Source: a virus. Taken from it: 64,000 nucleotides of DNA. The DNA lies in the IMG/VR virus record IMGVR_UViG_3300042337_000070, positions 1 through 64,000 of that record; one strand, written 5' to 3'. Under the pieces are notes generated by a model. It was not told the DNA's origin. It made no database searches and worked only from the letters and a program-made list of their open reading frames with translations. Of this stretch, positions 1 through 64,000 are shown one piece after another. Position 1 is the stretch's first letter. Every line of letters starts with the position of its first letter. The position numbers and the translations under genes are program-made.

Positions 1-679
1 CATAGAATTTGGTTCTGAAACCAATTCTCATTCTAAACATACCTTTTCCTTTAACAAAAGGTATGTCGTGGTGTTTGTTTTTTATGCCTAATGTATCTAG
101 GCTGCCGATCATAAAGAAGTCATTACCAGCTTGCATGTATGCAACTGGTTCGGCTTTACCTTCATTATAATGTTTCGTGACAAGCTTACCCAAGTCAACA
201 TTATCAACATCGATAAAGTATTGGGAATTGCGAGTCTTAAGAAACTCTTGCATTTGTTTGGGGGAAACTGCGGCAGGGTCTTTTAGGCCACCCTCTGTTG
301 ATGGCACTTTTATCTTATTTTTACTTTTTGCTCCGACAAACTTAGCGAGATCGTTTAGAAATTTGTCGGCTTGTGACTTGCCTCTACCGCTGTTTAGTAG
401 ATTTGACATGAAGGCTTTGAGAGGTGTTACACCGCCCTTTTCGGATGCAGCCCATTTTGTTCCATCCCAAGATACTCTAATATTACCTAGATTATCCGTA
501 TGGTTCATCTTCACTTCAACCCAAGCAGTCTTAGATGTATTTTTACCTTTTTTATATGTTAGTTTGATATCAGAATATTTAACATCACCAGGAGGTCTTT
601 CTGCTTTGAGACCACTAATATTCATTTTGTTTATGCTATCTTTGACCGATAATTCGTGGGCATCCGATGCTTTAGACAA
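1..679 (-). CDS. Partial CDS (runs off window), possible PD-(D/E)xK nuclease-like protein
   Basis: TTG start at 679 after AGGAG; reads MSKASDAHEL...YSDIKL...WVEVKM (D..ExK-like); missed by the ORF track because it is truncated. Confidence 0.55.
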   Translation of the reverse strand, partial: MSKASDAHELSVKDSINKMNISGLKAERPPGDVKYSDIKLTYKKGKNTSKTAWVEVKMNHTDNLGNIRVSWDGTKWAASEKGGVTPLKAFMSNLLNSGRGKSQADKFLNDLAKFVGAKSKNKIKVPSTEGGLKDPAAVSPKQMQEFLKTRNSQYFIDVDNVDLGKLVTKHYNEGKAEPVAYMQAGNDFFMIGSLDTLGIKNKHHDIPFVKGKGMFRMRIGFRTKFY

Positions 680-685
680 TTCATT

Positions 686-715
686 CTCCTAAAGTTACCT
701 CTTAGGAGTATTTAG
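686..715 (-). promoter_or_regulatory. Late-type promoter (CTAAATA) plus RBS-sequestering hairpin
   Basis: CTAAATA at 715-709 followed by CTCCTAA...TTAGGAG inverted repeat covering the SD. Confidence 0.55.
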
Positions 716-789
716 CCTTTTCTTGAAAAGATAAATCCACAATCTGTCAACTCATTCATCTAACCAAATCAGTTCTTTGTATTGTTCTC

Positions 790-1302
790 TCATGATTCAT
801 CCTTGATGAGATTGATCAAATCATCAGGCTTGATCATAATGAACTTTTCATTACCATACTTTTCTTGAATCTTCTCTGCAATCTTCCTAGAAACAGTTCT
901 ATGTGCATCCTTTACCTGAACTCTTAGTAACTGAGTTTCTTGTTTAGCCAATGCGATTTCGCTATGATTCGGTCTATAGATTTGAGCAAATCCTTGCCAA
1001 AACTCATACAATGCTGCTGGTCGATTCATACCAGGAGGAAACTCGACTATACCTGTATTCATATCTGCTTTGATTGTTCCTGATGATGTCCTAACTTCAA
1101 AGATGTTTGTTGGATTAGGATTACCAACACTAAGTCCACTAGTATTGTCAGAATAATTAAGTCCACTAGTATTGTCAGAATAATAAAGTGTGCCAGCCTG
1201 AACAGCATTTTTTCTATCAGTGGTAATCCATTCGTATCCATTCCAAACTTGATATGAATTTACCAGAGAATCAAAACGAAAATCACCTACATTCGGTCCC
1301 AT
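790..1302 (-). CDS. Hypothetical protein with internal 9-aa duplication
   Basis: 170-aa ORF in minus-strand gene run. Confidence 0.7.
   Translation of the reverse strand: MGPNVGDFRFDSLVNSYQVWNGYEWITTDRKNAVQAGTLYYSDNTSGLNYSDNTSGLSVGNPNPTNIFEVRTSSGTIKADMNTGIVEFPPGMNRPAALYEFWQGFAQIYRPNHSEIALAKQETQLLRVQVKDAHRTVSRKIAEKIQEKYGNEKFIMIKPDDLINLIKDES
1131..1184. repeat. 27-bp tandem duplication (2 copies)
   Basis: taagtccactagtattgtcagaataat x2; encodes YSDNTSGL twice. Confidence 0.9.
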
Positions 1303-1303
1303 G

Positions 1304-1543
1304 TTAATCTTCCTTTGCGTCTTTCGTCAAATCAAACTCATTGGTGATAGTCATACCACCAGCAAGATAAAGAGGCGCATAAGCATCTGGTCCAAATCCC
1401 ATACGGTCATAGATTAGATAGCGAAAGGAACCAGGATCATCACCATGCTCTACAATCTTAGAGAATACCCATGCTGTAACAGCCAGTTTTGTTTCATAAG
1501 GACATTCTTCCACAAGTTTATCTAGGTCAGGAAAATCACTCAT
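1304..1543 (-). CDS. Hypothetical phage protein
   Basis: 79-aa ORF, tightly packed. Confidence 0.7.
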   Translation of the reverse strand: MSDFPDLDKLVEECPYETKLAVTAWVFSKIVEHGDDPGSFRYLIYDRMGFGPDAYAPLYLAGGMTITNEFDLTKDAKED

Positions 1544-1631
1544 CCCCGTCTCCTTTCAGCGCAGCGTCGATGTTGGCAATGTCTTCTGGCATCAGCGCCA
1601 TCGGCACCAACTCAAACCCATTCGAGCGGAG

Positions 1632-1994
1632 TCAATCGAGAAAGGCGTCGATGCGAGCCTTGGCGGCGGACTCCTCCCAAGCGTCAATCATGTCGTCTTC
1701 GCCTACGTAGCTCAATGAGGAGTTCCATCCTTCCTGATATGCACGAAACATCATATCTCTTAGATTTTCGTTTTTGGCAGCGAGGTTGGTGCGATGTATT
1801 TCCGCTATCTTTCGGGCCACATCGTCCTTGGCAGAGCACGACCAGCGCAAACGCTCACTTTCCTCACGGGCGTCAGCAAGTTCATTACGAAGCCTCTTGA
1901 TTTCAGCAACAACATCACCAATCAAACGGCGAGACATTACAACCGTAGGATCGTCAGGATAACCTTCAAGGTCTTTTAGAATATCACTCATCAC
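1632..1994 (-). CDS. Hypothetical coiled-coil protein
   Basis: 120-aa ORF overlapping the stop of the upstream gene. Confidence 0.6.
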   Translation of the reverse strand: MMSDILKDLEGYPDDPTVVMSRRLIGDVVAEIKRLRNELADAREESERLRWSCSAKDDVARKIAEIHRTNLAAKNENLRDMMFRAYQEGWNSSLSYVGEDDMIDAWEESAAKARIDAFLD

Positions 1995-2401
1995 ATCACC
2001 TCATGTTTTCCATCGTCACAGGTATAGACGACTCTTTTTAAACCAAACTCTGCGATTGCTCTTTCACAACCAGGACACGGCTTAGCCAAACCCAAAACAT
2101 ACTTTTTGGTAAAGGGCTTTTCTTTCTTGACTCTCGCCACATAGATTTCGCATTTAGACAAGTCGTCAACATCCATCTCTCTTAGAGCATTCTTGATTGC
2201 GGCAATCTCGGAATGCAAAAAGATAGCATGTTCGTTTTTAGCATACTTGGCTTGGAGGGGATGGGACTTCATGCTATTCATTCCTATCGAAATGATTCTA
2301 TTCCGATAGACAATAGCAGAGGCCATCTTTTCCGCATTATGCGGGTTGGCCTCTGCTACCTTAGCGAGAGTATCAATTATTCCTTGATTGACTTTTTGCA
2401 T
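1991..2401 (-). CDS. Cytidine/dCMP deaminase-like zinc-binding protein
   Basis: HSE...PCPGC motif (HxE/PCxxC). Confidence 0.8.
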   Translation of the reverse strand: MQKVNQGIIDTLAKVAEANPHNAEKMASAIVYRNRIISIGMNSMKSHPLQAKYAKNEHAIFLHSEIAAIKNALREMDVDDLSKCEIYVARVKKEKPFTKKYVLGLAKPCPGCERAIAEFGLKRVVYTCDDGKHEVM

Positions 2402-2406
2402 GATAC

Positions 2407-2435
2407 ATTATATAACAGACAATCACGGAATGCAA
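2407..2435 (-). promoter_or_regulatory. Sigma70-type early promoter
   Basis: TTGCAT-N17-TATAAT. Confidence 0.7.
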
Positions 2436-2438
2436 GGG

Positions 2439-2879
2439 TTATTTCTGACCCATTGTTGCCTTAAGCATCCAACGGTGTTTGGTGTGAGAGGTAATCAAAT
2501 CCTGGACATAGTTCTGCCAACCCCATGCCTTTTCTTTTCCCGCAAGGTCAAAGCATTCATATAGGCACTTTAAGACCTGTTCGTTGGCATCATAAAGATT
2601 GCGAACCATCTTAGCAGGCTGAGGAACTTGTGTATCTTCTTTGATTTCCGATAGTTCTATCATTCGTGCAAGTGAGGGAGGTGCAAAAGAATCCATCTGT
2701 CTGATATGCTCCGCAACAATATCTATCTCGTCGTGGACACTCTCGTAAAGATTACCGAAGAAAGCATGATACTCGGTAAAGTTTCCGCCGATATAATTCC
2801 AGTGATATGCGTGTGCCTTCATGTAGAAGACAAACATATCACCTAAAAGGACCTTTGCTTTTTCTACTACTTCATCCAT
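2439..2879 (-). CDS. dps: Dps/ferritin-like DNA protection protein
   Basis: KAHAYHWNY, H..F..LYE, D..AEHIR, KHRWML motifs. Confidence 0.9.
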   Translation of the reverse strand: MDEVVEKAKVLLGDMFVFYMKAHAYHWNYIGGNFTEYHAFFGNLYESVHDEIDIVAEHIRQMDSFAPPSLARMIELSEIKEDTQVPQPAKMVRNLYDANEQVLKCLYECFDLAGKEKAWGWQNYVQDLITSHTKHRWMLKATMGQK

Positions 2880-3075
2880 TCTTTTTCTCGTCGTATCTGT
2901 CCCACTTACCTATAGGACATTTGGAGTTAGGGAACATCGTTTTACCTTTGAGAAAGCAACCGCACATCTTACAGACATAATACTGCTTTTCTAGATGTTC
3001 ACATTGAACGCATATGTCTAGGCGTTCTCTGGCTTTCTTAGCTCGCTCTGTGAATATTGTAACAAGTTCTACCAT
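2872..3075 (-). CDS. Small Cys-rich protein
   Basis: CxxC...CxxCGC...CPxxKW. Confidence 0.7.
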   Translation of the reverse strand: MVELVTIFTERAKKARERLDICVQCEHLEKQYYVCKMCGCFLKGKTMFPNSKCPIGKWDRYDEKKNG

Positions 3076-3092
3076 AATCGTATTTAGTCATT

Positions 3093-3120
3093 AAAAAAGG
3101 GCGGGAGTTACCCCGCCCTT
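3093..3120 (-). terminator. Rho-independent terminator
   Basis: AAGGGCGGG/CCCGCCCTT stem followed by T-run. Confidence 0.8.
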
Positions 3121-3124
3121 CCAT

Positions 3125-3652
3125 TTACTTTTGAATATGAATGTGATCAAAATGACCCGCTACTTTCCAAAGCACGGTATATCCTGCTGCTCTGGCCCGA
3201 GCGGCCAATGCATCAAACTTGGAACACATAGATCCGTTCGATGCTTCTTTGTTACCAGTGCCAATGTTAATGTCAATGGCACGGCCAGCGTAATGTGCCC
3301 ATCCATGATGAACATGATGGACCCCTCCGAACGCTGGATGCTCGGATACCCTAAACCCCAAATTTTGTAGCATATGACCGTAAGAAACAATCGAACGGTA
3401 TACACTACCGATAATTTGGGAGGGCATATGTGTAGTGTTATTCACATTATGTGGATCATGAATATGATTCATTTTTCCACCATTACGAAGTCTATAGTGA
3501 ATATTCATTTGTGGCACTGTATGCCATCTTGAATTATTATTACCTAGAATGTGATCAAGAAGACTAGGTTCTTCTCCTGAATAGCGATTTTGCGCCTGTG
3601 CTACCGACACTGTTGCCAGCATGATTGCAACGGCTAGAAAAATCTTCTTCAT
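3125..3652 (-). CDS. Secreted peptidase M15-like (Hedgehog/DD-peptidase) peptidoglycan hydrolase
   Basis: Signal peptide MKKIFLAVAIMLATVSVAQA; HYAGRAIDI and HFDHIHI zinc motifs; start moved to ATG 3652 after GAAAGG. Confidence 0.7.
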   Translation of the reverse strand: MKKIFLAVAIMLATVSVAQAQNRYSGEEPSLLDHILGNNNSRWHTVPQMNIHYRLRNGGKMNHIHDPHNVNNTTHMPSQIIGSVYRSIVSYGHMLQNLGFRVSEHPAFGGVHHVHHGWAHYAGRAIDINIGTGNKEASNGSMCSKFDALAARARAAGYTVLWKVAGHFDHIHIQK

Positions 3653-3846
3653 AATTTTACCTTTCTGTTTATTACAACTCCACGCACAATACCCCACGGT
3701 AACGAAAGATGAATGAAAGTGAGGATTGTTTTAGGCGTCTTGCCTGACGAGGAGAGGGGTTGATCGTCGGTGCCAGTTCATCCGTGGTCACCGACTTGTT
3801 CTAAGAGACAATATGACCATCTCTTAGAAATAGTATTTAGCAGAAA

Positions 3847-4326
3847 CTATAAGCTAGGAAATTTATCTGCTGCAATAGAAGCTGCCCATGCTTCTGGCTT
3901 GACTCTTGGAGTTACACCAGTCATACCACGAATATAACCAACAGCCTCCTGAATAACACAGGATGATCCGTGCTTTTCATTTGGATTGATATCGATATGA
4001 ACCTCACATTCACGATCACCAATTGCTTCGGATAGAGCAAGATACATATCGGCAGCCTTATATACTTCTTGCATCAAACGCATACGAGGACGAGCCTTGT
4101 TCTGATCCCAGTCACGCTCTGTTGTGACTTCACCAAACACCTTAGCACCATGCTTACCATCATAGTGAATAACGACAACAACCGCAGTGTCAGAAAACCA
4201 GACCCCACCACGTCTATGACGTTCCGAATCTGCTCCAATGTAAATCTTGGTTGCTTCGCTGGTGTTAGAGATGAAATCTTTTACTTCCTCTAGGTCTAGT
4301 TTCTTAGACATGTTATCCTCTTTCAA
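3847..4326 (-). CDS. RNase H-like YkuK (DUF458) family protein
   Basis: IYIGADSE, RLMQEV, EVHIDIN, KPEAWAAS..ADK; TAG stop. Confidence 0.8.
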   Translation of the reverse strand: MKEDNMSKKLDLEEVKDFISNTSEATKIYIGADSERHRRGGVWFSDTAVVVVIHYDGKHGAKVFGEVTTERDWDQNKARPRMRLMQEVYKAADMYLALSEAIGDRECEVHIDINPNEKHGSSCVIQEAVGYIRGMTGVTPRVKPEAWAASIAADKFPSL

Positions 4327-4660
4327 TAAATTTAGTCGTCATTCGCTCTGGTTTGAAAAACTGATTGACACACTTGATCACTTCATCCTGGTCATAAGGT
4401 TTACAAGAGAACACATCAAGATAAAAGTTGCCAGTCTCTTCGGAGAAGTGAGCAACAATGTTTGATGTTTCGATCAACTGAACAAGTGTGTAACCTAACT
4501 TGTCGTCTTCACCAAAATGAATAACCTGGGGATCACCGTAAGCCTTCATATCAATACGCTTTACAAGCGTTTTGGCAAACTGTTCAATATTAGGAGCACT
4601 CGAAATAAGTTCGATTGGTGCTTCAAAAGCGTCAACGATTAGGTGATAACCCCAAGCCAT
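4313..4660 (-). CDS. speD: S-adenosylmethionine decarboxylase proenzyme (pyruvoyl)
   Basis: WGYHLIVD, LIETSNIVAH, DVFSCK motifs. Confidence 0.8.
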   Translation of the reverse strand: MAWGYHLIVDAFEAPIELISSAPNIEQFAKTLVKRIDMKAYGDPQVIHFGEDDKLGYTLVQLIETSNIVAHFSEETGNFYLDVFSCKPYDQDEVIKCVNQFFKPERMTTKFIERG

Positions 4661-4661
4661 T

Positions 4662-4994
4662 TTATAGATCCTTCTGTGACTTCTTATAAACTTCGATAAT
4701 CTTTTCCAAAGTGTAAGGATTATATCTTACATCACTAGCCTGCGATACAAGGCAAATCTGCTTATCTTTGGATGCAGTGATAACCATAGACTGACCACCA
4801 GTCCATAGCTGCTGCGTCACACCATTTTCATTCTTCATATCTAGTAAGTGGAAATAACCCTTCTCAGATAAAATCTCTTCCATCTTAGAAGGTTCACCAC
4901 AAACAGTCTTAGTCTCTTCTGCTTCCAGTCTTCGCACATGAGAAACAAAGAAACTTAGAGTGAACAGAGACCCATATAGCAAAATCTTTTTCAT
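4662..4994 (-). CDS. Hypothetical secreted protein
   Basis: N-terminal hydrophobic signal; 110 aa. Confidence 0.65.
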   Translation of the reverse strand: MKKILLYGSLFTLSFFVSHVRRLEAEETKTVCGEPSKMEEILSEKGYFHLLDMKNENGVTQQLWTGGQSMVITASKDKQICLVSQASDVRYNPYTLEKIIEVYKKSQKDL

Positions 4995-5003
4995 AATGTA
5001 ACC

Positions 5004-5291
5004 TTACGCATGATTGAGACGAATCATATTCTGATACGATACGAGAGGAGCGTCGCCTTTTCCACTCTTGGCTTTGAGTATATACTTTCTTGAATGTTCT
5101 GTCAAGAGCCTATCGAAACCCTGAGGAATATGAATTCCCTCAGAGGCATTTACATTTACAATATACTTAGAACCGAATGAATCAACGAATCTAGATTTTG
5201 CCATGTCTTCGTCTTTTTCATCGATTATCATGATTGCACGGACATGTCCGTCAGTGTCATTATGGTCGAGAGTTAGAGTGTAGTAGCACAT
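5004..5291 (-). CDS. Hypothetical protein
   Basis: 95-aa ORF in gene run. Confidence 0.6.
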   Translation of the reverse strand: MCYYTLTLDHNDTDGHVRAIMIIDEKDEDMAKSRFVDSFGSKYIVNVNASEGIHIPQGFDRLLTEHSRKYILKAKSGKGDAPLVSYQNMIRLNHA

Positions 5292-5301
5292 TATCTAATC
5301 C

Positions 5302-5589
5302 TCACCATCCGTAAGGATAGTATCCTGGGTTGTAGTATTGTGGTGCGTAGTATCCGTATCCATATGCTGGATAACCATATCCATAATAAGGACGAGAACC
5401 GGCGACAATAGCGCCGCCAATAATAGCACCAGCAATCCCAGCACCGATAGCAGCACCAGGGCCCCAACCACCACGATAATATCCACCATAATATCCACCA
5501 CGATACCAAGCATTAGCAGGAGCGATAGTAGCGAGAGAAATGCCGATAACGGCGAGAAGTGTGATAATCTTTTTCATGAGAGACTCCAT
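5302..5589 (-). CDS. Gly/Tyr-rich secreted or membrane protein (rhizobial BA14K-like architecture)
   Basis: Signal peptide, GWGPGAAIGAGIAGAIIGGAI glycine zipper, YGY-rich tail. Confidence 0.7.
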   Translation of the reverse strand: MESLMKKIITLLAVIGISLATIAPANAWYRGGYYGGYYRGGWGPGAAIGAGIAGAIIGGAIVAGSRPYYGYGYPAYGYGYYAPQYYNPGYYPYGW

Positions 5590-5629
5590 GTTGGAGACCC
5601 AATAAAGGGTCTCCTTGTGAGGTTATTTA

Positions 5630-5818
5630 TCACTTTTTGTTTGTGACTTCCTGAACCTTCTGTGCTACCTTCTGAAAATCGGTCTTGCCGAAGTTAGTAG
5701 GACGCTTTGGAGGTAGTGGGACATCAACATACTTTGAGATTGGCGGAGCGATAACATCGCCTGCCATTGCGCTGCCACCCATAAGCATGACAGCAAGAGC
5801 AATTGTAAAATACTTCAT
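5630..5818 (-). CDS. Small secreted protein
   Basis: Signal peptide plus VPLPPKRP motif; strong RBS. Confidence 0.7.
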   Translation of the reverse strand: MKYFTIALAVMLMGGSAMAGDVIAPPISKYVDVPLPPKRPTNFGKTDFQKVAQKVQEVTNKK

Positions 5819-5902
5819 TTGTTTTCCTTCCTAAAGTTAGCGAAGTAGGTGTATGTTGCAATGCAACATACACAAGTATATAGCGTTTTGATGGAATGTC
5901 AA
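5816..5902 (-). promoter_or_regulatory. Promoter plus ROSE-like thermometer leader
   Basis: TTGACA-N16-TATACT; 12-bp hairpin; CTTC-G-CT/AG-GAAG stem over the SD. Confidence 0.6.
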
Positions 5903-6138
5903 GCGATATATTCGTCGATGGTATCTTTGAAAAACTGCTTCATCACCTTTTCGAAGTTCTCATTCTTCATTCCGAACTGATACCAGTTGATAAAGTCGTC
6001 CTTTAAGTCATGTATCTGCTTCTCAAAGGTCTTTATATCGCCTTTTTCATAAACATCATAACCTCTAACATCTAATTCATCGACTAGATCGTCAGTATCC
6101 ATCGAATCCAAATCAATCTCTACGCTAACATAAGGCAT
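5899..6138 (-). CDS. Hypothetical acidic protein
   Basis: 79-aa ORF with AGGAG RBS. Confidence 0.7.
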   Translation of the reverse strand: MPYVSVEIDLDSMDTDDLVDELDVRGYDVYEKGDIKTFEKQIHDLKDDFINWYQFGMKNENFEKVMKQFFKDTIDEYIA

Positions 6139-6148
6139 GACATTTCTC

Positions 6149-6640
6149 CTAGTTTAGTCGCTCTACATGAACAGAAGATGTGCTACCCATTCCAATAGCC
6201 CTAGCAGCGCCGTAAGATAAATCCAAACTACGGCCACGCACAAAAGGGCCTCTATCATTGATCGTAACATTTACGCAACCTCTATGACAAACTCGAAGAA
6301 CGGTTCCGAATGGAAAACTACGATGGGCAGCAGTCATCGCATGTGGATTGAATAATGCACCCGACGCAGTGTGCCTGCTCAGGTGCTCACCGTGACCATA
6401 GAATGAAGCGACCAAAGAATTGCCTCGCCGATCAGACTGCCGATCGCTCCAGCTAGAATACCAATCGCCAGCATTACTATTATGAGTTTGAATGCCTCTG
6501 CGGTGGTCATTTCTTTTCCTTGTCTGTTGTGGAGGTGAGTGACCTCCAAAGATACCATCGAAAAAATCGGTAACGGGGTCGGCTACTGCCGATGTTGTTA
6601 GTGTAACAAAGATTGCGGCAGTTGTCAAGAATTTATTCAT
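6149..6640 (-). CDS. rlpA: RlpA-like (DPBB) lytic transglycosylase with signal peptide
   Basis: ASFYG, TASG, TAAHRSFPFGT, INDRGPF, LDLS..AA..IG; TAG stop. Confidence 0.9.
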   Translation of the reverse strand: MNKFLTTAAIFVTLTTSAVADPVTDFFDGIFGGHSPPQQTRKRNDHRRGIQTHNSNAGDWYSSWSDRQSDRRGNSLVASFYGHGEHLSRHTASGALFNPHAMTAAHRSFPFGTVLRVCHRGCVNVTINDRGPFVRGRSLDLSYGAARAIGMGSTSSVHVERLN

Positions 6641-6657
6641 GATGTAATCCTTTTGAT

Positions 6658-6732
6658 TGGCTCAGGGTCAAAGATTCGAACTTCGAATGCCGGAGTCAGA
6701 ATCCGGAGTTTTACCAGTTAAACTAACCCTGA
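6658..6732 (-). tRNA. tRNA-Gln(CTG)
   Basis: Cloverleaf, CCGGA-TTCTGAC-TCCGG, encoded CCA. Confidence 0.9.
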
Positions 6733-6871
6733 TCAATTCGTCATGTAACTTTGGATTTTGTTTCTTCACGACAGGTGCGAGCAATGGAATCAACTCATCA
6801 ACCCATTTCTGCATAAGTGGATGATTGTCATCTTCCATGATTTCTCTTAGAGAGACTTTCACTTTGTTCAT
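6668..6871 (-). CDS. Hypothetical protein whose 3' end overlaps tRNA-Gln(CTG)
   Basis: GAGGA RBS plus ATG; frame runs into the tRNA. Confidence 0.45.
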   Translation of the reverse strand: MNKVKVSLREIMEDDNHPLMQKWVDELIPLLAPVVKKQNPKLHDELIRVSLTGKTPDSDSGIRSSNL

Positions 6872-6886
6872 AATTTCCTCATGAAT

Positions 6887-6961
6887 TGGATCGGGGACTA
6901 GGACTCGAACCTAGAAAGTCGGAACCAAAATCCGACGTTATGCCAATTTAACTATCCCCGA
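6887..6961 (-). tRNA. tRNA-Gln(TTG)
   Basis: TCGGA-TTTTGGT-TCCGA anticodon arm, GGTTCGAGTCC, CCA. Confidence 0.9.
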
Positions 6962-6966
6962 ATATT

Positions 6967-7419
6967 CTATTCTACGATTGCCTGGACAACATGAATGTCA
7001 TCAAGACTTTCAAAGTAACCCAACCAAGGACGACAGTAAGATATTTCTATACCACTATCGTTCTTGAACTTTACAGTCCAATTTTTGTATTCTTCACCTA
7101 CTGGACTTCCAAGAATACGATAAGCATTCCATGCAAGGTCTTGGTCTTTGAAGATGTAAATAATATCAGTGTAATTACGATCACCACTACCGAAAGAGTT
7201 ACCACCGCTGTATTCAGCCCAAACGACATAAACAATATCGCCCTTAGCAACTTCAAAGTCAGTAGGAACAGACTCAGGATAGTAGAAGCGATCCTTATCT
7301 AAGGAAACACCATCTAAATGATTCTCCCACGTTTCTTCCCAAGAACCCCACTCACGTTCCTCATAAAAGGAGTGAATGCAATTGGAGATTATCTTTACAT
7401 ACAAGTGAGTCATTTTCAC
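6967..7419 (-). CDS. Hypothetical phage protein
   Basis: 150-aa ORF; TAG stop. Confidence 0.7.
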   Translation of the reverse strand: MKMTHLYVKIISNCIHSFYEEREWGSWEETWENHLDGVSLDKDRFYYPESVPTDFEVAKGDIVYVVWAEYSGGNSFGSGDRNYTDIIYIFKDQDLAWNAYRILGSPVGEEYKNWTVKFKNDSGIEISYCRPWLGYFESLDDIHVVQAIVE

Positions 7420-7441
7420 TCCATGATATTAATATCAAAAA

Positions 7442-7505
7442 TGGTGGAGTTTACGAGTTACTCCCTTACCAAACAAGTTCTTCTCGTCAAAACTTGTGAC
7501 CATTT
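7442..7505 (-). ncRNA. Putative small CCA-ended two-hairpin RNA
   Basis: ACAAGTT/AACTTGT hairpin, then GGAGT/ACTCC-ACCA minihelix; loops ACGAG and CTCGT are complementary. Confidence 0.35.
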
Positions 7506-7510
7506 CTAAC

Positions 7511-7594
7511 TGGTGCCGAGAGTAGGGTTCGAACCTACCGTGCTATAAGCGTCCGATTTACAGTCGGGTGCCCGTCCACTCAGGCGGTCTCGGC
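7511..7594 (-). tRNA. tRNA-Tyr(GTA)
   Basis: CT-GTA-AA loop, long variable arm, CCA. Confidence 0.9.
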
Positions 7595-7597
7595 AAT

Positions 7598-7671
7598 TGG
7601 TTGTTCCGACTGGTAACGATCCAGTGTCTATGTGTTATCAGCACATTGCTCTACCTTTGAGCTACGGAACA
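7598..7671 (-). tRNA. tRNA-Ile(GAT)
   Basis: ATGTG-CTGATAA-CACAT; T-loop ATCGTTA. Confidence 0.9.
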
Positions 7672-7677
7672 GTAAAC

Positions 7678-8154
7678 TCAATACTCTAGACGCTCCTGAT
7701 TGCACTCGAAAGTATACCAACCTTCAGCACGAAAAGCATCGATGATACGGTGACGATCATCAAAGATGGCACCGACTTTGTATCCAGGATTAGCAGCAAG
7801 CCAGTCCTTAATGATACGAACCTTCAACTTATCATCATCTTCACGATTCTTCGAAGGACGCATATGCAAGTCTTCGTCTAGAAACTCAAAATCAATATGA
7901 CGACGAAGCCACTCTAGCGATACTTCACGAAAACGCTCGTCACGACCAGTTACAACAATGATCTTATCACCGAGCATCTTACCACGGTCATATGCAAGAG
8001 CATGAAGAACGTCTAGCACTGCCTGATAAGGCTCGTCCTTATCCTGTCCTGCAAAGAACTCATCCCAGTTCTTCTTACCGTTCCGCAAATGATGCCACCG
8101 ATGATGCACATTAGCAAGAGTGTTATCAATGTCGAATACCCAAAGTTTCTTCAA
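7678..8154 (-). CDS. HAD-family polynucleotide 3'-phosphatase (PseT/PNKP phosphatase domain)
   Basis: FDIDNTLA, VTGR, LHMRP..NREDD..LK, IFDDR. Confidence 0.85.
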   Translation of the reverse strand: MKKLWVFDIDNTLANVHHRWHHLRNGKKNWDEFFAGQDKDEPYQAVLDVLHALAYDRGKMLGDKIIVVTGRDERFREVSLEWLRRHIDFEFLDEDLHMRPSKNREDDDKLKVRIIKDWLAANPGYKVGAIFDDRHRIIDAFRAEGWYTFECNQERLEY

Positions 8155-8181
8155 TTCCGTTTCCTTTCTCGATTATGTCTC

Positions 8182-8210
8182 ATTATAGCAAATAGAAAAC
8201 GGAATGTCAA
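8182..8210 (-). promoter_or_regulatory. Consensus sigma70 promoter
   Basis: TTGACA-N17-TATAAT. Confidence 0.85.
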
Positions 8211-8215
8211 GTCCG

Positions 8216-8289
8216 TGGTGCTTCTGCCCGGTAACGATCCGAGGTCTGAGTCTTACCAAGACCCTGTTCTACCTTTGAACTACAGAAGC
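8216..8289 (-). tRNA. tRNA-Thr(GGT)
   Basis: TT-GGT-AA loop, CCA. Confidence 0.9.
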
Positions 8290-8293
8290 GAAA

Positions 8294-8367
8294 TGGCACT
8301 GATGCCAGGTATCGATCCTAGTCTAACTGCTCCACAAACAGTTGTGCTACCTTTACACTACATCAGC
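8294..8367 (-). tRNA. tRNA-His(GTG), no encoded G-1
   Basis: ACTGT-TTGTGGA-GCAGT; base -1 is T, discriminator G. Confidence 0.85.
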
Positions 8368-8368
8368 A

Positions 8369-8449
8369 TGGACTCCACGACAGGATTCGAACCTGCATTT
8401 GCATCCAGTTACCTTACTCTTGATTCGTATTCAAGGTGGATACGTGGAG
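8369..8449 (-). tRNA. Atypical D-armless tRNA-like gene, anticodon ACG (Arg?)
   Basis: Perfect acceptor CTCCACG/CGTGGAG, T-arm GGTTCGAATCC, CTTGA-ATACGAA-TCAAG arm, no D-arm. Confidence 0.6.
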
Positions 8450-8452
8450 ATA

Positions 8453-8529
8453 TGGTACCCTCGGTCGGATTCGAACCGACAACAGCACGGGTTTGAGCCG
8501 ATTGCCTCTTCCAATTGGGCTACGAGGGC
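8453..8529 (-). tRNA. tRNA-Leu(CAA), short variable arm
   Basis: CT-CAA-AC loop; weak anticodon stem; CCA. Confidence 0.75.
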
Positions 8530-8692
8530 ATTTTCTCTTTTACAACAATCAACATGCGTTCACAGATCAAACTCTCGTATATGTAAACGCCAGGATCAAG
8601 ATTGATCCAGTTGTCTCTCGGTTTCACGGGCATATCGCAGTATATCGATACAGTCTTATCTTTTCCTACAATACCCGCTCTCAATCTAAACA

Positions 8693-8768
8693 TGGTGCGT
8701 CCCCTAAGAATCAAACTCAGTCCTATTGTGCTTCAAACAATCGTGCAGATCACTTACACCAGAGACGC
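8693..8768 (-). tRNA. tRNA-Phe(GAA)
   Basis: ATTGT-TTGAAGC-ACAAT; CCA. Confidence 0.85.
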
Positions 8769-8772
8769 ATAT

Positions 8773-8847
8773 TGGTCACCCATAGGGGTTTCGATCCCCT
8801 TTCTCTTGCTTGAAAGGCAAGCGTCCTAGCCACTAGACGAATGGGCG
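8773..8847 (-). tRNA. tRNA-Glu(TTC)
   Basis: CTTGC-CTTTCAA-GCAAG; CCA. Confidence 0.9.
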
Positions 8848-8851
8848 TTAT

Positions 8852-8928
8852 TGGTAGACTGTCTCGGATTCGAACCGAGGACCCATCGCTTAAGAGGCGA
8901 TTGCTCTAACCAACTGAGCTAACAGTCC
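8852..8928 (-). tRNA. tRNA-Lys(CTT)
   Basis: ATCGC-CTCTTAA-GCGAT; canonical. Confidence 0.95.
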
Positions 8929-8933
8929 ATAAA

Positions 8934-9009
8934 TGGTGGAGGATACCGGGATCGAACCGATGACCTTCTGAATGCAAATCAGACGCTCTCCCAACTGAGC
9001 TAATCCCCC
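8934..9009 (-). tRNA. tRNA-Ala(TGC)
   Basis: Canonical, G3:U70. Confidence 0.95.
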
Positions 9010-9017
9010 CTTCATGC

Positions 9018-9080
9018 GACGGCCAGAAAGATCATATCTCCCTCTGATTACTCAGCCCGGTAATATCGGTGCTGACCGTC
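9018..9080 (-). ncRNA. Putative small four-way-junction RNA
   Basis: 9-bp closing stem GACGGTCAG/CTGGCCGTC enclosing three short hairpins including CTGA-GTAA-TCAG. Confidence 0.4.
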
Positions 9081-9083
9081 TAA

Positions 9084-9158
9084 TGGCGCATCGTAGGGGT
9101 ATCGATCCCCTCTATTCCGTTCGACAGACGGATGTCCACACCTGCTGACTCACGATGC
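9084..9158 (-). tRNA. tRNA-Asp(GTC)
   Basis: TCCGT-CTGTCGA-ACGGA; CCA. Confidence 0.9.
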
Positions 9159-9165
9159 ATAAAAC

Positions 9166-9242
9166 TGGTGCCCCTCCTCCGATTCGAACGGAGAACCTTC
9201 TGATTCTAAGTCAGACACCTCTACCAGTTGGGCTAGAGGGGC
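9166..9242 (-). tRNA. tRNA-Leu(TAG), short variable arm
   Basis: TCTGA-CTTAGAA-TCAGA; CCA. Confidence 0.9.
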
Positions 9243-9246
9243 AAAC

Positions 9247-9321
9247 TGGTGCGTCCTGATGGAATCGAACCACCGACACTCGGTATGTAACACCGATGTT
9301 CTACCTCTGAACTAAGGACGC
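9247..9321 (-). tRNA. tRNA-Val(TAC)
   Basis: TCGGT-GTTACAT-ACCGA; CCA. Confidence 0.9.
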
Positions 9322-9333
9322 ATAAACTCTAAT

Positions 9334-9469
9334 GATACAGTAGCCCCACCCCAGGTGAACCATGTCGCTCTGTATCTGAATGATTACTCTCGTTTCGTCA
9401 TTCCCCGATGTTCGTTGGGCTCTGTCTTGCCCCAACATCTGTTGTGCTCCTAGTGACAGTTCACACAAC
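9334..9469 (-). ncRNA. Putative four-hairpin structured RNA
   Basis: Adjacent stems GTTGTG/CACAAC, GATGTT/AACATC, GAATGA/TCATTC, GATACAG/CTGTATC. Confidence 0.5.
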
Positions 9470-9475
9470 CGGCTC

Positions 9476-9559
9476 TGGCGGAGGATGAAGGAATCGAACC
9501 ATCAACCTTTCGGTGGCGCAGTTTTCAAGACTGTGTGTCCTCCATGGACGCCATCCTCC
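9476..9559 (-). tRNA. tRNA-Ser(TGA)
   Basis: CT-TGA-AA loop, variable arm, GCCA. Confidence 0.9.
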
Positions 9560-9564
9560 AATTC

Positions 9565-9654
9565 TGGCGGAGAGTATAGGATTCGAACCTATGGAAGCAT
9601 TTCTGCCTCAATCATTTAGCAAACGACCGCTTTCGACCGCTCAGCCAACTCTCC
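9565..9654 (-). tRNA. tRNA-Ser(GCT)
   Basis: TT-GCT-AA loop, long variable arm, GCCA. Confidence 0.95.
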
Positions 9655-9662
9655 GTATATTC

Positions 9663-9806
9663 TTACATTCCAAACTGACGCTTGACACAAATGACAGCGG
9701 CATCAAACGCCTTGCCGATATCTTCATCATCTTCCATTGTGAGATTTAGAATCTCTCGCATTTCTGCGATGGCAGCGTTTCGTGTTTCCTCAGTAATCTG
9801 AAACAT
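9663..9806 (-). CDS. Small hypothetical protein (47 aa, MFQITEETRNAAIAEM...)
   Basis: GAGGAG RBS; below ORF-track length cutoff. Confidence 0.6.
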   Translation of the reverse strand: MFQITEETRNAAIAEMREILNLTMEDDEDIGKAFDAAVICVKRQFGM

Positions 9807-9829
9807 ATTCACTCTCCTCACGATAAAAA

Positions 9830-9907
9830 TGGTCGGGGTAGCAGGATTCGAACCTGCGACCTACTGACTCCAAATCAGCCACGCTAACCAGACTGCGCTA
9901 CACCCCG
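9830..9907 (-). tRNA. tRNA-Pro(TGG)
   Basis: Canonical CGGGGTG acceptor, TT-TGG-AG loop. Confidence 0.95.
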
Positions 9908-9923
9908 TTATTTCAGTTTCAAC

Positions 9924-9952
9924 ATAATATCAAATCTTACTAGGACTGTCAA
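9924..9952 (-). promoter_or_regulatory. Sigma70 promoter for downstream tRNA block
   Basis: TTGACA-N17-TATTAT. Confidence 0.75.
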
Positions 9953-9974
9953 GCACTTTTTGCATTCCCGAAAC

Positions 9975-10052
9975 TGGCATGGGAGGTAGGATTCGAACCC
10001 ACGATCACGGTTTTGGAGACCGATGCTTTAGACCAGACTAAGCTACACCCAT
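9975..10052 (-). tRNA. tRNA-Trp(CCA)
   Basis: CT-CCA-AA loop; GCCA end. Confidence 0.9.
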
Positions 10053-10057
10053 AAAAC

Positions 10058-10132
10058 TGGAAGCAGGTGTGGGAACTGCCCCCACTTCTATCGGCGTATG
10101 AAACCGATGAGATTCTAAACCTCCCACCTGCA
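10058..10132 (-). tRNA. tRNA-Met(CAT), initiator-like and divergent
   Basis: TT-CAT-AC loop; 1:72 mismatch (T:T); aberrant T-loop GGCAGTT. Confidence 0.7.
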
Positions 10133-10139
10133 ATAACTC

Positions 10140-10214
10140 TGGTGCTGATAGTTGGAAACGAACCAACCTTAGAGGCCTTATGAGAGCCTTTCGACACCTT
10201 GCCGACCTACCAGC
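10140..10214 (-). tRNA. tRNA-Met or Ile2 (CAT)
   Basis: AGGCT-CTCATAA-GGCCT; ACCA. Confidence 0.85.
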
Positions 10215-10219
10215 GAAAA

Positions 10220-10389
10220 TTTGTTACTTCGTCAACGGACTATCACGACCGTTAGAGTTGGGCAGTTCCCTTCTACCACTTTACGCCCTAAACGTCACGC
10301 CCAGGAATCGAACCCGGTCAGGAACTGTTACACTCGTATCGCTTTCTACGTTTCGAACCGTTTGGACAGTCCGTTGACGAAGTAACAAA
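10220..10389 (-). ncRNA. Y-RNA (YrlA)-like RNA with permuted tRNA domain
   Basis: Perfect 22-bp terminal inverted repeat; inner CAGTTCC/GGAACTG stem enclosing a T-arm (CCGGG-TTCGATT-CCTGG), a closed stem, then a D-loop-like AGTGGTAGA. Confidence 0.55.
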
Positions 10390-10390
10390 C

Positions 10391-10550
10391 GGGAGTTACT
10401 ACCATCTCCCAAGCCCCTATTTCGTTGAGGCAGGTTACCTGGATAAGACGATGTGCTAAGACGAACATTTAGGTTGTCGCCACCTATATCCATACAGTAT
10501 AGCACACACATACTATATGGCAGACCAAGAGTATCCATCTCTCTTAGTCG
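10391..10550 (-). ncRNA. Putative multi-hairpin structured RNA
   Basis: Five or more consecutive hairpins (GACTAAGAG/CTCTTGGTC, 12-bp CCATATAGTATG/TATACTGTATGG, TAGGT/ACCTA, GCCTC/GGGGC, GGGAG/CTCCC). Confidence 0.5.
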
Positions 10551-10555
10551 TGTCT

Positions 10556-10630
10556 TGGAGCGGGCGATCGGGATCGAACCGACGACCAACAGTTTGGAAG
10601 ACTGTGACTCTACCACTGAGTTACACCCGC
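10556..10630 (-). tRNA. tRNA-Gly(TCC)
   Basis: Canonical, TCCA end. Confidence 0.95.
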
Positions 10631-10638
10631 ATTATATA

Positions 10639-10714
10639 TGGTGCCGGTAGCAGGAGTCGAACCCACGACCTGATGATTACGAATCAACTGCTCTACCAAC
10701 TGAGCTATACCGGC
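10639..10714 (-). tRNA. tRNA-Thr(CGT)
   Basis: TT-CGT-AA loop; canonical. Confidence 0.95.
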
Positions 10715-10718
10715 GTAT

Positions 10719-10794
10719 TGGAGGATCCAGTCGGCCACGATCCGACAACCTTGGGATTAAAAGTCCCTTGCTCTGCCAATTGAGCTATGGATCC
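10719..10794 (-). tRNA. tRNA-Lys(TTT)
   Basis: CT-TTT-AA loop; T-loop ATCGTGG. Confidence 0.9.
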
Positions 10795-10798
10795 ATAT

Positions 10799-10876
10799 TG
10801 GCTCCCAGTGCTGGATTCGAACCAACCTTCATACTCGTTAACAGCGAGTCGCCCTCACCTAGATGGCTCACTGGGA
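10799..10876 (-). tRNA. tRNA-Asn(GTT)
   Basis: ACTCG-CTGTTAA-CGAGT; GCCA. Confidence 0.9.
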
Positions 10877-10884
10877 ATAAACTT

Positions 10885-10962
10885 TGGAGTTGCTGATGGG
10901 ACTCGAACCCACATTCAAAGGTTTTGCAGACCTTGTCGTATCCAATTCCGACACACAGCAAC
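10885..10962 (-). tRNA. tRNA-Cys(GCA)
   Basis: AAGGT-CTGCAAA-ACCTT; U73. Confidence 0.9.
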
Positions 10963-10969
10963 AGTTATC

Positions 10970-11173
10970 TTATGCTATCTTATACTCCTTATAACGTCTC
11001 TGCAACATTACTGATGCCTTGCCGTTATACTTCTGTTCCTTGAACGACTCATACTTGTCCCAAGCAGGACTAAAGGTGTTGAAAGTTCCCTTATACAGGA
11101 CCTTGTTGCCCTGAGACAACTCAACTACCCAGTATGATTCTCTCTTTACCATTTCTTCCTTCATTGCTCGCAC
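10970..11173 (-). CDS. Hypothetical protein
   Basis: 67-aa ORF downstream of a promoter. Confidence 0.55.
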   Translation of the reverse strand: MRAMKEEMVKRESYWVVELSQGNKVLYKGTFNTFSPAWDKYESFKEQKYNGKASVMLQRRYKEYKIA

Positions 11174-11194
11174 TCTCCGAAGTTGATGTTGAGT

Positions 11195-11223
11195 ATTATA
11201 TAGTTCACAGAAACGAAAGTCAA
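11195..11223 (-). promoter_or_regulatory. Sigma70 promoter
   Basis: TTGACT-N17-TATAAT. Confidence 0.8.
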
Positions 11224-11254
11224 GCAGTTTTTTTACATTTTTTCAACTTTTTTT

Positions 11255-11346
11255 TGGTAGGGATGCTCGGAATCGAACCGAGTCGAGAACGGTAATCTGC
11301 CGCTAGAAGGTTTATAAGACCTCCCTGTGTACCAACACCCACCCCT
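11255..11346 (-). tRNA. Atypical tRNA with anticodon TAT (Ile?) and long variable arm
   Basis: AGGGGTG/CATCCCT-ACCA; GAGGT-CTTATAA-ACCTT; about 24-nt variable region; short D-arm. Confidence 0.75.
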
Positions 11347-11351
11347 GTAAC

Positions 11352-11428
<77 letters not shown>

Positions 11429-11446
11429 AAATCTCATCATGCATAC

Positions 11447-11475
11447 ATTATACGATGTGTATATCGGAATGTCAA
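11447..11475 (-). promoter_or_regulatory. Consensus sigma70 promoter heading the tRNA cluster
   Basis: TTGACA-N17-TATAAT. Confidence 0.9.
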
Positions 11476-11502
11476 GGACTTTTTTCATCTATTCCGGACT
11501 AA

Positions 11503-11739
11503 CTATTCCACAAACTCTGCGGCGAACGCTTCATTGATATCATAGGAATATGTCTTTTTCAAGACAAAGGATGGAGTAAATCCAGCAAATCCACCACCTC
11601 TTTCTAGGAATGTAGCAAACTCTGCCGCATCTTCCTCAAACCAAAACTCTCCTACAACTTGGTCTGTTGTTTTCTCATCAACAAGCCACTTTACATCTTC
11701 GTTTTCATCAAACTCTGGATAATATGTATATAGCTTCAT
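11503..11739 (-). CDS. Hypothetical phage protein
   Basis: 78 aa, GGGFAGFTPSF motif; TAG stop. Confidence 0.7.
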   Translation of the reverse strand: MKLYTYYPEFDENEDVKWLVDEKTTDQVVGEFWFEEDAAEFATFLERGGGFAGFTPSFVLKKTYSYDINEAFAAEFVE

Positions 11740-12122
11740 TTTGTGACTACCTTTATTGATCCTAGAAAAACATGTTCATCAAGTCTAGCGTCATAGAAGT
11801 TATCATATTTTATATAATTTCCCTTTTCGATCTCATACATTATCTTACTATTGATCGTTTGTCTTGTCAGACGTTCATAATCTTGTCGAACTTTATAGTC
11901 AACCACGCCTATCTGATACAACCTCGAAGAACCAATGGTCTCCCTACATGTTAGTAATGTAGTGTTTGGAAGTGTGAACACAGGAGTTTCTTTCGACATA
12001 ACGAGAGGACGATACTTCTTTAGAGCCTTTTCGCATAGATCAAGGATCTCCTCTTTGTTATTACACTTATTGACTAATGATTTAAATCTTAGTTTTGAAA
12101 TATGATCTTCTGAAATACTCAT
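11736..12122 (-). CDS. Hypothetical protein
   Basis: ATGA-coupled to neighbours. Confidence 0.65.
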   Translation of the reverse strand: MSISEDHISKLRFKSLVNKCNNKEEILDLCEKALKKYRPLVMSKETPVFTLPNTTLLTCRETIGSSRLYQIGVVDYKVRQDYERLTRQTINSKIMYEIEKGNYIKYDNFYDARLDEHVFLGSIKVVTK

Positions 12123-13510
12123 ACCTTCAATCCTTTGAACTTGTTTCCGTTACCAGTGTTATTCCCAAACTTAGGTTTTGGTAATACTACCTCTTCCTCT
12201 TGTCCTGTATCTGATAAATCTTGTGCCGATGTTTCAACATCATACAGCGTCATCTTAGACTTGTCAACCCCAATAACGAAACGTTTCATATTATCTAGGT
12301 TATCATAACGGTTTTTTAATTGCTTCACCATAATCTGATTGAGCGCCTTCATCTGTTCGGAAGCCACAAGCACCCATTGAAGATCGAGCGTTGCGGGTAG
12401 ACCGAACGATTCAGCGGTATCAGTCATGTCGGGATCGGAACTGTTATATCCAGCACGATTCAACTGAGTTGCAGACCAGATAGGTAGTGCGGATTGTTGC
12501 GCCAAACCACGAACCTCTTCGGCGATCGACTTAACGTAAGTGTATGTATCTTGTGCGCCAGATGCACGAATACGAGACGATGCCATCAGATTGAGATAGT
12601 CAATCATAATCACATCAGGGACAAAGTTCTTTTTAAGTCTCAACTCGTTCAACAGCGCCTTGATATGCACAACCGTTGCAGAGGTCGCAGGAAACTCTTT
12701 GATGATGAGTTTGCCCTGTGTCTTCTGCTTCAATCTCTCAACCTTCTTATCATACATGTCTTTCGACAAAACGAGAAGGACGTCAATGGCAATGTTGAGT
12801 GTGTTTGCCTCGATACGCTTTGCAATCTCTTCCTCTGCCATTTCAAGAGTGATATACAAAACACTCTTACCCATCACCAGATACCCGGCTGATAGGTGAC
12901 AAAGAAACAACGTTTTACCAGTATGAACACCACCCATGATAAGGTTGAGTGTTTTCTTGGACACACCATTCTTGGTTGCCTTGTTAAACACATCAATGTC
13001 AAACGGCATCTTTTCAACATGCCGATGATAATACTCAAAGCGTTCGTTTGTCTGTTCTAGAAAGTCATGGCCAACGTTAGGATCAAACGTGATAGCAAGA
13101 GCATCGGACAACAGTTCTGGAATAGCGCCTTTGTCATGCTTGCCCTTGCCATTCATAATCTCCAGTGCTTCTGTCATTGCATTGAAGATAGCACGTTCCT
13201 GACAGAACTTCTCGGTTGACTCTACAAGCCAATCGATGTTTGTCTGGTTCGTATCCTTTTCGATTTCACCGATAGTTTTAATAACACTCTTGATAGTATC
13301 GTCGGTGGACCCTTTTAAGGAGTCCACCTCGATCATCAAAGCATCATATGTTGGTTGAGTATTATATTTGAGAACAAAACCAGCAATCTCTTTAAATAGA
13401 ATCCTATCCTCTGAATTAGAAAAATACTCAGGTTTCAGAAACGGAAGGACTTTCTGTGTGTAGTCCTCCCTCTGAATCAGATTCTTCAAGATTGTTGTTT
13501 CGAGTCTCAT
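12119..13510 (-). CDS. 41: T4 gp41-like replicative DNA helicase
   Basis: Walker A GGVHTGKT, YITLEMAEE, IDYLNL, SATQLNR, ESFGLPAT, KQLKNRY. Confidence 0.95.
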   Translation of the reverse strand: MRLETTILKNLIQREDYTQKVLPFLKPEYFSNSEDRILFKEIAGFVLKYNTQPTYDALMIEVDSLKGSTDDTIKSVIKTIGEIEKDTNQTNIDWLVESTEKFCQERAIFNAMTEALEIMNGKGKHDKGAIPELLSDALAITFDPNVGHDFLEQTNERFEYYHRHVEKMPFDIDVFNKATKNGVSKKTLNLIMGGVHTGKTLFLCHLSAGYLVMGKSVLYITLEMAEEEIAKRIEANTLNIAIDVLLVLSKDMYDKKVERLKQKTQGKLIIKEFPATSATVVHIKALLNELRLKKNFVPDVIMIDYLNLMASSRIRASGAQDTYTYVKSIAEEVRGLAQQSALPIWSATQLNRAGYNSSDPDMTDTAESFGLPATLDLQWVLVASEQMKALNQIMVKQLKNRYDNLDNMKRFVIGVDKSKMTLYDVETSAQDLSDTGQEEEVVLPKPKFGNNTGNGNKFKGLKV

Positions 13511-13802
13511 TCGCTTCTACGTCTCCCAAATCAAGCAGCAAGGAATTTAAAATCAGTCCAAGAATGTCATTGAACTTTTGGTTCTTCCTTAGTGTGACCA
13601 TCGATAGGTCATTCGTCTTTACAATTTCGTAATCATACTGAAGGCGAGGTATGTCATCCTCTCCTAACTTGAAACGAACAGTAGTATAACGATACACTAC
13701 TCCAGCGTATGGGTCAAGTAGTAATTCGATAGGACACGTCGATCCATCTTCCTTATCGTTGAAAAGATCGTCTCGGAAGTTATAATCAATCCCCACTTGC
13801 AT
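13428..13802 (-). CDS. Probable gp40-like head vertex assembly chaperone
   Basis: Synteny between uvsX and 41; GVVYRYTTV...LQYDYEI pattern. Confidence 0.55.
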   Translation of the reverse strand: MQVGIDYNFRDDLFNDKEDGSTCPIELLLDPYAGVVYRYTTVRFKLGEDDIPRLQYDYEIVKTNDLSMVTLRKNQKFNDILGLILNSLLLDLGDVEANETRNNNLEESDSEGGLHTESPSVSET

Positions 13803-14850
13803 CTTCTATCTCCTCTGTCACTTCCTCATTATACTTACCATATAGAAAGTCTGCTTGACAACCCTCATTTATAGCATCAAGAATTTCTTTTGTAAAGAAC
13901 TTTTCTGGGTCTTTCTTGATTTGACTTTCAAATGCCTTAGAACCATCAGGAAACTCATAGCGAGTGGAAACCTTCTTGACGATTCCATACTTCTCAGCTA
14001 GTTCAAGCAATCCATAATATCTATCCAAACCATGCTGGTAGTTGAGCCAGGTTTCTACCTTACGATCCTCAACCGTCATACGAGACTTCTTGGTGTGTGC
14101 TGTAATGACAGCGCCAGTGCGGCCATCAGCATCGTCAAGTGCCTTATCTTTCTTCTTTGATAGGAAGATGATGGTAGAAGCAGCATACTCTAGTCCAGAG
14201 CCACCGCCCATCTTCTTCATAGGAACATATGAACCGACAACATCATACACATGATTTGTAACGATAAGTGGAACTTGTGCTTTACCTAACTTCAATGTTA
14301 GAACACGAAACGCACCACGAACCAACTGGGCACGGGTCATATCTCTTGTGTCCTTACCATCAGCAATGTCCTGCATTTCCTTCTCGGTCGACAAGTTACC
14401 GAGAGAGTCGAGAACAAACATCATCGGAGGCTTGTCTTTTCCTTCAATATACTTATCGAGAATCTTGACTGCCTGTGTTCTAAACTGCTGCACTGTAGCA
14501 ACAGGAACAATGGCAACTCTCTTAGAATCGATACCACGATCAGTAATGAATTGTTTAGAAATAGCAGACTCAGATTCGAAGTAGAAGACAAACCCATCTG
14601 TGTTATCTTCTAGAAACTGCTTCACAACATTTAGAGCATAGAATGTCTTACCAACAGAAGGCTCGCCAGCAAATGCTGTAACCTTGTTCTGTGGTAGACC
14701 TCCATAGATTGAGCCTGAAAGTAGTGCATTCATAGCATACGAACCTGTGCCAATGAAACCTGACACATCGCCTGCCGCCACACCGTCGTCAACAACGGAT
14801 GCGTATTCGTTATCTGTCTCCGCAAGGAGTTGATTGAAAATATTAGACAT
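13786..14850 (-). CDS. uvsX: UvsX RecA-like recombinase
   Basis: GEPSVGKT, LDSLGNL, DMTRAQ, MGGGSG. Confidence 0.95.
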   Translation of the reverse strand: MSNIFNQLLAETDNEYASVVDDGVAAGDVSGFIGTGSYAMNALLSGSIYGGLPQNKVTAFAGEPSVGKTFYALNVVKQFLEDNTDGFVFYFESESAISKQFITDRGIDSKRVAIVPVATVQQFRTQAVKILDKYIEGKDKPPMMFVLDSLGNLSTEKEMQDIADGKDTRDMTRAQLVRGAFRVLTLKLGKAQVPLIVTNHVYDVVGSYVPMKKMGGGSGLEYAASTIIFLSKKKDKALDDADGRTGAVITAHTKKSRMTVEDRKVETWLNYQHGLDRYYGLLELAEKYGIVKKVSTRYEFPDGSKAFESQIKKDPEKFFTKEILDAINEGCQADFLYGKYNEEVTEEIEDASGD

Positions 14851-14934
14851 AAGGATCTCCTTATTATGGTGAGTGGAGGAATCTCCCTCCTATTAGTATA
14901 TAGTATCGTTTAGATGAAAATGATTATAGATCAC

Positions 14935-15120
14935 TCATGCTACTTCCTTGAAATGCTTCTGCAACTCAGGTGATAGTTTCTTTAGTAGATCACCAGGGAT
15001 GCCAACCCGAACGATCTTTGCCAGTTCAATAACATTGTTACTATCAATAGTCATATCAGGATCAAACTCATACAGTCGTGCTGGCGAGTGCTTAAGTGAT
15101 TCGTCTTTTTTCTTACTCAT
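14935..15120 (-). CDS. Small hypothetical protein
   Basis: MSKKKDESLKHSPARLYEF..., ATGA-coupled to gp43 stop. Confidence 0.55.
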   Translation of the reverse strand: MSKKKDESLKHSPARLYEFDPDMTIDSNNVIELAKIVRVGIPGDLLKKLSPELQKHFKEVA

Positions 15121-17672
15121 GAAAAGAAGTCCTCCAGGCTTGCGGTTCTTTCTGCTTTCCAATTGATTGCTTCCAGAATGATCTTCAAAGGTTCCAGAAA
15201 CGACTTATCGAATTGCATATTGTAATCGATATACTTGTCCAAGTCAAACTCTTTTGGTATACCACCTTGTGGGAATGCAATCACGTTTGACTGCACAGTG
15301 TTTGGTTCTTTGAGGAAGATAAACTTGATCTTCTCTCCGCCTTGAATCAGCGGATACTTACCAGAAAGTTTATGCTCAGATAGAAAGTGATTATATACCA
15401 GAGAGCCACGCACATGTATAGGGGTGCCGGACCCATAGATAGTTTTCTTATCCGCATACTTACCGAGACCATTAACGCCCCGAGGGAACGCAATGTCGGC
15501 AAGAGGTAGTGTTTCAAACTCTTTACGAAACTCTTGAACGAACTCTTGAACAGCGGTTTCACCTGAGTCAAAGATAACATCAATTACCTCTTTTAATTTC
15601 TCTCTACATGCTGATGGTGTCGAACTCTTGACCATTTCAAGACCCATAACTTTCTTCTTAGGTTTTGCATACTGCACACCTTCGGAGTTATGGACATTGA
15701 GAATGTAACGTTTCTTAGCGGTCCAGATAGCCTTATCAGCTAGGACCTCACGCTTCATTACAATCTTTTGCTGATATACGTTAGTGTAGTCACCAAGTTC
15801 TGCACAAGCCTTATCAATAACAGGTTGGATTCCAGTCTCACAAACCTTATCCAGGAATGAGATACCTCTTGCTGCTCCAATAGATTGTGAGTCCTTGCCC
15901 AAAGTTTGTAGAACAAGGTCGTTAAGATTGAGATACACCGAGTCAGTATCGACCGCAATGACATAATCTTTCTCCGTCTTCAATAGTTTATTCAGATAAT
16001 TGTTTAGTGTAGTTTCGATCCATCTGATGGATAACTGTCCTGTAGTCGTAACAGCAATCGCATTCCTTAGATCAAAGAAACGAAAGAACTGTGAACCCAT
16101 AGCGCCATAGAGAGAGTTGAGCGATACCTTTTTCGAGAGCTGTAGGTTCTTGAACTTGGATATTTTATTCTTGATCTCTTTTTTCTTTTGAGAATCTGTT
16201 TCTCGTTCATACTCTTGCTCCGCTTCAAGCATTGCCTTCTTATAGACTTTGCGATCATTGAACATCTTCTCAACCATTTCAGGCATGAATCCTTGCTTGT
16301 CACGGCGATAGAACTGACCATTTGCCGTGAGACAAACATTCTCATCCTTCAATGCTGATAAGTCTATAGACTTGTCGAGAAGTTTATCAACAGTGACACC
16401 AGCGGCAGTAATAGACCGCATAGCAGGGCTATAAGAATCAGATTCGATAATCGTCTCGGGAGAGATATTTGACCCCATAATAACAGACGGATACTCTGAG
16501 TTAACGTCGAAAGAAGCCACCCAATCATGAAAACCAATAATAGGATCTTTAACGTAGGCTCCGACATATGCTGCCTCCTTTTCATGTCTTTCAATTGGAG
16601 GAACAACCACGTTCTTTGCTTTTAGATGATGAAAACAAATGATGTCCCACATACGAACTTGTGCAAATACATCTTCGTAATTGCACTTGTTATCATATGA
16701 AAGAGTTAGAGCCAATTCAATGAACTTACCCTTTTCATCGATACGGTCTACCAGTTCAACGTCTTTGATATTATACTCAATAAACTTTTGGTAATCCTCT
16801 TTGAAAAGGTTGTGAAGAGAACCGTATTCCTCATATGAAAGTTTACGCTCACCCAATTCAATGTGAGCAATGTTGTCTAGACGATATGATTCCTGTGAGT
16901 TACCTCCAGGAGCATATCTTCTATATAGATCAATCATATCTAGAGTTGCAATACCGAGCAGACTATAGATATTTGTCTTCTTACCAAATCCAGTTTCAAC
17001 AGTCCTTGGATTTACAACGCCCCAAGGAGAAAGGCGCCGAGACTCTTTCTCACCTAATATCTTAGCGATACGATTGACAAGATATGGAATATCGAACTTC
17101 TCTACGTTCCATCCAGTCACAATATCAGGACATTTATGTTCCCAGAAAGATAGGAACTGTTTGATTAGATCAATCTCATCCTGACAACGCTTATAGTCAA
17201 TATCATGACGATGCGGTTTATAGTGTCCACATCCCCATGTGTAAAAGATATTCTTTATCTTTACAGTGATAGCCGTCAGCGGTTCTTGTGCTAGTTCCGG
17301 ATCAGGGAACCCACTCTCAGAACCGACTTCGATATCGATGTTAGCAATACAAATGTTGTCAATGTTCCACTCTACAACACCAGGATGCTCATCGGCGATG
17401 AAGCAATACTGATAACGCTGATTACCATAAATCTTGAAGTTGTCAACGTCTTCATACTGTTTGATAAAGTCACGGGTCTCCCTAATGCTGCCGGGCTTAA
17501 TCGGACTAACATGTTCACCATAGATCGTTGTGAACTTGGTGGGAGTCTGAGAAGGAACAAAAAGCGTAGGGTAATAATCTACCCTACGCTTGTAACTGTT
17601 TCCATCCTCAATGCCACGATACAGGATTTTACCACCCCATACTTCAACATTGGTATAGAATCTATTTGTCAT
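15117..17672 (-). CDS. 43: Family B DNA polymerase (gp43)
   Basis: DIEV exo I, SFDVNSEYPS, KVSLNSLYG, DTDS, KKRY. Confidence 0.97.
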   Translation of the reverse strand: MTNRFYTNVEVWGGKILYRGIEDGNSYKRRVDYYPTLFVPSQTPTKFTTIYGEHVSPIKPGSIRETRDFIKQYEDVDNFKIYGNQRYQYCFIADEHPGVVEWNIDNICIANIDIEVGSESGFPDPELAQEPLTAITVKIKNIFYTWGCGHYKPHRHDIDYKRCQDEIDLIKQFLSFWEHKCPDIVTGWNVEKFDIPYLVNRIAKILGEKESRRLSPWGVVNPRTVETGFGKKTNIYSLLGIATLDMIDLYRRYAPGGNSQESYRLDNIAHIELGERKLSYEEYGSLHNLFKEDYQKFIEYNIKDVELVDRIDEKGKFIELALTLSYDNKCNYEDVFAQVRMWDIICFHHLKAKNVVVPPIERHEKEAAYVGAYVKDPIIGFHDWVASFDVNSEYPSVIMGSNISPETIIESDSYSPAMRSITAAGVTVDKLLDKSIDLSALKDENVCLTANGQFYRRDKQGFMPEMVEKMFNDRKVYKKAMLEAEQEYERETDSQKKKEIKNKISKFKNLQLSKKVSLNSLYGAMGSQFFRFFDLRNAIAVTTTGQLSIRWIETTLNNYLNKLLKTEKDYVIAVDTDSVYLNLNDLVLQTLGKDSQSIGAARGISFLDKVCETGIQPVIDKACAELGDYTNVYQQKIVMKREVLADKAIWTAKKRYILNVHNSEGVQYAKPKKKVMGLEMVKSSTPSACREKLKEVIDVIFDSGETAVQEFVQEFRKEFETLPLADIAFPRGVNGLGKYADKKTIYGSGTPIHVRGSLVYNHFLSEHKLSGKYPLIQGGEKIKFIFLKEPNTVQSNVIAFPQGGIPKEFDLDKYIDYNMQFDKSFLEPLKIILEAINWKAERTASLEDFFS

Positions 17673-17983
17673 TAAGTGATAATCTTCGATGCTGGAGGAA
17701 GAACCAGCCCGCCGAACATAGCGGAATACTGATTCAGGAACTCGTTAATAGGAGTACCAGTAAATGTAACATGATATGAGTTAAGTGTCAACTCTTTATC
17801 TTCTGTCCACTGAGTAAATGGACCGAATCCTACCTTAGGGTTGGCCTGATCTGCCGTTGGGATAACGACGATACGCACAGGGTTCTTTACAACCAACTTA
17901 GATGCTGTTTCCTCGATAACTTCGCCGATTAGTTCCTCTCCTGTTGAGAGACGAATCACTTTAATATTGTCTGTCTTTGCCAT
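17672..17983 (-). CDS. Conserved T4-like Sm-fold hypothetical protein
   Basis: IRLSTGEELIG...VKNP pattern. Confidence 0.65.
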   Translation of the reverse strand: MAKTDNIKVIRLSTGEELIGEVIEETASKLVVKNPVRIVVIPTADQANPKVGFGPFTQWTEDKELTLNSYHVTFTGTPINEFLNQYSAMFGGLVLPPASKIIT

Positions 17984-18192
17984 TAGTTTACAATCTCCAT
18001 TAGATAGTCATATACCCCAACCGTGACCCACTTCTCAGGAATTAGAGTAGTGCGGTTGCCATTCTCATTCACGAATGAATAAGAGTTATCAAGATCCATA
18101 ATCTTGACAATTCGTTCCCACTTGCCATCAAAGGCACGCTGCTTGAATGCAGTCTCTAGAACCTGCATGTTCTTCTCACTTGATGGAATCAT
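17983..18192 (-). CDS. Hypothetical protein (MIPSSEKNMQVLE...)
   Basis: Likely start after GGAG RBS within ORF 17983-18333. Confidence 0.6.
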   Translation of the reverse strand: MIPSSEKNMQVLETAFKQRAFDGKWERIVKIMDLDNSYSFVNENGNRTTLIPEKWVTVGVYDYLMEIVN

Positions 18193-18202
18193 TGTTTTCT
18201 CC

Positions 18203-18748
18203 TTAGTCCCATAGTCCACGATAATACTTACCGAATAGGCGAGTACCATTCTCAATACGATTATTATATACGTCAAAACCCTGTTTGTCAAATCCATTCT
18301 TATGAAACTGTTCTTCCCACGAATCATCAACAATCTGTTCGAATGCCCAAATCATTTCGTTCAACACCCATTCCCACTTGTAATGGACCCAATTATCATT
18401 GCCGTAGTTACCGTTATGATCAGGCTCAGGAAAATTATGACGCATATGCTCAGGAACATCTTCCTCATCAACATAACAAGAACCGTGCTTGGTTGCCTGT
18501 AGCTGCTTTAGCATAGGAAGAATGATAAGAGCAAGTGTATGATCCATATTCCAAGTATCCCACCGATCAATATGAATCTTTATCTTGCGATTTCTTTTTT
18601 CATAAATCCAGTTGAGAAACTTGTTCACCCAAGTATCCGCAAGCCAGTCTCCAACCTTGTCGGCAGTATCTTCGCTAATGTATGGAATCATTTTCGCTAG
18701 CTGATACGGTCCTACGAAATTGCAATATTGCCCGATCTTAATCTTCAT
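18203..18748 (-). CDS. Conserved phage hypothetical protein
   Basis: DTWNMDHTLA..ILPML..., LFGKYYRGLWD. Confidence 0.75.
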   Translation of the reverse strand: MKIKIGQYCNFVGPYQLAKMIPYISEDTADKVGDWLADTWVNKFLNWIYEKRNRKIKIHIDRWDTWNMDHTLALIILPMLKQLQATKHGSCYVDEEDVPEHMRHNFPEPDHNGNYGNDNWVHYKWEWVLNEMIWAFEQIVDDSWEEQFHKNGFDKQGFDVYNNRIENGTRLFGKYYRGLWD

Positions 18749-18995
18749 TCTTCATACTCTCTTTTAGTTTACGAAATAGACCAACAGGCCCTTTAGCGTC
18801 TTCGCTCATTGTCATGGCATTACGAACCTCTAGAAGAGGCTCAATGCTTGTGGGAATTTCAATTAGATAGTTGAGAAATGTATAACCATGCTCGGACAGA
18901 TCAAACACCTCTAACACTTTACCTTTTGAAAGTTTACCTGGTGCAGTTCCAAGATGGATCCAAACATCATCACCCTTGGCGTAGGTCGTTTTCAT
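18738..18995 (-). CDS. Hypothetical protein
   Basis: 85-aa ORF. Confidence 0.6.
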   Translation of the reverse strand: MKTTYAKGDDVWIHLGTAPGKLSKGKVLEVFDLSEHGYTFLNYLIEIPTSIEPLLEVRNAMTMSEDAKGPVGLFRKLKESMKNED

Positions 18996-19164
18996 AGTGT
19001 TTCCTTATTTCAACTTTGATGGTATGAGCGCAGGACGCACATACAACTGAGCAACCATGTTTCTCCATGATTTCTTGAACAGAAGGAACATCGTTTTCAA
19101 AATGATGTTCCAGGATTTGCTTGACGGTATTGGAAGAGATTGTGTTACAGGAACATAGAATCAT
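18970..19164 (-). CDS. bfd: Bfd-like [2Fe-2S] ferredoxin
   Basis: MILCSCN...CASC spacing. Confidence 0.7.
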   Translation of the reverse strand: MILCSCNTISSNTVKQILEHHFENDVPSVQEIMEKHGCSVVCASCAHTIKVEIRKHYENDLRQG

Positions 19165-19216
19165 TTTTACCTCTACTTACATATATATTGTAGCAGATAT
19201 TTTCTCGGAGGTCAAG

Positions 19217-19597
19217 ATGCCATTCGTTCTTTCACTCATTTCCTCAGGCGCTATCAAATGGATTGCCATTCTGATCATTGTAGCCTTACTGGGCGGAAGT
19301 CTTTATATGAAACATAGAGAGATCGTGAATCTGGAAAAGGAAACGGCACTTCAAGCCTATAACATCAATCAACTCAAACAAGACCTCAAAGACAAGTTGC
19401 GCCATCTTGAACAAATGGCAGAGATAAACAGACACAAGAGCGAGATTGTCGCTAACTTATACATTGAAAGAGATAACTTGGAATCTCAACTAAGAGACAT
19501 TGATGCTAAGATCAATCAACACGTTGGTGCAGGTCGTGACAAACAGTCTTCCCAAATTCTCAAAGATACATTCAAATCCCTAGGAGAAATGAAATGA
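19217..19597 (+). CDS. Probable i-spanin (Rz-like)
   Basis: N-terminal TM plus coiled coil; ATG after GGAGG; overlaps lipoprotein gene. Confidence 0.65.
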   Translation: MPFVLSLISSGAIKWIAILIIVALLGGSLYMKHREIVNLEKETALQAYNINQLKQDLKDKLRHLEQMAEINRHKSEIVANLYIERDNLESQLRDIDAKINQHVGAGRDKQSSQILKDTFKSLGEMK

Positions 19598-19872
19598 AGT
19601 GGTTCATATTAGTTGCGGCATTGTTTCTTGCGAGTTGCAATGAACCTCAACAAATTGTTACATCATACAGATATATGGTAGTTCACCCAGATGAAGCAAT
19701 GTATTATTGCCCAGTTTTGAAGAAGTTTCCTGACTGGAAGACACTGACGGATGCACAGGTTGCAAAGACAGTAATCGAGTTACATAGAAACAATCTTACT
19801 TGTAAAAGTTCCATCGAATCGATTAGAAAGTTTTTGAATGACGCTGATATGAGGTTGAAAAAGGGGAGCTGA
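19594..19872 (+). CDS. Probable o-spanin lipoprotein (Rz1-like)
   Basis: Lipobox FLAS-C; Cys/Pro pattern. Confidence 0.7.
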   Translation: MKWFILVAALFLASCNEPQQIVTSYRYMVVHPDEAMYYCPVLKKFPDWKTLTDAQVAKTVIELHRNNLTCKSSIESIRKFLNDADMRLKKGS

Positions 19873-19882
19873 TGCTCCCCTC
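19859..19882. terminator. Terminator between convergent genes
   Basis: AGGGGAGC-TGAT-GCTCCCCT hairpin with flanking A-run. Confidence 0.7.
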
Positions 19883-19886
19883 AATC

Positions 19887-20120
19887 TTACTTAGGTGGTT
19901 CTGTTTCTAGAGCCGTCTTCACTGTTGTTGCTTCTGTAACCTTACGCATTACTGCCATAACAGCAGCAGCAACTAGGCCAGCGACAGGAACAACCATTGC
20001 TTGTGGAACACCCCATCCAGTTAGAACAGTGACCCAATCAATGCCAGCGACAGATTCGGTGACAACTGGTAGAACAGCCATTAGAACTGCAACCAGATAT
20101 GTTTTATAACCTTCTAGCAT
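19887..20120 (-). CDS. Holin-like small membrane protein
   Basis: MLEGYKTY N-terminus, two TM segments; CTAAATA at 20166-20160 upstream. Confidence 0.5.
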   Translation of the reverse strand: MLEGYKTYLVAVLMAVLPVVTESVAGIDWVTVLTGWGVPQAMVVPVAGLVAAAVMAVMRKVTEATTVKTALETEPPK

Positions 20121-20162
20121 AATAATCTCCTTTCGAAAGAGGACCCGTAGGTCCTCATCTAT

Positions 20163-20606
20163 TTAGATTTCTATCCACTTTCGGATACGATCGATATATG
20201 CTTCCTTCTCGTCAGCAACATAATCTTTTCCTAAGAAGTTGCCTTTACTATCTCTTTTAGGATACTTATAGATACGATCCTTGACAGGACCATACTTGTT
20301 CAACATTTCAAACACTCTTGGTAGAATGTAGAAGTTTAGCACAACAGGATCGTGAATCTTGTTTTCAACCGACTTGTATGGCTTGCCTGCGAGATATGCC
20401 CGAGCAAGAAACGTTGCACGGTTCTCGTTACGAACGTCCCACTTACGGTGATTGCTGATTGATCGATACTTCTCGATTAGTTTGCGATCAGGTGTTCCTT
20501 GATCGCATTGCCATCTGATTTGCTTTTTGAGTTTGTGCTCCTCATGACGAATGACTTTTGATTCTAGACCGAGGTGCTTTGATTTGATTTTTAGTTCAAT
20601 ACTCAT
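20163..20606 (-). CDS. Conserved basic phage protein of unknown function (downstream of amber leader)
   Basis: ATG 20606 after AAGGA; LKIKSKHL..E...IRHEE...HRK..VR.E.RA..LARAYL.GKPY. Confidence 0.8.
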   Translation of the reverse strand: MSIELKIKSKHLGLESKVIRHEEHKLKKQIRWQCDQGTPDRKLIEKYRSISNHRKWDVRNENRATFLARAYLAGKPYKSVENKIHDPVVLNFYILPRVFEMLNKYGPVKDRIYKYPKRDSKGNFLGKDYVADEKEAYIDRIRKWIEI

Positions 20607-20699
20607 TTGTGTTTCCTTTTGTTTGACTGGTTCATAAAATAAAGACAAAAGGAATTTTGGTGGTGATCTAGAAACCTAACGAAAAAAATTCTTGAACAT
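20607..20699 (-). promoter_or_regulatory. Amber-containing leader peptide / translational attenuator
   Basis: GAAAGG-N8-ATG; MFKNFFR-TAG(20678-20676)-VSRSPPKF...; TTCCTTTTGT (20654-20645) pairs with ACAAAAGGAA (20622-20613), which contains the SD. Confidence 0.7.
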
Positions 20700-20723
20700 T
20701 GTTATAACCTTTCATAAAGTAAT

Positions 20724-20797
20724 TGGCGCCCCTAGTGGGAATTGAACTCACATTGGTCGTTTTAGAGACGACTGCATTGCCATTATGCTATAGGGGC
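20724..20797 (-). tRNA. Amber suppressor tRNA (anticodon CTA)
   Basis: GCCCCTA/TAGGGGC-G-CCA; D-arm GCAT/ATGC; GTCGT-CTCTAAA-ACGAC; T-loop TTCAATT. Confidence 0.9.
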
Positions 20798-20803
20798 GCA
20801 AAC

Positions 20804-20810
20804 TATTTAG
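20804..20810 (-). promoter_or_regulatory. Late-type promoter upstream of suppressor tRNA
   Basis: CTAAATA 6 nt before tRNA 5' end. Confidence 0.5.
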
Positions 20811-21046
20811 TTGATTTGATAGATAGCAGTTCCACAAGATGGCTTGATAACCACGCTTCCTTCCCACGGACGAAGCCATCCCCGATGCCAAGTTCCCTGC
20901 ACACAATACATACCACGATGAACTGGAACAGACCAGTCACCTGTGAACGGTGGATCCTCTACAGGATTGTAATATGTGCCATAGGGTGCTTGTGCAAAAG
21001 CAGAAGTGCTAACTAGCAGAGCAAGTGCGAGTAGCAGCGTTCTCAT
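20807..21046 (-). CDS. Small secreted protein
   Basis: Signal peptide ending AFA. Confidence 0.7.
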   Translation of the reverse strand: MRTLLLALALLVSTSAFAQAPYGTYYNPVEDPPFTGDWSVPVHRGMYCVQGTWHRGWLRPWEGSVVIKPSCGTAIYQIN

Positions 21047-21348
21047 AGTCCTAGAAATCCAATTCCAAGAAGACCACGCTTGTTACCGAAAAGACCTGGC
21101 TTGCGTGGCTCAATATCAACTGATAGACCATTCTCATCATTTAGAACATCAACATCGGCGCCTGGAGGTGCGGTAACAACAACACCATGAGGAGTTACCT
21201 GAACGGCTGGAGCAAAGAAACCCTTACTATGCTGTGCACCAGGAACAGCAGCAACCTTACCGTTGTGTGTTTCATCCTGAGTTGTTAGTGCAAATGCGGA
21301 ACCTGTTAGAGCCATGACGAAAGCAGTAGCGATAAAAAACTTATTCAT
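21043..21348 (-). CDS. Small secreted protein
   Basis: MNKFFIATAFVMALTGSAFA signal peptide. Confidence 0.7.
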   Translation of the reverse strand: MNKFFIATAFVMALTGSAFALTTQDETHNGKVAAVPGAQHSKGFFAPAVQVTPHGVVVTAPPGADVDVLNDENGLSVDIEPRKPGLFGNKRGLLGIGFLGL

Positions 21349-21370
21349 TGTATAGTTCACCTTTCTCTTG

Positions 21371-21565
21371 TTAGACAGAACCACTCTGGTCTGTATTAGT
21401 AAAATTCTCTGGATGCTTTAGAATCTCAGATAGAAACTGGACGAAGTGTGTCAAACGGTCTCTATCATAGTTGGCGACAATCTTACCGTCTTCACGAAGG
21501 TAAGAACCAATCAAGCAGTATGCTTCATTTACAGCATCATAACTTACTTTATCTCCAACACGCAT
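21371..21565 (-). CDS. Hypothetical protein
   Basis: AGGAG RBS. Confidence 0.6.
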   Translation of the reverse strand: MRVGDKVSYDAVNEAYCLIGSYLREDGKIVANYDRDRLTHFVQFLSEILKHPENFTNTDQSGSV

Positions 21566-21598
21566 GTTTATCTCCTTTGTCGGAATATCTTATATTTA

Positions 21599-21850
21599 TC
21601 ATTCGCCCTGTGACTTAGCGACAGCACGATGGTAGTAGCGTTCGAAGATTGATAATCGATCTTCTTCCGAATAGCAGTCAGGAATGTCGATGCCTTTACA
21701 TTTCTGCCACACTTCATTTGCCATATCTAGCATGAACTTTCGTTCTCGTTCCTTGCGTTCACTCTCGGCGAGTTGTGTGAGAGTATCATGATGTAATCCA
21801 ATAACTACTTTTGATATTTCATCAATTCTATCGGATCTATTCTCGTCCAT
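21599..21850 (-). CDS. Hypothetical protein
   Basis: GGAG RBS, 83 aa. Confidence 0.6.
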   Translation of the reverse strand: MDENRSDRIDEISKVVIGLHHDTLTQLAESERKERERKFMLDMANEVWQKCKGIDIPDCYSEEDRLSIFERYYHRAVAKSQGE

Positions 21851-22289
21851 AGAAATACTCCATCAAACTGAAAAGGAGATACGCTGCAAATGTGCCAAAC
21901 ACAAACCAAATTAGCCAGTCAAAGAATAGTTCATACATGTCAGCATATTCATTCATTTCGTCTCTTTCTTTATATATATCCAGTCCTGTGTGTCGCTGTT
22001 TTTATATCGTTTGGGAATGAACCAACGTGCATCAGCAACGTCAAGCACACCATACACAATCATGAAGACAAGTCCGAATCTAAACGGATACTTTTCATGC
22101 CAGCGTTTCACAACTCTACGTCCATAGTTGCTTTCTTGGGACAAAGACCACAGTCGATATACACACCACCTCTATTCTCACAATCTTTTGCTGCCTCTAG
22201 TTTTTGCTCATGTGTATCAAATACTGAACTGACGGCAGCAATAATGAATAACAAAACTGCTACTGCTCCTGCAAAGTTTATTGTATCCA

Positions 22290-22694
22290 TTATACCCTCA
22301 CATTCTTATTGAGATGTTTTAGATCGTTAGAGTCTGTCAGAACTTGAAGTCCACCCTTGTTATAGAGAGGCATGACACGGGCCGCTTTCTCAAGGATTGC
22401 TGCCCGTGTCTCTTCTGATTCTTTGTGTAGATTTGCCATGACGGAACGATTAGCCGCAGCCGACGCAGGACCAGCAATGACACTGTGGGAATCGTGTTCC
22501 TTAGTGGAACGATCTACCTTCAAAGACTCAGAATATTCTTTAGTCCAAGAAGTATTCGCTGACTTCTTTTCTTTGATTTGCTTGGGTGACAGACCCATAC
22601 TACTAAGCCACTTATCATGTTCGGAAGTCTTAGTCTTCTTTTGCTTACGCTTTCGAAGATTGGTGGTAGTATAATAAGCAGGTAGTAGCGGCAT
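22290..22694 (-). CDS. Conserved T4-like hypothetical protein
   Basis: MPLLPAYY start after GGAGG; C-terminal PLYNKGGLQV motif; promoter TTGACT-N17-TATACT at 22745-22717. Confidence 0.7.
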   Translation of the reverse strand: MPLLPAYYTTTNLRKRKQKKTKTSEHDKWLSSMGLSPKQIKEKKSANTSWTKEYSESLKVDRSTKEHDSHSVIAGPASAAANRSVMANLHKESEETRAAILEKAARVMPLYNKGGLQVLTDSNDLKHLNKNVRV

Positions 22695-22781
22695 GTATCC
22701 TCCGACGATTTCAAACAGTATAGCAAAGGTGGAGGGCAAAGTCAAGGGTTATTTTATTTGAGGAATACTTTGATGTGGAAG

Positions 22782-22809
22782 AAAAGGGGTGCCCCGTTTA
22801 GGACACCCC
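22782..22809 (-). terminator. Terminator after pmoC
   Basis: GGGGTGTCC/GGGCACCCC plus TTTT. Confidence 0.8.
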
Positions 22810-22816
22810 GTAGTTT

Positions 22817-23587
22817 TTATTCGGCTAGAAGGGCAACACCCTCTCTACCGAGAAGCGAGCGAATACGCATTAGGATCTGAAGAACAACACCAAAAACACC
22901 CAGTGCCATCCAGCCGAAGAACACGAAGCCCCAATGTAGTGGTGCAACAAATAGTTCTTCCATGAACCAGAACGTATGACCCCATTCGTTTAGACCAACG
23001 TTTGGAATAATCATAAATGGACCAATCGCTACAATCAAGAATGCTAGAGAGAAACCCTTAGCAAAGTATGGAATGCGTGTCTTAGCATAGAAGAATGCAC
23101 CAACAGCAATGATTGAATAGATTGGATAGCTCATGTAGAACTCGATAATATGACTTGGAGTAAAGTCAGTATCACGAATAACTGTCATGTGCCAGGTGCC
23201 GTCCTGTTCTGTAAAGAAAGAAGCACCCCAGTAGATTGCCACTGCATATACAACAAGCCACTGGACTAGAACAACAAGACGACGCATTTCTTCACGGGCA
23301 GTCAAGCCAGCAAAGTCACGGGTTCTTGTCTTCCAAAGATAACCTGCAAGAGCAAGTCCTGATACTAGTTCTAGTGGGATTTCTGTCCAGAGAATGCTCA
23401 TCCAATATGTCTGAAACTCTGGTGCAAACGAATCAAGGCCAGCACGCCAGCCATACACTTGTTCATAAATGCGAACGATTAGATAGAAAACATTTAGAAG
23501 GCCTAAGCCAATCCACATGCCTCGAAGGTCTACGACCTCATTTACGTCGGTTGCCACGGCCTTAGCCGATTGATTTACAACGCTCAT
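22817..23587 (-). CDS. pmoC: Particulate methane monooxygenase subunit C
   Basis: GLDSFAPEFQTYW, EQDGTWHMTVIRDTDFTPSHIIEFY, PNVGLNEWGHTFWFMEELF..PLHWGF; Methylocystis-type N-terminus VDLRGMWIGL. Confidence 0.97.
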   Translation of the reverse strand: MSVVNQSAKAVATDVNEVVDLRGMWIGLGLLNVFYLIVRIYEQVYGWRAGLDSFAPEFQTYWMSILWTEIPLELVSGLALAGYLWKTRTRDFAGLTAREEMRRLVVLVQWLVVYAVAIYWGASFFTEQDGTWHMTVIRDTDFTPSHIIEFYMSYPIYSIIAVGAFFYAKTRIPYFAKGFSLAFLIVAIGPFMIIPNVGLNEWGHTFWFMEELFVAPLHWGFVFFGWMALGVFGVVLQILMRIRSLLGREGVALLAE

Positions 23588-23611
23588 ATACTCACTCCTA
23601 TTTGAGATTAT

Positions 23612-23651
23612 TGACCGGTCTCCGGGATAGGATACCCGGTCATTTATTTAG
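23612..23651 (-). promoter_or_regulatory. Late-type promoter and 5' hairpin of pmoC
   Basis: CTAAATA at 23651-23645, then TGACCGG...CCGGTCA stem. Confidence 0.6.
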
Positions 23652-23727
23652 TAGTCACCATCGACTACTTGACGCTATAATGACACAAATTCTGTTGTGA
23701 GAACAGTCATTTTTAGACAATCTGCAT

Positions 23728-23988
23728 TCATTTTTTGACAGTGTTCATTTTTCTTTTTAGGAGATACCAGTTTAGTCTAATTAATCCTATTCCTCGATTG
23801 ATGTAGTCGGACAAGTCCATGTCACGCTTGTTTAGTCTCAAACGCATCTGGTAGTTCTCTTCCTCTAGTTTAGCAATGGTATACGCTGCCCTACGAGGAA
23901 GAGAGTCTGCATGGACGTTGTTAGATTTCTCTATCCAGTCAGCAAGGGCATTGAGTTGCCCTTGCATTTCTTTATATTCGTTTCTCAT
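23728..23988 (-). CDS. Hypothetical protein
   Basis: 86-aa ORF. Confidence 0.6.
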   Translation of the reverse strand: MRNEYKEMQGQLNALADWIEKSNNVHADSLPRRAAYTIAKLEEENYQMRLRLNKRDMDLSDYINRGIGLIRLNWYLLKRKMNTVKK

Positions 23989-24164
23989 AGTTCATCAGTT
24001 ATCTTATAAAGAGCGTGTGGATACCACTCCATATCCCGCCAGTAATATCCATGACATGATTTATCTTCTTCATTCCAGTAACCTTCGATCCATCCATGTT
24101 TCATTTTAGTGAGGTATTTTTCGCCATCAACTGCTTCTTCAAAAGGCACCATTATAAGTTTCAT
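23985..24164 (-). CDS. Small Trp/Tyr-rich hypothetical protein (59 aa)
   Basis: MKLIMVPFEEAVDG...; fills the gap, ATGA-coupled. Confidence 0.5.
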   Translation of the reverse strand: MKLIMVPFEEAVDGEKYLTKMKHGWIEGYWNEEDKSCHGYYWRDMEWYPHALYKITDEL

Positions 24165-24165
24165 A

Positions 24166-25875
24166 TCAAAACTCTGCTCCCATCATTACACCAGAACCAT
24201 TACGAATGCGTTCTAGTAAGAATCGTGTTTCTGAAATTATACGCTCCATGAAGTAAAGAGCATTGTCACGGCGATCCTTGTCGTCAGACTTTGATACAAT
24301 TCTAACATGAGCCATTCCAAGCAATACAAGTCCAAACATCTTCATGTAGTCATAAGATGCAGAACCAGCATTGTTAGGATTTGCCATAGCATTACCAACA
24401 AGCCATTCTGTTGCCAATCTTAGGTCATTCAATGCAGCAGTTACAGGTTGAACAATGATATTGATTTCTGCCTCGCCATAAACACCGTTTATAAACTCTT
24501 TGCTATCATCCATGAACTTACGAATAGCACGACCCATGTCCTTTGGCAACTTACGACCAACAAGATCAAGAGCCTGAACGCCATTAGTTCCTTCATAGAT
24601 TTGAGCAATACGAGCATCACGAACAATCTGTTCCATACCCCATTCTCTAATATAACCATGACCACCAAAGACTTGCTGCGCCTTTACAGCGTTTTCAAAT
24701 CCATAGTCAGTAAGCACACCCTTTAGAACTGGAGTTAGTAGCCCGAGACGATCTTGTGCATCCTGACTTTCATCATCGCAAAGCATCGCCGCTTCCAATA
24801 CTAATAGACGGGCAGCTTCATTGATACAACGAATATCCATAAGCATACGGCGAACATCAGGGTGATGTATAATACTACACGGAGAGCGAACAACATTCTT
24901 GTCCAATCCAGTTGGATTGAGAACAGTACCTTGATGTCTTTCTTTAGCATATTCCAAAGCATTTTGATAAGCCAACTCCGATTGTGATAGTCCTTGAATA
25001 GCAACACCGAGTCTTGCCTCATTCATCATAACGAACATGGCATTTAGACCCTTGCCACGTTCACCAACAAGAAATCCAGTAGCACCGTCATAGTTCATAA
25101 CACAAGTTGGCGAACCATGAATACCCATCTTTTCTTCAATAGAACCACAAGTTACTTTATTACGAATACCAGAAAACATCTTAGGAACAATGAAAAGACT
25201 GATACCCTTTGTTCCTTCTGGATCGCCTTCAATACGAGCAAGCACAAGATGGATAATGTTATCTGCTAGATCATGTTCACCACATGAAATGAAAATCTTC
25301 TGACCTGTGATATAAAATTTATGAGAATAATCGTTATCATCTTGAGGAACAGCCTTTGTCTTGATCAGACCAAGGTCAGTACCACAATGAGGCTCTGTTA
25401 GATTCATTGTGCCTGTCCATTCACCAGATGCCATTCTAGGAATGAAGAATTGCTTTTGTTCTTCTGTTGCTACTTTGAGGAGTGCCTGAATAGCTCCACG
25501 AGTAAGCCCAGGGCAAAGAGAAAAAGCCATGTTAGACGAGGATACAAACTCGTTGACGCTAGACGCAAGTGCGTATGGTAAACCTTGTCCACCATACTGT
25601 TCAGGAACCGATAAACCAAGCCAACCTCCTTCTGTAAACTTTTGCCAAGGCTCGTAAAAGCAAGTAGGAACCTGAACAGTGTCAGTCTTCTCATCAGGTC
25701 CAATTTGGAAATGTCTAAAACATCCTTGCTTATCACCCTTTTGATTAGTTGGCGCAATGACTTCCTCACAGAGTTTTGCTGCCTCTGTAAGGATTGCTTC
25801 TGTGTTCTCGTTTTCAAAACCTAGAACATCTCGTAATAGAAAGATTGTTGATTCAGTTGGTGCGGTATATCTCAT
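24166..25875 (-). CDS. Acyl-CoA dehydrogenase
   Basis: GTMNLTEPHCGTDLG, ITGQKIFIS, EEKMGIHGSPTC, QVFGGHGY, IYEGTNGVQALDL. Confidence 0.95.
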   Translation of the reverse strand: MRYTAPTESTIFLLRDVLGFENENTEAILTEAAKLCEEVIAPTNQKGDKQGCFRHFQIGPDEKTDTVQVPTCFYEPWQKFTEGGWLGLSVPEQYGGQGLPYALASSVNEFVSSSNMAFSLCPGLTRGAIQALLKVATEEQKQFFIPRMASGEWTGTMNLTEPHCGTDLGLIKTKAVPQDDNDYSHKFYITGQKIFISCGEHDLADNIIHLVLARIEGDPEGTKGISLFIVPKMFSGIRNKVTCGSIEEKMGIHGSPTCVMNYDGATGFLVGERGKGLNAMFVMMNEARLGVAIQGLSQSELAYQNALEYAKERHQGTVLNPTGLDKNVVRSPCSIIHHPDVRRMLMDIRCINEAARLLVLEAAMLCDDESQDAQDRLGLLTPVLKGVLTDYGFENAVKAQQVFGGHGYIREWGMEQIVRDARIAQIYEGTNGVQALDLVGRKLPKDMGRAIRKFMDDSKEFINGVYGEAEINIIVQPVTAALNDLRLATEWLVGNAMANPNNAGSASYDYMKMFGLVLLGMAHVRIVSKSDDKDRRDNALYFMERIISETRFLLERIRNGSGVMMGAEF

Positions 25876-26063
25876 GATAGTCCTCTATGATCAAACTCAT
25901 CAGTGTGTTCAAGATTAGTCTTCTCTTTCTTGTCTAGATAGTCCATCCATTCTAAGACAGACTTATAAGAATGACTCTCAACATTCTTGTCGTAAGAATA
26001 CTGGACATTGTGTGATATTGTTGCTTCAATGAGCAATCTTAGTTCTTCCCACTTGTTTGTCAT
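25872..26063 (-). CDS. Hypothetical protein
   Basis: ATGA-coupled 63-aa ORF. Confidence 0.55.
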   Translation of the reverse strand: MTNKWEELRLLIEATISHNVQYSYDKNVESHSYKSVLEWMDYLDKKEKTNLEHTDEFDHRGLS

Positions 26064-26638
26064 TTCGTAGCCTCAATTTTTAAAACAGCATCTCTTGCAG
26101 GATACGGATTTCTTTCATCATCAACTCTAACAATTTTCTGAAATCCTGCTTCACTTAGCATCTTACTTAGAGACTTTTCACTAAACCCATTGATATGTCC
26201 CATGCCAGGAATCTTATGTTCTTCTGGGTGACGCCAACCACCAAAGAGATAATCCATAGCATTGTCCCAGGGGTCTTCGTTCTGTCTTAGCCAATCGACA
26301 TTGGCATTCTCGTTCCACGTTCCTTCAACAATCTGTGTCATGATCCATAGAACATCAGGACATGTAATCTCAAAGCGACCACCCGGCTTTAGAATGCGAT
26401 ATATCTCAGCAAGAACCTTTGGTGCATCAAACTTAGTAAGATGCTCGATAACGTCACCAAGATAAATCTTGTCTGCGCTATTGCTCTTGTAAGGATACGG
26501 GAAATGGCGCAGGTCGTGAACCTTGGTCACGCCTGCCCACTGATGCATATCCATTCTATCTGTTGAGTCCGGTTTAGGATGAGGACCCGAACCAATATCA
26601 AGAATCATTACTTTTTCTCCAATACAAACTTTAGACAC
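26060..26638 (-). CDS. Class I SAM methyltransferase (type 11)
   Basis: LDIGSG, VIEHL, RILKPGG. Confidence 0.85.
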   Translation of the reverse strand: MSKVCIGEKVMILDIGSGPHPKPDSTDRMDMHQWAGVTKVHDLRHFPYPYKSNSADKIYLGDVIEHLTKFDAPKVLAEIYRILKPGGRFEITCPDVLWIMTQIVEGTWNENANVDWLRQNEDPWDNAMDYLFGGWRHPEEHKIPGMGHINGFSEKSLSKMLSEAGFQKIVRVDDERNPYPARDAVLKIEATK

Positions 26639-27603
26639 ATGCGAATAGAATCATCTACCTTCATATTTGCCTTCCAACCAAGGTCTCTCTCAGCCTTCTC
26701 GACATCAGGAATACGAACCCTAACATCGTTTTCATATTCTCCAATTGTATTAAACAAAGGATAATAGTTAGGAAACAAACGATACTCATTAGCAGCAATG
26801 TCAATGATCTTTTCCGCTAGAAGACGCATGGAAATAGGTTCAGCATTACCTAGATTGTATATCTGATTATCTGTTTTGTCAATAAAAGAATAATCAGCAA
26901 TGGCCTGTGCAACCTCATCAATCCAGGTAAAGCAACGAATCTGCATACCGTCGCCGATGATCGGAAGAGGATGCTTTCTATCTACTACAATATTCTTGAT
27001 ATAGTCTGCAAAGACATGAGAGATTCCAACTTCTTCTGTTTCACTCTTTTCAAATGGTGTGATAATGTTGAATGGGCGCCAGATAGTAAACTTTAGACCA
27101 TGCTGCTTTAGATATGCCTTAGAAACACGCTCGCCGACAAACTTAGATAGACCATAGTCTGTGTATGGTGCTGGATAACTATCCACGATAAACTCTTCTA
27201 CAGGGAGACCTACCTTCTGTGGACAATTCTCATAGACCATTGATGAAGAGATATAAACAACCTTCTTTACATCATTAGCAACAGCAGCACGAAGCACATT
27301 GTCATGTAGTGTAATATCTTTATACATTTCACCACAATACTTATTGAATCCACCGACACCATAGATCGTTGCGGCAGCCTGAATGATATAATCAGGCTTT
27401 GTATTTTCCATTAGAGAATTTACTGACAACTTGTCAGTCAAGTCACACTTGATAAACTGATAGTCTGTTCCTGCGTGACCAAGACGCTCACCATATCGTG
27501 CTAGATTGTCCACACCAATAACAACATGACCTTTAGCAAGCAGCTTTGGAATCACTGCCTGCATTAGCGAACCCTCTGAACCCGTAACCAAAATCTTACT
27601 CAT
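26608..27603 (-). CDS. NAD-dependent sugar epimerase/dehydratase
   Basis: ILVTGSEG, SSSMVY, YGLSK, RPFN. Confidence 0.9.
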   Translation of the reverse strand: MSKILVTGSEGSLMQAVIPKLLAKGHVVIGVDNLARYGERLGHAGTDYQFIKCDLTDKLSVNSLMENTKPDYIIQAAATIYGVGGFNKYCGEMYKDITLHDNVLRAAVANDVKKVVYISSSMVYENCPQKVGLPVEEFIVDSYPAPYTDYGLSKFVGERVSKAYLKQHGLKFTIWRPFNIITPFEKSETEEVGISHVFADYIKNIVVDRKHPLPIIGDGMQIRCFTWIDEVAQAIADYSFIDKTDNQIYNLGNAEPISMRLLAEKIIDIAANEYRLFPNYYPLFNTIGEYENDVRVRIPDVEKAERDLGWKANMKVDDSIRMCLKFVLEKK

Positions 27604-28838
27604 AGATCGTCTCCCAACTTATAAATTCCATTCTTTGTTTTCTTACTCAATTCCCACATCTTCCATACATCAGCGATTACACAATTAGGTCCAAACATAC
27701 CGGGTGTATAATGCTCTACGAAAAATGTATGTGGAGTCATAACGACAACTGCATCATATTCGCTAAAGTCGGGCATTAATGTCTCTGGCATAACATACGG
27801 ATCAATAATGAATGCTGCTGCACCGTGCTTGTTACAAACCTTTCGCATCTTATATGAAAGGCTATTTCTTGTGTCGTCACAATCTTTCTTGAACGCTGCG
27901 CCTAGAATAAGAACCTTATTCAGCTTCGGTGAAAGTTTCGAGATAGACTGCCAAATATAGTCTGGCATGCCTTCATTGATAAGAAAACTAACTTGAATAA
28001 GGTCAGCAAAAGGTACACTATCAAGCAGAAAGCGACCATCTTTGAAGAGACAAGGACCACCGACATTTGGTCCTGGAAGCGGGACATCCATTCTCTCATA
28101 TCCATAGTTCGCAGACTTGATAACCTTTTCAATATTGACTCCATGCTTATCTCCAATCATATACATCTCATTAGCAAATGCAAACGAGACATAACGCCAC
28201 ATGTTTGTCATCAGCTTGGCAATCTCTGCTTCTCTTGGTGTAAGAAAGAGAGAAGATTCATTCATGAATGTTTGTAGAAAATCTACAGTCTGATTATATG
28301 ACCAAGAAGAGAATGCGCCAACAAGTGCAGGAAGATTCTTTGTTTCTTCGATACCCTTTGTCTGTAATACACGCTCAGGACAGAACACAAGAAAGAAGTC
28401 TTCACTTTCTTTTAGACCTGTATTCTTTTCAATTCTATCTCTAATAACTTCTGTAGTGCCGGGAGAAACAGTTGATCTAAGAATGATTAGAACACCTTTT
28501 TTCATTGAATGTATAAGGATATTATCAATAAAGTCAAACAGACTATCCAAACGAGGATTGTTCTCTTCATCAACCGGTGTGCCAAGCATGATCGCCACAA
28601 CATCGCTTTCTGCGATATGTCTTGGACTCGTTGTAAAAGAAAGACGCTTTGTTTCAAACAAATGCTTTCTTAGCAATGCTTCTGCACCGTGTTCAACATA
28701 AGGCACAGTGCCTTCATTCAATATAAACACAATCTCATCATTTAGGTCATAACCACATACATCATGACCTGCCTCTGCAACCACAAGAGAGAAAGGTAGT
28801 CCAACATGTCCACCTGCACCAACAACTGTCACTTTCAT
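27600..28838 (-). CDS. Nucleotide-sugar (UDP-glucose/GDP-mannose family) dehydrogenase
   Basis: GAGGHVGLP, STVSPGTT, CPER, GGPCLFKD, FKKDCDDTRNS. Confidence 0.92.
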   Translation of the reverse strand: MKVTVVGAGGHVGLPFSLVVAEAGHDVCGYDLNDEIVFILNEGTVPYVEHGAEALLRKHLFETKRLSFTTSPRHIAESDVVAIMLGTPVDEENNPRLDSLFDFIDNILIHSMKKGVLIILRSTVSPGTTEVIRDRIEKNTGLKESEDFFLVFCPERVLQTKGIEETKNLPALVGAFSSWSYNQTVDFLQTFMNESSLFLTPREAEIAKLMTNMWRYVSFAFANEMYMIGDKHGVNIEKVIKSANYGYERMDVPLPGPNVGGPCLFKDGRFLLDSVPFADLIQVSFLINEGMPDYIWQSISKLSPKLNKVLILGAAFKKDCDDTRNSLSYKMRKVCNKHGAAAFIIDPYVMPETLMPDFSEYDAVVVMTPHTFFVEHYTPGMFGPNCVIADVWKMWELSKKTKNGIYKLGDDL

Positions 28839-29794
28839 CTTAGAGTCTCCAGTAAAACATCTTCTATATCATTACAGGTATCTTGAATGGTATGATTGCA
28901 CATAACATAGTTGTATGCGTCTTCTACCTGACAATCGTTATACTCATAGTTTCTCAAAAGTTCCATGAGTTCCTGTTCATTTTGATATGTAGTACCATAA
29001 TAGCACATATCTTTCGCTCCTGCAATAGCTCTTGCATACCAAGGCGTCCTATTCATCATTGCTTCCAAGAGGACTAGACCGAAACCTTCCTCGTAGGAAT
29101 TTAGAATGTAGGCATCCGCCTCGCCTATAGCAAACAATATATCCGTCTTACTTTTCCCAAAGAAGCATTTGACATTGTGAGTATCGGTAGGCATCAGATG
29201 TTGCTCGCCGTATCCGTATAGATGCAACTCAGCATTAGGAATGTTTGCTTTTGTAAATGCTTCTGCGAGAGGTGTCATGGCCTTGTGCTCCCAGAAACCA
29301 CCGGCTGAAACAAACGTTAGTTTATCATAGTCTTTCTTTGCTCTCATATACTGTAGAGGTGGAATGCCATGACGAATGCGGCGGCCTTTTTCCTCAACAT
29401 CATACTTTCTTAGATGTTCTACGTCCATAGAAGTAGAGTATCCGAGAAAACGATGCTGTCTTAGACCATTCACACAGATTGGACTATCGCTTGGTTTGAC
29501 GATTAGATATAGAACATTCTGTTTATTCTCTAGAAGTGGACCAGCGTTTGCATGAATGATGTTTTGTGAAATACAATCCCCACCATGAACTACAATCAAG
29601 TCCCATCTTTGATTGAGGACTTGTTGATAGTCATTAGAGACTTTTACACCATTATATTCACCCTGATGCTCATGAGCCAATACAAAAACTTCATGTTGAC
29701 GTTTGAGCATTTCCTCAGCCATGTTTTGCACATAGTATTCGCTACCACCAGGAAATGGCGCATATCTGTGAACTACAAACAATACTTTCATCAA
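28835..29794 (-). CDS. GT4-family glycosyltransferase
   Basis: GGSE, EGFGLVLLEAM. Confidence 0.85.
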   Translation of the reverse strand: MMKVLFVVHRYAPFPGGSEYYVQNMAEEMLKRQHEVFVLAHEHQGEYNGVKVSNDYQQVLNQRWDLIVVHGGDCISQNIIHANAGPLLENKQNVLYLIVKPSDSPICVNGLRQHRFLGYSTSMDVEHLRKYDVEEKGRRIRHGIPPLQYMRAKKDYDKLTFVSAGGFWEHKAMTPLAEAFTKANIPNAELHLYGYGEQHLMPTDTHNVKCFFGKSKTDILFAIGEADAYILNSYEEGFGLVLLEAMMNRTPWYARAIAGAKDMCYYGTTYQNEQELMELLRNYEYNDCQVEDAYNYVMCNHTIQDTCNDIEDVLLETLR

Positions 29795-30669
29795 TCACCT
29801 ATCACAAATGTTTCCCACCAGTCACACAGATTGTTCATGTCTGTAAACTCGTTAGGAATATTATTCTTGAACGCCGGTTGTTCTATAATATCTAGATACT
29901 CTCTTTTACCGGCTGGTGAGTCTAGATGAATAATATAGTCTACCAATTTGTTAAATGTACCATGATCTGATGCATTGATGAATGCTTTTGGATTGAAATC
30001 TCTACCTACAGTAGGCGAACCCCAATAGATTGGCATTGTCTTTACCTGAAACGCATTGAGAATCTTTTCTGTCACATAACCAGGATAAGAACCATTCTCA
30101 AAGCAAATATTGAAACGATAGTTGTTCAAGAATGCCAGTTTGTATTCTAACTTATCTCTAGGAAGAACATGACCGATATTGTTTAGATGCGGTCCACCTG
30201 ATGCTACTCTCTTATACTCATTGACAAAATGAAAGGCTTTGTTTCTCATATCTTGATTAGGATTAGAAACTACGAAAGAACAAAAGTCACGATTGTTATA
30301 AAGTTCTTCATAGTCTATTATCTCAGGACACAACCAATGATAGTCGTCGGTCCATCCCTCTACAACTGCTCCCCACATGTCAATAACATAGAGGGGCAGA
30401 CGATAATGCCTTGGACTATTCTCATGATCAAATGTCATAGCATATTGACATTCATCCCAACGTGGACGAACATTTTCACCAGTATAGAAAACTTTCTTGA
30501 CTTCTGGGCCGAACCTGCGGTGAGATTGTCCATAGACTCCCTCACCGTAAATTAGATAGTCTGGATTAGTATCGTCACGAATTATGTGGAAACGTTTACC
30601 TAGAGCATAGGTAAAGAAGTTGATTGCTGTTGAGAATGTATCAGCAAAACCTAATTTCACGATTTTCAT
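29791..30669 (-). CDS. GT10 alpha-1,3-fucosyltransferase-like protein
   Basis: FYTGEN, FVVSN, YRFNICFEN...GYVTEKI, PIYWG. Confidence 0.88.
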   Translation of the reverse strand: MKIVKLGFADTFSTAINFFTYALGKRFHIIRDDTNPDYLIYGEGVYGQSHRRFGPEVKKVFYTGENVRPRWDECQYAMTFDHENSPRHYRLPLYVIDMWGAVVEGWTDDYHWLCPEIIDYEELYNNRDFCSFVVSNPNQDMRNKAFHFVNEYKRVASGGPHLNNIGHVLPRDKLEYKLAFLNNYRFNICFENGSYPGYVTEKILNAFQVKTMPIYWGSPTVGRDFNPKAFINASDHGTFNKLVDYIIHLDSPAGKREYLDIIEQPAFKNNIPNEFTDMNNLCDWWETFVIGD

Positions 30670-31274
30670 TACTTATACCAGAAGAATGCGGAGTTAAGTG
30701 ATAGGTTGATTGGTGCAGTAATCTTATTCTTCACTCTAAAGTCATCAACAGCTCGCTTCACAGATTCTAAAGCAGTGTAATCGTGACCACAGAAGAAACC
30801 ACCCTTCTTCAAGAAAGGATAATACAGTTCACAGTCTGCTATGGTCGCCTCATATGAATGATCGCCATCGACAAAGATAAAGTCAAAAGGTTCCTCGACA
30901 CCATAATCAATGATAGACTTCATCTTTTCAGCAGCAATAACAGAACGTTCACGAATCATCTGCACCCTCTCACCATATGGCTTTAGGTTCTCTTGTGCAA
31001 TCATCATAAACTTGTCAACTACTTCCTGTGTAATCTCACCATTCCAGTCACCGTATGCCTTGTAAGGGTCGACTGTATATATTTTAAGAATGTTAGGGCA
31101 TCTGTCTAACAGAAATGCAGTAGACTCAGCACGACAGGTACCAATCTCTAAACCAACTAGATCAGTTCCTAGACGCTTGATATAAGGAGCAAGTCCTCTT
31201 GTTGATACCCAATCATAAGGCCACTTGTCTCCAAGTTCCTTGATTGTCATAAAGTCTTCATCAGTTAGTGCCAT
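30669..31274 (-). CDS. Methyltransferase (Methyltransf_24-like)
   Basis: EIGTCRAES, FVDGDHSYE, GHDY. Confidence 0.85.
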   Translation of the reverse strand: MALTDEDFMTIKELGDKWPYDWVSTRGLAPYIKRLGTDLVGLEIGTCRAESTAFLLDRCPNILKIYTVDPYKAYGDWNGEITQEVVDKFMMIAQENLKPYGERVQMIRERSVIAAEKMKSIIDYGVEEPFDFIFVDGDHSYEATIADCELYYPFLKKGGFFCGHDYTALESVKRAVDDFRVKNKITAPINLSLNSAFFWYK

Positions 31275-32172
31275 ATTTCACCTCAATCATTTGCTTCCAT
31301 GCTGGAACACGATCCCATTGGTGAAGAACCGTAACCACATCATCATTAATATATATCTTGCTGTCCTTGACGCTGTATTGAACGTCATTGATAAACTCAA
31401 CCTTCATGTTAGGATTCTGACGATACGCTTCACCAATACCACCTGATCCTGCTTCGATAGCAGGCATTGAAGTACCTGCATGAAGCACCCAACCGTGTGC
31501 AGGATGAGCAAACAGAGTTGAATACTTATAGACTGTCATATCAAGCATGATGTTCATAGCTGCCTGATCCGGTCCTCCGCCACCTTCGACATGAGGATTA
31601 AGACCCTGACAAATCAGATACAGGTTGAGGCAAAAGTCTTTGACGCTTTCCATATCACCAGCGATAACACCGGCACAGAAGATCGGATCATCCTTCTTAA
31701 TATCATAGAAGTATTCACCAAAAGACTTGCGAAGGTTATTATTTCCCCATGGTTCATTAGCGTATGTGAGGTTCTCTGTACCTACAATTAGGTCGAAACC
31801 CTGTGCAAAATACTTATTGAGCCACTGAGTTGGATCTTCCTGAAACACAACGTCTCTAACATCAGTGATAATAACACGATCCACCATCTGTGGATCATCA
31901 AGCATCTTTAAAAAATGATGAATGTGAATGAAGCGATTGACCATGATGCTACCAGGAACATCATATGTAAACCCTGTAGTCTGATCAAATCCTGATGCAC
32001 CAATTAGCATGAATCCTTTTTGTGTAAGAATGTCTGCCGTATCTTTATTCATGTTGTAAACGATAAGAGCCTTGTATCCATCGAAACCTGATTGCTCAAT
32101 CGAGTTTGCCCAATACTTAATCTTATCCCAGTCGTAATGATCTACGACACCTACAATCAGGTCCTTAGCCAT
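31261..32172 (-). CDS. Putative GT-A glycosyltransferase
   Basis: TDVRDVVFQ, DQAAMN, HQWDR. Confidence 0.7.
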   Translation of the reverse strand: MAKDLIVGVVDHYDWDKIKYWANSIEQSGFDGYKALIVYNMNKDTADILTQKGFMLIGASGFDQTTGFTYDVPGSIMVNRFIHIHHFLKMLDDPQMVDRVIITDVRDVVFQEDPTQWLNKYFAQGFDLIVGTENLTYANEPWGNNNLRKSFGEYFYDIKKDDPIFCAGVIAGDMESVKDFCLNLYLICQGLNPHVEGGGGPDQAAMNIMLDMTVYKYSTLFAHPAHGWVLHAGTSMPAIEAGSGGIGEAYRQNPNMKVEFINDVQYSVKDSKIYINDDVVTVLHQWDRVPAWKQMIEVKYGTN

Positions 32173-32912
32173 GGGAACTTACCTCCATAATATGCCTCTT
32201 GTGTTTTGTTACCTTCAATAAAGAACTCTTCGGTAACTGAATTAGGATTACCATCTAGACGATAGCAAAGAGTATGCTTGCCGTTCGTATCATAGTTAGC
32301 ATGGTCTTTGACTGAATATAAAAACTGTCTATCACCACCCCATCCAGAGTGCCAGAAATGACATGTTCTTTGAATGAACTCTCTCTTGAAACAGAAAGAA
32401 GATGTATCGATTAGATAATGCTTACCATGAGGAGAGTGGCGAGATAGAAAGATTTCCCACTTGCCAAGACTCTCACAGTTATCGTCACAAAGATACTCTT
32501 TATCAGGTGAAAAAATCTTGCGAAGTGAATAAGAAAAGTCTAGGTTCTTTGCTTCGATAGTCTTGACTAGTGTTTCAACATGGTCGGGTTCATACCAGTT
32601 GTCTTCGTCTAGAAAAAGAATGTAATCTGAGTTGATTAGATGTGGATAGGCAGCATAGATACGATGACCATAAAAGTTGCCACCTGTCTTGCCCGTATTT
32701 TCTGGCGCTGCAACGAATGTGATTCCATCACTATATGCTACACCTATACCACATGCATCAACAGCATTTTGCCATTTTTCAGGTCCATCTACCACAACAA
32801 CATGCTTACACTTGTAAGTCTGTTTCTTTACAGATTCAATAGCGTCTAATAGTTTAGGAGAACCGATTGTAGGTGTGATAACTGTAACTGGTTTTTCAAT
32901 CACTAGATTCAT
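32157..32912 (-). CDS. GT2-family glycosyltransferase
   Basis: VITPT, VVVDG, FLDEDN. Confidence 0.85.
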   Translation of the reverse strand: MNLVIEKPVTVITPTIGSPKLLDAIESVKKQTYKCKHVVVVDGPEKWQNAVDACGIGVAYSDGITFVAAPENTGKTGGNFYGHRIYAAYPHLINSDYILFLDEDNWYEPDHVETLVKTIEAKNLDFSYSLRKIFSPDKEYLCDDNCESLGKWEIFLSRHSPHGKHYLIDTSSFCFKREFIQRTCHFWHSGWGGDRQFLYSVKDHANYDTNGKHTLCYRLDGNPNSVTEEFFIEGNKTQEAYYGGKFPWLRT

Positions 32913-32995
32913 AATAACCTCATTTGTAAATGGGGAGGGTTACCCCTCCCCGATAAACCTTCTGGTGCGCCTAAGCGTGAAGGTTCTGATTATTC

Positions 32996-33544
32996 TTATT
33001 TAGGTGACATACTATCTGCGATCTTCTGTGCCATTGAACCCCAGTTCTTAGCACTTTCGTTCAATAGTTGCTTTGTCGTTTCCTGAACACCAAATGGATC
33101 TAAGATATCAATCTTCTTAGTTTTCTTCTCCTCAGGAACAAAGCGTTCAAGGAAGATTTTGAGCATACCGTTGGCGAGTTCAGCATTCTTCACTTCCACT
33201 GTATCTGCAATGGTGAACTTCCGAGTGAATGCTCGATTGGCAATACCCTTATGAAGGTAGTCGCCTTCTTCGGTTTCGGTACTGCCTGTGATTGTTAGAA
33301 CATCGCTCTTTAGTTCAATATCAAGATTATGCTTGCCGAAACCAGCAACAGCCATCTCGATCACATAATGTTCATCATCAATCTTCTTTACATTGTAAGG
33401 AGGGTATGCTGGAATCTTTGGTAGGTAATCATTTGCTTCTGCGATGCGTTGGAGCACCTGTTCAAATCCAATAGCACCCTTTGAGATATCATTAGCAAAG
33501 GTGAATGGATCAAACCAGAACTTATCTGTATTCTTGTTAGTCAT
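32996..33544 (-). CDS. Small heat-shock protein Hsp20 (IbpA-like)
   Basis: YPPYNV, IEMAVAGF, YLHKGIANRAFTRKF, NGMLKI; start at ATG 33544. Confidence 0.95.
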   Translation of the reverse strand: MTNKNTDKFWFDPFTFANDISKGAIGFEQVLQRIAEANDYLPKIPAYPPYNVKKIDDEHYVIEMAVAGFGKHNLDIELKSDVLTITGSTETEEGDYLHKGIANRAFTRKFTIADTVEVKNAELANGMLKIFLERFVPEEKKTKKIDILDPFGVQETTKQLLNESAKNWGSMAQKIADSMSPK

Positions 33545-33638
33545 ATGTTTTCTCCTATAGTTAGCGAGAAGTAAAGAGAATGGTACCGTCGTGGCACCAT
33601 TCTCAAACATTATATAGTAAACTTCACAGGTTTGTCAA
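33542..33638 (-). promoter_or_regulatory. ROSE-like RNA thermometer and promoter of hsp20
   Basis: TTGACA-N18-TATAAT; 12-bp hairpin; TTCTC-G-CT/AG-GAGAA with UCGCU opposite the SD. Confidence 0.75.
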
Positions 33639-33641
33639 GCG

Positions 33642-35840
33642 TTAATAATTTGTTCCGCCTGTGTTAAGAGTTGTGTCCGTTAAAGTACCTTTTGTCATTC
33701 GTGTGATACCTGTGTTATTTCTCGAATAGTAATCAGCTATTACGGTTGTATAACCCGCACGACCATCCATATTCTGTATGTTTCCTACGAAACCGTTGTT
33801 GTTGCCACCATACAGATAAACACAATTGAACATTTCTTGATTACTGGATCCTTTTGCACAAGCAGTATTTGTTATCGAAAAGTTTTTAACGCTTCCTGCC
33901 ACAATTCCATAATTTCCGCCAATAAAACTGTTATCATGTATATTAATTCCCATAGAAACACTATAAAAACCAGGATTTAGATAAAATGGCGGGCCTTGCA
34001 AAAAATCAATATAATTTTTAGCATCATAATTCCTTAATATAATACCAACAGTAAACAGGTTAAGACTGTTGGAATCAGACCAAGACACTGCTTGAAAATT
34101 TGCACATACGTTATCATGTATAAAGGTCATATAATAGTATCCTGTCGGATTAGTTATATCCATACATGAAGTTACACGAAAATTTTGATGTTTTGGATTT
34201 ATTGGTTCTACCTGTCCACCAGTAGGAACATTGTTAAAGATATTATCATGTATAAAAACCAAATATGTTCTATCTACCTTAACGCTTGTGGTCCAGGCGT
34301 TAGCATGACTATGAGCAAGAGTAAATAACATTCCTTGATCGTCACTAGGAGCATAGTTGTAACAAATATCACAATCGATCACAACAGAACTATCCACAAC
34401 AAACCCCTGGAATAGTTTACCAGTCAAATACATTCCTTGTTCAATATGCTCCATATTCATACCAGAGAAAATTCCCGTAGTAGTAACGCTGCCGTTTGTA
34501 CCTCTGAGAACTAGTCCTTTGATTCCTGTGCTTGTTGTATTTCTTCCAAGACCACCATATCCCCACGCACCGTTACACTTCGAGTCTTTGAACTGAAAAT
34601 AGTTCATGTTCTCAAAATTCCAGCATATTAGTGATCCCATGGCCTGTGTAACAGGTTGAACGTTTACGTTACTACCATAAAAATCAGGGTCGCTAGAAAG
34701 ATATCCAGAACCGTAAACAGGAGTAACAACGCTCAAAGCAGGATAGTTCATTATCAGTTTAAGAGGTACGATGTTAAAGTCTTTCAACACCGTTATGCCT
34801 TGTGGTTGCACCTTTGTAGTAGTATCTACACCATTTTTATAAACTGGTACTGCCATCAATACTTTAATGCCCGCAGGCGCAGTTTTTCCAGAAGAAAAAG
34901 TGATATTAAAAGTTGCACCTGAACCGCTTGACCCTCTTAGAGATGTGCCATGAGTCATCGGATTAGTTGGGGCAACAGTATATGCACCTCTATTCCAAAG
35001 TTCTGCGGCGCCGATTGGTCCTTTTGCCGGAGGGTCAATATAAACGCTAGGTGCAGCGGTGCATCCTGTTCCTGCGTATTCTAAAGTAATACTACTAACT
35101 GCGGTGGTAGTGGAATTGACCACCGCACGAGCTTTAATATTTTTACATCCGTTACTAGCAGCAACATAAACACCGGGAGGTTCAATAGAAGAATAACCGG
35201 ATCCTCCGTTCACTATAGTAAACCCAGATATACCTGGTTGTCCGGTGGTATAATTGGCAGTAGCAGTTGCATTGTTCGACAGTCTTGTAACATGAATTAC
35301 GCAACCCACATTGTCAGAAGTTAATGTTCCTCCTGCACAAGGCAATTCATCATTCATCGTGTAATTTGAACCGCCATTGACAACAGTTACAGTATTATCA
35401 GCACTTATTACGTTATTGGGAGGGTTCAATCTAAAGACACAACGGTTGCTGTTTCCATCCAACTTAAATCCAGTTGTAGAAACGTTGACTGTAATAACTC
35501 TAGTGATCGTATATACGTTGGTACATACTAATTGGCGGCCAGAATTAAGCCAGTTTTCAATAGCAGTCGAACTATCGGTACCAGTTCCATTTACAGAAGT
35601 ATCAGCAACAGCTCCATAATCTTCTGGTGATGCCAAGTTAGCAACTTTTGATGTTGGTATGTTCCAAATACCACCTGATGTGATTGTACCTAGATTGTAT
35701 TGACTACCTCCGATAACAACACCGAAAGCAGGAGGGTTTACTGTTTTATCAAGACCCCATGGTAGAGGACTATAAGCTCCTGCTTGAACTTGTGCTATTG
35801 AACTTAACAATAGCAGTAATGCAATTAATAATTTTTTCAT
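33642..35840 (-). CDS. Beta-helix (pectate-lyase-like) tailspike/depolymerase-like protein with signal peptide
   Basis: PEDYGAVAD..GTDSSTAI motif; VNGGSGY repeats; IHDN beta-helix repeats. Confidence 0.65.
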   Translation of the reverse strand: MKKLLIALLLLLSSIAQVQAGAYSPLPWGLDKTVNPPAFGVVIGGSQYNLGTITSGGIWNIPTSKVANLASPEDYGAVADTSVNGTGTDSSTAIENWLNSGRQLVCTNVYTITRVITVNVSTTGFKLDGNSNRCVFRLNPPNNVISADNTVTVVNGGSNYTMNDELPCAGGTLTSDNVGCVIHVTRLSNNATATANYTTGQPGISGFTIVNGGSGYSSIEPPGVYVAASNGCKNIKARAVVNSTTTAVSSITLEYAGTGCTAAPSVYIDPPAKGPIGAAELWNRGAYTVAPTNPMTHGTSLRGSSGSGATFNITFSSGKTAPAGIKVLMAVPVYKNGVDTTTKVQPQGITVLKDFNIVPLKLIMNYPALSVVTPVYGSGYLSSDPDFYGSNVNVQPVTQAMGSLICWNFENMNYFQFKDSKCNGAWGYGGLGRNTTSTGIKGLVLRGTNGSVTTTGIFSGMNMEHIEQGMYLTGKLFQGFVVDSSVVIDCDICYNYAPSDDQGMLFTLAHSHANAWTTSVKVDRTYLVFIHDNIFNNVPTGGQVEPINPKHQNFRVTSCMDITNPTGYYYMTFIHDNVCANFQAVSWSDSNSLNLFTVGIILRNYDAKNYIDFLQGPPFYLNPGFYSVSMGINIHDNSFIGGNYGIVAGSVKNFSITNTACAKGSSNQEMFNCVYLYGGNNNGFVGNIQNMDGRAGYTTVIADYYSRNNTGITRMTKGTLTDTTLNTGGTNY

Positions 35841-35851
35841 AGTTACCCCTT

Positions 35852-38800
35852 TTAATAACTATATATAGCGGTGACCACGTCACCAGGATTCACACTCCAA
35901 ACAGATGCGCCATTCCAAGTTATTGTCGTTCCCGACACTGAGAAAGGTGATGGCGAATCTGCCGGAGTGAAACACGTACCATTGACAATGAGCATGAACA
36001 TTTGTCCAGAATAGGTACTAGTCAAAGCAGGGAAAGTATTGATTACTGAAATTGTCATTGACTGCATTCTGATTCTGCTAACAAATGAATTGATGTTTCC
36101 TGAATGAATAAGAGTAGACGGGGATCCACAAGCAGATATATCAAGAGTAACACCACGGAACGGGGATGCTCCTTCGAATATACGAAGAGAGTTTGTGATA
36201 TTATCAATGATGATATTACCAGCCAACGTTGAGTTGGTGGCCTTTTCAACATAAAACTCACCACCTTCATTTGCATTGTCTTGCTTACGAACTGTGAAAC
36301 CTGAAGGAACACTTACTGTTCCTGCGAAAGTTGCAGAATTTAAATTCGATGCTCCTGCCGGATCTAGATAATATGCAGTGGTGATACTATCTACGAAAGA
36401 TGGTGCTCGGAAATCTGTAGAAGCGTGTCCGATACCAGAAATGTCTAGTCGATATGTTGCTCCAGGAACAGTTGTATCACCTTCTCCATAACCAGCACGA
36501 ATACTATGGGCAACGGTTAGTTTACCATCTGTAGAAAGAGACATGGCGCCCTGGGCACTAGTATGAACTTCATCACCCCACCAGAAACCTCTGGTGCTTG
36601 CATTGTTCATTTGGAAAGTCATAGCATAGTCATTAGCTATAGCACCAAATGTGAATGGAGAAGTCATACCAATAGTGTAAGAAGACGAGCTCCACACACG
36701 AACTTTATCTCTAGTGTTTACGTTCTGTCCACTTAATAGAGCATAATTAACCTGATTGACAATAGATGTGGCAGCAGGATCAATATAATATGCAGCATCA
36801 TCATTATCGTAATATCTTGATGCATATACATTAGGTGCGGTGATATTACCAACAGTGTTAAGAGTGCCACCTGCTGTCATACCATTGGTATTCAAGTTAA
36901 TGACAAGAGGCCACTGACCGTTTACTTGCGACCATGTTTCTGTATCACCTGTTCCTCTAAGAACATAGAATGTATTACCATTAACATGAATCATTGCAGA
37001 ATTGGATGATCCGTCATTATCACGCAAGTAGATTGTTGGTGATATGCCTCTTAGAACAAAATCATTTCCTGTCCAACGGACCGCAACGTCATCTGACTTA
37101 TAGAAGATAGGCGATCTACAAGAACCAGTAACAGTTGTATAACCTCCGGTACCACCTGCTAGAGTTAGTGTTACACCTGTGTCATTGTAAATTCCACCTC
37201 TTGCTTGTATTTGATTCTGGAAGTATGGTGTACCGCCAGATACATATAGACCATTTGGAATTGTGATATAGGATGATCCTGATGTAATAGTTGGATTAGC
37301 AGGTGATAGAGTTAAATTGCCAGGTATCGTAGTATTACCACTACCATCTAGTAGTGTTAATGTTCTAGTAACAGTAGCAAATGCCCCTGTGTATTGTCTG
37401 AAATAGATTGGTTCGGTTCCATTGTCGGCCGTCGCTATTTCTAACCATCCTGCGTCAGTAGCATCTGCTCCTATTCTAATTCTACAAGAATCATTATCTG
37501 CCATAAATCCAGAAACTAAATTAGTTCCGGTGGTTCCCGTTACTGTTGCTGTAACAGACCCGGCAGAACCAGTTGTGTTCTGATTAAGAGTTGGGAAGGT
37601 ACAGTTTGATAGGTTGCCACTTGTAGGTGTTCCTAGAATTGGTGTAACCAATGTAGGACTATTAGAAAGAACAACGCTACCAGAACCAGTGCTTGTTGAG
37701 ACACCGGTACCACCTCTTATGACTGCCAGTGTTCCTGCGTTCATATTTCCGACGTTTAGATAATATGAACCTTGTTGACCGTCAAGTAAGTCAGCATCTA
37801 GTCCTGATGCAGCACCATCGTTACCGGCATGCCAAATTTTATTCCATGCTGTAGTTCCTGAACCATTTGTTGCTCTATAATACAATGCATTAGAATCAAA
37901 GAAACTACCAGCGAACTGCATAGAGAAATAGTTTGAAAGATTACTATGTGTAGATGCTAGTAGATGATACCATGTGGATGTTGTTTCTGGCCATCCATTT
38001 GCAGTTGTAGCATATGCTGTTTCCCAGAAACCAGAATCTACTCTATTGTTAATAGTGTCATCATACGCAACACCAAATCCAGAAGCAGACTGAATAACAC
38101 GCCCTGTTAGAGTTCCTCCAGACAGTGGCAGATAGTTGGCTGATCCAGTTACACCTGTTACTCTACCATAAGCATCAACTGTGATTGCAGAGATACCAGA
38201 AGAATAAGTGGCCTGGCCGGCGCCGACAGTAGATAAAGCTAGTGTTAATGAACCTGTAGTGCCACCTCCAGTCAATCCTGTTCCAGCAGCGACACCAGTA
38301 GTTGCATAAGATCCAATACTTCCTGAATGAATATATGTTTGTGATGTATCTGTATAAAGTCTTCCTCCATACACATAAACATTCTTACCATTCTCAACTA
38401 GACGTAAATGATCGTTGTAGTTGGTACGCATCCAAAAGTTAGATGATCCTGTATCCCAAACACCCCACTGGCCGCCTGTTCCAACGTCGAATGATGATTC
38501 ACCAGAAATACCAATATTGATATTATTGTTCCATGTGATATTACCACTCCACACCTGTCCGGCTAATGTTAGTGTTCCGGTCATTGTTCCACCGGATAGT
38601 GGTAGATATCCGGATCCAGTTGTATAACCGGCAGATCCTGTTACAGATGTTACACGACCATAAGTATCAACTGTAATGGAGGAGATACCACCGGTTCTTG
38701 GGTTTGTGTCAGCAATAACGCCAGAAGCAAGATCAATAACAGGTGTTGTTCCACCGGTTGATGTTATTCTTCCTGATGAACCTGTAACTGTGGCAACTTT

Positions 38801-41800
38801 TGTATCAGCACGGCTGTTGGCACTATTTGCCATAACTCCTGCATAGTTATTTGCTGCTGTGGTAGATGTGTTAGTATATGCTCTAGAGGTTACTAGATTA
38901 GATGCTACAATCGATTCGGCATATCCATTGGCAGAGTTAGCCATAAATCCTGCACGGTTATTTGCTGCTGTGGTTGATGTATCAGTATATGATCTAGCTG
39001 TAGTCAAATTAGCTGCTACAATCGTGCTTGCTATACTATTAGATGCATTTGCCATAACTCCTGCATAGTTATTGGCTGCTGTGGTAGATGTGTTAGTGTA
39101 TGCTCTTGATGTAACAAGATTGGATGCTACAATCGATTCGGCATATCCATTGGCACTATTGGACATAAAACCAGAATAGTTATTGGCTGCTGTGGTGGAT
39201 GTATTGGTATAATCTCTGGATATTACTAAGTTGGATGCTACAATAGATGCGGCAATACCATTAGCAGAATTTGCCATCACACCAGCATAGTTATTAGATG
39301 CCGCAGTAGATGTGTTAGTATATGCTCTAGAGGTTACTAAGTTAGCAGCAACAATGGATGCGGCAATACCATTAGCAGCATTTGCCATCACACCAGCATA
39401 TCCATTGGCAGAGTTAGCCATAGCACCGGCATAGTTATTTGCAGCCGTCAAGTCTGGGCTTAGTGATGAAGCATAGGCATTAGCAGAATTTGCCATAACA
39501 CCCGCATAGTTATTTGCGGATATACCTACTGTTGCTGCATAAGCATTAGCAGCATTTGCCATTACACCGGCATAATTGTTTGCTGATATTACACTTGCAC
39601 CCCCTCCAAGAGAAAGAGCATAGGCATTAGCAGCATTTGCCATGGCACCAGCATAGTTGTTGGCTGATGTTAGTCCTGTTGCTAACGTTGTTTGAGTAGC
39701 AAATGTAGCAGATACCCAGGAATTACCTGAGTTAGCCATAAATCCGGAATAGTTGTTAGCTGATGTTAGTCCTGTTGATACCAAAGACTGTGTAGCATAT
39801 GTAGCGGCCGCATAACCATTGGATGAGTTAGCCATAACACCTGCATAGTTATTTGCAGAAGTGGCGTTGAAAGCAACAGTAGTGATTGTAGCAAATGTGG
39901 CAGACGCCCAAGAATTACCTGAGTTAGCCATAAATCCAGAATAGTTGTTGGCTGCTATTACCGATGTATTAACGTATCCTCTAACACCAGAGTCGGCAGT
40001 AGCAAATGCACCATTAACAGAATTTGCCATTACACCAGCATAGTTATTGGATGCTATTACCGAGACGTTAGTGTATTCTCTAGCAATAACTAGATTGGCA
40101 GCCACTATAGTAGCAGCAATACCGTTGGCACTATTAGCCATAAATCCAGAATAGTTATTTGCTGCTTCGGTAGATGTGTTAACATACAATCTTGCGGCCG
40201 CAACCGTGGATTCTATATTAGCATTAGCAGCATTTGCCATTACACCGGCATAATTGTTCGCTGCTACTGTAGCACTATTGGTGTATGCTCTAGCAGTTAT
40301 TAAGTTGGCTGCAACAATAGATGCGGCGATGGCGTTTGCACTATTCGCCATGAAACCTGCACGATTATTGGCCGCCGCCGTAGATGTATTAGTATATTCT
40401 CTAGAAATAACTAAATTAGCTGCTACAATCGATTCAGCATATCCGTTGCTACTGTTAGACATAACACCGGCATATACGTTAGCAGATATAGTAGCACTAT
40501 TGGTGTATGCTCTAGAGGTTACTAGATTAGATGCTACAATCGATTCAGCATATCCATTAGCACTATTCACCATTACACCTGCACGGTTATTAGCAGATAT
40601 AGTAGCACTATTAGTATATGCTCTAGCAGTTGTTAGGTTTGATGCTACAATGGATTCAGCATATCCATTGGCAGAGTTAGCCATCACACCAGCATATCCG
40701 TTGCTGCTATTGGCCATAACACCAGCATATGCGTTTGCAGAAATTTCTAAAGTGTTTGCTTTTTCAAATGCTGCAATCGTTTTGATATCTGTGTTAAAAG
40801 CAAATACGTTCGCTGAGTTTGCTTTGTTAAAGGCAGCGTTAGTTACGTCATATACAGCATTGATGAGACTCAAATTGTTTTGTAGATTGGCGATGTTTGC
40901 TGATGAGTTACCGCTTAGAATCTGAACCAATGAATAAGCATCATTTGCTTTATCAAATGCCGCTTCGGTAAATGTTATGGTTGAATATGTCGCAACAGTA
41001 TATGAGTTTACTGCATTAGACATAAATCCGGAGTATGCATTTGCCGCTACTGTAGATGTATTAACATACTGTCTTAGAGTTGTTATTGATGATGTTAAAC
41101 TAACATTCACAGCATTAGCCATAGCACCGGCATAGTTATTGGCTGCCACTGTAGCACTATTAGTATATGCTCTGGCAGTTGTTAGATTAGATGCAACAAT
41201 GGACTCGGTATACAAGTTACCGCTATTAGCCATGAAACCAGCATAGTTATTCGCTGATATGGTAGCACTATTGGTGTATGCTCTAGCAGTTATTAAGTTG
41301 GCTGCAACAATAGATGAAGCAAATCCATTAGCAGCATTTGCCATGGCACCAGCATAGTTATTGGCTGCTATACCTGTTTCATGAGCAAGAGAATTTGCTG
41401 CATTGGCTTTTGCAAATGCTGCTGTTGTGTTAGTAGCGGTACCAGCGTAGAATGCCAAATCATAAGCACTGGCTGCTAATGTGTATCCTGAGTTGGCTTT
41501 ATCAAATGCGGCATTTGCCGTATTAAATACAGGTGAAAAATCGACAGAGATAACAACATTATTTGCTTTGTTAAAGGCGGCGTTAGCAATGACACCGGCG
41601 GCATTTGCACTGTTATGAACATTATTAGAAGAGTTGAAAGAAGCAACTGCTAAATCATAAGCAACATTCGCTTTTGAAAAAGATGCAGTTATGATTGTCG
41701 TTAACCCATTAGCAAATCCGAATGATGCGTTAGCAACACCAAAAGATGCATTAGTAACAGTGTATGAGGAGTTAGTAACTGTATAGACTACGTTTACTAC

Positions 41801-42103
41801 GTCATATACAGCATTCGTATTGTTTGCTGCCGAATTAGCCACAAGATATGCAGCATTTGCTTTGTTAAACGGTGCTGATATATCAACGATAGCATTTGCA
41901 ACAGAGATAGCAGGTGCAGTTAGTGTTCCTGCCGCATCGACACTGAATATGGTATTACCATTGACCATAAGTTTGAAAACTTTTGAGGCCGGGTCATAAT
42001 TTGTAGCGGTGACACTCAAACCTAATCCAGTGTAAACTCTAGTATCTTCGGTCCATGTTGAAGTTAGATTAGCAATACTTACGTTGCTTATGACATTACT
42101 CAT
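35852..42103 (-). CDS. Long tail fibre protein
   Basis: 2083 aa; YLPLSGGT, TVDAYGRVT, GLDADLLDG, YYIDPA fibre motifs. Confidence 0.85.
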   Translation of the reverse strand: MSNVISNVSIANLTSTWTEDTRVYTGLGLSVTATNYDPASKVFKLMVNGNTIFSVDAAGTLTAPAISVANAIVDISAPFNKANAAYLVANSAANNTNAVYDVVNVVYTVTNSSYTVTNASFGVANASFGFANGLTTIITASFSKANVAYDLAVASFNSSNNVHNSANAAGVIANAAFNKANNVVISVDFSPVFNTANAAFDKANSGYTLAASAYDLAFYAGTATNTTAAFAKANAANSLAHETGIAANNYAGAMANAANGFASSIVAANLITARAYTNSATISANNYAGFMANSGNLYTESIVASNLTTARAYTNSATVAANNYAGAMANAVNVSLTSSITTLRQYVNTSTVAANAYSGFMSNAVNSYTVATYSTITFTEAAFDKANDAYSLVQILSGNSSANIANLQNNLSLINAVYDVTNAAFNKANSANVFAFNTDIKTIAAFEKANTLEISANAYAGVMANSSNGYAGVMANSANGYAESIVASNLTTARAYTNSATISANNRAGVMVNSANGYAESIVASNLVTSRAYTNSATISANVYAGVMSNSSNGYAESIVAANLVISREYTNTSTAAANNRAGFMANSANAIAASIVAANLITARAYTNSATVAANNYAGVMANAANANIESTVAAARLYVNTSTEAANNYSGFMANSANGIAATIVAANLVIAREYTNVSVIASNNYAGVMANSVNGAFATADSGVRGYVNTSVIAANNYSGFMANSGNSWASATFATITTVAFNATSANNYAGVMANSSNGYAAATYATQSLVSTGLTSANNYSGFMANSGNSWVSATFATQTTLATGLTSANNYAGAMANAANAYALSLGGGASVISANNYAGVMANAANAYAATVGISANNYAGVMANSANAYASSLSPDLTAANNYAGAMANSANGYAGVMANAANGIAASIVAANLVTSRAYTNTSTAASNNYAGVMANSANGIAASIVASNLVISRDYTNTSTTAANNYSGFMSNSANGYAESIVASNLVTSRAYTNTSTTAANNYAGVMANASNSIASTIVAANLTTARSYTDTSTTAANNRAGFMANSANGYAESIVASNLVTSRAYTNTSTTAANNYAGVMANSANSRADTKVATVTGSSGRITSTGGTTPVIDLASGVIADTNPRTGGISSITVDTYGRVTSVTGSAGYTTGSGYLPLSGGTMTGTLTLAGQVWSGNITWNNNINIGISGESSFDVGTGGQWGVWDTGSSNFWMRTNYNDHLRLVENGKNVYVYGGRLYTDTSQTYIHSGSIGSYATTGVAAGTGLTGGGTTGSLTLALSTVGAGQATYSSGISAITVDAYGRVTGVTGSANYLPLSGGTLTGRVIQSASGFGVAYDDTINNRVDSGFWETAYATTANGWPETTSTWYHLLASTHSNLSNYFSMQFAGSFFDSNALYYRATNGSGTTAWNKIWHAGNDGAASGLDADLLDGQQGSYYLNVGNMNAGTLAVIRGGTGVSTSTGSGSVVLSNSPTLVTPILGTPTSGNLSNCTFPTLNQNTTGSAGSVTATVTGTTGTNLVSGFMADNDSCRIRIGADATDAGWLEIATADNGTEPIYFRQYTGAFATVTRTLTLLDGSGNTTIPGNLTLSPANPTITSGSSYITIPNGLYVSGGTPYFQNQIQARGGIYNDTGVTLTLAGGTGGYTTVTGSCRSPIFYKSDDVAVRWTGNDFVLRGISPTIYLRDNDGSSNSAMIHVNGNTFYVLRGTGDTETWSQVNGQWPLVINLNTNGMTAGGTLNTVGNITAPNVYASRYYDNDDAAYYIDPAATSIVNQVNYALLSGQNVNTRDKVRVWSSSSYTIGMTSPFTFGAIANDYAMTFQMNNASTRGFWWGDEVHTSAQGAMSLSTDGKLTVAHSIRAGYGEGDTTVPGATYRLDISGIGHASTDFRAPSFVDSITTAYYLDPAGASNLNSATFAGTVSVPSGFTVRKQDNANEGGEFYVEKATNSTLAGNIIIDNITNSLRIFEGASPFRGVTLDISACGSPSTLIHSGNINSFVSRIRMQSMTISVINTFPALTSTYSGQMFMLIVNGTCFTPADSPSPFSVSGTTITWNGASVWSVNPGDVVTAIYSY
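38800..41400 (-). repeat. Degenerate intragenic repeats (37-aa/111-bp unit with 11-aa sub-units)
   Basis: About 20 or more copies of ANNYAG(V/F/A)MAN. Confidence 0.9.
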
Positions 42104-42741
42104 AGCGTTACTCTATCTCCTGATTCTTCAACAACAGGATTACCATTTTCGTCGTAAACATAAATCAAGTTTGATGGATCTAAGGTTGTTGTGTAATTGG
42201 ACATAATAAATTTATTGTTTGATGTCTGACCAGTCAATACTTGTCCAGACAGGGATCCTAAACCAGCACCTTGTATATTCTTTAAAATAAGAAGACCGTT
42301 GTTTCCACCTACGTTTGTGAAGTTGTGAATCTGTCCTACAACCTGGCCAGCTACACTTACAATCTCACCTATGCTCAGATTACCAAAACCTTGTAGAATA
42401 GAACCCAGGCCGCCACCAAAACCACCGAGCATTCCATATGCCTGGACTTTAGTTGCGCCTGTCATTGGTGTGGGAAAATTTTGAACGTGGGGAATCATAC
42501 CCATAACGTCGGGCGCAGACTGATCAATCATAGCGACGATCATAGGAATGCCTTGCACCATAATCTGTTTGCCTGCCATACCGGAAGCAACAGAAACCAA
42601 TTGACCAAGCATGTTGTGACTATTAACGTCACCTTGAACAGCGGCCAATTGGTTTTCTATCATAACTTTTGTATTTAAACCAGTGCCTACAGTTACAGCA
42701 CCGCAGGCTCTTTTATCTCCTACCCTATGAGGTGGTGCCAT
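42100..42741 (-). CDS. PAAR-like spike protein with C-terminal extension
   Basis: HRVGDKRACGA...V.IEN..AAVQGD. Confidence 0.65.
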   Translation of the reverse strand: MAPPHRVGDKRACGAVTVGTGLNTKVMIENQLAAVQGDVNSHNMLGQLVSVASGMAGKQIMVQGIPMIVAMIDQSAPDVMGMIPHVQNFPTPMTGATKVQAYGMLGGFGGGLGSILQGFGNLSIGEIVSVAGQVVGQIHNFTNVGGNNGLLILKNIQGAGLGSLSGQVLTGQTSNNKFIMSNYTTTLDPSNLIYVYDENGNPVVEESGDRVTL

Positions 42742-43345
42742 TCTTTTTCGGTCTTCCTCTTCCTCGCTTTGGAGGTTCTTGTTTTACAAAATCTGGAATT
42801 TTAGGTTCTGTAATATTTAGGGTGATAGTTCCGTCTACTATTTCAGACACTCCAGTAGAACCCATACCACCGATACGACTTGTCTTAGGCAGAGGTCGCC
42901 ATACAGTCTCATTGATTTCATACTCGGCATCTTTGATTAGTTCTGCCTGAGCAATTCGATCACCATTGGTGATCTTGATAGCATTATCTGAAATATTCCA
43001 GATAAGCACCATCAGTTCTTCAACATAATCCGAATCGATAACACCCTCGGCGTTAGCGAGAACAAGACCCTGCTTTAATGATAGTCCTGACCGTGCATGA
43101 ACACGAACTGAATAACCCTGGGGAATGTCCATGATTAGACCTGTTGGAACCATGATACGATCACCAGGCTGAATAACAATCATACCATTCAGAGGACGAG
43201 TAAATGATTTATTCATACGAGAGAAACCTTTATATTCTCTCTTACCATGAGACTGAAACTGTAAATCAAAGCAAGCTGAACCTACGGTTGCTTTTCTAGG
43301 AACTTGATTTGCAGGATGTGTTTTCCAAACTTTCAATGTTGTCAT
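42725..43345 (-). CDS. dut: dUTPase
   Basis: ACFDL, RSGLS, GVIDSDY, DRIAQ, RIGGMGSTG. Confidence 0.95.
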   Translation of the reverse strand: MTTLKVWKTHPANQVPRKATVGSACFDLQFQSHGKREYKGFSRMNKSFTRPLNGMIVIQPGDRIMVPTGLIMDIPQGYSVRVHARSGLSLKQGLVLANAEGVIDSDYVEELMVLIWNISDNAIKITNGDRIAQAELIKDAEYEINETVWRPLPKTSRIGGMGSTGVSEIVDGTITLNITEPKIPDFVKQEPPKRGRGRPKKNGTTS

Positions 43346-43360
43346 AACAAACTCACTTTC

Positions 43361-43783
43361 TTAATCGTCTTCTGTGTGTCTCTTCTTGCCTAGTGAATAC
43401 TTAGCAACCAAGTTCCACTCTGGTTTTTCTGTATATGAAATGATCTTGATTCTGTTTAGAGGAGTTAATGGTTCGTTACTCTTGTTTGAATCGACTAGAG
43501 TAACAAGTTCCCATTCTGCTAATAGATTAGCAATTGTGTTTCTACGTCCACGATCTTCTTCTGAGAAGTCTGTTGCTTTACCATCAAGCATGAACATCTC
43601 TTTGAAGTGAACAAGATAATAACGACCTTGCTTATGTAATATATGACAAGACTGATATAGTGTTTTATCTTTCTTAGATGCAACACCGATTCTCGTTAAT
43701 GTCTCTTTCACTTTTAAGAAGGCTTGAGGATCAGGAAGTTTTACTTCCACGAAGTCTTCTAGGTTTGCTGTCATTTGTGCCAC
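43361..43783 (-). CDS. regA: Translational repressor RegA
   Basis: FLKVKETLTRIGVAS, LYQSCHILHKQG.YY.VHFKE. Confidence 0.95.
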   Translation of the reverse strand: MAQMTANLEDFVEVKLPDPQAFLKVKETLTRIGVASKKDKTLYQSCHILHKQGRYYLVHFKEMFMLDGKATDFSEEDRGRRNTIANLLAEWELVTLVDSNKSNEPLTPLNRIKIISYTEKPEWNLVAKYSLGKKRHTEDD

Positions 43784-44147
43784 CTTTATCTAATCTTTTT
43801 CTTATTTCTTCCAACTGGGTAGCAGTCAACAAAACCAAAGCCTCTTTTGCCTTTTCGTTAGAGTATTTGTAATACTCTTTCACAGCATCCAGGTTTTCAA
43901 TGGTTTCACGCTTCTCCCATTTTCTAAAAGGGCGTTTATAGCCTCTGATGCTATTTAGTAGATAATGGTATTGCATGGTACCAGGTAGATTAGGAAACCT
44001 ATTCATTTCATTAGCTTGCAAAATGCAATCATAGTGAAACGAGATTGCCCGGTTCACTATGAAAGCATTATACTGTTTGTCCTCCTCCAGCACAGGAGTT
44101 TTGTGCTGGAGGATGCTTGGTATTATATCTTTAAAAAGATCAACCAT
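43731..44147 (-). CDS. 62: Clamp loader small subunit (gp62)
   Basis: ANEMN, YYKYSNEKA, KGG; synteny with regA. Confidence 0.9.
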   Translation of the reverse strand: MVDLFKDIIPSILQHKTPVLEEDKQYNAFIVNRAISFHYDCILQANEMNRFPNLPGTMQYHYLLNSIRGYKRPFRKWEKRETIENLDAVKEYYKYSNEKAKEALVLLTATQLEEIRKRLDKGGTNDSKPRRLRGSKTS

Positions 44148-45729
44148 TCACTACCTCTTTAGGATTAGGACGGGCACTTTGCATACGATTCTTTCCCGTC
44201 TCAATAACTTCATAGTTGCCCTTAATACGATGTCCGCCACGGGCAACAGGGACGATTTCATTCACTTCATACTTGTGTGACTCTGAAAGTGGAACACCAG
44301 CTTCAACAAGAGCCTCATCCCTTGACACACCTGAGCGGCTACCAACTTTAGCAATGATAGCGGCATTCTCTAGATTCGTCAAGTCTTCCTTGAGGTCTGC
44401 AAGGATATAACGAACACGTGCCCAATCAGTGAATGTATAACGTGAACCACCTTCACCTGTTACAGACTCCTTAGAAGAATGCTTCTGGTCACCGTTATGC
44501 TTATTGAATGACCATTCATGAGCAGACTTCTTTTGCTTCTTAGAAGAGGGAGAAGTGAAGAAAGAGTAGGTACCCGTAGCATTCAGGCGAGCATGTTCTT
44601 TATCAAGGAACCACTTTGCAAATGCACTAGCATTCTTGATAGTATATTGACCATCAATACCAATAGGCTTACTCCAGTTATTACCCTTCTGTAGCAAGAA
44701 GGAGATAGTATAGAACATGTTGTATAGGGAAGAACGACTAAACTTTTTTAGCTTGCTCTCGCCGTAGGCAACGCAACCATCTGCCATAATACGAAGAATC
44801 TTTGCGGTTAGTTCCTTATCTTTAGAAGAGATAACGATATTCATCTGAGGATCAGGATACGAACCCATGAACGCATTAAGATCACGTTCATTATATCCTT
44901 CGTAGGTGTTGCAGTTGATATAGCGAAGCATTTCGGCAACGAACAGAGTATCACCCTTATGATCCAAACTATACTCTCCGGACATCTGCTTAACTTTTGA
45001 TAGAGTCCAACGAAGGTTCATATCATCACGGCAAAGATCGATGATCCATCGATTGATTGGATTGTAATTGAGAATACGGCGCTCATGATTGGTCATAGGC
45101 ATCATGTCATTAGACGTAATGAACACCTGTGCCAACTCACGAAGATCACCAGTCCGATAGGTTGTAACAACCACAGGAATATCACGAAGATATTCCTGTG
45201 CCTCTTCTGGCATCTTAGAGAAAAGACCCTTAACGTAAATGCTACCGGACTCTTCTGGGTTCTTTAGTTCGATAAGGGAGAGAGGCTTGAAGTTAATACG
45301 GTCTTCAAAGTACCGAGCAATCGTATCAATACGATGCTGACCGTCAAGGACAAGATACTTAAAACCCTGATTTGAAATGTTCTCAAAGTATTCGAGATTG
45401 TCCTTGATAAACTCGTAGTTTGGTTCGTTACGAGTCAAACGACTGCGGAGACTTTCAATGATAGGATCAATTTCTGCAATCTGAAATAGATCCTTACATG
45501 ATCCGCCATTGAAAAGAAACGTCAAATAGGACGCCTTCTTCCAATCAATCCATTCAATTAGAAGTCGCTGAAGCTTTTCCCGATCATAGAAAAACTCCTT
45601 ATTGTGGTGCATTGCATAGATTTCACCAACGGTGAAAGCACGAACATTAGACTCAATCTGTTGGGATACATTCTGTAGCACGGTATTTCTTCCTCTTCGG
45701 TTACAAGAAATGGGAAGGAAGCACTTCAC
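44140..45729 (-). CDS. DUF262/ParB-like protein with degenerate C-terminal HNH (GmrSD-like)
   Basis: LQR...W, VLDGQHR, F...N; C-terminal EVNEIVPVARGG...N......NR. Confidence 0.7.
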   Translation of the reverse strand: MKCFLPISCNRRGRNTVLQNVSQQIESNVRAFTVGEIYAMHHNKEFFYDREKLQRLLIEWIDWKKASYLTFLFNGGSCKDLFQIAEIDPIIESLRSRLTRNEPNYEFIKDNLEYFENISNQGFKYLVLDGQHRIDTIARYFEDRINFKPLSLIELKNPEESGSIYVKGLFSKMPEEAQEYLRDIPVVVTTYRTGDLRELAQVFITSNDMMPMTNHERRILNYNPINRWIIDLCRDDMNLRWTLSKVKQMSGEYSLDHKGDTLFVAEMLRYINCNTYEGYNERDLNAFMGSYPDPQMNIVISSKDKELTAKILRIMADGCVAYGESKLKKFSRSSLYNMFYTISFLLQKGNNWSKPIGIDGQYTIKNASAFAKWFLDKEHARLNATGTYSFFTSPSSKKQKKSAHEWSFNKHNGDQKHSSKESVTGEGGSRYTFTDWARVRYILADLKEDLTNLENAAIIAKVGSRSGVSRDEALVEAGVPLSESHKYEVNEIVPVARGGHRIKGNYEVIETGKNRMQSARPNPKEVVNG

Positions 45730-45762
45730 TTCCTTCCCACTGTCGAAATCGACAGTATGTAT

Positions 45763-45791
45763 ATACTACTATATTGACTTAGGAATGTCAA
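45763..45791 (-). promoter_or_regulatory. Sigma70 promoter of DUF262 gene
   Basis: TTGACA(TTCC)-N17-TAGTAT. Confidence 0.6.
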
Positions 45792-45794
45792 GCA

Positions 45795-46760
45795 TTATTT
45801 CACTTCACATTCGATCATAATCTCAGTGAGGCAAGCAACAAGATTCAATTCTTGATCGGCAACAAATGCCGACTGATACTGATACTTTGCCAGTGTAACA
45901 ACCGCAACAGGGATTGTCTCTGGTTTCAGATACTCATACAGGTTATCATAAACAGAACGATAGATGCGAGTAGGATCGATGTCAGAATTTAACACAACCC
46001 ATTTACGCATGGCAGTGAAGTCTTTATCTTTGATAGACTTGATTAGTTCATTGAGGCTGCGAACGCTATCAAGTTGAGAAACAAGACCAGAATCAATGCC
46101 TCCAGAAACAGAATACCGTTGTAACTCATTAAGAGTTCTGCGATAATCCGGAAAATACTTTTCAACGACCTTTGCGAGGACTTGCTTGTCATATTCCACA
46201 CCCTCTTTTGAAACGATCTGTTCCAGACGCTTGAACATTCTGCCAGCCATTTGAGGCTTCTCGTTGTTCTTGAGCGTAAAGTCCACAACAGAACAACGAG
46301 AATGAATAGCGTCTTTGATCTTCGCTTTGAAATTACAAGTGAAGATGAATGAACAGTTAGAAGAAAACTTTTCGATAACACCTCTTAAGGCATCTTGAGT
46401 GTCAGGTGTTAGACCGTCGGCCTCGTCTAGAATGATAACCTTACGTCCGCCAGTCAGAGATACAGTTGACGCATATCCAACGACCTTCGTTCTTAGAACA
46501 TCGATACCACGTTCCTCAGATGAATTGATAAAGAGGTAGTTACAACCAATCTCGTCACACATGGCCATGGCTGCGGTCGTCTTACCGCAGCCAGCAGGAC
46601 CTGACAATAGAAGATTTGGAATCTCACCATTGTTCACATACTCTTGAAACGCTTTCTTTATCCGATCGGGGAGAATACAGTCCTCAATCTTATGAGGTCT
46701 GTAGCGTTCGACCCAGAGGAAGTCTTCACTCATTGTCATCCTTTCCATAACGAATTGCAT
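45795..46760 (-). CDS. 44: Clamp loader large subunit (gp44)
   Basis: WVERYRP, GPAGCGKTT, DEAD, SRC, PDYR. Confidence 0.95.
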   Translation of the reverse strand: MQFVMERMTMSEDFLWVERYRPHKIEDCILPDRIKKAFQEYVNNGEIPNLLLSGPAGCGKTTAAMAMCDEIGCNYLFINSSEERGIDVLRTKVVGYASTVSLTGGRKVIILDEADGLTPDTQDALRGVIEKFSSNCSFIFTCNFKAKIKDAIHSRCSVVDFTLKNNEKPQMAGRMFKRLEQIVSKEGVEYDKQVLAKVVEKYFPDYRRTLNELQRYSVSGGIDSGLVSQLDSVRSLNELIKSIKDKDFTAMRKWVVLNSDIDPTRIYRSVYDNLYEYLKPETIPVAVVTLAKYQYQSAFVADQELNLVACLTEIMIECEVK

Positions 46761-46886
46761 TCATATACATTATAACAGACACTAGCAGGAAAAACAACCA
46801 GTGCATAATGTCGTCATGGTCTAATGACCAGAAAACGAGAGCAGCCATAAGATTGGCTGCCCCTACAATTTCAAATGCTAGTTCAA

Positions 46887-47183
46887 TCATGGTGCGGTCT
46901 TTCTTAGAACCTCATCATAGAAAGTTTCAAACTGATTGTTCTCTTCGACCTCATCATTGTAGTTTGCCTTGAAGTAAACCTTAGCGAGACGACGAATCAT
47001 TCGCTTATCCACACCCAACTTATCGAATGTCTCACCGATAATCTCTTTCTGTAAATCTCGCTCTGCACCAACACGAGTCATGGAGTCATTTAGTTCCATG
47101 ATTGCCTTACGAAGAACCTTTTTATCTTCTGGTGATAGAGCCTCGACAGAAGTGGTTGCGCTATTGTGACCGATCATACCCAT
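46887..47183 (-). CDS. DsbA-like double-stranded DNA-binding protein
   Basis: Helical pattern and position typical of T4 dsbA homologues. Confidence 0.6.
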   Translation of the reverse strand: MGMIGHNSATTSVEALSPEDKKVLRKAIMELNDSMTRVGAERDLQKEIIGETFDKLGVDKRMIRRLAKVYFKANYNDEVEENNQFETFYDEVLRKTAP

Positions 47184-47184
47184 T

Positions 47185-47478
47185 TCACTTTACTCCATCT
47201 TTTAGTTGAATGATTGCAGAAGGATTGATGCAAAGAAATCCATCACCATGTCCTTTCACATAGTCGAAAGGTTCGACAGCATATCCACCAGCATCAATGC
47301 ACGATTCTTTGAATGCTTTACGATGGGCCATCCATTCGTTTGAATCTGTGATAGCCCAGTAAAGAAACACTATCACAAAAAGTATAGTGCTGACAATGTA
47401 AGCGGCAAATGAGACTTCCGCCCACAGAATGTTTCCCTCATAATCTCTAAACATCACTTCGACTCCAAAGCGATCCAA
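47185..47478 (-). CDS. Hypothetical membrane protein
   Basis: One TM segment. Confidence 0.55.
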   Translation of the reverse strand: MDRFGVEVMFRDYEGNILWAEVSFAAYIVSTILFVIVFLYWAITDSNEWMAHRKAFKESCIDAGGYAVEPFDYVKGHGDGFLCINPSAIIQLKDGVK

Positions 47479-48107
47479 TACTTTAGATTACCTGATGTGT
47501 TTTCAAACTTGGCAAATGCACCCGCCTGAACCTCTACGGTATAATCATCAGGAAGAAGCTTGAGATTATCAGTCTTAAACGTGGCAGTGAAGTCCTTGCC
47601 AGCATAATCACCGATCTTCTGCACACCGTCATTAGACGTATCATTAGACTTCTCATGAATCTTAAGAAGCAACTCGCCGTCCTTGCCAATGACAGATAGA
47701 TTTGGTAGGTTAATCATTGATGCGACCTTGATTAGCTTTGCTGAGGTTGCATTAGGTAGAGAGAAACTTGTGGTGATATCCTTGAGAACAAGTTCCTTAT
47801 CTGGAGGGGTGATGATAAGGTTTGGTGAACATGCACGATAACTAATGACGAGTTCGCCGTCATTTAGTGTTACGGTCTCGCCATTGAATGAGATTTCTGG
47901 GTTCTTTAGAGTCGTCAGAATACCTAGAAACTGATTCAGATCATAGATGCCGAACTGAGTTGGAATATCGTCACCCAGAGTTGCTTCGACCAGAATGGAC
48001 TTTTCAGGAGAAATAGTTCGCTGTATTCTTCCTTTATTGAGGACTGCGCCGCTGTTGATAGAGGCAAAATTCTTAAGTACCGATAGAGTTTTTTCACTAA
48101 GTTGCAT
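47454..48107 (-). CDS. 45: Sliding clamp (gp45)
   Basis: LKNFASIN, FGIYDLNQFL, YWIALE; promoter TTGACT-N17-TATAAT at 48162-48134. Confidence 0.95.
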   Translation of the reverse strand: MQLSEKTLSVLKNFASINSGAVLNKGRIQRTISPEKSILVEATLGDDIPTQFGIYDLNQFLGILTTLKNPEISFNGETVTLNDGELVISYRACSPNLIITPPDKELVLKDITTSFSLPNATSAKLIKVASMINLPNLSVIGKDGELLLKIHEKSNDTSNDGVQKIGDYAGKDFTATFKTDNLKLLPDDYTVEVQAGAFAKFENTSGNLKYWIALESK

Positions 48108-48120
48108 CCTATACTCCTTT

Positions 48121-48711
48121 TCAAGATTGTTTCATTATATGCGATTTATGTTCGACAGTCAAGAATATTTCGACTGACTTCTTTAGGTCCTCAATTGTTC
48201 CTTCGTTATGAATGATGAAGTCAACTGGCTCTTTCCTCCATGCAGTTTCCGACACATGCATCTTAGAAAGTTCTTCCTCAGTGGGTGAAGGGTCTCGACG
48301 CACCCAAACTATCTTACCGCCGACACTCCGGATAAACTCGATCTCATTCGGGAATCTACAATCAGAGATAACAACATCTTCATATCCCATCATGCGTTTC
48401 TCTAATGCAGCAATCCAGATGTTATCTGCGATGCCATGGCGACATGCCTCTGTTCCCATACGCTGTAGAATAAGACGAGGGGTTACCTCGTATCCCATCT
48501 TATTTGACCACCAAGGATCAACCTTCTCACGAAAGGTCCTTGAGGCATTCGAGTCACCTTCTAGAAGACCCCGAGGCCACATAAAGATTGTGGCAACGGC
48601 ATCTTTCAAAGCATCGGCAAATGCAAACTTGTGATACTGATGTTCCCTTACGAGAACATCAGCCACGGTGCTTTTGCCGGACCCAATGTATCCGACAATC
48701 CCAATAATCAT
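48121..48711 (-). CDS. Deoxynucleoside monophosphate kinase (gp1-like)
   Basis: GYIGSGKST, FADALKD, R..LQ..GTE, DCRFPNE, HVSE. Confidence 0.9.
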   Translation of the reverse strand: MIIGIVGYIGSGKSTVADVLVREHQYHKFAFADALKDAVATIFMWPRGLLEGDSNASRTFREKVDPWWSNKMGYEVTPRLILQRMGTEACRHGIADNIWIAALEKRMMGYEDVVISDCRFPNEIEFIRSVGGKIVWVRRDPSPTEEELSKMHVSETAWRKEPVDFIIHNEGTIEDLKKSVEIFLTVEHKSHIMKQS

Positions 48712-49571
48712 CTTAAGTTTCCTGACAAACTTGCAACTGCGGGGAGGTCTCCTTGGAACCCGTAGGTTCCAACGTGAGTGGTTTTCATCCAAGGACACAA
48801 CCAAACCTTAAGTCCAATTGCTCGTGCATTCTGACAGAACATATAATCTTCTGACAGATAACGATGTGACTGTGGGTCGATCACGGTATCAAAGTAAGCA
48901 TGAATGTATCGTGAACCATCAAAGTTTGCCTGACCAACATGGTCTGGCTTATAATGAAGGTGTGGAAACTCTTCGGCATACTTATCAAACACTTCACGCT
49001 TGACCATCATGAAACCTGTGCCGATTTCCATAACCTCTACAGGTTCGCTGATCTTGAATGATGTTGTGCCTGGGACTGGGTTGAATACAAAGTCACCTGT
49101 TACTCCATCTAGTTCACCAGGATTAAAACCTTCCTTCAACTTGATACCTTCATTTGTCTTGATGGAGTTACGAGTAACTGCGTTACAGATGTTGCTCCAG
49201 TTAATAGACTTCTTTGGATATGGTCCACCAGCAATGTCAAGATCAAGAGCTAGGAGAGCAAGGATGTCCTGAGGGTTGTATTGAATGTCTGAGTCAATGA
49301 ATAGAAGATGTGTGCATCCCGAACGAAGAAACTCATCAACAAGGTAGTTTCTAGCACGGGTGATTAGAGATTCATTAAAGATAAATGAGAAGCGGCATTC
49401 GATACCATACTGAATACAGGTTGCCTGTAGATCGAGGCAAGCCTTTGCATAAAGGCCGAAGCACTGTCCACCGTAACATGGTGTAGCGACAAAGATTTTC
49501 TTTTGTCTCAATTCATCACTTGAAATTTTTATTTCCATATTGTTCTCCATAAGCGAATAGCGCAGGGACAA
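48708..49571 (-). CDS. GT-A-fold glycosyltransferase-like protein
   Basis: VATPCYGG, ESLITRARN, FIDSD, GTGFM, LSEDY.FC. Confidence 0.75.
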   Translation of the reverse strand: MSLRYSLMENNMEIKISSDELRQKKIFVATPCYGGQCFGLYAKACLDLQATCIQYGIECRFSFIFNESLITRARNYLVDEFLRSGCTHLLFIDSDIQYNPQDILALLALDLDIAGGPYPKKSINWSNICNAVTRNSIKTNEGIKLKEGFNPGELDGVTGDFVFNPVPGTTSFKISEPVEVMEIGTGFMMVKREVFDKYAEEFPHLHYKPDHVGQANFDGSRYIHAYFDTVIDPQSHRYLSEDYMFCQNARAIGLKVWLCPWMKTTHVGTYGFQGDLPAVASLSGNLR

Positions 49572-49608
49572 AAGTCCCCACGCTATTATATAGTAAAGTT
49601 TTTAGAAA

Positions 49609-49850
49609 TTATCCGTCAGCAAGGCGATAGAATGCGGTGCGCTTACCCTTTACATTGCGATAATTAGTGTAGATCGTATAACCCCACTCACGAAGGTCGT
49701 AAACTCGCTTTGCAACATTATCACGAGGAACACGGGCCATCGAAGCAATCTTGTCGGCGGTAACGCCGGCGCCAGTGTTATAACGGGCGAGAACAGTTTC
49801 AATCTTCTCAATCTGAGACTTGCGAGGTGTAGCCATTATATAATTCTCCA
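49609..49850 (-). CDS. Small winged-HTH DNA-binding protein
   Basis: TADKIA...VAKRVYDLR..G. Confidence 0.65.
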
Positions 49851-50035
49851 TTCGTGTTTTATTGATGCTGCTGGTCGTGAAAGGAAAGGCCCGTGTATAA
49901 CCAGCAGCATCAAAGTTATTATACACGGGTATTCATTTAGACTTTGGACCAATCGATTAGAGGAAAGATTGGATACCCAAACTTATCGAGTATCCAATCT
50001 TCACCGTTGATCCTTTTGACTGTATAATCTTTATT

Positions 50036-51313
50036 TCAGAAAGCGATCTCTTCTCCAACAACCTTCTGCTCTTCGGTAGCAGGAGCGACAGTCGGATCGA
50101 TTGTTTCGTCAACCTTCTTATACAGTTCCATAAAAGCGTTCTTAGTATCGATATCAAAGCGATTCAGACACAGCTCAATCGACTTGGCACGATTCTGATT
50201 GAAAATGGCATATGCCTCGCAGATATGAACCAGACGACGAGTGGAGATGATTTCGGACAAAGCACCTTCATAAAAGGACTTGCGAATAACATCAGCCCAG
50301 GTCACCAGCTTATCAACAAAGTCACCAGCATCAATACCAGAAGCACCGAGAACATTCTTTAGAATCTTAGTCTCGGTCTTGACCGGCGGATACTCCTGCT
50401 CCATTGTAATAGAGAAACGCTCCAGAAAGGCTTCGTTCATAACATTGGTGCCGATGAAGCGACCGTCGTCAGAACCCTTACCCTTAGTGTTAGCGGTCGC
50501 AATGACATTGAAACCAGACTCAGGAGTAACCAGTCGATTGATCTTTTTGAGAAACACCGACTTGCCCTCAAGGACAGGCTGCAAACACATCAGCTTGTTA
50601 GAACCGAGGTCAACCTCGTCAAGCAGAAGAATTGCACCACGCTGCATAGCGATAATAACAGGACCGTCCTGCCAGACAGTATGACCATCAACAAGGCGGA
50701 AACCACCGATCAAATCGTCTTCGTCAGTCTCAATAGTAACATTGACACGAACACACTCACGCTTTTCCGCAGCGCAAACCTGTTCAATCATCATCGTCTT
50801 ACCGTTACCAGAAAGACCAGTGATATAAGCCGGATAAAACTTCTTGGACTTGATAATAGCACGAACGTCGGCAAAGTTACCGAACGGAACGTAGCCAGAA
50901 GCCTTAGAAGGAACCAGCGACACTTCACTTGAAGTAGAAGTGGAAGGAGCAGACATAGCAACGGTCGGAGCCATAGCCACTACGCTATCGACAACAGGAA
51001 TATCCGACTGAATATTCGCAGGAGCGACCTTATTGGTAGCAGTCTTCTTAGGAGCCTTGACCTTAGTGACAGCGGGTGCCATAGCAACATTAACGGCAGC
51101 ACCATGCTCGGGAATAGCATACAGACCACGACCCACACGGCGGGAAGCGTCGTTCAAGAACCAGTGAGGCCAGGACAAATTATATTTTTCGACAACACTC
51201 TTGATTTGGGCACGGGACACTTCACGGACAGCACCAAATTCAAAACGCACCTTGTCAAGGAACTCGGTGCGGTTAACGGAAGAAGACTTAGCCATACGAT
51301 GTTTTCCTTTCAC
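50036..51313 (-). CDS. CobS/MoxR-like AAA+ ATPase
   Basis: GLSGNGKT, DEDDLIGG, LLDEVD, ATANTKG, AFLERF. Confidence 0.9.
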   Translation of the reverse strand: MKGKHRMAKSSSVNRTEFLDKVRFEFGAVREVSRAQIKSVVEKYNLSWPHWFLNDASRRVGRGLYAIPEHGAAVNVAMAPAVTKVKAPKKTATNKVAPANIQSDIPVVDSVVAMAPTVAMSAPSTSTSSEVSLVPSKASGYVPFGNFADVRAIIKSKKFYPAYITGLSGNGKTMMIEQVCAAEKRECVRVNVTIETDEDDLIGGFRLVDGHTVWQDGPVIIAMQRGAILLLDEVDLGSNKLMCLQPVLEGKSVFLKKINRLVTPESGFNVIATANTKGKGSDDGRFIGTNVMNEAFLERFSITMEQEYPPVKTETKILKNVLGASGIDAGDFVDKLVTWADVIRKSFYEGALSEIISTRRLVHICEAYAIFNQNRAKSIELCLNRFDIDTKNAFMELYKKVDETIDPTVAPATEEQKVVGEEIAF

Positions 51314-51331
51314 GATTTCAAATTATGACAT

Positions 51332-51360
51332 ATTATAGCAGAGGAAACGGGGGTTGTCAA
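51332..51360 (-). promoter_or_regulatory. Consensus sigma70 promoter (-35 lies in a hairpin loop)
   Basis: TTGACA-N17-TATAAT; ACGGGGG/CCCCCGT flanks the -35. Confidence 0.8.
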
Positions 51361-51384
51361 GACCCCCGTAACCTATTGTTTTTT

Positions 51385-53616
51385 CTACGCTACCTTCTTT
51401 GCTTTCCCAGTGACGTGGTCAATGAAATTGCGAAGAAGGACACGGTTGACAGCCTTTCTAGCGGCGAACTTGGAGAACGCTTTGGCCATATGCTTGGTAG
51501 ACTTGTTGGTATCGATTTCCAGATTATTATCTTCGAATCTAAGAGCCCTAGAATCGATCACATAATAATCATCGTATCCTTCACTCTTGACAGGATAGAA
51601 CTTGTTCTCCTTCCAGAACTTGGAGACCTTCTGGAGATAATCATAGTTGCCTTCAACACCAAAACGACGGGTGAAAGTTCCCCAAGATTCAGCGAAAAGA
51701 AAGAAACCGATTAGATTACAGTTCGTCTTCTCCTTGAGCAAACGAAGATACTGGACAGTGTTGGTAGCACGATTAGACGGACCCCAACCACGAGGATCGA
51801 TCTCATAAGTTTTACCAGTCTCCTTGTCATTGTAATAAAACTGCTTTTTACGAAGCGAATTTTTCGTCGTATCATGCACAAGACCAGAACAAACATTCGA
51901 CTCACCGTCAGTGAGAATAATGGTATTGACAACCTCCAGCTTATACTTTGCACGGAAATCATTGATGATCTTAGGTGCAACATAAATTGCCTCATTCAAA
52001 GGCGTGCCAGAGAGACCTTCACAGTTGAGACGATGACCATTACCCATAGCCCAGAGAAAAGCCATAGCGTCATTCAATTCAGTAAGATTCATCTTAGATG
52101 AAAGGAACTGACGCATAGTGAGATAACCAAATGCCATGCTATTTTCGACACTGCTGTGATCCCACGGAGACTTAGGATCATAATCATCGTCGGAATCCTT
52201 GAACGCATACACTTCAAACGGCACTTGAATCTGCTTGCAGAAGAGAACCAGAGTAAAGAGCTGCGACATGGTGTGTCGAAGATTATAGTCCATTGATCCT
52301 GACCAATCAAGAAACATGACAAAGCCATGGTTCTTACCCTCAGGGATAACAGACAGACGACGGAAGATATCATCGCTGTGCTTATAAGCATGGAGTTTGT
52401 TGGTATCGATCATACCAGTCTTAGCAGTTTGAATGCGAGAATAAATCTCGGCACTCTTACGCTGCTCAAACTCCTTGACGAGGAAAGAGATAGTCTCCTT
52501 TTCTTTCTGACGCCATTCGGTAAACTCACGACGGGCGTTTTCGAAAACCTCAACAGTCAGGCTGCGACTATAACGAGGATTAACATTCGTTATTTCTTTA
52601 CGCCAGTCATTCAGGACTCTTTTATAATCATGGACATGCTTGGCATAATTGAACTGAGGCATATTGACATAAACATAATCAACATTGGCATTCTGCACCA
52701 GTTCTTCACGCTTTTCTTCCCAAGCACGATCGGTCTGTGACTCGGGAACATTGTCCGTTACCTTACCCTGGGCACCAGCGCCAGAGCCAGACGAATTACC
52801 ATTTGAACCAAGATCACCCTGACCACGGGTTACACCACCCTCCGAATCGTCGTCGTTACCCTCGCCTTCACCCTCATCGGAGTCGGACTTGGAACCTTCA
52901 TTAGAATCGAAATCATCGGCAGAGTCGCCATCGCTATCCCAATCAAAACCATCATCACCTTCACCCTCCTCAGAATCACCGACACCAATATCGATATGCA
53001 TATCATTTTCAATCTGAGACTTGCAGAAACGATAAATCTGTTCGACAACATCGACAGTTTCATCGAACTTTTCAAGATTCTCAACCTTTTTGAGAAAGGA
53101 CCGCTCTTCGGGAGTAAACTCAATAGATAGATTGACATTACCGCCCTTGAAATAGATATTCAAGCGGTCGATGAAATTCATCGAATTGATATCACGACCC
53201 TTCGTGCCGAAAAAGTCACGTTCAATCAATTCCTGATAACCAAGAAGATAGTTTTTACGAAGACCAGGATAACGGCGCTTCTGGCGCTTATCGATACGGG
53301 CATCTTCGATAACATTCAAAAAGCCAGCGACGGTTCGCATAAGACGAGAATCAACATCGTCACCAAAGATACGCTTCGCAATACCCTGATAAGCAGTCTT
53401 ATACTCTTCGGCAGAAGGAGTATCGATAGCATGACCAGTCTCATGACCGATAAGCAAATGCTCCAGATCAGTAGAGATGTTCTGCCATACGGGAAGCATG
53501 AGAACACGATTCTTTAGGTCGAACATAGCGGTCTTGATACCAGACTGGTGCTGAACCGTAATGTTTTCAGTAGCAAGCAGTTTAGCAAGCAGAGAATTAG
53601 AGTTTACCGTTTGCAT
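51385..53616 (-). CDS. CobT-like metallopeptidase plus vWA protein
   Basis: HETGH, NVIEDARI, acidic linker, DWSGS, TPL, LTDGE; TAG stop. Confidence 0.88.
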   Translation of the reverse strand: MQTVNSNSLLAKLLATENITVQHQSGIKTAMFDLKNRVLMLPVWQNISTDLEHLLIGHETGHAIDTPSAEEYKTAYQGIAKRIFGDDVDSRLMRTVAGFLNVIEDARIDKRQKRRYPGLRKNYLLGYQELIERDFFGTKGRDINSMNFIDRLNIYFKGGNVNLSIEFTPEERSFLKKVENLEKFDETVDVVEQIYRFCKSQIENDMHIDIGVGDSEEGEGDDGFDWDSDGDSADDFDSNEGSKSDSDEGEGEGNDDDSEGGVTRGQGDLGSNGNSSGSGAGAQGKVTDNVPESQTDRAWEEKREELVQNANVDYVYVNMPQFNYAKHVHDYKRVLNDWRKEITNVNPRYSRSLTVEVFENARREFTEWRQKEKETISFLVKEFEQRKSAEIYSRIQTAKTGMIDTNKLHAYKHSDDIFRRLSVIPEGKNHGFVMFLDWSGSMDYNLRHTMSQLFTLVLFCKQIQVPFEVYAFKDSDDDYDPKSPWDHSSVENSMAFGYLTMRQFLSSKMNLTELNDAMAFLWAMGNGHRLNCEGLSGTPLNEAIYVAPKIINDFRAKYKLEVVNTIILTDGESNVCSGLVHDTTKNSLRKKQFYYNDKETGKTYEIDPRGWGPSNRATNTVQYLRLLKEKTNCNLIGFFLFAESWGTFTRRFGVEGNYDYLQKVSKFWKENKFYPVKSEGYDDYYVIDSRALRFEDNNLEIDTNKSTKHMAKAFSKFAARKAVNRVLLRNFIDHVTGKAKKVA

Positions 53617-53647
53617 ATGTTTACCTTTGTTTCACGAGTATGTAAAG

Positions 53648-53706
53648 ATTATAAGGGAAAGATTTAGGAATTGCAAGCAAAAAAAGAGGGGTAGTTAACC
53701 CCTCTT
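53648..53706 (-). promoter_or_regulatory. Terminator followed by sigma70 promoter
   Basis: AAGAGGGG/CCCCTCTT plus T-run; TTGCAA-N17-TATAAT. Confidence 0.75.
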
Positions 53707-53718
53707 GAAATCAAGAAG

Positions 53719-53961
53719 TTACTGTTTAGTAGCAAGGAGAGACTTGTTCTTTTCAAGAAAAGACTTAATCTTTTCCGCTTCCGAGAGAATCTGTTCCCAC
53801 TGGGAACCATAAAGAGTCACAGGAAAGCGACCCATACCATAGAGAGATACAGCACCCTTCTGGGAGACCTTAAGAGTAAGAGGCTTCTTGGACTTGGCCT
53901 TAGTGACTTCGGCCTCAAGCTCAGCAATACGGGCGAGGAGGGCAGCATTCGTATCCGACAT
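53719..53961 (-). CDS. Conserved small hypothetical protein
   Basis: KVSQKGAVSLYGMGRFPVTLY motif; strong RBS. Confidence 0.75.
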   Translation of the reverse strand: MSDTNAALLARIAELEAEVTKAKSKKPLTLKVSQKGAVSLYGMGRFPVTLYGSQWEQILSEAEKIKSFLEKNKSLLATKQ

Positions 53962-54206
53962 TTGAGTTCCTTTCGTTTCAGCGACTATGGAAAGAGTATA
54001 GCGCAGGTGGAACGAAATGTCTTTGACTTAAATCAAATCCTTGTCGTTTTTTGGTGCGACAACATGTCGCAGCCTGAGATCCTTAGTAGTCCAATAGTAT
54101 AGTGAAGCAAGTGTCCAGACTACACTGAAAACCGCAAGAGAAATCCAAGTAGCCTCAAACATATAATAATAGTCCCAAAGTTTATTGAAATTGAAATACT
54201 GCACTT

Positions 54207-55829
54207 TTACTTAACCTTTCTGAAAACGAAAACCGGTTCATATTTGAGCATGATCTTTTTACCATTATTCTCAATCTGACAAAAGTTTTTCATTTTACCT
54301 TCTAGGATTGTTTCTCTCTCTTCCTCACCGGTTAGTGGGTTGATTGTAACTGTCTCGCCTGTTTCGACCATTCGATTACCACCAGGCATCTGAGCAAGTG
54401 CCATCTTTAGAGTTGTAACATACTCCATACCTAGTTCTTTTAAAATGTTACAAGAATCTTCTTCTAGAGGCAGAAGATTGTTATCAAATGCAGCATCAGC
54501 AATATTCCAGAGAAGATAACGATCCTTTCTCAAATATCTAACGGCAGTCTCTAGAGTAGGTCTTAGAAATCCATCAACCCAATCTGCATACTGAGAAAAC
54601 TTATGACAAGATTGTTCGGGATCATCAGAGTAAACTTCCTTAGCAAAATAAGGAGGTGAGGTAAACACTAGATCGAGTTTACCTTCATATTTCTGAAATC
54701 CTGGTTGAAACTGTGCCATTTCAGATCCACACTGAAAAATTTCATATGTGTGTGACTTCGGGAACAGACTTCCAGATTCTCTAACCTGTTCATTGAAGAA
54801 ATCGGCCACTTCATGATATTTGGTTCGACCCGAATGGGTGTTATGATCGGTGTTAGGATCTGTACCTATGTAATGTATGTTGCGTTTATCATCCACTGAC
54901 ATAGCACCAACGATGCGGCCTGCCCATCCTGAGGAAGGATCCCATATATTGATCTGGTCCTGATCCCTGATGTGATCGGTAAAACGCTCATAAAGATAAC
55001 GAGCGGTGAGAGGTGGAAAGTTGACCGCATACTGACAGAAGGACACACGGAATGATTTGAGACCCATAGGGAACACTTTCTGTCCACGCTTAAAGAGCCG
55101 AATGTTGTATTTCATCGATCTATTAGGATTGACATTTGTGATGGTTCTTTCTGCTTGCTTGATAGCAAAGGTGTAGTCAACAATAACGTTCTGTTTTTTA
55201 CCCAAGGTGGCAGAGTACCCAGTGTATTGCTTGTCCTCTTTGACAGGACAAAACCAATAGTCCCACTCATCAGATTTCAATTCTTCCATTTTAGCAACAA
55301 ACTGTTCGGATGATTCGACAGAGAATGTTGAGTTACCAATCTTAACAACATCTCCGAATGAGATTGGTGTTGAGTGATGATAGAATGAGTCTCTTTTGAA
55401 ATGCCTTGAAGCATATGTAATAAAGGTTTCTAGATATGCGTCATCGGCGAAATAGTCATAGATCGACTTAGACTTACCCTTTGTCGAATATGAAATGCCT
55501 GTCTTCATCATGGTCGGGAACCACTGATTGACAGCATTACCTACTATAGAGGTATTACGAATAACATCTTTCTCACCCGTGCGAAGATCGACTGTCTCAA
55601 ACTCATGCACAGGGAAGCCAACCATCTTTTGAAAGTTATCAATGATACCTTCTTTATTAAATCCTACTCTTGGAGGAATGCCTTTGTTATCCCATAGATT
55701 GACTACGGTTTTTCGTAGGTCGATCACCCATTGACGAAATTCAACCTCATTCATCCATAACAGTTCCTCAAATGTCTTATTGACATGCGAGTTTAGGAGT
55801 TCATCGTTTCTTTCATAGAACCATTGCAT
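54207..55829 (-). CDS. Amino-methyltransferase-like DNA modification enzyme
   Basis: DPSSGWAGR (motif I), FTSPPYF (motif IV). Confidence 0.8.
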   Translation of the reverse strand: MQWFYERNDELLNSHVNKTFEELLWMNEVEFRQWVIDLRKTVVNLWDNKGIPPRVGFNKEGIIDNFQKMVGFPVHEFETVDLRTGEKDVIRNTSIVGNAVNQWFPTMMKTGISYSTKGKSKSIYDYFADDAYLETFITYASRHFKRDSFYHHSTPISFGDVVKIGNSTFSVESSEQFVAKMEELKSDEWDYWFCPVKEDKQYTGYSATLGKKQNVIVDYTFAIKQAERTITNVNPNRSMKYNIRLFKRGQKVFPMGLKSFRVSFCQYAVNFPPLTARYLYERFTDHIRDQDQINIWDPSSGWAGRIVGAMSVDDKRNIHYIGTDPNTDHNTHSGRTKYHEVADFFNEQVRESGSLFPKSHTYEIFQCGSEMAQFQPGFQKYEGKLDLVFTSPPYFAKEVYSDDPEQSCHKFSQYADWVDGFLRPTLETAVRYLRKDRYLLWNIADAAFDNNLLPLEEDSCNILKELGMEYVTTLKMALAQMPGGNRMVETGETVTINPLTGEEERETILEGKMKNFCQIENNGKKIMLKYEPVFVFRKVK

Positions 55830-56799
55830 TCAACATTCCTTCAAACTGTTCGTAATACTGATTAGGTGTTTTGATACGTTCAAACAATTTTTCTTTAACA
55901 GCATCAAACTTAGAGTTACTACTATCATACTTCAATTCATTAAATTTGTCAACATATTCTTGATACGATCCTATCCGTTGCCAATTACTGGCAACGAAGT
56001 TATCAGAAGAGTCATAATCTTGCCAGACAAACGGATAAACACCACATGATACCGCTTCAATATACCTAGCCGTTGTTGCTTTGTTGTCCATCCAGTTAAA
56101 GCAAAGAGTCGATTTAGCGGATAGTAGATAAGGAATAAGATCAATCATCTTCATCCACTTCTCATCTCTCTTAAAACCGTGAAAGCGTCCAATGAAAATG
56201 GCATTCATATTATTCTTATAAATCTCTTTTAGAATAGTGTGTCGTTGGTCACCTGATAGTTTACCATCAACGGTCTTACGCTTGTCTGATCCCCAATAGA
56301 TAAAGTCAACGAAACGGTCAGTCTCAAACAACCGTGTCTGATCCTTGATAAAGTGATACTTCATACCGTGAATGTTGCCGTCAAAGTCACATTCATCAAT
56401 CGTTTGATATGAGATATCGAGTCCAGGAAACACTTTTGTGCGATACAGTTCCTCATCATCTCGTCTATCGGAACGTAGAATGATAACTTTTTTACCATTT
56501 ATGAAAGGCTTGATCAGGTCTAAATGTTCATTTGATCTTTTAAGATCAAGTGTATGAATTGCCCCAGGGATCCAATATGTAAACTCTGCCTCAGAAGGAA
56601 TGATGATAATGTCCGCATTCTTGATAGCATCTATATCACGCTTGGGTTTCATGTTAAAACCAAAGTTGTAGTAATACCATTCATGCTCAGAATGCCTATT
56701 AACATACATTCTAAGCAATTCGAAGAACGAATCCATAATGTGGTGTAAAGGTTCGACATAGTTTGCCGAACTTCGAAGTCGAGCTATACAAATCTTCAT
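55813..56799 (-). CDS. GT-B fold, beta-glucosyltransferase-like DNA-modifying enzyme (putative)
   Basis: MKICIARL start; DFIYWGS..R, TARYIEA resemble the T4 BGT layout. Confidence 0.5.
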   Translation of the reverse strand: MKICIARLRSSANYVEPLHHIMDSFFELLRMYVNRHSEHEWYYYNFGFNMKPKRDIDAIKNADIIIIPSEAEFTYWIPGAIHTLDLKRSNEHLDLIKPFINGKKVIILRSDRRDDEELYRTKVFPGLDISYQTIDECDFDGNIHGMKYHFIKDQTRLFETDRFVDFIYWGSDKRKTVDGKLSGDQRHTILKEIYKNNMNAIFIGRFHGFKRDEKWMKMIDLIPYLLSAKSTLCFNWMDNKATTARYIEAVSCGVYPFVWQDYDSSDNFVASNWQRIGSYQEYVDKFNELKYDSSNSKFDAVKEKLFERIKTPNQYYEQFEGMLNAMVL

Positions 56800-57608
56800 C
56801 CTGCTACATTCCATACTAAACACGGGTCTTTTCGGGAGTGTCCTCCGTGATATTCTTTCATCACATGCCACACTTTTGCGTCATAGGTAGGTGCAGAAGG
56901 GTATGGCGTCACATGTTCTTTCTTCACTGGCTTATCAAACTTGTAAGGCGAACGGTGATAGATTGCTCGCCCAATTTCTCTGGGTGTCATTGTATGACCT
57001 ACAGAGACGACATGAACCTCTGCATCAGGCCAGGCTAGCTGCAATGCTCTTGTGAGAGTGCCGCTTGATCCTACGGACCATACTTCTCGGGGAGAAATGG
57101 GTAGAGAACGAGCAACACGAATGAGACAAGCAATAGAAGTAGGATGTTCAACACCAATCGGCAAGAGGGATCTTGTGTCAGGTGATTCTGCAACATAGTC
57201 TTTTGCACGCTTTTGGGTAACAGGAAGCATTCCATTAGGTACCCAATGATAAGTTGCTCCAAGTTCAATGCCTCGTTGTTGGTATTCATGCAGTTTATCC
57301 ATTGATCTTTCTGCCATGAAGATCACGGCTTTTTTGTTATAGCGATTACAAATAAAGGGGAGAGAGATTTGTGCATATCCGGTAGCAGGTGATGATCCAT
57401 ACACCCACTCTTGTATGTTTGCATACTCAGGTGCATGACCAATCAGATAGTCACCTGCTCTTGCTTTAGACCCAACAGAAAGAAGGTCATCCCGAACAAC
57501 GTGATAACCTTCATGCTCTGTTATTACTGGTGGGGGATTGGGGTCAACCCAATTGCCGATAAGGCTTAGATAGTCTTCTGCTGTTTCATTGAATAATGTC
57601 ATTTCCAC
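56796..57608 (-). CDS. PLP-dependent (fold II) enzyme
   Basis: VVRDDLL..GSKAR, VGSSGTL, YDAK.W, WNVAG. Confidence 0.75.
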   Translation of the reverse strand: MEMTLFNETAEDYLSLIGNWVDPNPPPVITEHEGYHVVRDDLLSVGSKARAGDYLIGHAPEYANIQEWVYGSSPATGYAQISLPFICNRYNKKAVIFMAERSMDKLHEYQQRGIELGATYHWVPNGMLPVTQKRAKDYVAESPDTRSLLPIGVEHPTSIACLIRVARSLPISPREVWSVGSSGTLTRALQLAWPDAEVHVVSVGHTMTPREIGRAIYHRSPYKFDKPVKKEHVTPYPSAPTYDAKVWHVMKEYHGGHSRKDPCLVWNVAG

Positions 57609-57775
57609 CGTTCTTTAATTTCATTAACACGATCAACCATAAAGGATTCTAGAATCTCACGGACGTTATCATATTTAGGATTCGTTTTAACGTTATGCAA
57701 ATCTAGAGTGTATGCTGTCAGGATAATCTGTTCATGTGAATAATGATGCGTCTTGTGTGGATTAGTTTTTTCCAT
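57599..57775 (-). CDS. Small hypothetical protein (58 aa)
   Basis: GGAG RBS; ATGA-coupled to PLP enzyme. Confidence 0.5.
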   Translation of the reverse strand: MEKTNPHKTHHYSHEQIILTAYTLDLHNVKTNPKYDNVREILESFMVDRVNEIKERWK

Positions 57776-57873
57776 ACTGCTTTCTCCAGAGATAATTGTT
57801 AAGGTATACGACTACTCCCACAATACCATCAACAAATCTACTATTCCAAAACCAGTGGTTATATCTTGTCATG

Positions 57874-58137
57874 TTACACTCCTGCTAATGTTTTGCTAAT
57901 CATACCAACAAGGTATATCATAACAACAACAACCTGAACTGTGATGATTGACCACTTTCTCCACATAAGAGCAACGACCAACCATCCCAGATTACCGATT
58001 ATAGACACATACACATTTAGTGGATGCACATTCCATGCGGTTAGTGCTACACCTACTATCAATACTGTGGTAGATGCCCATTCAATATAAAATTCAACTT
58101 GCTTCGTCACTTTCGTTTCCCATCTGATATAAACCAT
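57874..58137 (-). CDS. Small 3-TM membrane protein
   Basis: Hydrophobic segments. Confidence 0.6.
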   Translation of the reverse strand: MVYIRWETKVTKQVEFYIEWASTTVLIVGVALTAWNVHPLNVYVSIIGNLGWLVVALMWRKWSIITVQVVVVMIYLVGMISKTLAGV

Positions 58138-58181
58138 TCCAAAGAATGTCTAGGTTATAGACGAAGTAACCAAAAGGAGTA

Positions 58182-58475
58182 TTAAGTATTGTCATCATCA
58201 TTGTCCTCCATCATTTTTCTAAAGTCAAAGTTAGGATCGAGTCCAATATCTGATAGACGATCTAGCATGTTATTTATGTTGAAATCGATAATGGCTTCAC
58301 GAATCATGGAGTTGACTCTCTGACCACTTACCAGATCAAACTCTACCATAATCTCGCTGGTGCAAGCCAAACGCTCCATAATTCCTTTTGCGCTCGGTGC
58401 CCAAACAAAAGGAATCTCACCACTATCCATCATTCGCTCCGCTCTAGCCATTGCTCGGATGATTTCTCTATTCAT
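58182..58475 (-). CDS. Hypothetical protein
   Basis: AGGAG RBS; promoter TTGACA-N17-TATACT at 58529-58501. Confidence 0.7.
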   Translation of the reverse strand: MNREIIRAMARAERMMDSGEIPFVWAPSAKGIMERLACTSEIMVEFDLVSGQRVNSMIREAIIDFNINNMLDRLSDIGLDPNFDFRKMMEDNDDDNT

Positions 58476-58511
58476 TTGTTTTCTCCTATTAACGGTGACC
58501 AGTATAGAGCA

Positions 58512-60233
58512 TCATTCATCTTTTGTCAAGACAGAAAAGTTTTTTACCTTTTCAAACTTAAGGATTCTTTGAAAACGATCTAACATGGTATCCTTGTGAG
58601 AGATAACGAAGATATTGGTTCCTTTGTCTCCCATCTCCCACATAATTTTAATGAACTCGTCAATACCAGTTGTATCCATTGCTCTATCCAAGATTTCATC
58701 AAACACTAAGATGTTGACGTTTACCGAGTTTTTAAGTTTAGCAATCTGACGCCATGTTAGGAGAATCGCAAGGTCAATTCGCAGTTTCTCGCCTTCACTG
58801 AAATTGTGGTAACTAAACTCGTCTCTGTAACGTGACTTGATACTTTCCTCGAAAGATTCGTTGATATTGAAATTGACGAAGAAACCAAGTTTCGCCAGAT
58901 ACTTGTTAATGTGCTTGTTGATAATAGGAAGATACTGCTTGATGATCTTCGTTTTAATGCCACCGTCTTTAAGGAGTGTGCTGGCCAGGTCGATGTATTG
59001 ACGCTCATCTAAAAAGGTCTTCTTCTCTTCTTCGAGGGTGGAAAGATCATGTTCGACCTCGGAGAGTTGTCGTTCTGACTCTTGGATAGTTTTGTCTGAT
59101 GTTGCGAAGTTTTCAATCTGCTCCACAACTTGTGAAAGATTATGACGCAGATTGTTATAGGAAGACTTAGAAGACGAAACTTCCAACCGAAGTTTGTTGA
59201 TTTGGACGACGATTTTTTCAATGGCATCAATCTCTAATAAGACAGAATCAATTTGTTGTTCAACCTTATTTAGTCCTTCACTAAGTTCATGAATTTTAGC
59301 ATGACCATCATCAACCATGCTCTTAGCAAACTCTGGGTTGATTTCTTGACGACAGGTTGGACAATTACCACTTTCCGCAAAGAAGTCAATATCTTTAACA
59401 TGCTTGTCACGATTGGCTTCCATCTTAGCACGAAAACCTAGTAGTTTTGAATGCTTGGACTTTAGAGGTGACAAATCGATGTTCTGATCTAACACAGTTT
59501 CGAGAGCGGATTCATGTTGTAGAACGATGCTCTTTTGTGTGTTTAGTTGATCTAATAAAGATGCTTCCTTACTTTTCAATTCAGCCAACTTCTCTTCGCT
59601 ATTTGCTCTAAGAGAGGCAAGCGTTCTTTCAATGTAAGACTTATTGTCAACCTTACTAGAAAGTTGAACACGATTACGTTCCAAGTTCTCACGATTGACC
59701 TGTAGTTTGTTTTTTACAACAGTTGACATAGCAGTGAAGATTTGAATGTCCAACAAATCTTCAATCACAGATCGTCTATCGTTTGCAGATAGCTGCATGA
59801 ATGGAACAAACGATGCTGAACCAAGAATGACAACCTGCGTAAAAGATTTGTAGTTCATACGAAGAATGTTCTTCTCCAAATGCTCTTGATAATCTTTAGC
59901 CGCAGCATCTTGATTGATCATAACACCATCGATATAGATTTGAAAGACATTAGGCTTGACACCACGAATGACTTTATATCGATGGTTGTTAATGGTAAAC
60001 TCTATTTCGGTCACACAGTTCTTACCGTTAATTGAGTTAACTACGTTACCTTTGTTCACCTTACGAAATGGCTTACCAAAAAGCACAAAGCACAGGGCGT
60101 CAAGCACTGTTGACTTCCCTGCGCCGTTGTGACCCATAATCAACGTGTTCTTATGGGAGTCTAGTTCAATTTCAGTAAACACATTTCCAGATGATAGGAA
60201 GTTTTTATATCTTATCACATGGAATGTAATCAT
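58512..60233 (-). CDS. 46: Recombination endonuclease ATPase subunit (gp46, Rad50-like)
   Basis: GHNGAGKST, CPTC hook, FSEGEK, FDE, ISH. Confidence 0.96.
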   Translation of the reverse strand: MITFHVIRYKNFLSSGNVFTEIELDSHKNTLIMGHNGAGKSTVLDALCFVLFGKPFRKVNKGNVVNSINGKNCVTEIEFTINNHRYKVIRGVKPNVFQIYIDGVMINQDAAAKDYQEHLEKNILRMNYKSFTQVVILGSASFVPFMQLSANDRRSVIEDLLDIQIFTAMSTVVKNKLQVNRENLERNRVQLSSKVDNKSYIERTLASLRANSEEKLAELKSKEASLLDQLNTQKSIVLQHESALETVLDQNIDLSPLKSKHSKLLGFRAKMEANRDKHVKDIDFFAESGNCPTCRQEINPEFAKSMVDDGHAKIHELSEGLNKVEQQIDSVLLEIDAIEKIVVQINKLRLEVSSSKSSYNNLRHNLSQVVEQIENFATSDKTIQESERQLSEVEHDLSTLEEEKKTFLDERQYIDLASTLLKDGGIKTKIIKQYLPIINKHINKYLAKLGFFVNFNINESFEESIKSRYRDEFSYHNFSEGEKLRIDLAILLTWRQIAKLKNSVNVNILVFDEILDRAMDTTGIDEFIKIMWEMGDKGTNIFVISHKDTMLDRFQRILKFEKVKNFSVLTKDE

Positions 60234-60234
60234 A

Positions 60235-62022
60235 TCAATATTCTCTTGTTGGCTTCTTCCCTACTAATAGATCCTTGATTTCTTGACCTGTTAGAGTTTC
60301 ATATTCTAGCAGACCTTGTGCTAGTGTGTCAAGGTCTTTTCTCTTTTCGGTTAGAATCTTCTTTGCCATGGTATATCCTTCCTCGACGAGGCGCTTGATT
60401 TCCATATCGACAATCTTTTGTGTCTCTTCGGCAATCTTAGCAGAATGAAATACATCAGCATTTGGTTCTGTATAAGCCATACGTCCTAGAAGTGGTGAGA
60501 AACCTAGCTGAGTAACCATTGCTCTTGCGAGTTTAGTTGCTTGCTGAATATCTCCTGCGGCGCCAGATGTAACTCTATGTTCACCAAAAATGATTTCTTC
60601 TGCTACACGTCCACCCATAGCCATAGCAAGTTGAGCAATCATTTCTTCGTAAGACTGTGAGATTTGGTCACGATCTGGAATTGATTGAACCATACCCAAT
60701 GCTCGTCCACGTGGTATGATAGTTGCCTTATGAATTGGGATCGAGCCAGTCATGTTGATAGAAACGAGAGCATGACCACCTTCATGATATGCTGTCATCT
60801 TCTTTTCATCATCAGTCATAAGAAGCGTTCTGTGTTCGGCGCCCATCATGATCTTATCACGGGCATCTTCAAATTCTTGAAGTGTAACAATCCGCTTTGA
60901 ACGGCGAGCGGCAAGCAATGCTGCCTCATTAACAAGATTTGCTAGATCGGCGCCAGAAAAGCCAGGTGTTCCCTTTGCGACAGTTCTAATATCAACATCA
61001 GGTCCAATTGGAACTTTGCGTGTGTGAACTTTTAGAATCTTCTCACGACCAACAAAGTCTGGATTAGGAACTTGAACCTGTCTATCGAAACGACCTGGAC
61101 GAGTTAGGGCTTTATCTAGAACATCTACACGATTGGTAGCAGCAATGACGATAACACCTTCGTTATCATTGAATCCGTCCATTTCTACTAGCATTGCGTT
61201 TAGAGTTTGATCACGTTCGTCATTACCACCCATACCTGTAGCTCTTGATCGACCAACGGCGTCAATCTCATCAATGAAGACAATGCAAGGTGCATTCTTC
61301 TTTGCTTGATCAAACATATCTCTAACTCTAGATGCACCAACACCAACAAACATTTCTACGAAGTCTGATCCAGAAATACTAAAGAAAGGAACACCTGCTT
61401 CACCAGCAACTGCCCTAGCTAGAAGAGTTTTACCTGTGCCAGGAGGACCAACGAGCAATACACCCTTTGGAATTTTACCACCAAGACGTTCAAACTTTTG
61501 TGGATTTTGTAAAAACTCTACAACTTCCTGCAAGTCTTCTTTTGCTTGATCAACACCAGCAACATCTTCAAATGTCTTTAGTGTAGAAGACTCAGTAAGC
61601 AGTTTTGCTTTTGACTTACCCATACCCATCATTCCACCAGGACCACCGGCCGAACGGCGAGATAGCCACACCCATAGACCAAAGAATAGAAATACTGGTA
61701 GAAGATTAATAAGTAGATTTGTCCAGAATGATGCTTCTGTGTTATCAGCCTTAACAGTAATATTAACCTTGTGTTCTTCTAACTTAGGTAGAAGAGAAGA
61801 AAGGCCAGCAACGGTAGTTCTAAACTCTCTGTTGTCTGCGTTAAAGTGTCCTGTTAGCTGATTTCCTGCTACATAAACATCATGAACGTTGTTGCGTTCA
61901 ACCTGACCGAGAAAGTCGGAATAACTAATTTCATTTGTTAGTTTGTGTTCGCCTGGCATAGCCATCCAATACAGGGCTACGGCCACAGCGAAAAAGATTA
62001 TAATAGGTAACGTTTTCTTCAT
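60235..62022 (-). CDS. ftsH: ATP-dependent zinc metalloprotease FtsH
   Basis: 2 [29 protein letters not shown]. Confidence 0.96.
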
Positions 62023-62033
62023 AATACAGATCC

Positions 62034-63110
62034 TTATACTGTTTCAACTTGAAGGGCTTCATTATACACATCGATCATGAATTTTTTCATCTTAGCATTT
62101 TCTAATGGCAATGTCAACCCATCAATATACTTTTTAAGAATGGTAACGGTATCTTCCGCTTCATCAATTTCCGAATCTTCCTCATTGTCTATCATGATGG
62201 TCGGATCTTCGACTATCTGAATATCTAAAGGTCCTGTTTTGTAAATTGAATCGAAAAGAAGATCGAAAGCATAAGGGTTGCTTTTGTTTATGACAACAAT
62301 TTTTACATAGCAATTTTTATACTTACTGAAATCCGTTTGTTGAATCTTCTCTACAATGTTAGGGTTAGCAACATCATCATACTTTGCTATCTTAAACATT
62401 TTAGATGGATTCTGAATAAACTCTAGTCTTCTATTTTCAGTATCCAGGACACTAAACCCTCTAGGGTCTCCATAATCGTGCCAAGTATATTCACCAAGGG
62501 CGCCAATATAAGTGATATTACCAATTGTAGAACGATGGTGATAGTGGCCAGAATAAACAGCCTCAAAATTTTCAAAAAGTTTACGATCAAGTCCATGGTC
62601 TGATATCAATCCTCTATGCATTGTAAAACCGTTCAATTCAAGATGTCCCATGCAAATAGGTGCTTTAGGATTCTTGATTGCTTCATAGGCTTCCTGACGA
62701 TTAGAGTCAGTGATCCAAGGCATTAGTTGGATATCAAGCCCATCAATATTGATAAGAGTAGGTGTGCTATAAGTTCTAATGTGCTTATAACGCCCCACGA
62801 TAATCTCGTCTAGGGCGTTGACCTCGTGGGTGTCTTTATAATAAGAATCATGATTTCCTTGAATGATGTGAGTTTCAACACCTCGTCTCTCCAATGGTTC
62901 AAGGAAATCTTCCCGAAGTCGTTTGGCAGACATGAAGTTGATATACTTGCGGCGGTCATAGATATCACCAAGATGAATAACATTCTTGATATTGTTAGCA
63001 TCAATGTAATCAATGAACCATTGCCAACACTTCTTTTGATACTGCTGAAATGCAGGATTGTCATTCCTAACACCAGCATGTGTATCTGTAGGCATTGCGA
63101 TCAGCGCCAT
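62034..63110 (-). CDS. 47: Recombination endonuclease subunit (gp47, Mre11-like)
   Basis: DTHAG, GD..DRR, GNHD, GHYH; promoter TTGACG-N17-TATACT at 63177-63149. Confidence 0.95.
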
Positions 63111-63173
63111 AACTTTTCCTTCATATCCATGTAAAGATTCATACTCACAGTATATACTAGAAAAATGATCTCG

Positions 63174-63356
63174 TCAATCTTTTTTGGTAGCCACTTTATA
63201 GGTTTCAAGTTCTGACTCTCTAAGCCATCCGAGACTAATCATCCTTCTCATGATCTTCTCTTTATCATTAGGATTAATAGGAACTGGCTCTACAACTTTA
63301 TCACAGAACCATTCTATATTTCTATCTACCTCAGCTACGAAATCATCAATGTCCAT
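63174..63356 (-). CDS. Hypothetical protein
   Basis: 60-aa ORF. Confidence 0.55.
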   Translation of the reverse strand: MDIDDFVAEVDRNIEWFCDKVVEPVPINPNDKEKIMRRMISLGWLRESELETYKVATKKD

Positions 63357-63574
63357 TATCGTTTACCTTTTGGAAAGTGTAACCTTGGTGGAGCATCACC
63401 CATTTCTCTATCATAGTCGATAAGTGCTTCATCAATAACTTGCTTGATACTTGCTAGCCTCCTACGATAGTTACCACGAATATGAACTCTTTCTTGCTTG
63501 TTCTTCAATGTTTCAATCAATGTTTGAACCTGAAATGGTACCTCAAATTGATTCTGTTCCTTGCTCATCTTCAT
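63356..63574 (-). CDS. Hypothetical protein
   Basis: Likely start MKMSKEQ after GGAG. Confidence 0.55.
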   Translation of the reverse strand: MKMSKEQNQFEVPFQVQTLIETLKNKQERVHIRGNYRRRLASIKQVIDEALIDYDREMGDAPPRLHFPKGKR

Positions 63575-64000
63575 TCTCCACGAATTTTTCAAGTCCTTCT
63601 TTCGCCTGCTTACGCTTCTCTTTTTTAAGACGTTCTTTGTTCTCAAAGTTCTTAATGAACTCATTCAAGTTATCATACATAGTAGACGTAATCATATGAT
63701 TGTCGTCACCATCTACCATAAGAGAAGCATCAGCGGTATCTAGAACAGACTCTTGAAACTTTTTATACATTATATAGCGATTCTTTTCTTCCTTAGCAAT
63801 ACGTCTATGGAAAGCAAAGTTTGTGATTTGAGTGAAGTATGCAAAGGGATTCTGACTGATGGCAGGGTTGAAATTATCAAAGTAAAGAAAACAGTTTTCT
63901 AGTGCATCCGACTTCATTTCGTCGATGAAAGAATAATTCATGAAGCGAGGCTTACGAGCGAGGTTCTCGGTGATAAGCCAAATACACTTACCACAATACT
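63543..64000 (-). CDS. 55: Late sigma factor gp55 (5' truncated)
   Basis: KPRFMNYSF.DEM.SDALENC, NPFAYFTQI, RRIAKEEK. Confidence 0.93.
   Translation of the reverse strand, partial: YCGKCIWLITENLARKPRFMNYSFIDEMKSDALENCFLYFDNFNPAISQNPFAYFTQITNFAFHRRIAKEEKNRYIMYKKFQESVLDTADASLMVDGDDNHMITSTMYDNLNEFIKNFENKERLKKEKRKQAKEGLEKFVENEDEQGTESI

Follow-up and report, generated by a model that had tools for sequence, protein, structure and literature searches.

A suppressor tRNA, a stop-interrupted leader and a hairpin as a candidate translational gate ahead of a phage gene family

A compact unit made of a suppressor tRNA, a short leader, a hairpin and a gene in a viral genome probably acts as a translational gate with stop-codon suppression as its input, and we put the probability of this reading at roughly 0.7. 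The unit lies in the window, the 64,000-nt stretch of DNA analyzed here (positions 1 to 64,000 of IMG/VR record IMGVR_UViG_3300042337_000070), which belongs to a 108-kb genome. On the minus strand of the window, a tRNA(CUA), an SD-led leader, a 10-bp anti-SD/SD hairpin and a gene for a 147-aa protein follow each other in series. More than a hundred distant phage loci keep the putative gated-leader design. The features of the unit, read from the sequence unless a tool is named, are as follows.

20804..20810, minus strand: promoter-like motif CTAAATA, 6 nt ahead of the tRNA's 5' end
20724..20797, minus strand: suppressor tRNA with anticodon CUA, reading UAG (ARAGORN; Rfam RF00005)
20708..20713, minus strand: SD of the leader ORF, GAAAGG, 8 nt before the leader ATG
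20679..20699, minus strand: first part of the leader ORF, MFKNFFR, with its ATG at 20699
20676..20678, minus strand: candidate gate codon TAG (stop 1), followed by G
20658..20675, minus strand: segment VSRSPP that readthrough would add, with Pro-Pro codons at 20663-20658 (RSPP, a RAPP-like motif)
20607..20657, minus strand: in-frame extension of the leader across the hairpin, up to the gene's ATG, KFLLSLFYEPVKQKETQ
20645..20654, minus strand: anti-SD arm TTCCTTTTGT, starting 4 nt past the Pro-Pro codons
20613..20622, minus strand: SD arm ACAAAAGGAA with the gene's SD AAGGA, 6 nt before the ATG
20163..20606, minus strand: putatively gated gene (ORF) for a 147-aa basic protein, start ATG at 20606
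20139..20166, minus strand: end of the unit, with a second CTAAATA (20166-20160) and a GC-rich hairpin (20156-20139)

All of the elements that the original prediction had placed on the minus strand were recovered where it had put them, and the two arms that it described, TTCCTTTTGT (20654-20645) and ACAAAAGGAA (20622-20613), are exact complements, the gene's SD included. The coding (minus) strand of the 108-kb genome has 22 copies of CTAAATA, mostly 10-40 nt ahead of a gene start, and the plus strand has none. We take it to resemble the T4-type late promoter TATAAATA, and it presumably acts as a promoter. The tRNA(CUA) matches Rfam RF00005 with 64.1 bits (E = 3e-13, above the threshold of 29) and has a full cloverleaf with a 7-bp acceptor stem, G73 and an encoded CCA according to ARAGORN, whose 'Pyl' label for it is nominal. 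It is separated from the leader by 24 nt with no promoter match in between, and the two appear to be co-transcribed. The start of the gene was set at 20606 because the N-terminus MSIELKIKSKHL is invariant across homologues. At the far end of the unit, the second CTAAATA overlaps the stop codon of the 147-aa gene and the GC-rich hairpin precedes the next gene, so placed that they may serve as a terminator or a promoter.

In the proposed mechanism, a single transcript, probably initiated from the CTAAATA late-type motif, would carry the tRNA, the leader and the gene. The gene's SD is shown by the complementarity of the arms and by covariation to be held inside the hairpin, and ribosomes would load at the leader's own SD. 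If RF1 wins at the UAG codon, translation ends about 22 nt short of the anti-SD arm, as the geometry shows, and the hairpin would stay closed. If tRNA(CUA) decodes the UAG, the ribosome would continue for six codons to R-S-P-P, and its leading edge would lie over the anti-SD arm at 20654-20645 once the second Pro codon is in the A site. With the SD freed, another ribosome could initiate at ATG 20606. Most relatives would hold the ribosome at Pro-Pro-stop, where termination is slow. The window's clade has no stop after the Pro-Pro, so the hairpin may be opened there by an elongation pause at RSPP, by simple transit of the hairpin, or by both, and an N-terminally extended fusion protein would be a likely by-product. 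With such a gate, gene output would track the ratio of active, charged suppressor tRNA to release factor. We infer readthrough, stalling and SD unmasking from the arrangement of the sequence elements.

Relatives of the 147-aa protein were gathered from 240+ viral and metagenome loci, giving 116 distinct upstream regions (IMG/VR and metagenome loci) and more from remote family members. The predicted layout is conserved far beyond sequence identity and is nearly universal, with an SD, a start, 1-10 codons, stop 1, 4-8 codons ending in Pro-Pro, usually a stop 2, and 47-71 nt from stop 2 to the gene's ATG. The leader start is preceded by an SD in nearly all related loci, and the shortest leaders are bare start-stop forms, ATG-TAG and TTG-TAG, followed by 4-5 residues. 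Among 70 representative short leaders, stop 1 is TAG in 68, TGA in 2 and TAA in none. The base after it is A in 52, G in 13, C in 5 and T in none, a purine in 65/70, and a purine after the stop is a context that favours suppression. Pro-Pro is retained in 70 of ~76 representatives, with free third codon positions and all four Pro codons in use; it is preceded by R or K in 44/70 leaders and followed immediately by a stop in 61/70. All 43 of the [RK]PP leaders have a stop directly after the Pro-Pro, and the leaders that lack one are almost all RxPP, the elongation-arrest class. Motifs in the relatives include RGPP, RAPP and RDPP, with [R/K]-P-P-stop in the majority. Homologues thus kept the upstream in-frame TAG that the original prediction had expected. 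The R-[AGS]-PP motif that it expected alongside stood in part: the Pro-Pro is conserved, but the core is [R/K]-P-P-stop and not R-[AGS]-PP specifically.

The window itself belongs to a minority class, having RSPP with no stop afterwards and a leader frame that runs on through the hairpin. Only the window's clade has this run-on; in most other lineages a stop comes immediately after the Pro-Pro. Nine loci carry an unrelated 83-aa ORF inserted between gate and hairpin. This ORF begins with M-x(1-4)-TAG and ends in PP-stop, whereas free-standing members of the same ORF family have ordinary starts and no PP end. These insertions show the two ends of the leader to be modular. A few family members have no leader (loci L121 and L217) and some leaders have no PP (L093, L225 and L214), so gating and stalling are not obligatory for the gene.

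The strongest alternative accepts the gate and opposes the stalling step. It holds that the UAG gates a coupling without arrest, in which ribosome transit opens the SD and the Pro-Pro tunes dwell time or is incidental. We think it unlikely; it is most plausible for the window's own clade, where the leader frame crosses the hairpin in frame with the gene. In L002, L004 and L007 that frame ends at a TGA overlapping the gene's ATG (ATGA), and in L008 it ends in the loop. The TAG leaders without PP of L093 and L225 likewise cross the hairpin and end at a stop that lies at the SD or the ATG. However, retention of the Pro-Pro through synonymous variation, with an immediate stop near the helix start in most leaders, argues against incidental prolines; the PP-stop placement suits a parked ribosome, and transit has no need for it. 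The inserted 83-aa ORFs, which end in PP-stop when their free-standing relatives do not, point the same way. In the original prediction, suppression acted on the SD through a stalled ribosome. The suppression-gated SD is supported by the comparison, but the stall may not be needed in the window's clade, in which unwinding by a translating ribosome could suffice.

In the window, the hairpin that would mask the SD is both the MFE and the centroid structure; it is weak, at -8.9 kcal/mol, and its z-score against shuffles is -1.0, which gives no significance from the single sequence; perfect 10-bp inverted repeats with loops of 3-40 nt occur 49 times in the 108-kb genome. The single window is insufficient here, and the hairpin stands well above chance because it is conserved with covariation in relatives. 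A helix of at least 8 bp joins the post-Pro-Pro stretch to the SD in 61 of 76 representatives, compared with 10% of shuffles, and these helices have 49 distinct arm sequences. Their 5' arms start between -5 and +9 nt from the end of the Pro-Pro. The mean duplex energy is -13.6 kcal/mol for a locus's own arms and -7.6 kcal/mol for arms taken across loci. The pairing probability of the SD is 0.80, a moderate excess over the 0.65 seen in shuffled upstream sequence, and it reaches 0.99 in L001, a locus 95% identical to the window. RNAalifold, given 76 leaders aligned with MAFFT, returned no consensus helix, because the register of the helix and the length of its loop vary between lineages, and the covariation evidence therefore comes from register-free statistics that ignore phylogeny. 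The sequence of the predicted helix varies between lineages, and its complementarity is kept.

Of 103 distinct loci, 77 have a suppressor tRNA no more than 700 nt upstream, and in about a quarter none is found in that interval; in several of these it lies about 1 kb upstream or is oddly called by ARAGORN. In the loci where both could be read, about 80 pair a CUA anticodon with a TAG in the leader, 3 pair UCA with TGA, and none is discordant. The expectations that CUA tRNAs would co-occur with homologues and that a covarying anti-SD would be found upstream of them were both borne out. The UCA/TGA cases are L068 (same as L083 and L084), L116 and L199. The tRNA(UCA) of L116 is 80% identical to the tRNA(CUA) of L064, with an identical anticodon stem, and the TGA/UCA variants may share one origin. 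L068 and L116 were not sisters in a quick tree made when two UCA/TGA cases were known.

These matched pairs also bear on what the gate would sense. The leader might report release-factor activity or the translational state of the host, such as RF1 depletion or amino-acid charging by one synthetase through a private codon, with the tRNA as a constant part of the sensor. UAG readthrough is known to depend on the tRNA/RF1 ratio and on charging, and since tRNA and leader are apparently co-transcribed, the tRNA dose may be fixed relative to the mRNA. The sequence fits suppression as the input equally well, and in three lineages the UCA/TGA switch trades RF1 for RF2 with the gated family unchanged, which argues against an RF1-specific role. 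We regard this account as improbable.

Phage suppressor tRNAs are strongly tied to recoded genomes (bioRxiv 10.1101/2021.08.26.457843), and TAG might be an ordinary sense codon in TAG-recoded phages (code 15), with the leader a constitutive arrest-peptide uORF that senses nothing. The genome of the window makes this very improbable. Uninterrupted code 11 ORFs of up to 2083 aa indicate the standard code. Of the 108 long ORFs, 10 terminate in TAG, and the next stop is a median of 5.5 codons further on. No in-frame TAG was found in any other gene of the genome. Reassignment of TAG or of TGA was rejected for this genome. In related 8-kb loci the coding gain with TAG as sense was no greater than with TGA as sense in a crude test, and the position of the TAG within the leader is the same from lineage to lineage. 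The leader is the sole SD-led, TAG-gated long frame in the 108-kb genome. A search of the genome for other TAG...PP leaders gave 6 pattern matches against 1-7 in shuffles, among which the reported leader alone has an ATG start and a long frame behind it. Pth2-like genes gained no support as further clients of such leaders: the genome, 65% complete, has no PTH2, and in DSS3_MAL1 and the L069 phage, which do have a PTH2 gene, no TAG leader was seen in front of it. That a short unrelated TAG-ended uORF, an ordinary weak hairpin of the 5' UTR and a tRNA from a tRNA-rich region came together by chance is hardly credible. In favour of chance, the window's hairpin is not significant by itself, the genome has many 10-bp inverted repeats, and the family gene always lies inside phage tRNA arrays, so that some tRNA is nearly always close. 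Against it, the bias of stop 1 towards TAG, the perfect anticodon-stop match including the three UCA/TGA cases, the covarying helices and the consistent PP-stop placement are found in loci that are not near-identical copies (protein identities down to about 40%, 49 distinct helix arms).

The proposed gate shares parts with several known systems. The core of RAPP-like arrest peptides is R-A-P-P, R-G-P-P, R-A-P-G or R-A-G-P, and elongation arrest occurs with Pro-tRNA in the A site. The unit resembles these peptides (ApdA, ApdP, ApcA, the RAGP of SecM, and RAPP/RGPP uORFs; PMC12992588) in having a short uORF with an Arg-x-Pro-Pro-type end and a motif that adjoins a structure hiding the downstream SD, which a parked ribosome is thought to free. 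The RSPP of the window is reported to be only partially permissive for RAPP-type arrest in ApdA/ApdP mutagenesis and to be strongly avoided in proteomes (PMC12992588). However, RAPP-like peptides monitor protein export or insertion by means of an N-terminal signal, and pulling force relieves their arrest, whereas the leader in the window has 7+6 residues and no N-terminal signal or TM segment, and its motif would be reached only after stop readthrough, with a tRNA as the input. Most relatives also differ in motif, having [R/K]-P-P-stop in place of R-[AG]-P-P. As in erm/cat attenuation, a tiny SD-led leader ORF has an SD-sequestering hairpin directly 3' of it, and the position of the ribosome would decide access to the SD. 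The erm/cat inducer is an antibiotic in the exit tunnel, whereas the input here would be an in-frame stop decoded by the suppressor tRNA adjacent upstream; because the conserved, tRNA-matched in-frame stop points to another input, small-molecule induction of the erm/cat type does not apply. No resistance gene was found downstream of the leader with Pfam or PHROG.

To our knowledge, the other natural sensor of competition at a stop codon is the RF2 frameshift. Like the +1 frameshift of prfB (RF2), the leader has an early in-frame stop that would make A-site competition with a release factor regulatory. Unlike prfB, the window has no slippery site or internal SD 3 nt upstream, the codon before TAG is CGT, reading stays in the zero frame, the alternative event would be the decoding of the stop by its cognate suppressor tRNA, and the gene does not encode a release factor. 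In MS2 coat-replicase and coat-lysis coupling, translation of an upstream frame opens a downstream start, a likeness that applies to the window's clade, where the leader frame reaches to or into the start codon; unlike in MS2, the upstream frame is broken by a stop that only a dedicated tRNA would pass. Alternatively coded phages also encode a suppressor tRNA, and in-frame stops silence their genes until suppression. They are recoded genome-wide with stops in many coding sequences, whereas the window has the standard code and a single leader stop, and its effect would come through SD unmasking, with no suppressed residue in the regulated protein. In the model of Borges et al. (bioRxiv 10.1101/2021.08.26.457843) recoding times late and lysis genes, and the idea of suppressor tRNA sensing is raised there.

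We found no published description of a suppressor-tRNA-gated leader design in the literature. Phage genome reports often state that no target of a suppressor tRNA was found, for example for phage Summit (PMC9022506), and the present design would provide a concrete and conserved client for such 'orphan' tRNAs in standard-code phages. No other natural regulatory element is known to us that takes dedicated-tRNA nonsense suppression as its input, so this would be the first, and it would join the fields of arrest peptides, of phage tRNA arrays and of stop-codon recoding. The design further suggests that recoding could begin with one gated leader, before many genes are recoded. The gate might serve as a compact natural readthrough reporter for genetic-code-expansion work. 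Synechococcus phage BUCT-ZZ01 and DSS3_MAL1, both cultured and with tractable hosts, carry the module, so direct testing is possible. The unit of BUCT-ZZ01 lies at about 118,100-118,420 in ON615601, and that of DSS3_MAL1 at about 13,410-13,620 in MN602268.

The 147-aa protein (pI 9.8) represents a large uncharacterised phage family that the leader flags as functionally tied to suppression. The family has at least 956 homologues, and a profile search of 1.8 billion representatives gave 2,314 cluster representatives, with relatives that are all small and stand-alone. It is essentially phage-only, with one match among 185,579 prokaryote species, on a 156-kb MAG contig. The AF2 model (pLDDT 88) has a long helical hairpin and a small alpha/beta part. 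Searches with the protein gave no match in Pfam or PHROG, a best E of 0.5 or worse in a PDB profile search, nothing at E<=0.001 in Foldseek and no usable match in the ESM Atlas, and VIA-align returned generic helical hairpins only (Z up to 8.7 over residues 1-76). The role in termination, ribosome rescue or suppressor control that the original prediction offered for the protein is speculative, and these searches gave no hint of a function. The N-terminal helical hairpin is nearly invariant across phages of cyanobacteria, alphaproteobacteria and gammaproteobacteria, and for that reason the target of the protein might, with low confidence, be one conserved between hosts, such as the translation machinery. 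A bolder reading, which we hold tentatively and think unlikely, is that the leader is a natural sensor of the state of the genetic code and that the 147-aa family targets components of termination or decoding (release factors, the ribosome or the suppressor tRNA). If true, suppression would regulate itself, as a bistable code switch where the feedback is positive and as homeostasis where it is negative. A private-codon regulatory circuit would then be at work in the phage, and this circuit could be a minimal precursor of full stop-codon recoding.

The unit in the window adjoins holin-like and spanin-like genes, and this lysis neighbourhood is not conserved in relatives. RNaseH-like PF04308 and DUF2828/DUF7788 neighbours occur in subsets of the loci only.

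The elements of the candidate amber-readthrough-sensing attenuator described in the original prediction were all recovered at their minus-strand coordinates, from the sequence and by ARAGORN, Rfam and folding. The unit precedes the gene for a 147-aa protein and is composed as follows (SD, Shine-Dalgarno; PP, Pro-Pro).

20810-20804, minus strand, CTAAATA motif, 6 nt before the tRNA gene
20797-20724, minus strand, tRNA(CUA) (ARAGORN; Rfam, 64.1 bits)
20699 (ATG), minus strand, leader with SD GAAAGG, read from the sequence as MFKNFFR, TAG (20678-20676), VSRSPP
20654-20645 and 20622-20613, minus strand, anti-SD arm and SD arm, exact 10-nt complements including the SD of the gene

The leader frame stays open and in frame up to the ATG of the gene at 20606. 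The hairpin was both the MFE and the centroid structure of the region; taken by itself, it has a weak energy of -8.9 kcal/mol and does not stand out (z-score -1.0), and 49 comparable inverted repeats occur in the genome. Judged from the coordinates and standard ribosome footprints, the leading edge of a ribosome with UAG in the A site would lie at about 20663, short of the anti-SD arm, and once the second Pro codon (20660-20658) occupied the A site, this edge would be at about 20645 and the whole arm would be covered. A second ATG (20715-20713, minus strand) overlaps the leader SD and opens another frame, which likewise reaches a TAG (20670-20668); this frame is without an SD of its own and differs from the frame conserved in relatives.

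A strong comparative test over relatives supported the interpretation of the leader as suppressor-gated: in a check of the kind proposed in the original prediction, the upstream regions of homologues keep an in-frame stop and PP, suppressor tRNAs co-occur, and the anti-SD covaries. We infer from these sequences that tRNA(CUA) reads UAG, so that the ribosome would reach PP and uncover the hidden SD. The comparison covered 80 IMG/VR loci, 80 metagenome loci seeded with a divergent family member, and 80 loci seeded with remote members at approximately 40% identity, and their upstream regions were strikingly alike in design, not in sequence. In the common layout, the 3' end of a tRNA is followed by an SD and a start codon; 1-10 codons then lead to a stop, and 4-8 further codons end in PP, usually with a second stop behind them. 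Next comes an arm pairing with the SD of the gene, 47-71 nt downstream. The smallest leaders are a bare start-stop (ATG-TAG or TTG-TAG) followed by I-K/T-K/R-P-P-stop. Among 70 representative short leaders (filtered to ≤90% identity), the first in-frame stop upstream of PP was TAG in 68, TGA in 2 and TAA in none, and the next base was A in 52, G in 13, C in 5 and T in 0. The second stop was TAA in 49, TAG in 9, TGA in 3 and absent in 9, and the residue preceding PP was R or K in 44. All four Pro codons occurred at both PP positions, which indicates that the peptide is constrained, rather than a CCUCC-like motif in the RNA. Two related loci have other arrangements at about 880-1000: L214 carries TGA and TAG within one leader frame (MN-TGA-ISN-TAG-ITPV...), and L196 reads ATG-TTC-TGA with PP-stop in another frame; no tRNA was found near either leader in the 1 kb available.

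A suppressor tRNA lay ≤700 nt upstream in 77 of the 103 distinct loci with sufficient flank, and in several further loci it was located some 1 kb upstream, or the tRNA present was read oddly by ARAGORN. Wherever both were readable, the anticodon matched the leader stop. The pair was CUA/TAG in about 80 loci and UCA/TGA in three, namely L068 with its copies L083 and L084 (ML-TGA-VYAPP-TAA), L116 (M-TGA-VCKPP-TAG) and L199 (MIIFS-TGA-...IRGPP). The tRNA(UCA) of L116 and the tRNA(CUA) of another locus, L064, are 80% identical and share the same anticodon stem, indicating that anticodon and leader stop changed together on one scaffold. L068 and L116 were non-sister on a quick tree; a single origin of their TGA/UCA variants is possible. 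Unusual anticodon loops, for which ARAGORN gives 'ccta' or 'ct' and not a 3-base anticodon, occur beside the TAG leaders of L219, L038, L040, L051, L107, L145, L150 and L242, and these tRNAs may be suppressors with non-standard loops. The L219 tRNA ends 95 nt upstream of the gene.

The predicted SD-hiding helix covaries across relatives. In register-free statistics uncorrected for phylogeny, the duplex energy between the post-PP stretch and the SD region averaged -13.6 kcal/mol within a locus versus -7.6 across loci, and for most loci their own partner ranked 1 or 2 among 57. An uninterrupted helix of ≥8 bp was present in 61/76 representatives, compared with 10% of the controls made by shuffling and 25% of those paired across loci, and its 5' arms comprised 49 distinct sequences starting -5 to +9 nt from the PP codon end. 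The SD pairing probability was 0.80, against 0.65 with shuffled upstream sequence (Wilcoxon 2e-10). When the leaders were aligned by sequence, RNAalifold found nothing, because the helix register differs between lineages.

The leaders fall into two classes at their putative stalling end. A stop directly followed PP in all 43 [R/K]-P-P leaders. Of the nine leaders with no immediate stop, six had R-x-P-P, one had RGPPP, and two had IGPP, where the stop came a codon later (Fisher p = 0.002, uncorrected for phylogeny). A C-terminal Pro-Pro slows termination. RAPP-like motifs cause elongation arrest, most strongly RAPP and RGPP; arrest is partially permitted by RSPP and RDPP, two motifs strongly avoided in proteomes (PMC12992588). 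The two classes fit slow PP termination and RAPP-like elongation arrest, respectively. With its RSPP, the window falls into the second class, and its leader frame crosses the hairpin without leaving the frame of the gene; in its close relatives the frame ends at a TGA overlapping the ATG, or in the loop. For the window, the SD may be opened by a pause at RSPP, by transit across the hairpin or by both, with an N-terminally extended fusion as a possible by-product. The stalling step is less certain for the window than for most relatives.

In nine loci of two clades (L057:3248-3511, L042, L092, L110, L115, L119, L140, L154 and L159), the gate and the hairpin are separated by a conserved, unrelated 83-aa ORF. 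This ORF starts with M-x(1-4)-TAG, ends in W-A-P-P-stop just before the anti-SD, and is translatable there only via readthrough of the TAG at codon 3-5. This family, with the motifs FHFNKKHLED and WSTKETPDNPSTKG, had no Pfam or PHROG match. Its free-standing relatives have normal starts and no PP at the end, indicating that the gate and the PP-stop/anti-SD element act as separable functional ends. Judging from these loci, the distance between the two is not critical.

The full module was also found in two cultured phages. In Synechococcus phage BUCT-ZZ01, which infects S. elongatus PCC 7942, a tRNA(CUA) is accompanied by the leader MGGDAS-TAG-INLKPP-TAA and by an arm CTAATGTG pairing with CACATTAG at the SD. 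Bacteriophage DSS3_MAL1 has a tRNA(CUA), the leader MKS-TAG-IRPPP-TGA, and an arm TCTCCTTGAT pairing with ATCAAGGAGA. In BUCT-ZZ01 the gated gene is followed, about 0.5 kb downstream, by a permuted tmRNA gene called by ARAGORN (L081:3385-3803), whose tag is ANDETFSMALAA. A check for an association of such leaders with Pth2-like genes did not confirm one in the material analysed. A full-text literature search found no account of a natural leader gated by a suppressor tRNA; closest in concept are the use of stop-codon recoding to time late genes (bioRxiv 10.1101/2021.08.26.457843) and RAPP-type arrest uORFs (PMC12992588).

The record is 107,942 bp long and 65% complete (CheckV), with the window as its first 64 kb, and represents a large phage of standard code with genes densely arranged on the minus strand. 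Other features of the window are as follows.

6658-11428, minus strand, 27 tRNA genes in an array, with most amino acids represented
19121-19872, plus strand, Rz-like and Rz1/LysC-like spanin candidates, opposite to the gated gene
19887-20120, minus strand, 77-aa hydrophobic, holin-like ORF directly downstream of the gated gene
22817-23587, minus strand, full-length pmoC/amoC gene (Pfam AmoC, E 9e-109)
20810, 20166, 23651, 33003, 42820, 43958, 57678 and 59273, minus strand, among the copies of CTAAATA

TAG is a real stop in this phage genome; it terminates 10 of 108 long minus-strand ORFs, with the next stop at a median of 5.5 codons, and no long ORF in the genome is split by TAG. A genome-wide scan for an SD, a start and a short ORF ending in TAG before a long open frame gave the leader locus as the sole credible case, indicating that within the available 108 kb the suppressor tRNA has no evident client other than the leader. 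This tRNA is separate from the 27-tRNA array, 9 kb apart. The phage-borne pmoC/amoC suggests a methane- or ammonia-oxidising host. The spanin/holin-like neighbourhood of the gated gene showed no conservation among related loci.

All 22 copies of CTAAATA in the 108-kb genome lie on the minus (coding) strand and none on the plus strand, usually 10-40 nt before a gene start and mostly just upstream of an SD and start codon; the unit has a second copy, which overlaps the gated gene's stop codon. We take it to be akin to the T4 late promoter TATAAATA, and its strand bias and usual position make it a likely T4-like late promoter of the phage. No sigma-70-like match was found between the tRNA and the leader, and tRNA, leader and gene would be co-transcribed as a late unit.

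The gated protein (147 aa, pI 9.8) has at least 956 homologues in a word-indexed search and 2,314 cluster representatives in an exhaustive profile search, all small and stand-alone and none with a Pfam or PHROG match; none of the sequence libraries searched gives the family a name. The homologue alignment is invariant from Met1 (MSIELKIKSKHL), indicating that ATG 20606 is the real start and that the upstream frame lies outside the family protein. In the AF2 model, which was confident (pLDDT 88), residues 3-36 and 41-72 form a long antiparallel helical hairpin, accompanied by more helices, a beta-hairpin and a C-terminal helix; Foldseek and VIA-align returned only generic helical hairpins. Across 185,579 prokaryote genomes the family is virtually absent, and its gene is always inside phage tRNA arrays. 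The N-terminal hairpin is near-invariant across phages of widely differing hosts, suggesting that the target of the protein may be conserved between hosts. Two kinds of protein recur near the gated gene in phage tRNA arrays, a DUF2828/DUF7788 protein (12 loci) and an RNaseH-like PF04308 protein (21 loci); both neighbour types are covered by L019:4595-6013, L009:6853-7326 and their equivalents.
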